Assembly (NCBI RefSeq): GCF_043950625.1
Contig: NZ_CP171007.1
Source of the DNA: Alkanindiges sp. WGS2144
GTDB lineage: Bacteria > Pseudomonadota > Gammaproteobacteria > Pseudomonadales > Moraxellaceae
Strand: one strand, 5' to 3'
Length of the DNA: 32,000 nucleotides
The notes under the pieces were generated by a model, which did no database searches, was not told the origin of the DNA, and was given only the letters and a program-made list of their open reading frames with translations. Position numbers and translations under genes: made by a program. Positions 1 through 32,000 of the stretch are shown here, piece after piece. Numbering within the stretch: position 1 is the first letter of the stretch; each line of letters opens with the position of its first letter.

Positions 1-450
1 TATGCGCTGGGTACTGGCTTTGGCACGGGTCTGGCACCTAAAGCGCCGGGTACAGTTTCCTCGGCAGCGGTTTTATTACTGGTGCCGTTGTGGGTGTGGC
101 TGGGGTTTTATAGCAGTCTGGGGCTTATCGTGCTGATGAGTATTGTTGGCATCTGGATTTGTGGCCGTACGGCACAGATGATGCAGGTACATGACGACTC
201 ACGCATTGTATGGGATGAATTTGCCGGGCAAAGCATTGCCTTATTGCCTTTGCTATTGCTTGATCAGGTGAGCTGGCTGGGCGTGCTGCTGGCATTTGTT
301 GTATTTCGTTTATTCGATGTCTGGAAACCCTGGCCAATTCGCTTGGCGGATTACCATATTCATGGCGGTTTTGGTATTATGCTCGACGATATTTTGGCAG
401 GATTGATGGCTGCTGTAGTGATATATGCAGGTTTTATCGTTGCCCTTTAA
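1..450 (+). CDS. pgpA: Phosphatidylglycerophosphatase A, 5'-partial (start lies upstream of the window)
   Basis: Frame 1 is open from base 1 (YALGTGFGTGLAPKAPGTVSSAAVLLLVPLW...) and runs into track ORF 82..450. It has the G-x-G..P-KAPGT motif, hydrophobic segments and a C-terminal MLDDILAG, all typical of PgpA. It sits directly upstream of glmU-glmS. Confidence 0.85.
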   Translation, partial: YALGTGFGTGLAPKAPGTVSSAAVLLLVPLWVWLGFYSSLGLIVLMSIVGIWICGRTAQMMQVHDDSRIVWDEFAGQSIALLPLLLLDQVSWLGVLLAFVVFRLFDVWKPWPIRLADYHIHGGFGIMLDDILAGLMAAVVIYAGFIVAL

Positions 451-477
451 TTAATTTCCCATAAGGTCTAAATAAGC

Positions 478-1833
478 GTGACATTATCTGTAATTATTCT
501 GGCTGCTGGTAAGGGCACCCGCATGAATTCGCGGTTGCCAAAAGTATTGCAGCCGCTGGCCGGAAAGCCCTTACTGGGTCACGTGCTTGAACAGGCTGCC
601 CACTTGCAGGCTGAGCGCATTATTGCAGTGATTGGTCATGGCAGTGAGCAGGTTAAGGCAGCTTTTGCTGACCAGCCAGTGCAATGGGTGGAGCAAACCG
701 AGCAGTTAGGCACTGGTCATGCGGTACAGGTGACTTTGCCAGTATTGCCTGCTACAGGGCAGAGCCTGATTTTGTATGGTGATGTGCCGCTGATACGTGC
801 TGAAACCCTGCAACAGTTACAGGCTGCTGCCAGCTCCGGTATTGCCATGATGACTTTAACGGTGGATAACCCAACAGGCTATGGCCGGATTGTGCGGGAC
901 AGTGGCAAGATTCAGCGCATTGTGGAGCATAAGGATGCCACTGAACAACAGCGCCAGATTAATGAAGTCAACACCGGCATTTACTGCGTGGACAACGCCT
1001 GCCTGCATCGCTGGTTACCCAAACTTTCTAATAATAATGCCCAGGGTGAATATTATCTGACTGATATTGTTGAAATGGCGGTGGCAGATGGGCTGGATAT
1101 TGGTAGTGTGCAGCCGGAATTTGACTTTGAAGTAGAAGGTGTCAATGATCGCCTGCAGCTGGCAAATCTTGAGCGTCGTTATCAGGTGCATCAGGCAGAG
1201 CAGTTGCTAAAGGCAGGGGTGACCCTGGCTGACCCGGCACGTTTTGATCTGCGCGGATGCTTAAGCACTGGCCAGGATGTACGCATTGATGTCAATGTCA
1301 TTATAGAAGGCGATTGCCATTTGGGTGATGGCGTGCACATTGGTGCAGGCTGCGTGTTGAAAAATGTCAGGATTGGCGCGGATACCATAATTTTGCCGTA
1401 CAGTATTCTGGATACTGTGACGGTAGGGGCAGAGGCGCATGTTGGCCCATTTGCCCGCTTGCGACCAGGTACCTTACTTGCCAATCAGGTGCATGTGGGC
1501 AATTTTGTGGAAATTAAAAACTCACAGGTCGGCACTGGTAGCAAAGCCAACCATCTGGCCTATATTGGTGATGCTGTGATTGGTTCAGGGAGCAATATTG
1601 GCGCAGGCACTATTACCTGTAACTATGATGGTGCCAATAAGCACAAAACCATTATTGGCGATCAGGCTTTTATTGGTTCCAATTCATCTCTGGTGGCACC
1701 GGTAAGCATTGGTCATGGTGCAACTGTAGGCGCAGGTTCCGTGGTGACCAAAGAAGTCCCACAAGGAACATTAGCCGTTGCGCGTGGTCAACAGCGTCAT
1801 ATTGAAAATTATCAGCGTCCTGTTAAAAAATAA
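478..1833 (+). CDS. glmU: Bifunctional UDP-N-acetylglucosamine diphosphorylase / glucosamine-1-phosphate N-acetyltransferase
   Basis: 451 aa with a GTG start. N-terminal [12 protein letters not shown] nucleotidyltransferase motif and a C-terminal run of hexapeptide (left-handed beta-helix) repeats (IGADTII, VGNFVEI, IGDAVIG, IGAGTIT...). glmS follows 11 bp later. Confidence 0.97.
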
Positions 1834-1844
1834 GAGAAATTGCT

Positions 1845-3683
1845 ATGTGCGGTATTGTTGGTGGAATTGCAGAGCGCCATCTGGCGGCGGTATTAATTGA
1901 AGGCTTAAAAAAACTGGAGTATCGTGGCTATGATTCTGCTGGGCTGGCTTTGCTGGATCAAGGTAGGATTAGCCGTGCCCGTGAAGCTGGTAAAGTGGCG
2001 CTGCTTGAGGCTAGCGTAAAACAGGCTGGAGTTGATGGCCGGATTGGTATTGCACATACCCGCTGGGCCACACATGGTAAGCCAACGCAGGATAATGCCC
2101 ATCCGCATATGTCCGGTACAGTAGCCGTAGTACATAACGGCATTATTGAAAATTATCAGGAGCTTAAAGCTGAGCTGGAGCAGGCTGGCTATGAGTTTTT
2201 GTCACAAACTGATAGTGAAGTCGTGGCTCATCTGGTACATCAGGCGCTAAAACAACAACAAGACCTGTTTAAGGCCGTGCAGTCCATTGTACCGCGTTTG
2301 CATGGCGCGTATGCACTAGGCATTATTGATGCCCATACCCCTGATGAATTAATTGCCGTACGTCAGGGCTCACCGCTGGTGATTGGCCTTGGTATTGGCG
2401 AGAACTTTATTGGCTCCGACCAGCTGGCACTACTACCAGTGACTAATCGCTTTATCTATCTGGAAGAAGGCGATCTGGTACGCCTGACCCGGGAACAGGT
2501 TGAAATTTACCATCAGGGTGAACGGGTTGAGCGTGCGGTGAACGAGCTGGACGCGACCATTACCAGTAGCGATAAAGGTGGCTTTAAGCACTATATGCTC
2601 AAGGAAATTTATGAGCAGCCTGATGCAATCCAGCACACCATTTCGGTGGGGCTGGAAGATGATGCGATAAAAGCTGAATTTCTGGCCAACGGTAATGACA
2701 TGCTCACCAAGATTGAGCATGTGCAGATCATTGCCTGCGGTACCAGCTACCATGCTGGCATGATTGCCAAATACTGGTGCGAGCAATTGATAGACCTGCC
2801 CTGTCAGGTTGAAATTGCCAGTGAGTTTCGCTACCGCACGCCGGTAATTTTGAACAATACCCTGTTTGTGTGTATTTCCCAGTCTGGTGAAACCGCCGAT
2901 ACCCTGGCGGCGTTGCGTGATATTCAAAAACGTGCAGCCGCCCTGCAAAAAAATATTGTCACACTGGCACTGTGTAATGTGGCAACTTCATCCCTGGTGC
3001 GTGAAACCAACCTGCATTTGCTGACTCAGGCCGGGCCAGAAATTGGGGTGGCCTCAACCAAGGCCTTTACTACTCAGCTGGCCGCACTGCTGATGCTGGT
3101 ATTAAAACTGGGCAAGCTTAAAGGCTCACTGAATGGCGCACAGGAACAGGAAATTATTACTGCGCTGTGGCATACACCGGCCATCATTAATCAGTGCCTG
3201 GCGCTGGATAAGGACATTGAGGCTATGTCGCGCCTGTTTATGGAAAAGCACCATACCTTGTTTTTAGGTCGTGGCACGCAGTATCCGATTGCACTGGAAG
3301 GGGCATTAAAGCTAAAGGAAATCTCCTATATTCATGCCGAAGGCTATGCTGCTGGTGAATTAAAACATGGTCCGCTGGCACTGGTAGATAATGACATGCC
3401 GGTGGTGATTCTGGCGGCGCATGACCCTATGCTGGACAAGCTTAAATCCAACATGCAGGAGGTGCAGGCGCGTGGTGGTGAGCTGTTTGTCTTTGCTGAT
3501 GCCCAAAGCGGGATTAACAGCGGCGAGCGGCAGCATGTGGTGCATATTCCATCAGCAAATGCCTGGATTGCGCCGATTGTGTACAGCGTGCCAGTACAGT
3601 TATTATCCTATCATGTGGCGGTGCTGCGTGGCACTGATGTGGATCAGCCGCGTAATTTGGCCAAGAGTGTGACGGTGGAATAA
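1845..3683 (+). CDS. glmS: Glutamine--fructose-6-phosphate aminotransferase (isomerizing)
   Basis: 612 aa. MCGIVG N-terminal Cys nucleophile, HTRWATHG motif, two SIS domains (CGTSYHAG, SQSGETADT) and the canonical C-terminus DQPRNLAKSVTVE. Confidence 0.98.
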   Translation: MCGIVGGIAERHLAAVLIEGLKKLEYRGYDSAGLALLDQGRISRAREAGKVALLEASVKQAGVDGRIGIAHTRWATHGKPTQDNAHPHMSGTVAVVHNGIIENYQELKAELEQAGYEFLSQTDSEVVAHLVHQALKQQQDLFKAVQSIVPRLHGAYALGIIDAHTPDELIAVRQGSPLVIGLGIGENFIGSDQLALLPVTNRFIYLEEGDLVRLTREQVEIYHQGERVERAVNELDATITSSDKGGFKHYMLKEIYEQPDAIQHTISVGLEDDAIKAEFLANGNDMLTKIEHVQIIACGTSYHAGMIAKYWCEQLIDLPCQVEIASEFRYRTPVILNNTLFVCISQSGETADTLAALRDIQKRAAALQKNIVTLALCNVATSSLVRETNLHLLTQAGPEIGVASTKAFTTQLAALLMLVLKLGKLKGSLNGAQEQEIITALWHTPAIINQCLALDKDIEAMSRLFMEKHHTLFLGRGTQYPIALEGALKLKEISYIHAEGYAAGELKHGPLALVDNDMPVVILAAHDPMLDKLKSNMQEVQARGGELFVFADAQSGINSGERQHVVHIPSANAWIAPIVYSVPVQLLSYHVAVLRGTDVDQPRNLAKSVTVE

Positions 3684-3759
3684 GCGTTTGTTCTAGAATT
3701 AAAAAACTTGTGTTTAGACAATATAGTTTTAAACTGAACATTAAAGTTGTAAACCAAAT

Positions 3760-3798
3760 AAACCCAGCTATACTGATTAAAAAGTAGGCTGGGTTTTT
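3760..3798 (+). terminator. Rho-independent terminator downstream of glmS
   Basis: AAACCCAGC (3760-3768) pairs perfectly with GCTGGGTTT (3788-3796). An inner TACT/AGTA pairing extends the stem, and the structure runs into a T5 tract (3794-3798). It starts 77 bp after the glmS stop. Confidence 0.7.
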
Positions 3799-3909
3799 CT
3801 ATGAGTAGCGTACTAAGTCTCTTTACATAAGAATCAGTGAGCAAAAGAATAAAAAATGGTCGTGGACAAGGTATGGGAGAGACTGTTCAAACTGCATCTC
3901 TTATTGTAT

Positions 3910-4827
3910 TTAAGAATAATACAAGCGCCTTAATTTTGAAAATTTATCCAGCTGTTTTAAAAAACCTTCAAAATAATCTTTCTGTTTTTCTTCAGTGCGA
4001 TAGCCTGCATATAGCGTCCGACGCAAGCCCTGTGGGGAAACACAATCCAAACGGCGCGAGGTAACCCAGCCTTTTTGCTCATATTCATTCACCACCCAGT
4101 CAGGCAATGCGGCAATACCACGCCCACTGGCAACCAGTTGAATGAGCATCTGGGTTAAATCGGTAGTCCGAATGGCTTTGGGCTGAATATTGGCAGGAAT
4201 AAATAATTCCAACATAATGTCTAAACGGTGTTTATCCACGGGATAAGTGACCAGGGTTTCTTCTGCCAATTCCTGTACCGTAATGTCTTTTGCGCGTGCA
4301 AGCGGATGTGTACTTGATAAAACTAGTCGTGATTCATATTCAAATACTGGAAAATATTCTATACCTTTTAATGCAATGGGATCAGCCGTAATTAGTAAAT
4401 CAAACTCGCCTGTTTGCAGCAGCTCATGGGGATTTGCCTCAAAACCAGAAGCAAAATCCAGGTCTACATCTGGATATTGCTGGCGGTACTGATTCAACAA
4501 AGGCATGAGCCAGTCAAAACAGCTATGACATTCCGAGGAAAACACAATCCGGCCGGTTTGGCCGTGCACGATCCGGGTAATATCACTTTGCGCTATTTGA
4601 ACTTGGGGCAAGATTTCATCCGCAAGTTTTAGCAGGCGTTGCCCAACATTTGAAAAACTCACTGGGCGCGTTTTACGATTGACTACTTCTACACCAAACC
4701 ACTGGTCTAATTCCCGCAATTGATGGGATAAAGCCGAAGGCGTTAAACATAAATCACTGGCGGCTGAAACCAGAGAACCATGCTCTCTTAAGGCAATTAA
4801 AGTTTTTAAATGTCGAAGTTCAAGCAT
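3910..4827 (-). CDS. metR: LysR-family transcriptional regulator, MetR-like
   Basis: 305 aa. The N-terminal wHTH (LELRHLKTLIALREHGSLVSAASDLCLTPSALSHQLRELDQWFG) closely parallels E. coli MetR ([39 protein letters not shown]). It sits at the end of a same-strand methionine-synthase cluster. Confidence 0.85.
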   Translation of the reverse strand: MLELRHLKTLIALREHGSLVSAASDLCLTPSALSHQLRELDQWFGVEVVNRKTRPVSFSNVGQRLLKLADEILPQVQIAQSDITRIVHGQTGRIVFSSECHSCFDWLMPLLNQYRQQYPDVDLDFASGFEANPHELLQTGEFDLLITADPIALKGIEYFPVFEYESRLVLSSTHPLARAKDITVQELAEETLVTYPVDKHRLDIMLELFIPANIQPKAIRTTDLTQMLIQLVASGRGIAALPDWVVNEYEQKGWVTSRRLDCVSPQGLRRTLYAGYRTEEKQKDYFEGFLKQLDKFSKLRRLYYS

Positions 4828-4963
4828 GGTTTATATTCCAAAAATGCATTTCATTTTCGCCCTAGCATAACTGACGCTTTTGAAAATAAAATAAGTCTTA
4901 CTCAGCTTTTAAAAGAAGTGGCTCCAGCTGGTGTGGCTGCCTTTTAGCACCATTTCAAGAACT

Positions 4964-5764
4964 TCATACAAAGCCTTTAAAAATAAAGTAGCAGCCAATG
5001 GCAGTTAGTAAAGCTGCAAAACATTTTTTTAACATGGCTGGTGATAGTGCATGTGCGGCTTTTGCGCCTAATTTGGCGGTAAAAAAGCTCATGACACTGA
5101 TGCCAATAAATGCATAAATATGAACGTAGCCAATGCTGTTGGAGATCAAAACCTTGTCCTGTACCCCAAAAAACATAAAGCCCAGCGCACCAGCGAGTGC
5201 AATGGGTAAACCACACGCTGCCGAGGTGCCCACTGCTTTTTGCATGACCACACCATGATGATTCAGATACGGTACGGTTAAACTGCCGCCGCCAATGCCA
5301 AAAATGGCTGATGCAACACCGATTATCCCGCCTGCCGCTACCTGTTTGGGCATGGATGGCAGCGTTTTACTTTGATCGACCACCTTTTTTGCGCCAACAA
5401 ACATGGTATAGGCCACCCAGATGGCAAATATACCGATAATTAATTGCAACCTGGCGCCAGATAATAATCCCGCAACACCTGCTCCTAAAAAGGCACCCAC
5501 CACTAACCCTGGTGCTAAATTTTTAAATACTGACCAGATGACGCCACCCTTTTTATGATGCGCCATGAGTGAGCTGATAGAGGTAACAATAATGGTTGCT
5601 AACGATGTCCCCAGTGCCAGATGCATCACCACGTCAGGATCATAGCCCATCTGGGTGAACACCACATATAAAAGCGGCACAATGATCAGGCCACCACCGA
5701 CTCCAAACAGACCCGCAGCAAATCCTGCCAGTGCACCAATTGCTAAAAAAATGATTAATTCCAC
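4964..5764 (-). CDS. TSUP / TauE-SafE family (DUF81) integral membrane permease
   Basis: 266 aa with a GTG start and about 8 hydrophobic helices. It carries the duplicated family signature G.GGG..(I/T)VP (FGVGGGLIIVPLL near the N-terminus, FGIGGGSLTVPYL in the second half). Confidence 0.85.
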   Translation of the reverse strand: MELIIFLAIGALAGFAAGLFGVGGGLIIVPLLYVVFTQMGYDPDVVMHLALGTSLATIIVTSISSLMAHHKKGGVIWSVFKNLAPGLVVGAFLGAGVAGLLSGARLQLIIGIFAIWVAYTMFVGAKKVVDQSKTLPSMPKQVAAGGIIGVASAIFGIGGGSLTVPYLNHHGVVMQKAVGTSAACGLPIALAGALGFMFFGVQDKVLISNSIGYVHIYAFIGISVMSFFTAKLGAKAAHALSPAMLKKCFAALLTAIGCYFIFKGFV

Positions 5765-5835
5765 GATAATGAAGAGTTCCAGAATAGTTTGCTAAAGTAT
5801 TTTGGGTTGAATAGACAGTTCAATAAAAGTCAGGT

Positions 5836-6339
5836 TTAAGCGTTTTCCGCCTGTTCCACCGCATGGCCCACGTGATGATAGCCGCGCTTAAAATAAACCA
5901 AACTTTGATCTTGGTTACTGTGCTGAATAGCAACAATCGGGCAAATAAAAATAGTGTGCGTGCCAACTTGCTGAATTTGCTCAATTTGACAGTCAAAACT
6001 GACCAGCGCATCCTGCAAAACCGGGGCGCCAGTTGTTAATTGTGTCCAAACGCCATGTTGAAAGCGTTCTTCCGGGCTCAGTCTGGATGAAAATACATTG
6101 GAAATATGCTGATGCTGTGCGGCTAACACATTGACGGATAAAATTTTATTTTCGATAAAATGGCCATGAGAACTAGACGCTTGATTCATACAAACCAGTA
6201 ATGTGGGCGGTGTATCAGTGACGCTGCACACCGCAGAGGCAGTAAATCCATAACGGCCAGACACGCCTGCCGTGGTCACCACACTGACTGCACTTGTTAG
6301 CAAAGACATTGCATTTCTAAAGTCTGTTGCTTCAACCAT
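5836..6339 (-). CDS. Flavin reductase domain protein (NAD(P)H:flavin oxidoreductase, HpaC/RutF-like)
   Basis: 167 aa. The start FRNAMSLLTSAVSVVTT...GFTASAVCSVTDTPPTLLVC matches the Flavin_Reduct domain signature. An AGGAA RBS lies 7 nt upstream of the ATG at 6339. Confidence 0.85.
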   Translation of the reverse strand: MVEATDFRNAMSLLTSAVSVVTTAGVSGRYGFTASAVCSVTDTPPTLLVCMNQASSSHGHFIENKILSVNVLAAQHQHISNVFSSRLSPEERFQHGVWTQLTTGAPVLQDALVSFDCQIEQIQQVGTHTIFICPIVAIQHSNQDQSLVYFKRGYHHVGHAVEQAENA

Positions 6340-6477
6340 CGCGTTGTTCCTAAATTAATCAGTTGCTTTGCCTTTAGATTTAGAGATCATGCGCGATTGG
6401 GTACAGGCACACCCTCTAAATAGGTTCCAAGTCAGACCAGAACAGCTAACCCGTGCCCATCACGCCATTGCTGCGGA

Positions 6478-7506
6478 CTAGGCGTTAAGTTCTTTGCGAA
6501 CGATTGCCGCGCCTGCACTTAAAGCCTTAAGTTTACCTCGGGCAACCTGACGCGATAAAGGAGCCATACCACAATTGGTACAAGGATAAAGCTTATCGGC
6601 ATCCACAAATTGCAGTGCCTTACGCAACGTATTGGCTACTTCCTCTGGGGTCTCAATCGTATTGCTGGCCACGTCAATGGCGCCCACCATCACTTTTTTA
6701 CCCCGGATCAGTTCAATCAGATCCATGGGCACATGCGAGTTGTGGCATTCGAGCGAAATAATGTCTACCTTGGATTTTTGCAACTTGGGGAAGGCCTCTT
6801 CGTATTGCCGCCACTCTGAACCCAGAGATTTTTTCCAGTCGGTATTGGCTTTAATGCCATAGCCATAACAAATATGTACCGCAGTTTCGCATTTTAAGCC
6901 TTCAAGTGCTCGCTCAAGGGTAGCAACGCCCCAGTCATTCACTTCATCAAAAAACACATTAAAGGCAGGCTCATCAAACTGGATGATATTAACCCCGGCA
7001 GCTTCTAGTTCTCTGGCTTCTTCATTTAAAATTTTGGCAAATTCCCAGGCCAGTTTTTCCCGGCTTTTGTAGTGGGCATCGTACAAGGTATCGATCATGG
7101 TCATTGGGCCGGGCAGTGCCCATTTGATCGGCTGGTCGGTGAGCGAGCGTAAAAACCGGGCGTCTTCAACAAACACTGGCTTTTGGCGACTGACCGCACC
7201 CACTACCGTCGGCACACTGGCCTCATAGCGATTGCGAATTTTGACGGTCTCGCGTTTTTTAAAGTCAACGCCATCAAGGTGTTCAATAAAGGTGGTGACA
7301 AAATGCTGGCGGGTTTGCTCGCCATCGCTGACAATATCAATCCCAGCGTGAAGTTGTTCGTGCAACGCCAAGCGTAACGCATCCTGTTTGCCTTCAATAA
7401 GCTGGTCACCCTGTAGTTTCCAGGGCGACCACAGTTTTTCAGGCTCGGCCAGCCAGGAGGGTTTAGGCAAGCTGCCAGAAGTCGACGTGGGGAGTAGTAT
7501 TTTCAT
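6478..7506 (-). CDS. mesD: Core-MetE (catalytic-domain-only) cobalamin-independent methionine synthase, MesD-type
   Basis: 342 aa from the ATG at 7506 (MKILLPTSTSGSLPKPSWLAEPE...). The track ORF starts 6 codons earlier at 7524 without a better RBS. It has only the C-terminal-half MetE fold, with Zn-ligand-type motifs AVHICYGY and YPCTNCGMAP. It lacks the roughly 380-aa N-terminal folate-binding half of full-length MetE. It lies immediately downstream of a DUF1852 gene. Confidence 0.85.
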   Translation of the reverse strand: MKILLPTSTSGSLPKPSWLAEPEKLWSPWKLQGDQLIEGKQDALRLALHEQLHAGIDIVSDGEQTRQHFVTTFIEHLDGVDFKKRETVKIRNRYEASVPTVVGAVSRQKPVFVEDARFLRSLTDQPIKWALPGPMTMIDTLYDAHYKSREKLAWEFAKILNEEARELEAAGVNIIQFDEPAFNVFFDEVNDWGVATLERALEGLKCETAVHICYGYGIKANTDWKKSLGSEWRQYEEAFPKLQKSKVDIISLECHNSHVPMDLIELIRGKKVMVGAIDVASNTIETPEEVANTLRKALQFVDADKLYPCTNCGMAPLSRQVARGKLKALSAGAAIVRKELNA

Positions 7507-7598
7507 TAAAAAGCGGCTCATCATCTATAAATTGGTTAATTAAGCCACTGAGCATTTTAGGCAAAGTGGCTTTAGGGAGTTCAATTCACTGTTTAACG

Positions 7599-8582
7599 CT
7601 AGGCCGCGAAATTCTTTGCCCATTGTTCAAGAGTGGCCTGGTGTGGTTTGATAAAGTGTTCTTCAACAAACTTTCCTTGCTCAATTGCCAGCCGGCTACG
7701 TTCTTCCCGATCATAAACAATGCGGGTGAGCGAATAATCCTGATGCTTTAAGCTGGGTTGATAGGATTTTCCTGCCACAGCGTTTGCATTGTAAATTTCA
7801 GGCCGGTAAATTCTTTGAAAGCTTTCCATGGTGCTGATGGTGCTAATCAGCTCAAGATTGCTGTAATCACTCAGCAAATCACCGGAAAAATAAAACGCCA
7901 GTGGTGCCACAGCATTGGCAGGCATGAAATAACGCACCTTTAGACCCATTTTTGCAAAATATTCATCGGTTAAAGAATATTCATCCTGCTGGTATTCAAT
8001 ACCTAACACAGGATGCCAATTGGTGGTGCGCTGATAGGTCTTGGTGTTGGAAACGCTAAGGCAAATCACTGGCGGTTTGTTAAAATTTTGTTTGTAAGTG
8101 ATTGAATTAATAAAGCTCTTGAATAGCTTGCCATGCAACTCGCCAAAGCCGTCTGGCGTGCTAAATTTGGGCTGGTTTTTATTATGTTCCAGCAGTAACA
8201 CGCTAAAATCATAATCCCGTACGTAAGAAGAAAAATTATTGCCGACAATACCCGCAATGCGCCGATTGGTCTGGTGATCGACAATCGTGGTTTTTAATAT
8301 TTCAATTAAGGGCAGGCCTTTGGTACTGCTTTGATCGTTCACCTCCATCTCAACGGAAATGATGTCAAGTTCCACAGAATAACGATCGCCTTTTGGATTG
8401 TCCCAGTGCGCCAAGTCATTAAAACGGTAATCAATCATCCTTAGGGTATTGCGCAGGTTCTCCTGGCGGCTCTCGCCTCTGGCCAAGTTGGCAAAGTTGG
8501 TGGTAATACGCGTATTGTCTGATGGACGATAGTGTTCATCAAAACGAATACTCTTAATCGTAAACGCAAACTCTTGATTCAT
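7599..8582 (-). CDS. mesX: DUF1852 protein (MesX, partner of MesD-type methionine synthase)
   Basis: 327 aa. The N-terminus FTIKSIRFDEHYRPSDNTRITTNFANLARGE is what I recognise as the DUF1852 family. It occupies the conserved position directly upstream of the short MetE-like gene. Confidence 0.8.
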   Translation of the reverse strand: MNQEFAFTIKSIRFDEHYRPSDNTRITTNFANLARGESRQENLRNTLRMIDYRFNDLAHWDNPKGDRYSVELDIISVEMEVNDQSSTKGLPLIEILKTTIVDHQTNRRIAGIVGNNFSSYVRDYDFSVLLLEHNKNQPKFSTPDGFGELHGKLFKSFINSITYKQNFNKPPVICLSVSNTKTYQRTTNWHPVLGIEYQQDEYSLTDEYFAKMGLKVRYFMPANAVAPLAFYFSGDLLSDYSNLELISTISTMESFQRIYRPEIYNANAVAGKSYQPSLKHQDYSLTRIVYDREERSRLAIEQGKFVEEHFIKPHQATLEQWAKNFAA

Positions 8583-8687
8583 GGTGATCTGCTACCCTAA
8601 TTTCCGAGATAAAACCTGAATTTCTGTATAGAGATATTTATACCTGAATCATGACATGAATAAAAATGATTTTATCTAACCACAAAG

Positions 8688-8700
8688 TGAATAAAATTCA
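8688..8700. promoter_or_regulatory. Putative MetR operator (TGAA-N5-TTCA) upstream of mesX
   Basis: TGAATAAAATTCA at 8688-8700 is an exact match to the palindromic MetR consensus TGAA-N5-TTCA. It is centred about 112 bp upstream of the mesX ATG. A half-matching copy, TGAATAAAAATGA, lies at 8657-8669, 31 bp away. Confidence 0.5.
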
Positions 8701-8838
8701 TTGTTGAAGTTTTTATCGTGTGAGCAATGGGCGTGATCACATCAGAATTGGTGTGAAGGTTTATTGAAATGCAATGGATGGCGAAACTTAAGCTTCGGTT
8801 GCCAGAGACCAGTATTTTCCAGCAGCTGGTTGCCCTGC

Positions 8839-9234
8839 TTAGTCCAGCCGATTGGCAATATGTTCTAAAATGGCACAATCTGCCTGTTCATCACCAGAGC
8901 AGGCATTGGCTGAGGCCTGCAACATGTCAACCATGTCCTGCAAGCGGGAAATTTTTTGCTTAAGCGCTGCAATGTGCCCAAGTGCCAGGGTTTTTACCTC
9001 GGCACTATGACGGTTGGTATTTTTCCACAAGCCTACCAGCTCTTTCATTTGCTCGGAGGAAAATCCAAGTTCCCGCGCATGCTTTAAAAACTGTAGGGTT
9101 TTGAGATCCTGCGCTGAATACAGACGGTAGCCAGCTGCCGAACGGTGAGCCGGTTCAATCAGGCCAATTTCTTCATAATAGCGAATCATTTTGGCTGAGA
9201 TACCTGATAGTTTGGCTGCCTGACCGATATTCAT
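8839..9234 (-). CDS. cueR: Cu(I)-responsive MerR-family transcriptional regulator
   Basis: 131 aa. N-terminal MerR HTH (MNIGQAAKLSGISAKMIRYYEEIGLI) and the C-terminal metal loop CSGDEQADC (Cys-x7-Cys) characteristic of CueR. It lies directly downstream of copA on the same strand. Confidence 0.92.
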   Translation of the reverse strand: MNIGQAAKLSGISAKMIRYYEEIGLIEPAHRSAAGYRLYSAQDLKTLQFLKHARELGFSSEQMKELVGLWKNTNRHSAEVKTLALGHIAALKQKISRLQDMVDMLQASANACSGDEQADCAILEHIANRLD

Positions 9235-9353
9235 GCCATACCTCTGCGTGGTGATGGTTTAAGATCATAAAAAACCATCTTAAACCAAAACCCGGACTCA
9301 AGCATCAGCCACCATCAGGCAGTTGTGTTATGAAATAGTGCGCTCGGTCAACC

Positions 9354-11825
9354 TTATTGCACAGGTGCCCGAAAACGCTTGAGCCGTAGCGCATTGCCCA
9401 GTACGAATACCGAGGAGAGCGCCATGGCTCCAGCGGCAAACATGGGTGATAGCAATAACCCGGACACGGGATACAATAGCCCCGCAGCAATGGGGATCAG
9501 CGCAATATTATAAATAAAGGCCCAAAACAGGTTTTGGCGAATATTGCCAATGGTCGCCTTGCTTAAGGCAATGGCATTGGGTATGCCTTTGAGATTGCCG
9601 GACATGAGTACCACATCGGCTGCTTCAATGGCCACATCAGTGCCGGTGCCAATGGCCATGCCTACATCGGCCTGTGCTAGCGCGGGTGCATCATTAATGC
9701 CATCACCCACAAAGGCCAGCCGGCCATATTTTTGCTGCAACTCATGTACTTTTTCGACCTTACCTGCAGGTAAAACCTCCGCCACTACCTCATCAATATT
9801 TAGTTGTCTGGCAATGGCCTGTGCCGTATGCCGGTTGTCACCAGTAATCATGGCAACTTTGAGACCTAAAGCATGCAAGGCATCAACTGCTGCATAGGTG
9901 GTAGGCTTAATGGGATCAGCCACGGCAATAATAGCCGCGAGGGTTTGGTCAATTGCCACATAGAGCGGTGTTTTACCTTCTTCACCCAGCCGTGTGGCCT
10001 CGGCATTAAAGGCGCTGGTATCCAGACCGAGCTGGTGCATCAGGCGATCTGCCCCAATATGCAGCTGATGGCCGTCAACTTGCGCCTGTATGCCTGATCC
10101 GGTAATGGAGTCAAAAGCTGTGACTGATTGTAAGCTGATGTTTTCCTGTTGTGCTGCCTGCACAATGGCCGCAGCAATCGGATGCTCCGATTTGGCTTCA
10201 ACCGACGCCACCAGCATGAGTACCTGCTGACGCTCAAAGCCGGGTTGTACCTTAAAGTCAGTCAGGGTAGGCTTGCCTTCGGTTAAGGTGCCAGTTTTAT
10301 CCACGGCCACCACACGGGTTTCCTGTAGCAATTGTAAGGCCTCACCCTGACGAAACAGCACGCCCATTTCGGCACCGCGTCCGGTACCCACCATAATGGA
10401 TGTTGGCGTGGCAAGCCCCATGGCGCATGGGCAGGCAATAATCAGTACTGCCACCGCATTGACCAGCGCAAAACTCAGCGCAGGTTGTGGGCCGAACATG
10501 AGCCAGACTAAAAAGGTTATGAGTGCCACCAGCATGACCGCGGGCACAAACCACATGGTGATCTTGTCTACCAGTCCCTGAATGGGTAGCTTGGAACCTT
10601 GTGCCTGCTCTACCATGCGGATAATTTGTGCCAGCACCGAAGAAGAACCAACGGCTGTGGCACGGATGCTCAGGCTACCATTTTGGTTAATGGTACCGCC
10701 AATCACCTGATTGCCAGTGTGCTTTTCTACCGGAAGTGGTTCGCCGCTAATCATGGATTCATCAATATAGCTTTGACCCTCTAATATCTCGCCATCAACC
10801 GGGATGCGCTCACCGGGACGAATTTCCACCACTGTACCGCTAAGCACCTCACTGATGGGTACTTCTACCATGTGACCATCGCGCCGGATGCGTGCAGTTT
10901 TGGCCTGCATGCCCAGCAGATGGGTGATGGCCTGAGAGGTACGACCCTTGGCTTTGGCTTCAAAATAGCGCCCAAGCAAAATCAGGCTGACAATCACTGC
11001 CGCTGCCTCAAAATAAACGTGTACTGTACCTTGAGGCAAAACCTGCGGCATGAAAGTAGCCACGACAGAAAAGCTATAAGCGGCCAAAGTGCCTACCGCC
11101 ACCAGAGAGTTCATATCAGGTGCCAGTCGTATCAAAGCCGGAAAACCCTTTTGGTAAAAGCGTCGCCCTGGAAAAACCAGTACCAATGTGGTGAGTACAA
11201 ACTGCATGAGCCAGCTGGGATATTGTCCAATATGTTGTAGCACCCAGCCATGAAAAGCCGGAATCAGGTGCGAGCCCATTTCCAGAATAAACACCGGTAA
11301 AGCCAGCAGTAGGGAAATTATCAGGTCACGCTTGAGCTGCTGTTGCTCTAGGGTTTTTTTATCCTGCGCTTCTGCCTGATCCGGCACAGAAATCCTGGCG
11401 TCATAACCGGCTTTTTTAATGGCCTCAATCAAGTCGCTGGCCTGCACTGTGGCATTGGCTTGCACCCAGGCCTGTTCAGTGGCCAGATTAACCGTAGCAC
11501 TTTGCACGCCGTCTACTTTTTTTAAGGCTTTTTCTACCCGTGCGACACAGGAGGCACACGTCATGCCTTCAATGGACAGCGTCACCGGCTGGGCTGTTAC
11601 CACTTCAAAGCCTGCACGCTTTACTGCCTGGGATAAAGCATCCCGATCCAGTGGTTGTGCTGAAGTCACTAGCGCTTGTTCAGTGGCTAAATTCACACTG
11701 GCAGCTTGTACGCCATCTACTTTTTTAAGGGCTTTTTCCACCCGGCCTACGCAAGATGCACAGGTCATGCCTTCAATAGACAGTGTTTCACGATAGACAG
11801 GCTGTGTTGTGGCTTTGGAACCCAT
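9354..11825 (-). CDS. copA: Copper-translocating P1B-type ATPase with two N-terminal HMA domains
   Basis: 823 aa from the ATG at 11825 ([11 protein letters not shown]...). Two GMTCASC metal-binding domains, CPC transmembrane motif ([11 protein letters not shown]), DKTGTLT phosphorylation site, SEHPIA and GDGINDAP. The track's TTG start at 11903 lies upstream of the mapped promoter and was rejected. Confidence 0.97.
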
Positions 11826-11859
11826 AAAACACCTCGATAAAATTAACGACTTTGCATGC

Positions 11860-11890
11860 AGCATAAAGATTGACACAATGGGAAGGTCAA
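11860..11890 (-). promoter_or_regulatory. MerR/CueR-type promoter for copA (19-bp spacer)
   Basis: Read on the minus strand: TTGACC (11890-11885), a 19-bp spacer, then TATGCT (11865-11860). The -35 is fused to the CueR half-site ACCTTCC. The over-long 19-bp spacer is the MerR-family hallmark. Confidence 0.7.
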
Positions 11891-11910
11891 GCTTTTTTAT
11901 CAAAGCGGAT

Positions 11911-11941
11911 TTGACCTTCCTACCATGGCAAGCTTTAGAAT
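11911..11941 (+). promoter_or_regulatory. MerR/CueR-type promoter for the copZ-like gene (19-bp spacer)
   Basis: TTGACC (11911-11916), a 19-bp spacer containing CCTTCCTACCATGGCAAG with partial dyad symmetry around CCATGG, then TAGAAT (11936-11941). TTGACCTTCC is a perfect inverted copy of GGAAGGTCAA at 11881-11890. Confidence 0.7.
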
Positions 11942-11979
11942 ATTTTTACCCAGACCAACTTTACTCATGGAGTATGAAT

Positions 11980-12174
11980 ATGAAACTGTATATTGAAAAC
12001 ATGACCTGTGGTGGTTGTGCGCGTGGCGTAACGGCAAGCATTCAGAATGTTGACCCCAATGCCAAGGTGGAGGTGGATTTAGTCACCAAACTGGTAACCG
12101 TAGAGACCATCGCTGCCATTGATAACATTACCGCAGCGCTAGCTGAAGATGGCTTTCCGGCACAGGTACAGTAA
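11980..12174 (+). CDS. copZ: Heavy-metal-associated (HMA) domain copper chaperone, CopZ-like
   Basis: 64 aa (MKLYIENMTCGGCARGV...) with an MxCxxC motif and ferredoxin-like HMA length. A GGAG lies 8 nt upstream of the ATG at 11980. The track's 121-aa version (start 11809) would begin inside copA and upstream of the promoter. Confidence 0.85.
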   Translation: MKLYIENMTCGGCARGVTASIQNVDPNAKVEVDLVTKLVTVETIAAIDNITAALAEDGFPAQVQ

Positions 12175-12246
12175 GTCCGGGCTGGTCGTGGCAGGTTTTG
12201 ACTGGCCACTTTAATGACCAGTCACTGCTCAGTTATCGCGGTAGTC

Positions 12247-12266
12247 GCTGCATATATGCGGCTTTT
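12247..12266 (+). terminator. Candidate intrinsic terminator after copZ
   Basis: GCTGCA-TATA-TGCGGC forms a hairpin (6 bp including one G-U pair, 4-nt loop) followed by TTTT (12263-12266). It starts 73 bp after the copZ stop. Confidence 0.4.
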
Positions 12267-12449
12267 AAGGTTGATCATGAATCAAGCCTGCTGATTTAAC
12301 AAAAAAATTTACCCAAATTGATGCTAAATACTTGGCAAGGTGAATAAAAGCGCTAATCTATGCGCAGGCCAAGCAATAATGCTGCTGCCAGACTTGAGGT
12401 GTGTGCCCATACTGGCAGCGATAATGATTGATTTAATGATGGAATTTTT

Positions 12450-13208
12450 ATGAGTAAAGCGCTTCCCTTTGTTCTTGCAGTTGTTATTGCCGGGGGCGCA
12501 TTAACCCCGGTTTTTCTGGCCAAGCAGGCAGTACCGGGTCAGTCCAAAGGTGCATCAGGGCAACTGGCCGCGGCCAGCAATAGCCAGAAAATCAGTTATG
12601 CGCTGGGTTACCATTCCAGTTCACAAATTCCGGCAGATGTGGATACGGATGCCTTTGCCGATGGGATTCGTGATGGCAAATCTGGCAAGACCCCACGCTT
12701 TAGTGATGAGGAAATTGGTCAGGCTTTTATGGCTTACCAGCAGGAAATGCAGGCTGAACAACAGCAGTTACAACAACAGCCACAACAGGAGCAGTCAGCA
12801 GGGCAACAATCCCAGCAGGACAATAACGCTGCTGGTCAGCAGTTCCTGGCAGAAAATGCTAAAAAACCTGGGGTGATGACGACTCCTAGCGGCTTGCAGT
12901 ATCAGGTGATTCAGGAAGGAAACGGTAAAAAACCAACTGCTTCTTCTGAGGTCAAAGTACACTATGAAGGCAAGCTGATTGATGGCACGGTATTTGATAG
13001 CTCCATCAAGCGCGGTGAACCATTGGCATTCTTGTTAAATCAAGTGATCCCAGGCTGGACAGAAGGCCTGCAACTGATGAAAGAAGGCAGCAAATACCGC
13101 TTTTTTATTCCCCCTGAGCTTGGTTATGGTAAAGCTGGTGCCGGAGAAGCCATTCCCCCCAATAGTGTCCTGATTTTTGATGTGGAACTGCTGAAGGTTA
13201 GACCTTAA
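12450..13208 (+). CDS. FKBP-type peptidyl-prolyl cis-trans isomerase, Mip/FkpA-like, with Gln-rich linker
   Basis: 252 aa. N-terminal hydrophobic signal/anchor, an FKBP_N-like region (ISYALGY...), a low-complexity Q-rich stretch (QQEMQAEQQQLQQQPQQEQSAGQQSQQ), and a C-terminal FKBP domain (GLQYQVIQEGNG...VHYEGKLIDGTVFDSS...VIPGWTEGLQLM...LIFDVELL). Confidence 0.9.
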   Translation: MSKALPFVLAVVIAGGALTPVFLAKQAVPGQSKGASGQLAAASNSQKISYALGYHSSSQIPADVDTDAFADGIRDGKSGKTPRFSDEEIGQAFMAYQQEMQAEQQQLQQQPQQEQSAGQQSQQDNNAAGQQFLAENAKKPGVMTTPSGLQYQVIQEGNGKKPTASSEVKVHYEGKLIDGTVFDSSIKRGEPLAFLLNQVIPGWTEGLQLMKEGSKYRFFIPPELGYGKAGAGEAIPPNSVLIFDVELLKVRP

Positions 13209-13346
13209 CAGCGCGTAGGCATTTAAAGTGGCACAGGACGTGCGACTCAAAGACGAACACCTCGCGTTATTGGCAGGTAAAAAATAATTCTGATGCTGGC
13301 CTGAGCGTGCTATGGGCCCGGCCAGCAATAAACCTTGGAAAAATGA

Positions 13347-14090
13347 ATGATGAAAAAATCCCTGATATGGATAAGCTGTGCAATGCTGGGTGTTTCCGGT
13401 TGTAGCCATGCGGTAAAACCTGCCAGTCAAGCAGTAGTCAAGCAGGAGCATAAGGCTACTACTGTAAATGACCAAAGCAGCGAGCTGCAAAAAGTAGGCT
13501 ATAGTTTTGGTTACCTGATGGGTAAAAGCAATGTTGATGCGGTAAAAGACCTGGATGTAAATAGCTTTGTTCAGGGTTTTCGTGATGGCTATGGAGGCCA
13601 GGCTGCTGTCTTAACCGAGGAGCAAATGAAAAACGCCCTGTTGCAGTACAAGCAAAATCAGGATGCACAGGAAATGAAGGCTTTTGAGCAGCTGGGCAAG
13701 GCCAATGCAGAGCAGGGCGCCGAGTTTTTACGTGACAACGGCAAAAAGGCCGGTGTGACCACCACAGCCAGCGGCCTGCAATATGAAGTCCTAAAACAGG
13801 GTAGTGGCAAACGTCCTACAGCAGATTCGCAAGTGACGGTGCATTATGAAGGTCGCCTGATCAACGGTACGGTATTTGATAGTTCAATTGATCGCGGTGA
13901 ACCGATTACTTTCCCGCTGGATCAGGTAATTGCTGGCTGGACAGAAGGTTTGCAACTGATGCAGGAAGGTGCCAAGTATCGCCTGTTTATTCCTGCAAAT
14001 CTGGCCTATGGCGAAACAGGTGCCGGGCAGACTGTTGGTGCCAATAGCACTTTAATTTTCGATGTGGAATTACTAAAAGTCGAAAAATAG
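13347..14090 (+). CDS. FKBP-type peptidyl-prolyl cis-trans isomerase, Mip/FkpA-like, probable lipoprotein
   Basis: 247 aa. Signal peptide ending in the lipobox-like LGVSGC, an FKBP_N region (VGYSFGYLMG) and an FKBP domain (GLQYEVLKQGSG...VHYEGRLINGTVFDSS...VIAGWTEGLQLM...LIFDVELL). It is a tandem paralog of the preceding gene. Confidence 0.9.
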   Translation: MMKKSLIWISCAMLGVSGCSHAVKPASQAVVKQEHKATTVNDQSSELQKVGYSFGYLMGKSNVDAVKDLDVNSFVQGFRDGYGGQAAVLTEEQMKNALLQYKQNQDAQEMKAFEQLGKANAEQGAEFLRDNGKKAGVTTTASGLQYEVLKQGSGKRPTADSQVTVHYEGRLINGTVFDSSIDRGEPITFPLDQVIAGWTEGLQLMQEGAKYRLFIPANLAYGETGAGQTVGANSTLIFDVELLKVEK

Positions 14091-14150
14091 TTTTGGCTTT
14101 AAAAGCCTGCAAATAGGGCAATCTAAACGCCTGTGATGATCAGCAGCGAA

Positions 14151-14194
14151 CCAGTATAAAAAGCTCAATCTATCGATTCAGCTTTTTATACTGG
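14151..14194. terminator. Long perfect stem-loop between convergent genes (putative bidirectional terminator)
   Basis: CCAGTATAAAAAGCT (14151-14165) is the exact reverse complement of AGCTTTTTATACTGG (14180-14194). An inner AATC/GATT pairing surrounds a TATC loop. It lies between the FKBP stop (14090) and the SDR stop (14210). There is no separate trailing U-tract, so its function is inferred. Confidence 0.45.
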
Positions 14195-14209
14195 TGGCTG
14201 GACGGTTTG

Positions 14210-15088
14210 CTAGCCATTAACCATTTCGCCGCCATTCACATGAATCACCTGACCGGTAATATAACTGGCATCATCAGAGGCTAAAAATAAATAGGCCGGT
14301 GCTACTTCACTGGGCTGTCCCATACGACCCATCGGGGTATCCTGACCAAACTTTGCTACCTGTTCAGCAGTAAAACTACTGGGAATTAATGGTGTCCAGA
14401 TTGGGCCGGGTGCGACGCCATTCACCCGGATACCCCGTTTTTGCTGCATCAGGTTACCCGATAAGCTGCGGGTAAAGGTGGTAATGGCCCCCTTGGTGGC
14501 TGAATAGTCAATCAGCTGCTCGCTACCCTGATAACTGGTGATACTGGTGGTATTAATAATACTGTCACCTTCCTGCAAATGCGGCAATACTGCCCGGGTG
14601 AGCTTGAATATGCCAAAAATATTGATCTGAAACGTTTTTTCCAGTTGCTCATCGCTAATATCAGTCAGGTCTTTTTGCGGGTACTGTACCCCGGCATTAT
14701 TCACCAGAATATTGATTTTGCCGTATTGTTCAATCACTTGCTCGACTGCCTGTTGAACGCCTTCGCTATTGCATACGTTTTGCTGAATGTTCAGGCAGCG
14801 ACGCCCTTCCTGCTCTACCAACTGTTTGGTCAGCGCTGCATCATCAGTTTCTTCCAGATAAATAATGGCAATATCTGCCCCCTCGCGGGCAAACAGTACC
14901 GCGGTAGAACGACCAATCCCACTGTCACCGCCACTAATGAGGGCTACCTTACCTTCCAGCTTGCCGCTGCCTTTGTGGGTTTTTTTAATAATTTCCGGTG
15001 CAGGATACATGGCATCCTGATCGCCCGGCTGATGCGATTGCTCCTGGGCAGGAGCAGCCTGCGGGTATTGTGAAGCTGTGGTAGACAT
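14210..15088 (-). CDS. SDR-family oxidoreductase, YghA/YdaD-like
   Basis: 292 aa from the ATG at 15088 (MSTTASQ...), which has an AGGAG RBS. The track start at 15148 has none. It has the Rossmann motif ALISGGDSGIGRS, catalytic YSATK, and overall collinearity with E. coli YghA (GSGRL/KLEGK..A.(V/I)(T/S)GGDSGIGR...VNGVAPGPIWTPL). Confidence 0.9.
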   Translation of the reverse strand: MSTTASQYPQAAPAQEQSHQPGDQDAMYPAPEIIKKTHKGSGKLEGKVALISGGDSGIGRSTAVLFAREGADIAIIYLEETDDAALTKQLVEQEGRRCLNIQQNVCNSEGVQQAVEQVIEQYGKINILVNNAGVQYPQKDLTDISDEQLEKTFQINIFGIFKLTRAVLPHLQEGDSIINTTSITSYQGSEQLIDYSATKGAITTFTRSLSGNLMQQKRGIRVNGVAPGPIWTPLIPSSFTAEQVAKFGQDTPMGRMGQPSEVAPAYLFLASDDASYITGQVIHVNGGEMVNG

Positions 15089-15375
15089 GCCTGAACTCCT
15101 TATTTTATTTTCAGCATTTACCCTAGCAGTCGCACAGGTTGTAATCATTAAAGACTCGGTGATTTTTGGTAAGGACGTGCACGCACTTTGTAAGTTGCTG
15201 GTGGTCGGATTTTGAAATTTTTTTGAAAAAAATGCTTGTCAAAACTGCTATGATGCCGCGCTTTTAAGCACTTCTTTTTACCATAACTTTGACAAACAAA
15301 GTGCAAAACAGCAGTGAAGATAAAAACGAAAACGCTTAAAAGCCATTAAATAAGATCAACGACATGATGGGGTAG

Positions 15376-15801
15376 ATGATGAAAGCAATATTAGGGGCAC
15401 TGGTTGTTTTAATTTTAGGGCTTTTTTTGTTGATGCAGGGTTGTAGCGAGCGCCGTGATAACAAAAATCTTGCAACACAAGGTATTGAAGTGATCAGTGA
15501 GCCGCTGGATGGCTACACGGAGCGGCGCAAAGCGGGTGTGGTCATTGGTTATAGTGTGGCGCCCGACTTTAAAACCCGGAATGGGGAGCGCTATCACTGT
15601 TCGGGTGAGGTCAGCAAGGAAGTGATTGACCGCTTGCAGGGTTTTCCAGTGATCAAGGTGCGCTATTTGCCGGGTAAACCGTCAGTGTGTAGCGTTGAAG
15701 GGGAAAAAACCGGTGAGCTCTGGTTTGTGATATTGCTGGGTTTGGGTTTGATTATTGGCTCGCTGGCCTATGCTTATAATCAGTGGACACTGCCACGCTA
15801 G
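15376..15801 (+). CDS. Small membrane protein of unknown function (DUF3592-like architecture)
   Basis: 141 aa. N-terminal TM helix, a roughly 90-aa soluble beta-rich segment (VIGYSV...RYHCSGEV...VRYLPGKP) and a C-terminal TM helix (WFVILLGLGLIIGSLAYAY). The family assignment rests on architecture only. An alternative start at 15379 is equally possible. Confidence 0.55.
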   Translation: MMKAILGALVVLILGLFLLMQGCSERRDNKNLATQGIEVISEPLDGYTERRKAGVVIGYSVAPDFKTRNGERYHCSGEVSKEVIDRLQGFPVIKVRYLPGKPSVCSVEGEKTGELWFVILLGLGLIIGSLAYAYNQWTLPR

Positions 15802-15867
15802 CCTGATTGGGGTGCCGCTGCGTTTTGCTATTGATTGCGTAGCGGCACGATCTGGATAAGCCTTTAG

Positions 15868-16530
15868 CTAGGCTGCTTCGTTATGATTAATCAGCGTCAT
15901 AAACGTGGTCAGGTTGGGTATGGTAAATACAGGCAGGTTTAAGACAGGTGTTTGCCACAAGCGCCCATTAGCCACGAGCTGGAAATGTCCGTTTTTTAAC
16001 TCCATACCGGATAAATTTTCATACAGGTAGGTCTTGTTTTTATACTGAATACCATTTTTGAGCAAGGTCAGGTTCTCGTCCAGTCTTAAGCTTGGCTTCT
16101 GGTGGAAGCGTTCCAGCCATACCGGTAAAATGACATTGTGTTCAAGTTGTGCAATCAGCGCATACAGGCTATCTGCGTCATTGACATTGGCATTAATGGT
16201 CAAGGTCTGGTTAGGGTTGATGATTTTAATGCGGTAGTCGTAGTGCCGGTATACCAGATTGAGGGAATGCAGGTTTTTACAAATATAAATCCGTGATTCG
16301 GGGATAATCCGGATCGATTTTTCCTTAAATAAATTTTTACAGGTGATATGCCGGTTATTCACAATGATTTTACGAGTCATGGAGTTTAAGGCAAATCCCA
16401 ATAGTGCCAGATAGCTGATTCCAAGCAGGAAAAGCCCGGTGGGGGTGTCAGCCAGCGACAATATAGGAAAAAATAAAACCAGTAAGATAATCCAGTAAAA
16501 ACGGGTGAGGTTATTGCAAGTAAATTGCAT
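15868..16530 (-). CDS. Hypothetical membrane protein (two N-terminal TM helices plus a roughly 160-aa soluble region)
   Basis: 220 aa ORF with no overlapping alternative. It has hydrophobic helices WIILLVLFFPILSL and LFLLGISYLALLGFAL. The remainder is N/K/I-rich with no motif I recognise. Its layout of two TM helices plus beta-rich modules is reminiscent of bacterial PH (bPH)-type proteins, but that is a guess. Confidence 0.55.
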   Translation of the reverse strand: MQFTCNNLTRFYWIILLVLFFPILSLADTPTGLFLLGISYLALLGFALNSMTRKIIVNNRHITCKNLFKEKSIRIIPESRIYICKNLHSLNLVYRHYDYRIKIINPNQTLTINANVNDADSLYALIAQLEHNVILPVWLERFHQKPSLRLDENLTLLKNGIQYKNKTYLYENLSGMELKNGHFQLVANGRLWQTPVLNLPVFTIPNLTTFMTLINHNEAA

Positions 16531-16706
16531 GGCGGGTTCTGCCTTGAATATTATAGTATGCTGATTTATTGGAAAATATAATAAATAGTGCCAGCAGCGC
16601 TGACAAGTATTTTATCAGTGTGTTGCAAAAATATTTAAGCGCATTCTTAAGTGCATAAAAACCCAGGCCGCCAGATTAGGCAGGCAGCCGTCTTCCTCAA
16701 TTGCGA

Positions 16707-18104
16707 TTAGCTAAACTGTACCTTGAGCCGCACCAGTGCTGAGCGCAGGCCTTCTTCTAGTGTAGGATGATAAAACGGCATGCCCAGCAGTTGCTCAACG
16801 GTAAGTTGCTGCTGGATTGACCAGGCCAGCAAGTGTGCCAAATGCTCCGCTTCAGTGACCAGCAGCTCCGCACCCAGTAGTTTCTTGCTGTCGGGGCAGC
16901 CATACAACTGCACGCTGCCGACATTTTTGCCGGCAATATTGGCGCGTCCTTGCGTGGTGTATGACACTTCACTGGTGGCAAATGGCACACCAGACTGGCT
17001 AAGCTGTTGGTGCGATTGCCCCACAATAGCCATTTGCGGGCTGCCAAACACAATACTTAAGCCCACATAAGGGTCAAACTGCTGCACAGCCTTACCATTA
17101 GCAAGGCGGGCGGCATTGATGCCTGCTATCCGGCCATCAAAACTGGCTTCATGCAGTAGGGCATGGTGAGTTAATACGTCGCCAGCAATAAAAATGGGTA
17201 GTTTATCCAGTTGCCGAGTGCGCAGGTTATGCATGGGCTGTTTAATATTCGCATATTTTTTATCGATATTATCCAGTCCCAGTGTGTTGATGCTGGTCTC
17301 CCGGCCAATGGCCGCCAGCAGATACTCGGCCTGTATGTGTTTGGTTGTGCCATCCCGTTCATAGCTTAGTTGAACCTGCCCGTCTTTTAGTCTGGCTTCT
17401 CCAGTTTTTGCATTACCAATATAGGTTAAATGGCGACACATCAGCTGGGTGGCTTGCTGGCGTAGCTCAGGGCTGGTCAGGCCGCCAATGCTGTCACCTG
17501 TGCCAAGCAAAGTCACTTCAACATTGAGCTGGCTTAAAGCTTGTGCCAGTTCTACCCCAATGGCACCCGTGCCCACCACAATGATACTTTTGGGCAATTC
17601 GGCCAGCTCAAAAATGTGATCACTGGTCAGCATTCGGTCTTTTAATGCCGCCTGCCATTGCGGCAGTACCCGCGGCGTAGAGCCGGTGGCAACAATAGTA
17701 GCTTTGGTGCAAATGGTGTCTTCACCTACCTGTAAGGTAGTGGCATCAATAAACCGGGCACAGCCTGCCTTTTTATGCTGCTCTGGCCAGTGATCCACTT
17801 GGGTTTGCACACTGTCGGTAAAATAGTCACGTTTTTGCTGAATACGCTGCATCACGCGGATGGGGTCAATGCTGGTTTGATTATCAATGCCAAACTTTTG
17901 TGAGTTCTGGCTAATGTTGGCGCGTCTGGCAGCTTCCACCAATAATTTGCTGGGCATGCAGCCCACTCTGGCACAGGTGGTATCCCAGGCACCGTTGTTA
18001 ATCACCAGCACATTAGTGGTGGTTTTAAGCACCTGATCATAGGCCGCCTGTCCGGCAGTGCCTGCGCCAATAATCACCACGTCATAAATATGTTGCTGGG
18101 GCAT
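16707..18104 (-). CDS. Class-I pyridine nucleotide-disulfide oxidoreductase, dihydrolipoyl dehydrogenase family (orphan, no E1/E2 neighbours)
   Basis: 465 aa from the ATG at 18104 (the track start at 18119 is a TTG). FAD motif DVVIIGAGTAG, redox-active disulfide TCARVGCMPSK, NAD motif IVVGTGAIGVE, and the C-terminal dimerisation/His-Glu motif FYHPTLEE. Confidence 0.85.
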   Translation of the reverse strand: MPQQHIYDVVIIGAGTAGQAAYDQVLKTTTNVLVINNGAWDTTCARVGCMPSKLLVEAARRANISQNSQKFGIDNQTSIDPIRVMQRIQQKRDYFTDSVQTQVDHWPEQHKKAGCARFIDATTLQVGEDTICTKATIVATGSTPRVLPQWQAALKDRMLTSDHIFELAELPKSIIVVGTGAIGVELAQALSQLNVEVTLLGTGDSIGGLTSPELRQQATQLMCRHLTYIGNAKTGEARLKDGQVQLSYERDGTTKHIQAEYLLAAIGRETSINTLGLDNIDKKYANIKQPMHNLRTRQLDKLPIFIAGDVLTHHALLHEASFDGRIAGINAARLANGKAVQQFDPYVGLSIVFGSPQMAIVGQSHQQLSQSGVPFATSEVSYTTQGRANIAGKNVGSVQLYGCPDSKKLLGAELLVTEAEHLAHLLAWSIQQQLTVEQLLGMPFYHPTLEEGLRSALVRLKVQFS

Positions 18105-18308
18105 AATCCATTGTTCCAAAATCTGTTATTCATCATCAAACACTATAGCCAACAATCATGCAGCCTAAAGCCCATTTAGCAAAACATAATAAAAAACAAC
18201 ATTTGACAGTCATATGGGCCAAGTCATTTGCACAATAAAAACTAGTCTGACGTTGTGTACTGTCCAAAAAGCGTTATGCTGTATGGCAGCAATAAGAAGG
18301 ACATTTTC

Positions 18309-19754
18309 ATGCGTGACATTACCCAGCCTAAGCCCCAATACCCGCTGTACCTAGCCAATAAAGCCGTAGAAACCGGCCAATGGTTAGAAGTGACGGATAA
18401 ATTTAGCGGCAAGGTGGTCAGTCAGGTCGCGCAGGCTGATGAAAAATTTTTAGATCAGGCCATTGAGGCTGCGGTCAATGCTGAAGCTGCCATGGCCGCC
18501 TTAAAGCCTTATCAAAAACAGCAAATATTGCTGCATTGTGTTGAGCGTTTTAAACAGCGCAGTGAAGAGCTGGCGCATATTCTGGTGGTCGAGGGCGGAA
18601 AACCGATTGCAGCGGCCAAAGCCGAAGTATTGCGTTTGATTAGCACCTTTCAGCTAGCGGCAGATGCTGTAACCCAAATGGATCAGGGCGTGGTGATGCC
18701 GCTGGCCGTAACAAAAGCAGCTGCCCAGTATCGCGGCATGACCCAGCGCGTACCGGTGGGCGCAGTATCACTGATTAGTCCGTTTAATTTTCCGTTAAAC
18801 CTGACCGCGCATAAAATTGCCCCGGCGATTGTGGCCGGTTGTCCGTTTGTATTAAAACCCGCCAGTCTGACCCCCATTAGCGCCATTATTATTGGCGAGG
18901 TACTGGCAGAAACCGATTTGCCGATGGGCGCGTTTTCCATTATGCCGTGTCACCGTGATGCAGCGGATATCATGGTGACCGATGACCGCTTTAAACTACT
19001 GAGCTTTACTGGCTCTGATCAGGTGGGCTGGGACATGAAAGCGCGTTCCGGCCGTAAAAAGGTGGTGCTGGAACTGGGTGGTAATGCAGCGGTGATGCTG
19101 GAAGACGATGCCAATGTGGATGCCGCGCTGGATCGTTTAATTGCCGGCAGCTTTGGCCAGGCCGGGCAGGTGTGCATTAGCGTACAGCGGATATTGGTGC
19201 ATGAAAAAATCTATGCTGAGTTAAAACAAAAATTTGTGGCGCGGGTACAGCAGCTTAAAGCCGCCAATCCAGCGCTGGATGATACCGTGGTTGGCCCCAT
19301 GATCAAAGAAAAAGAAGCCATTCGCTTAAAGCAATGGATTGATACCGCGGTAGAACAGGGCGCAAAGCGATTAACCGGTGGTGAGCTAAACGGCGTGATG
19401 CTGGAAGCTACGGTGCTGGAAAATGTCCATCCGCAAACTGATATTTATCAGCATGAAGCCTTTGGCCCGGTGGTGATATTGGAGCCTTATGCTGAATTTG
19501 AGGCAGGTTTACAACGAATTAATGACAGTCGCTTTGGTTTGCAAGCCGGTATATATACCAATGATCTCAATAAAATGTTTAAAGCCTGGGATAGCTTGCA
19601 GGTGGGCGGCGTGATTATTAACGATGTGCCCACCTTTCGGGTGGATAACATGCCCTATGGCGGGGTCAAGGACAGTGGGCTGGGACGTGAGGGAATTCAT
19701 GCTGCGGTGCTGGACATGACCGAGGAGCGGGTGCTGGTGATTCGGCAGGCTTAA
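18309..19754 (+). CDS. NAD(P)+-dependent aldehyde dehydrogenase family protein
   Basis: 481 aa from the ATG at 18309, with an AAGAAGGA RBS 8 nt upstream (the track start at 18255 is a GTG). It has the catalytic Glu motif VLELGGNA, the catalytic Cys motif GQAGQVCISVQR, and a C-terminal PYGGVKDSGLGREG. Confidence 0.92.
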   Translation: MRDITQPKPQYPLYLANKAVETGQWLEVTDKFSGKVVSQVAQADEKFLDQAIEAAVNAEAAMAALKPYQKQQILLHCVERFKQRSEELAHILVVEGGKPIAAAKAEVLRLISTFQLAADAVTQMDQGVVMPLAVTKAAAQYRGMTQRVPVGAVSLISPFNFPLNLTAHKIAPAIVAGCPFVLKPASLTPISAIIIGEVLAETDLPMGAFSIMPCHRDAADIMVTDDRFKLLSFTGSDQVGWDMKARSGRKKVVLELGGNAAVMLEDDANVDAALDRLIAGSFGQAGQVCISVQRILVHEKIYAELKQKFVARVQQLKAANPALDDTVVGPMIKEKEAIRLKQWIDTAVEQGAKRLTGGELNGVMLEATVLENVHPQTDIYQHEAFGPVVILEPYAEFEAGLQRINDSRFGLQAGIYTNDLNKMFKAWDSLQVGGVIINDVPTFRVDNMPYGGVKDSGLGREGIHAAVLDMTEERVLVIRQA

Positions 19755-19906
19755 AGCATGAGGCCTGAAAAACTGGCTAAAAGTAAATATTGGCTCAACT
19801 GGCTTACAAATTTATGCCTTGCCGGCCAGTCAATGATGGCGTTACAGGATGTATTAGCATAAGGGCTTATATTAAAATTGCGCCCTGAATTATAAAAGGA
19901 AAGAGC

Positions 19907-21418
19907 ATGTCACAAGTGCGCGAAAGCTGGTCAGCCCGATCTGGCTTTATTTTTGCAGCGGTAGGATCTGCCGTGGGTCTGGGCAATATATGGCGCTTTC
20001 CTTATGTGGCCTATGAAAACGGTGGTGGGGCGTTTTTGCTGCCGTATTTAATTGCACTGCTTACGGCCGGCTTACCACTATTATTTTTAGATTATATTGT
20101 TGGGCACAAATACCGTAGCGCAGCCCCTCTAGCGTATCAGCAGGTGACATCAAAGGCACAAAGCCTGGGCTGGTGGCAGGTGATGGTGTGCCTGTTTATT
20201 GGCACCTACTATGCCAGTGTTCTGGCCTGGGCGGCCAGCTATGTGTATTTCTCTTTTGGGCAAAAATGGCAGGCGCAGCCCGAACAGTTTTTTATGCAAA
20301 CCTATTTGCAAAGTAGCAGTGTATCAAGCGAGAGTGGCAGCAGCTTTAGCTTTGATATTATTCCGCATTTGTTTTTCCCTATTGTGGGCATGTGGATACT
20401 GGTACTGCTGATTTTATATTTAGGCATTAAGCGCGGGGTGGAGCTGTCCAACAAGATTTTTATTCCCTTATTGATTGTCCTGTTTGGTGTTTTAGTCATT
20501 CAGGCAGTGCGCTTACCGGGCGCGGTTGAGGGTTTAAATGCCTTTTTTACCCCCAACTGGCAGGCCATGACCGACTATAAAGTATGGCTGGCGGCGTATG
20601 GGCATATCTTTTTTTCCCTCTCGGTTGGCTTTGGCATTATGGTCACTTATGCCTCTTATTTGGGTAAAAAAGCTAATTTAACCGGCTCAGGGCTGGTGGT
20701 GGGACTGGCTAATTCGTCTTTTGAAATACTGGCAGGCATTGGCGTATTTGCCGCGCTTGGCTTTATGGCGCATGCACAGGGCGTGCCGGTCAGTGAAGTG
20801 GTGAGTGGCGGGATTGGACTAGCCTTTATTGCCTTTCCGCAACTGATTAGTAGTCTGGGGGCGGGCGGTGACTGGTTTGGTTTTTTGTTTTTTAGCTCGC
20901 TGGTGGTGGCTGGCGTCACCTCGCTGGTCAGTGTGATGGAAGTGCCGATTAGTGCCTTTCAGGACAAAACCGGATGCAGCCGGCAAAAGGCCGTGCTGGG
21001 AGTTGGTGGTGGTACTGCACTGGTGTCCATTGTGCTGTTTTCAACCGCCAATGCGATTGCGCTGGTTGATATTATTGATCATTTTGTGAATAACATTGGC
21101 ATTGTGCTAGGTGCGTTTTTGTCGATTATTCTGGTCACATGGATTATGCGCCGCAAGTTGCTGGAGTTTACCCGGCACAGTAACCAGTTTTCCAGTATCA
21201 AGCTAGGTAAGGTCTGGCAGTTTTTACTCACGGTGGTGACGCCCGTCAGCCTCCTGATTGCTTTGGTCTTAACCATGAATAGCCTGTTGCGCGAAGGCTA
21301 CGGTAATTATCCGTCATGGCTGGTCATGACCTTTGGCTGGGGCAGTTTGCTGTGCTGTTTAATTGGTGCACTACTGCTGAATTATTTGCCACAACGTAAC
21401 AGCCATCATCAGGAGTAA
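19907..21418 (+). CDS. Neurotransmitter:sodium symporter (NSS/SNF) family transporter
   Basis: 503 aa with the NSS signature at the N-terminus (WSARSGFIFAAVGSAVGLGNIWRFPYVAYENGGGAFLLPY) and about 11-12 TM helices. The RBS is AAAGGAAAGAG. Confidence 0.92.
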   Translation: MSQVRESWSARSGFIFAAVGSAVGLGNIWRFPYVAYENGGGAFLLPYLIALLTAGLPLLFLDYIVGHKYRSAAPLAYQQVTSKAQSLGWWQVMVCLFIGTYYASVLAWAASYVYFSFGQKWQAQPEQFFMQTYLQSSSVSSESGSSFSFDIIPHLFFPIVGMWILVLLILYLGIKRGVELSNKIFIPLLIVLFGVLVIQAVRLPGAVEGLNAFFTPNWQAMTDYKVWLAAYGHIFFSLSVGFGIMVTYASYLGKKANLTGSGLVVGLANSSFEILAGIGVFAALGFMAHAQGVPVSEVVSGGIGLAFIAFPQLISSLGAGGDWFGFLFFSSLVVAGVTSLVSVMEVPISAFQDKTGCSRQKAVLGVGGGTALVSIVLFSTANAIALVDIIDHFVNNIGIVLGAFLSIILVTWIMRRKLLEFTRHSNQFSSIKLGKVWQFLLTVVTPVSLLIALVLTMNSLLREGYGNYPSWLVMTFGWGSLLCCLIGALLLNYLPQRNSHHQE

Positions 21419-21423
21419 GGTTT

Positions 21424-21528
21424 ATGAATAGCAATGCACTGGTGATGATGGTGTTATCCATGCTGCTGCTGTGGGGTGGCTTGCTGGCGGCTATTGTGCA
21501 TTTAATGCGACATCCCGATGAAGAGTAA
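21424..21528 (+). CDS. MetS-family NSS transporter small subunit (34 aa, not in the ORF track)
   Basis: The ATG at 21424 lies 5 nt after the NSS stop. It encodes MNSNALVMMVLSMLLLWGGLLAAIVHLMRHPDEE, with the TAA stop at 21526-21528. It is a single TM helix with the WGG motif and a basic/acidic tail. Size, position and motif match the small subunits that accompany MetP-type NSS transporters. Confidence 0.7.
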   Translation: MNSNALVMMVLSMLLLWGGLLAAIVHLMRHPDEE

Positions 21529-21602
21529 GGCTTAGTAATGCAGCAAGCGGCTTAAGGTTAGTTATACTAGCGCTTATCAATCACTGAAATTTTAAGACAC
21601 AC

Positions 21603-22559
21603 GTGAAAATTATTTTTGCTGGAACGCCTGAGTTTGCCGCCACTGCGCTGGCTGCCTTAATTGCTGCTGGTCATGAGATTGTGGCTGTGTACACTCAACC
21701 TGACCGCCCTGCCGGGCGCGGACAAAAACTCAGCCCTTCGGCAGTTAAAATGCTGGCGCTACAGCATAATTTGCCGGTTTATCAGCCTTTAACTTTAAAA
21801 AACAGCAGCGAAGACGGCCTGACTGCACAAGCCCAGCTCAAAGCTTTGGACGCGGATGTGATGGTGGTGGCAGCCTACGGGTTAATCCTGCCACAGACGG
21901 TGCTGGATATGCCGCGTTTTGGCTGCTTAAATATTCATGCGTCCTTATTGCCACAATGGCGTGGTGCCGCGCCCATTCATCGTGCCCTGCTGGCCGGAGA
22001 TAGTCAGACCGGTATTACCATTATGCAAATGGATGCCGGTCTGGACACTGGTGACATGCTGTATAAAACCTTTTGTCCTATAGAAGCTTCCGACACCAGC
22101 GCGACCTTGCATGACAAGCTTGCGCTACAGGGCGGGCAGGCCATTACGACAGTGTTAAAAGACCTGCACACCTTGCAGAACTATCAGACCAGGCGAGAGG
22201 TGCAGGATAATGCACAAGCGACCTATGCACAAAAACTGGTAAAAAGTGAGGCCAAAATTGACTGGCAATTAGATGCTGCCGAGCTGGATAGGCAAATTCG
22301 TGCTTATCAGCCATGGCCAGTGTCGTTTTGTGAGCTAGAAGGTCAAAACCTGCGGGTGTGGTCAGCCAGTTTAACCAGGCAGCATAGTGAGCAGCCAGCT
22401 GGTACAGTAGTGAATATTGATAAGCATGGCGTACAGGTCATATGCGGTGACGGGCAGCTATTAAACCTGACTAGCCTGCAATGGCCGGGTGGCAAAGCCT
22501 TAAACAGCGTGCAAATGCTACAGGCACAAAAAATTAAACCAGGGCAGGTGTTGCGATGA
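21603..22559 (+). CDS. fmt: Methionyl-tRNA formyltransferase
   Basis: 318 aa with a GTG start. MKIIFAGTPEFAA N-terminus, HASLLPQWRGAAPI catalytic motif, and a C-terminal tRNA-binding domain. It overlaps rsmB by 4 bp (ATGA). Confidence 0.97.
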   Translation: MKIIFAGTPEFAATALAALIAAGHEIVAVYTQPDRPAGRGQKLSPSAVKMLALQHNLPVYQPLTLKNSSEDGLTAQAQLKALDADVMVVAAYGLILPQTVLDMPRFGCLNIHASLLPQWRGAAPIHRALLAGDSQTGITIMQMDAGLDTGDMLYKTFCPIEASDTSATLHDKLALQGGQAITTVLKDLHTLQNYQTRREVQDNAQATYAQKLVKSEAKIDWQLDAAELDRQIRAYQPWPVSFCELEGQNLRVWSASLTRQHSEQPAGTVVNIDKHGVQVICGDGQLLNLTSLQWPGGKALNSVQMLQAQKIKPGQVLR

Positions 22560-23908
22560 AACCATTACGCCAAACGGCAAGCCATAAAAAGCCAGCAGGC
22601 AAGCCGCCATCATTTAAAAACAATAAGCCAGCCCATTTAAATCTGCGTGCTCGTGTGATTGTGCTATTACAACAGGTTTATGACGGGCAATCGCTCAATC
22701 AAATCCTGCCACAAGCCATTGAGCAGACCCCGGTCAAGGACAAAGGTCTGTTTAACGAGCTGGTGATGGGCACCTTACGGCACTGGTTTGCGCTAGATGC
22801 ACAAATTCAGCCGATGCTGGTCAAACCACTCAAAGACCGCCGTGTGCATATGGCGCTATTGCTGGGTTTATATCAGCTGCTGCAAACCCGCATTCCGGCG
22901 CATGCAGCCATTAGCGAAACGGTTGACGCCATTAAACAGCTCAAACTGGATCAGGCCAGTGGTCTGGTCAATGCCTTATTGCGCCGTGCCACCCGCGAAA
23001 TGGATAGTATGCAACACAGCTTTGAGCAGCAGCATGGCCTACCCAACTGGCTATATAAGCAACTCAAAAAAGACTGGCCAGCTCAGGCAGACCAGATTGC
23101 CCAAACCTTGCGTCAATCGGCACCTTTAACCTTGCGAGTAAACAGTCGTCAGTGTTCACGTGATGAGTATGTACAACAATTACAACAGCAGAATATTGCT
23201 GCGCGTGCCTGTGCGTTATCACCGGATGGCATTGTGCTGGAACAGGCCGTAGCCATTCCTGAGTTGCCCGGTTTTGCGCAAGGCTGGTTTTCGGTACAGG
23301 ATGAACATGCCCAGCTGTGCGCAGCTTTTTTAGGCAATCTGGACAATAAAATAGTGCTGGATGCCTGTGCTGCGCCGGGAGGTAAAACTGCGCACTTACT
23401 GGAAAAAAATGATCCGGCGCTACTGATTGCCTTGGATCAGGATGAAAAACGTTTAACCCGTGTGTATGACAACTTGCAGCGCTTGCAACTGTTAAGCGAT
23501 AAGGTCGAGATTGTGGCAGCCGATGCCGCCAGCTGGACGTATACGCAGTCATTTGACCATATTTTGCTGGATGCGCCCTGTACTGCAACCGGGGTGATTC
23601 GCCGCCATCCGGATATTCGCCTGCTGCGCCAGCCATCCGATGTAGCACAAACCGTACAGCTACAAGCCGAACTGCTGGATCACCTGTGGCAGCAGCTGAA
23701 GCCCGGTGGTAATTTGCTATATGTGACCTGTTCTCTTTTGAGGCAGGAAAATGAACAGCAAATTCAGGCCTTTTTACAGCGAACAACAGATGCCAAAGTG
23801 ATGCCGTTGGCTATGAGCGGAAGTGGGTCTGTAGCGGTTGGGATACAGTTGTTGCCGCAGCCGGGTGGCGGGGATGGGTTTTATTTTGCCAAGCTTGAAA
23901 AATCCTGA
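22556..23908 (+). CDS. rsmB: 16S rRNA (cytosine967-C5)-methyltransferase
   Basis: 450 aa. N-terminal NusB-like domain, SAM motif LDACAAPGGKT, catalytic Cys motifs LLDAPCTATGVIRRHPD and LLYVTCSL. It shows the conserved fmt-rsmB coupling. Confidence 0.95.
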   Translation: MKPLRQTASHKKPAGKPPSFKNNKPAHLNLRARVIVLLQQVYDGQSLNQILPQAIEQTPVKDKGLFNELVMGTLRHWFALDAQIQPMLVKPLKDRRVHMALLLGLYQLLQTRIPAHAAISETVDAIKQLKLDQASGLVNALLRRATREMDSMQHSFEQQHGLPNWLYKQLKKDWPAQADQIAQTLRQSAPLTLRVNSRQCSRDEYVQQLQQQNIAARACALSPDGIVLEQAVAIPELPGFAQGWFSVQDEHAQLCAAFLGNLDNKIVLDACAAPGGKTAHLLEKNDPALLIALDQDEKRLTRVYDNLQRLQLLSDKVEIVAADAASWTYTQSFDHILLDAPCTATGVIRRHPDIRLLRQPSDVAQTVQLQAELLDHLWQQLKPGGNLLYVTCSLLRQENEQQIQAFLQRTTDAKVMPLAMSGSGSVAVGIQLLPQPGGGDGFYFAKLEKS

Positions 23909-24062
23909 GTGAGGATAAAGTAAGTTTTAATACTAAGGGCGATACTTTTAAAGATAAAAACATTATTCCAGCCAAAACTCTATTGTTTAGAAAAAATAAC
24001 AAAATACTTTAAGATAATAAAGTTGTAGTAAACACGAAATTTAACTTTACAAAAAAATAGTC

Positions 24063-24108
24063 TTAAATCCATAAAAAGTGCGTCATTCGTCACTTTTTAT
24101 GGATTTAA
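24063..24108. repeat. Perfect 18-bp inverted repeat (stem-loop) in the AT-rich spacer upstream of the adhesin gene
   Basis: TTAAATCCATAAAAAGTG (24063-24080) and CACTTTTTATGGATTTAA (24091-24108) are exact reverse complements separated by a 10-nt loop. The element lies 155 bp after the rsmB stop and 132 bp before the adhesin ATG. It could be a terminator or an operator. Confidence 0.6.
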
Positions 24109-24239
24109 AGCCCCGTTTTGCATATTATTTTTATGAACAGGGAAAGTGTAAATTTTTAGTGGCTCAAATTTTATTTGGAAAAATAGAGCACAAAACTTTG
24201 CATTATCTCGATAAAAATTTACCATCAGAGTAATGCGCT

Positions 24240-27200
24240 ATGAATAAAATTTATCGTGTGGTATGGAATGCATCCTTAGGAATCTGGATTGCGGTTTCAG
24301 AGCTGGCTAGAAGTAAAACAAAAAATAACAGTCACATGGTAGGATCCATAGCGCAGCCGCAATCTGTTGCTATGCCCCATCATAGCTATACGGCACCTCC
24401 TTTTGCTTTAAAATATCTAGCCGCTATCTTAGCTGTTGGCAGTGTTATTAGTATAGTAAGCATTGTTCCGGCTTATGCTTTAGAGACCATTGCTGATGAC
24501 CTTGAAGTAACTGGTACTACGCAGCTAGATGATAAATTAACAGTAACCAAAAACGGTGCTGATATTACCGGTGATACCAAGATTACTGGTAAAAGCACCG
24601 TTACTAGTGATTCGTCTGTTGGCGGTAACTCTACAGTGGCTGGTAGTGCCACTATTGGTAATGGCTTAACGGTTAATAGCGGTACAACTTCTTTAAAAAA
24701 CACTAGTGTTGGTGGCACACTTAATGTAACTGGTGCCACTAATTTCAATAGTGCTACTGCAACAGGTGCTATTAAGGCATCCAGCTTAGAATCGACTGGA
24801 GCAACCAAAGTTGGTAATGGCCTAACCGTCAGCGCAGGCGGTGCCACGGTTACAGGTGATTCTAGTTTTTCCAATAAATTAAGCGTTACTGGGGCCACTA
24901 CATTAAATGGTGGTTTAACGGTAAACGGTGCTAATCTTAATAACCAAAAAATTATTGGACTGGCTAACGGTACCGCAGCTACTGATGCTGTAAATAAAGG
25001 CCAGTTGGATGAGATAGGGGCTACAGCAAATAAAGGTTGGAACCTCAATACAGCTAGTACAGGGTCTGGCACAGCTATTGGTAGCACCAAAACCAACGTT
25101 GCCCCTGATGATGAGGTAAAAATTATTGCCGGTGATAACGTTGCTATTACCCAAAGCGGTAAAAATATAACTGTAGCCACCAGCCAAAATCCAAATTTCA
25201 CCACGGTTACCACCACGGGCGCAGTGAACTCCAACTCACTGGCAGTAAGCAATAATGCCACCGTAGGCGGTACCCTGGGGGTAACGGGCGCAACCACACT
25301 CAAAAACACAGCGATAAATGGCACGCTTAACGTAACGGGAGCGACCACCCTAGCCAGTGCTACCGCAAGTGGAGCAATAAAAGCAGCAAGTTTAGAGTCT
25401 ACTGGTGCAACCAAAGTTGGCAATGGCTTAACCGTAACTGCTGGCGGGGCAAACATTACGGGTGACACTAAAGTCACTGGAAAATTAGAATCCACCAGTG
25501 ATGCCAAGGTGGGCGGTACTTTAGAGGTTACGGGAACCGCTAACCTTAAAAATGGCGCAGACGTTAATAATAAAAAAATAACCTCTGTTGCAGCTGGCAA
25601 TATTGCAGCGGCAAGCAGTACTGATGCAGTCAATGGTGGGCAGTTGTATACCGCTAACCAAAATATTGCCACTGCTTTGGGGACAACCTTAGATAGTACA
25701 GGTACATTAGTAGCTCCTACCTACAATGTATCAGATGGTAAGGGTGGGATGACCTCATTTGGTAATGTAAAAGATGCTGTAGAGTTTATTACCGGTGCCA
25801 ATACAGGGGCTGGTGCGGGTATTAAATACTTCCATGTGACCTCAACCGCAGCAGACTCACAAGCTCAAGGTAATGAGTCAATCGCTATTGGTCCACAGTC
25901 TGTTGCAAATGGAAATAGTACCGTTGCGATGGGCGATCAAGCACAAACGGTAAAAAACAACAGTATTAGCATTGGCTTAAAAGCAAAAACCAACGAAGTA
26001 TCCAGTATTGCCATTGGTCAAGAAGCATTAACGCAACAGGAAAACAGCATTGGGCTAGGTAAAAAAGCCATAGCAGCCGGAAAAGCGACTATTAGCATTG
26101 GTGAGGAGTCATTGGCGCAAGGTAGTGGTGCTGTGGCTATCGGCAAGCAGTCTGCCGCCATTCGCGATAATTCCACTGCCATTGGTGGTACCAGAGGCGT
26201 AGCCCGCACCCCTGTACAGACGACCGATCCTGCAGGAAGAATTATTGCGATCGATGGCGTGCCTGTCACCACTGATTCTAGTACGGCGGGTACTAGCACC
26301 GCTAATATTGTTGCTATTGATGGGGTGAGCGTTACCCCACAACAAGTAACCGATTTTTTGGCTACCTTGGCCAGTGGCGCCAACCTTGCAGCAGGGCAGT
26401 ATGCGCTAGCTGTGGGTACCTCCAACATGGCCACCGGTAAGTCCAGCGTTGCTGTAGGGGATTCTACACGAGCAACTGCAGAAGGCGCCATTGCAATGGG
26501 CAAGTCGGCCAGAGCAAGTAGCACCGATAGCATTGCCCTGGGCACGAGCAGTACGGTGTCGGCAGCTAGTGCGCTGGCGCTTGGTAAGAGTGCCATGGCT
26601 AGTGGCGATAGTGGCGTTGCTATAGGCAATACAGCGCAATCTAAACGTGCCGGTTCGGTAGCTGTTGGTCAAGGTGCAGTCACCGATGCTGACTATGCGG
26701 TATCTATCGGTTATCAGGCCGGTAAGGGCAGTAGTCAGGGAACCACCACTGACCGCACCGCCCACATTGCTATTGGTCAGCAGGCTGGACAAGAAGTTAC
26801 CGGCAATCAGAACATTGCGATTGGTGTTAATGCGGGCTCGAATCTTGCCAAAGCCGGTGGTAGTGCCGATGATAATATTGCTATAGGTACCAACGCTGGC
26901 GGCAATGTAAACGACCGTAATATTTCCATTGGTCGCGATAGCAATAAAAACGGTAGCGGCATTCTGCAAGATGCGGTAGCAGTGGGGTATGGTACCACGG
27001 CACTCAACGGTGCAACTGTTTTAGGCACGGGTGCACAAGCTCTTTTAAGTGGTAAAGACGCAGGTACTAATGCCGTTGCAGTAGGTAGCAATGCACAGGT
27101 CAGTGGTAATGGCGGCGTGGCACTCGGTTATAATACCGAGGCAGGCTCAGCCAACGTTGCCTTGGGCATGTCAAGTGTAGCGCTCAATAACTCTACTGGT

Positions 27201-30200
27201 AAGGGTGGTTATTTAACTAATAAATATAATTCGGATGTAAATATCCTCTCGGTAGGCAGTGCCTCACAGCAGCGTCGCATTATCAATGTCGCCGATGGTG
27301 CAGACAACACCGATGCCGTCAACGTACAGCAGCTCAAGCAATTGAATAAAAATGTAAAAGATGTGCTGGGTTCAGATGCGACTCTTAATCCAGATGGGAC
27401 GTTCACATTTAAAGTTGAGGGTACTCCTACCACTGTTCAGCAAGCCATAGAAGGATTGGTAAGTGGTAGCATTCCCATAGCACCAGCAGATAGCGTCACG
27501 TATACGGATACCAGTCATACTAAGGTTGACCTGCAAGGCGCCAGATTATCCAATATCGCAGCCGGAACCACAGCAAATGATGCCGTAAACAAAGGACAAC
27601 TTGAGCAGGCTATTGCTGATAATGGAGTCAAATATATTTCGGTGAATAGCTCACAAAGTGCCAATAAAAATAATACGGGGGCCGCAGCGGCAGAGTCGCT
27701 AGCTATTGGTGCATCCGTTTCAACCTCCAATATGGCCAATAACAGTGTGGCAGTTGGCTTTGGGGGCACGAGCACACAGCAAAGCAATAGTGTTGCTATT
27801 GGTAGTGCTGCATTAACTAATCAGGTATCTTCCGTAGCAGTGGGTGATAATGCTGTAGGCTATGGCGTTAATAACGTTGCTATCGGTAAAAATACTCGCA
27901 GTGATGGTAAAGATGGCATTACCATTGGTAATAACGCGCAATTAGATCCAGCTACCAAAACGGTTGATTACGGAGTGGTGATTGGTAGCAATGCGGAAGT
28001 GCAGGCTGCCAATCAGGGTGTTTCTATTGGTCGCCAAGCAGTTACTCAAGCTGAGGATGGCACGGCGATTGGTCATCAGGCATTTGTGAAAGTCTCAGCA
28101 CCGCAAAGTAATGCGATTGGTTATAAGGCAGAAGTCTCTGGGCAAAGCAGCAATGCGCTAGGTGACCAAGCCAAGGCTAGCGGCACCAACTCAACCGCTA
28201 TCGGCAGGACAGCCCATGCCAGCGGCACAAATTCAAATGCCATTGGTAATGCAGCAATTAGTAGCGCGAGCAATACCAATGCTATAGGTAATCAAGCCAA
28301 GGCAGAAGGTACGAGTGCCAATGCTATCGGTGACAAGGCACAGGTATCCAGTAATACTACCAGCTCAACCGCTATGGGCACCAGCGCGACGGTAGCAGCT
28401 AACTCTAGCAATGCTACAGCCATTGGTAGCAGCGCACAGGTTAATAGCAACGCTTCAAATGGTTTGGCTTTTGGTAATCAGTCAAGCGTGGCGGCAAATG
28501 CCAACAATGCAACAGCTATTGGCAGTAATGCACAGGCCAATGCGGTAAAAGCCTTGGCAGTGGGGGATGCTGCACAAGCAACGGCTATTAATGCAACGGC
28601 TTTGGGCAAAGAAGCCAAAGCAACTGAACAAAATAGTGTGGCATTAGGCACTATTGCCAAAGCCAGTGCAGTGAATGCGTTTGCCTTGGGCAATACGGCA
28701 CAAGCAAGCGGCGTAGATGCAATCGCTTTTGGTACAAATACGCTTTCAAATCAGCAAAGCACCGTTGCTGTAGGCAATGCAGCACAAGCTACTAATAAAA
28801 ATGCCAGTGCTCTGGGTAATGCAGCACAAGCCAATGGTGAAAGTGCTACGGCACTAGGCGATACTGCCAAAGCCACCCAACAACATGCACTGGCACTTGG
28901 TTATAGCACTGAAGCAACCGGCGCGCATTCTACTGCAATCGGTGATAAAGCGGTTGCATCCAAAGATTCTGCACTGGCGATTGGTCATAGCGCACAGGCA
29001 ACCGGCATTAATGCCATTTCGATTGGTAACGGCAACGTGGTTAGCGGTAATAACTCCGGTGCCTTAGGTGACCCAAGCTATATTAGCGGCGATAACAGTT
29101 ATGCCATTGGTAATAATAACAATATTAATGTTGGCTCAAGTCAGGCATTTATTGTAGGCAATAACAGCACGATTAATAATGCTCAGGGTGCCGTTGCCAT
29201 TGGTCGTAATAATACGGTTAGTGCAGATAATGCTTTTGTTCTGGGTAGCAACGTTACAAATAATATTGATAACTCAGTTGTCTTGGGCAATAAATCAGCC
29301 GTTGCAGCAGCGGTTGGTACTGCAAATGCAAGTATTAACGGTAAAACTTACACCTTCGCGGGTACAAACCCTTATTCCACCGTAAGCGTTGGGGATGCTG
29401 GTAAAGAACGTACCATCACCAATGTGGCAGCAGGGCGTATTTCTGCTGCTAGCACTGATGCCATTAATGGCAGCCAACTTTATGGCACCAATGAAGAATT
29501 AAAAAATCTTGCCACCACCACCGCTACTGCTTTAGGTGGTGGTGCAGCAGCGGGCACTACAGCCGGTGGCATAATTGCCCCAACGTATACGGTTAATAAA
29601 AACACCAGTATCAAAAATGTGGGTGCCGCCATTACTGCACTAGACCAAGGCTGGACAGTTGAATCTGATGGCAAAATCGGTTCAGGCACGGCGGTTAAAG
29701 CAGGTGATGCCGTTGATATTGGTCTGGCTACAGGTGAAGCCAACCTGACTCGTAGCGCAACTACCGCATCTGGTAAAACCACTATTGATTTTGCGCTTTC
29801 CAAAAATTTAGTCGTCGATACGGTTAATGCGGGCGGCGTAAAAGTTAGCGGTAACGGCATTGATGCTAACGGTCAGAAAATTAGCAATGTTGCTGCAGGG
29901 AGCAACCCAGCAGATGCAGTAAATTTTGGTCAACTGACCACCACCAACACTGCTGTAAATACGCTTGCCAATACGCCACTTGGTTTTGCAGGTGATACAG
30001 GCACTGCTAGCCGTAAGCTGGGCGAAACCCTCAATGTTAAAGGAGGCGCAACAGGTGCACTAACCACCAATAATATTGGTGTGGTTGCCAATGGAACAAA
30101 TCAGCTGGATATTCGTCTGGCTGAGGCAGTTAACTTAGGTGCCAATGGCAGTGTAAGCACTGGCAATAGTAAACTAGATACCAATGGTTTAAGCGTTAAG

Positions 30201-32000
30201 GATGGCTCTAGTATCTCTACCACGGTGGGGGCTAATGGCGTTACGGTAAAAAATGGGGCTACAGAAACCAAAGTAAATGCCGGTACAGTGTCTGGCTTAA
30301 GCAATAAAACGTGGACAGGCACAGCTGTTAGTGGACAAGCAGCAACGGAAGACCAGTTACAAGCAGTACAGACTACAATTCAAAATAAAGGCTTAGATTT
30401 TGCTGCTAATAGTGGTAGCAACGTACACCGTGATTTAGGGCAAGTGGTAGAGGTTAAAGGCGGATTTACTGGTGCTGACACTGCCACCAGTAACGAAAAC
30501 GTCAAGACAATCACCACCACTAATGGTATAGATATCCGACTGGCAAAAGATGCCAAGTTTGACAGTGTCACAGCAGGTGGCAGCACCCTTGACAGCACTG
30601 GCTTAAAAACAGGTAACGTTGAAATTAACAGCACCACCAACAAAATAAGTGGTGTTGCAGCAGGTGACATTAGTGCCACCTCTAAAGACGCCATCAACGG
30701 CAGCCAGCTATTTAGCACCAACCAGAACGTCAGCAAGAACAGCACAGACATTGCCAGCAACACTGGCGACATCACAGCCCTGCAAAACCAGACCTTTAAA
30801 CTACAAGCCAACGGTGATAGCGCCAGCTCGGTTAAAGCCAGTGACACCGTGCAGTTTAAAGATGGCAAGAACGTTAAAATCAGCCGTAGCGGTAATGACA
30901 TCACCGTTGCCACAGCAGACAACGTTGCGTTTGACAAAGTAACGGTTGGCGGTGTGGTTAGCGACAGTGCCAGCAACACCATCAGCGGCCTTAGCAACAC
31001 CACCCTTGGAGCAGGCGACTTTGCCACTAAAGGCCGGGCAGCCACTGAAGAGCAGCTCAATGTTAGCCAAAGCAACCTTGCCAGCGTACTTGGAGGCAAT
31101 GCCGTTAACAGCAACGGCAACGTCACCACCAGTGACATTGGCGGCACCGGCAAGAACACCGTGCATGACGCCATTGGCACTGTTAAAGGCACGGCTGACA
31201 CAGCGCTGACGACAGCCAACAAAGGCTTTAACATCACCAGCAATGGCAACAAAGCCAGTGACAACGTCAAGTTGGGAGAAACGGTTGACTTCACCACAGG
31301 CGACAGCAACCTGATCGCCAGCCATGATGACAACAAAATCACCTACAGCCTGTCCAAAAACCTGGATCTTGGTGCAACAGGTAGCGTTACCACTGGTGCC
31401 ACCAGCATTACCAACAGCGGTTTAAGCATTACAGGTGGCCCCAGTGTGACCACTGCTGGCATTGACGCAGCTAACAAGACTATTAGCAACGTTAAAGCAG
31501 GCACAGCAGGCACTGATGCGGTTAACCTTGACCAGTTAAATGCGGTTAACAGCACTGCCAACAAAGGCTTTGGCTTACAGGCACAAGATGGCAACCAGGT
31601 ACACAAGAACCCTGGAGAATATGTAGAAGTCACTGGTGCAGACAGCAACATCAGCACCAAAGTAGCCAATGGTAAAATAGCCATTGAACTGGCTAAAAAC
31701 ATCACGGTTGACAGTGTCACAGCAGGTGGCAGCACCCTTGACAGCACTGGCTTAAAAACAGGTAACGTTGAAATTAACAGCACCACCAACAAAATAAGTG
31801 GTGTTGCAGCAGGTGACATTAGTGCCACCTCTAAAGACGCCATCAACGGCAGCCAGCTATTTAGCACCAACCAGAACGTCAGCAAGAACAGCACAGACAT
31901 TGCCAGCAACACTGGCGACATCACAGCCCTGCAAAACCAGACCTTTAAACTACAAGCCAACGGTGATAGCGCCAGCTCGGTTAAAGCCAGTGACACCGTG
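24240..32000 (+). CDS. Trimeric autotransporter adhesin (YadA/Ata-like), 3'-partial: at least 2587 codons open to the window edge
   Basis: I translated frame 3 by hand from the ATG at 24240 to 32000 and found no stop. It begins with an ESPR extended signal ([23 protein letters not shown]) and a second hydrophobic segment ending PAYA (predicted cleavage near 24479). Two long YadA-like head repeat arrays (S(I/V)A(I/V)G..A.A, about 25820-27240 and 27630-29370) each end in neck motifs ([42 protein letters not shown]). There are GW-containing Trp-ring/GIN-like modules (NKGWNLN near 25029, [10 protein letters not shown] near 29642) and repeated stalk modules. The membrane anchor is outside the window. 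Confidence 0.95.
   Translation, partial: [2587 protein letters not shown]
30559..30851 (+). repeat. Intragenic direct repeat, copy 1 (100% identical to 31708-32000)
   Basis: A base-by-base comparison shows 293 of 293 identical positions with copy 2. The offset is 1149 bp (383 codons, in frame). It encodes ..[57 protein letters not shown]...KASDTV. Confidence 0.95.
31708..32000 (+). repeat. Intragenic direct repeat, copy 2 (truncated by the window end)
   Basis: It is identical to 30559-30851. Identity begins abruptly at 31708. The preceding codons (IELAKNIT) are only homologous to the copy-1 flank (IRLAKDAK). The repeat probably continues beyond 32000. Confidence 0.95.

Follow-up and report, generated by a model that had tools for sequence, protein, structure and literature searches.

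A block of five minus-strand genes in Alkanindiges sp. WGS2144 joins a DUF1852 gene to one for the catalytic half of a methionine synthase, which raises the question of whether the flavin reductase and the TauE/SafE-type (TSUP) permease encoded alongside them are missing parts of an incompletely understood pathway, as an initial annotation had proposed. We analyzed a window of 32,000 nucleotides (the whole stretch of DNA, from contig NZ_CP171007.1 of assembly GCF_043950625.1) and compared it with a census of 80 species genomes. The block represents an O2-dependent, folate- and B12-independent methionine synthase, MesX/MesD, that has been described before (de Berardinis 2008, PMC2290942; Price 2021, PMC7857596). 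It is an ordinary member of this known system, and its sole new lead is a TSUP permease that recurs beside mesXD. We put the probability at about 0.75 that the whole block is a MetR-controlled MesX/MesD operon in which the reductase and the permease serve as helpers and are not obligatory. The coordinates and spacing first annotated for the five genes were reproduced exactly (Table 1), with intergenic gaps along the block of 74 or 92, 138, 71 and 136 bp in the list of open reading frames, and all five family assignments agreed with profile searches.

Table 1. Features of the mesXD block and its boundaries in the window.
Feature	Position	Strand	Remarks
Five-gene block	3910-8700	minus	mesX, mesD, Flavin_Reduct gene, TauE/TSUP permease, MetR-like LysR regulator
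MetR box TGAATTTTATTCA (TGAA-N5-TTCA), predicted	8688-8700	minus	118 bp upstream of mesX ATG
Degenerate second half-site TTAGATAAAATCA, putative	8667-8679	minus	relatives have TGAAAYTAAATCA here; 8 nt after box 1
Weak -35 TTTTAT	8660-8665	minus	candidate promoter element
Putative -10 TATAAA	8637-8642	minus	within conserved GGTATAAAT
Short 5' leader with conserved AAATTCAGGTTTTATCTCGGAAATTAGGGTAGCAGATCACC	8583-8626	minus	3' part of longer leader
mesX (DUF1852, PF08908 'putative oxygenase MesX')	7599-8582	minus	327 aa
mesD, core methionine synthase (catalytic domain only)	6478-7524	minus	348 aa; 342 aa from ATG 7506
NAD(P)H:flavin reductase, HpaC/RutF type (PF01613)	5836-6339	minus	167 aa
TSUP (TauE/SafE/YfcA family) permease	4964-5764	minus	266 aa, GTG start
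MetR-like LysR-type regulator (presumed activator)	3910-4827	minus	305 aa; HTH_1 + LysR_substrate
Hairpin AAACCCAGC...GCTGGGTTT	3751-3796	none	between convergent metR and glmS

The conversion of homocysteine to methionine by the MesX/MesD route was first traced by genetics in Acinetobacter baylyi, and ADP1 requires methionine when ACIAD3524 (mesX), metE (= mesD) or metR is mutated (PMC2290942). The pair mesD and mesX is enough to rescue metE and metF mutants of E. coli under aerobic conditions, with O2 needed and metF dispensable (PMC7857596). A need for MesX and O2, without methyl-THF or B12, is known for the proteins of A. baylyi and Sphingomonas koreensis (PMC2290942; PMC7857596). Both A. 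baylyi ADP1 (ACIAD3524/3523, reductase ACIAD3522) and S. koreensis have the gene order mesX-mesD-flavin reductase found in the window, and they share the domain make-up and Zn motifs of its MesD. Relative to the A. baylyi locus, the window shows identities of 78% for MesX, 89% for MesD and 83% for the reductase, and it has the same MetR box and promoter arrangement upstream. MesX matches PF08908 over its full length (616 bits; residues 1-322 on model positions 1-322 of 323), and its sequence is 100% identical to that of an Alkanindiges sp. WGS2144 protein. The window differs from ADP1 in the added same-strand TSUP and metR genes directly downstream; metR lies elsewhere in ADP1 (PMC2290942), and the A. 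baylyi locus in the census has no TSUP gene within 10 kb.

Judged from its sequence, the window's MesD qualifies as a bona fide core synthase that stands alone. Profile searches found PF01717 Meth_synt_2 alone, with Meth_synt_1 absent, and the 'methionine synthase' model NF006589 was matched at 702 bits (cutoff 392) over positions 1-341 of 342. Position 1 of this model aligns to residue 7, so the ATG at 7506 is likely the true start. The motifs HICYGY, ISLECH and CTNCGM in the translation carry the His, Cys, Glu and Cys of the Zn/homocysteine site, these residues having been matched to MetE positions by motif and not by structural alignment. In 79 of the 80 census loci mesD directly follows mesX, with 82-92% identity to the window's MesD, and the 89% identity to the A. 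baylyi copy exceeds the ~72% that Price set, as an alternative to 560 bits, for similarity to ACIAD3523. The full-length NF006589 match bears out the view that the 342-aa protein is a catalytic half only and no truncated metE remnant. That it could instead be a decayed piece of a full-length metE, leaving the block with no working synthase, is suggested by its short length and nothing else, and has virtually no chance of being right: this reading is refuted by the end-to-end NF006589 score, the equal-length conserved copies after mesX and the intact Zn motifs, the full-length MetE models score far under cutoff (118 vs 541; 113 vs 930), and the preceding 74-92 bp hold no Meth_synt_1 remnant. 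Compared with E. coli MetE, the window's enzyme has no folate-binding half and, going by its homologues, would need MesX and O2.

The same E. coli system offers a precedent for regulation, since metE-metR likewise combines a MetR-type LysR activator with a TGAA-N5-TTCA box upstream of a B12-independent synthase; metR is divergent in E. coli, whereas it lies downstream in tandem here. The best NCBIfam model for the window's regulator is MetR NF011950 (253 bits vs a cutoff of 382), the next family scoring 115. MetR-like LysR genes (35-45% identical) adjoin mesXD in 24 of the 80 loci, with 24 near and 0 far. The box TGAATTTTATTCA has a single match in the window and alone is not significant (0.6 expected, with at least one in 45 of 100 shuffles). 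In the census, 28 of the 80 loci have a perfect box in the 250 bp upstream of mesX, where chance predicts 0.0085 per 250 bp (~0.7 over all loci), and Moraxellaceae relatives have it at the equivalent place, sometimes with one mismatch. These 28 loci and the 24 adjacent regulator genes support the annotated MetR box upstream of the first gene and its proposed regulation by MetR. The second half-site is suggested by its conserved spacing, and conservation of the string ATCATTTTTATTCATG-N8-GGTATAAAT extends from Moraxellaceae to other loci. A consensus promoter scan did not list the TATAAA hexamer as a -10, owing to its poor -35, which in turn fits an activator-dependent promoter. We infer from the biology of E. 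coli MetR and the auxotrophy of the ADP1 metR mutant that MetR would bind TGAA-N5-TTCA at -118 and activate this promoter, with its good -10 and poor -35.

Transcription would span mesX-mesD and probably read through the reductase and TSUP genes, with expression probably lower downstream. This expectation rests on two observations: a sequence scan of the three internal gaps found no terminator-like site, and in A. baumannii the adjacent flavin reductase is co-repressed by B12 but less than the synthase genes, with mesX down 8.3, mesD 6.6 and the reductase 2.5 log2 units (PMC12892962). The A. baumannii repression by B12 (~300-fold) takes place with no riboswitch present and, with the auxotrophy of the ADP1 metR mutant, lends indirect support to homocysteine-dependent activation by MetR. 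A long leader is conserved across alpha-, beta- and gamma-proteobacteria, and that of the window is an intermediate short form when set against ADP1. The leader matches no Rfam family, and a proposed helix within it showed no significant covariation. At the other end of the block, the hairpin between metR and glmS (-16.5 kcal/mol, z = -3.4; equal stability in only 1 of 200 shuffles) probably ends the block as a bidirectional terminator.

The reductase gene had been taken as a sign that MesX acts in O2- and flavin-dependent chemistry. The adjacency was confirmed, but the idea is not new: Price 2021 already stated explicitly that the flavin-reductase neighbour implies such chemistry by MesX, naming ACIAD3522 and Ga0059261_2931 (PMC7857596). 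A Flavin_Reduct gene follows mesD in ~58% of census loci (44-46 of 80), and the cross-genome comparison found the enrichment beside mesXD that had been anticipated, with 46 loci having a match within 2.5 kb and 1 match lying farther out; ~42% of the loci have no adjacent reductase. Calling the reductase and the TSUP permease 'missing parts' was nevertheless an overstatement, since mesXD suffice in E. coli (PMC7857596), albeit in a host with flavin reductases and a TSUP homologue of its own, and many loci are without either gene. The window's reductase matches PF01613 Flavin_Reduct at 131 bits and falls under both equivalog cutoffs (RutF TIGR03615, 216.1 vs 254.75; HpaC TIGR02296, 165.3 vs 205.95). 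By these scores it is a predicted member of the RutF/HpaC superfamily, yet neither enzyme. At least two very divergent types of reductase occur at mesXD loci, with 27-31% versus 69-83% identity to the window's. Alongside MesD proteins that are 86-91% identical, the reductases are only 26-31% (Pseudomonas, Achromobacter, Burkholderia) or 43-45% (Rhizobiales) identical to the window's, and all belong to PF01613; this divergence beside a conserved MesD suggests that some flavin reductase was recruited to the slot more than once. PF01613 proteins of similar length typically form the reductase component of a two-component monooxygenase, and a dedicated flavin reductase can be replaced by flavin reductases of the host. 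Host reductases standing in would explain how mesXD work alone in E. coli.

In the mechanism that we propose, the small HpaC/RutF-type reductase would, like others of its family, use NAD(P)H to generate free reduced flavin, with which MesX and O2 would generate or charge a methyl donor, drawing on a common central metabolite. Homocysteine, activated on the Zn site of MesD, would then take the methyl group, if the chemistry follows that of MetE. The requirement for MesX and O2 has been shown in the literature, and the use of flavin by MesX is our proposal. RutA/RutF, HpaB/HpaC and SsuD/SsuE likewise place a small NAD(P)H:flavin reductase gene beside the gene of an O2-requiring enzyme. These two-component monooxygenases yield a hydroxylated substrate, whereas the proposed product of MesX is a methyl donor, and MesX lacks every known fold of an oxygenase component. 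Its AlphaFold2 model is confident (pLDDT 91.8, pTM 0.91) and contains no fold of the luciferase-like TIM barrel, acyl-CoA-dehydrogenase-like or glutathione-reductase type; against the PDB it returned no structural relative (best E = 0.21, TM <=0.16), and a sequence search likewise gave no match. Only one histidine and zero cysteines are invariant in MesX.

A protein without detectable similarity to any flavin-dependent oxygenase fold would also suit a scheme in which MesX uses another cofactor and the reductase keeps the system reduced or reactivates it (cf. flavodoxin and MetH), or shields the Zn-thiolate enzyme. The looser co-regulation of the reductase (-2.5 vs -8.3 log2) and its absence from ~42% of loci are consistent with such a role, which we nonetheless find quite improbable: the family typically feeds monooxygenases, the reductase comes closest to the RutF and HpaC models, and the block holds no other oxygenase candidate. 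In addition, O2 is strictly required (PMC7857596).

The association of the TSUP gene with mesXD appears to be new, being absent from the papers searchable here; the main text of PMC7857596 contains 0 occurrences of 'TauE' or 'permease'. The protein matches PF01925 TauE over its full length (174 bits, residues 7-259). The enrichment beside mesXD anticipated for this gene was also found, with 9 near matches and 2 far ones among the 80 census loci, the near matches falling into four lineages. These lineages, with at most 40% mutual identity, directly adjoin mesXD in three arrangements. Across blocks, the reductase and TSUP genes are separated by -4 to 71 bp, the Cellvibrio locus having a 4-bp overlap of the TSUP start with the reductase stop. 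All five of the looked-up TSUP homologues with at least 78% identity sit in mesX-mesD-flr-TSUP blocks, in Alkanindiges, three Acinetobacter species and the betaproteobacterium Chitinibacter, and thus in two proteobacterial classes. A marine type of TSUP is divergently adjacent (back-to-back) to mesX in 54 of 54 testable metagenomic relatives, and at 26 such loci the outer neighbours represent 17 and 19 different families.

We suggest tentatively that the MesX/MesD system may have in the TSUP permease a third or fourth dedicated component, one that carries a small molecule MesX consumes or releases. It would move a small anion tied to MesX/MesD chemistry, with export of a by-product more likely than import of a precursor. 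If so, its cargo would reveal the source of the methionine methyl group in this pathway. The organosulfur cargo that had been read from the family name is weakly founded: one TSUP member has been linked to alpha-ketobutyrate use and others have been suggested for glycine and acetate, so that the PF01925 name does not fix the cargo (PMC12671195).

The permease could alternatively be a bystander: a general membrane transporter, recently copied from the housekeeping TSUP of Moraxellaceae, that plays no part in MesX/MesD chemistry and owes its place beside mesXD to synteny and joint horizontal transfer. Consistent with this, 71 of the 80 species loci (~89%) have no adjacent TSUP, including those of A. 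baylyi, A. pittii and A. bereziniae, in which the reductase is present; mesXD also function in E. coli with no linked TSUP (PMC7857596), and the near/far comparison gives only ~p = 0.06 (calculated by hand) when the nine loci are counted as four independent lineages. The clade of the window's TSUP is distinct from the housekeeping paralogue that Acinetobacter has beside birA/coaX but close to it (72-77% identity to the linked copy), a similarity such that the linked copy may do nothing specific. We regard the bystander explanation as rather unlikely, given the four divergent lineages in three orientations, the start/stop overlap in Cellvibrio, the marine type that keeps its place next to mesX despite variable outer flanks, and the five window-type homologues that remain in the block across two classes.

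Among the relatives of the window's locus, A. indicus has the same five-gene order, with metR after TSUP and 87.5% identical to the window's regulator. Four-gene blocks (mesX-mesD-flr-TSUP, with short same-strand gaps) occur in A. bohemicus, A. gerneri, Alkanindiges illinoisensis and Chitinibacter sp. FCG-7. The MesX proteins of A. bohemicus, A. gerneri and A. indicus are only 63-66% identical to the window's, and the genes flanking these five- and four-gene blocks differ in every case.

The window adds one more copy of the MesX/MesD system, which is spread over hundreds of species, Acinetobacter and Pseudomonas among them, and the new points reported here come from comparison. To our knowledge, MesX/MesD is the sole aerobic methionine route that requires neither folate nor B12. 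The five minus-strand ORFs claimed in the initial annotation were recovered by ORF calling, with gaps of 74 or 92, 138, 71 and 136 bp, and profile searches bore out all five family assignments: MesX (616 bits against PF08908), a Meth_synt_2-only MesD, a Flavin_Reduct protein, a TauE/SafE-type TSUP permease (PF01925) and a LysR regulator. The nearest models of the Flavin_Reduct protein are RutF and HpaC, with both cutoffs unmet, and MetR is by far the top match of the regulator (253 bits; curated cutoff 382). MesX and TSUP are 100% identical to proteins of Alkanindiges sp. WGS2144. A consensus scan found no terminators inside three gaps of the block, and a stable hairpin lies between the block and the convergent downstream glmS. 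On the same strand, 5' of the block, are cueR (TIGR02044, 165 bits, exceeding the cutoff) and a gene for a copA-type ATPase of 849 aa with two N-terminal CxxC metal-binding domains; this pair is a copper-efflux module with no relation to the mesXD block.

Coordinates of the block and of other features in the window and in the compared mesX loci (L0xx)
Feature	Locus	Position (strand)
mesX	window	7599-8582 (-)
mesD	window	6478-7524 (-)
Flavin reductase gene	window	5836-6339 (-)
TSUP permease gene	window	4964-5764 (-)
metR-like gene	window	3910-4827 (-)
Hairpin before glmS	window	3751-3796
cueR and ATPase gene	window	8839-11903 (-)
mesX leader	window	8583-8626 (-)
mesX leader	L002, L004, L030, L036, L040, L048, L055, L056, L064 and others	
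Tandem FKBP-type genes	window	12450-13208 and 13347-14090 (+)
399-aa ORF	window	24473-25672 (-)
C4 antisense RNA match	L002 (A. pittii)	13028-13114
C4 antisense RNA match	L038 (Pseudomonas rubra)	12579-12778
DUF2058 gene beside mesXD	L057	12798-13337
DUF2058 gene beside mesXD	L073	
DUF2058 gene beside mesXD	L075	e.g. 9155-9694
SulP gene	L087/L088 (A. gerneri)	8505-10801
SulP gene	L090 (Synechococcus)	1704-3410
Cobalamin riboswitch	L048 (Rhizobium tropici)	9125-9334 (-)
Features around the five-gene block near queH	L096 (A. indicus)	1-201, 7099-8484
Distant MesX homologue	L093	6001-7086
Distant MesX homologue	L094	6001-7038
Distant MesX homologue	L095	6001-7002
Distant MesX homologue	L090	188-1198

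That the 342-aa MesD is a truncated remnant of MetE, an outcome that would have refuted the initial annotation, is ruled out. The protein aligns with the whole of NF006589, an equivalog for methionine synthases that stand alone, at 702 bits (cutoff 392), its zinc-site motifs are intact, and the region 5' of mesD holds no trace of a folate-binding half and is too small for one. Of the 80 species-representative genomes compared, 79 have a MesD of the same length, 82-92% identical, after mesX, and the one remaining locus ends at a contig edge; these are the best 80 of at least 590 matching representatives, the most similar to the query, and all are Proteobacteria. Since position 1 of NF006589 corresponds to MesD residue 7, translation more probably begins at the ATG at 7506. 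The block is a normal member of the known MesX/MesD system.

The names MesD and MesX come from Price et al. (2021; PMC7857596), who found the mesXD pair to be enough in E. coli, with O2 needed and metF not. In A. baylyi ADP1, mutants in "metE" (now mesD), ACIAD3524 (mesX) and metR, which is located elsewhere in that genome, are methionine auxotrophs (de Berardinis et al., 2008; PMC2290942). A literature search found no later mechanistic papers on MesX. The central inference of the initial annotation, that the neighbouring reductase points to flavin- and O2-dependent chemistry by MesX, had already been printed in Price et al. (2021) and is therefore not new. What the initial annotation observed is confirmed, and its interpretation is supported in part: the reductase part is largely published, the description as missing parts of the pathway was overstated, and the permease part emerges strengthened.

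The enrichment of Flavin_Reduct genes beside mesXD is real. Of the 76 loci with enough sequence, 44 have such a gene after mesD in the same orientation (tblastn), and HMM searches placed one near mesXD in 46 loci against a single match more than 2.5 kb away; the zones compared add up to 385 kb (near) and 988 kb (far). Reductases 69-83% identical to that of the window occur in Moraxellaceae, Cellvibrio, Janthinobacterium and Vitreoscilla; identity drops to 43-45% in Rhizobiales and to 26-31% in Pseudomonas, Achromobacter, Burkholderia and Herbaspirillum. Every reductase in this slot, however divergent, belongs to PF01613, and in the loci with divergent reductases MesD is still 86-91% and MesX 73-81% identical. 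Because the reductase is far more diverged than its neighbours while the slot is kept, the sequence comparison is best explained by repeated recruitment of flavin reductases to the position after mesD. This would imply selection for some flavin reductase there, which strengthens the published flavin hypothesis. The reductase is nevertheless dispensable and not a required component, since about 42% of loci have no adjoining Flavin_Reduct gene and E. coli needs mesXD only. The neighbours sampled in such loci encode GNAT acetyltransferases, DUF2058, GFA and histidine phosphatase proteins and an ArsR-type regulator, with no other reductase families among them. For two of the reductase genes, ACIAD3522 and Ga0059261_2931, a search of the papers for data on fitness or essentiality found none.

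Two further features were seen next to the cluster. C4 antisense RNAs are of the P1/P7 phage immunity type, and matches to them just 3' of the reductase gene suggest insertion of prophage-like elements at this site in A. pittii and Pseudomonas rubra. The DUF2058 gene that adjoins mesXD in Enterobacterales (Raoultella, Pantoea) lies on a side that differs by genus.

In 9 of the 80 genomes mesXD has a TSUP gene as its immediate neighbour, with two matches farther off (HMM search), an enrichment with a raw binomial p of ~3e-4 that becomes ~0.06 when collapsed to four lineages (hand calculation); kinship was handled in the census only through this collapse and a flank-diversity check. The gene comes after that of the reductase, in the same orientation, in two Cellvibrio, Janthinobacterium and a Moraxellaceae MAG, diverges from mesX in Vibrio, two Grimontia and Colwellia, and is convergent after mesD in Pseudoalteromonas. 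These linked permeases come from at least four lineages with a mutual identity of only 35-40%, and one Cellvibrio copy, 36% identical to that of the window, has a 4-bp overlap with the stop codon of the reductase gene.

The association also holds in the reverse direction. All five placeable homologues at least 78% identical to the TSUP of the window lie inside mesX-mesD-reductase-TSUP blocks, in A. bohemicus, A. gerneri, A. indicus, Alkanindiges illinoisensis and the betaproteobacterium Chitinibacter. Two Acinetobacter TSUPs at 76-77% identity, one of them a second A. gerneri copy, adjoin birA/coaX, which marks the linked permease as a distinct paralogue of a housekeeping TSUP. For the divergent marine type, a metagenome scan gave 59 relatives (77-97% identical); mesX adjoins divergently in all 54 with at least 700 bp upstream, as does mesD where the contig permits, and none of these loci has a Flavin_Reduct gene. 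Where flanks are complete (n = 26), the next outward genes represent 17 families on one side of the trio and 19 on its other side; what is conserved is the trio and not a larger syntenic block. TSUP recurs as a partner of mesXD, and in marine lineages the partnership appears to be exclusive. The main text of Price et al. (2021; PMC7857596) mentions neither "permease" nor TauE, and the link offers a new experimental handle on the substrate or by-product of MesX/MesD. The cargo is not readable from the family name: sulfite and sulfonates have been associated with TSUP members, as has alpha-ketobutyrate, and glycine and acetate are possible further cargoes (PMC12671195). A second anion-transporter family, SulP, was seen near DUF1852 genes in too few cases to judge: a Sulfate_transp + STAS gene a few kb from mesX in A. 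gerneri, and one directly after the Synechococcus MesX homologue, at a contig end.

The MetR box noted upstream of mesX (TGAA-N5-TTCA) is a single box in the window and not significant alone; its position is backed by perfect copies in the 250 bp before mesX at 28 of 80 loci, where ~0.7 would be expected. In Moraxellaceae the layout is fixed, with box 1, 8 nt, a weaker second box and then ATCATTTTTATTCATG-N8-GGTATAAAT, which from its sequence looks like an activator-dependent promoter, one that the sigma-70 scan overlooked. At 24 of 80 loci a MetR-like gene (at least 33% identity) lies no more than 2.5 kb away, its position varying from locus to locus; farther out there is none. The tandem metR after the TSUP gene recurs in A. 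indicus (MetR 87.5% identical) and is missing in Alkanindiges illinoisensis, A. bohemicus, A. gerneri and Chitinibacter.

In A. baumannii, B12 lowers mesX by 8.3, mesD by 6.6 and the adjoining reductase by 2.5 log2 units (2026 transcriptome; PMC12892962). No B12 riboswitch was detected 5' of mesX in the window, in seven Moraxellaceae loci or, at a lax threshold, in the A. pittii leader. We therefore read this repression as indirect, with active MetH lowering homocysteine, the MetR co-activator. A cobalamin riboswitch (127 bits) on the opposite strand, ~320 bp upstream of mesX in Rhizobium tropici, presumably controls the divergent neighbour gene. The A. indicus five-gene block lies ~2 kb downstream of queH, which encodes the B12-independent epoxyqueuosine reductase, with an MFS transporter gene in between; a phage-type integrase comes after the block. 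Both queH and mesXD belong to the most strongly B12-repressed genes of A. baumannii (PMC12892962), which hints at a shared B12-sparing response.

DNA ~30-190 nt upstream of mesX is conserved across alpha-, beta- and gamma-proteobacteria, with a consensus of roughly GACTGCTGAR...AACCAGAAAAG...CTGAAAAGCAAGAAATA..TTCAGGTTTTATCTCAGAAATTAGGGTGCCAGATCACAATG. The leader is long in many species, at 130-190 nt; the window retains only the last ~45 nt and A. baylyi less. Hairpins of high stability (z down to -5.8) occur in some Pseudomonas leaders. A conserved RNA structure was not upheld, as RNAalifold returned no consensus and a hand-drawn helix was 68.6% paired vs 66.5% after shuffling, with non-significant covariation. 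The leader has no Rfam match and may be an undescribed cis-regulatory element.

The MesX family is small, with 325 representatives, mostly fragments, among 1.84 billion clusters at 50% identity. A diverse 80-sequence alignment (members 33-82% identical) gave an AlphaFold2 model with pLDDT 91.8 and pTM 0.91; a shallow one (10 sequences, ~80% identical) reached a pLDDT of only 38.9. Foldseek found no PDB fold relatives (best E = 0.21, TM <=0.16) and a profile search no solved homologue, so the predicted fold, although confident, has no solved relative and would not be that of any known oxygenase component. A short list of polar residues is invariant across the diverse alignment, among them R25, T28, N29, N32, E94, S118, S119, R122, D123, D125, H150, Y183, Y208, Y231, E262, Y264, Y290, E294 and Q302. 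With a single histidine and no cysteine, this set argues against MesX serving as an S-methyl-cysteine carrier or having an iron site of the classical His-rich kind; flavin binding is neither proved nor excluded by it. MesX also has distant homologues at 33-42% identity, among them one of a Verrucomicrobiales MAG, that stand alone, with no MesD gene within 6 kb; DUF1852 may have roles besides partnering MesD, or its partner may be encoded at another site in these genomes.

Elsewhere in the window, two tandem FKBP-type peptidyl-prolyl isomerase genes, each with FKBP_N and FKBP_C, are apparently a local duplication. The 399-aa ORF, for which Pfam gives nothing, occupies the lowest-GC kilobase (0.386 vs ~0.48) and may be foreign DNA.
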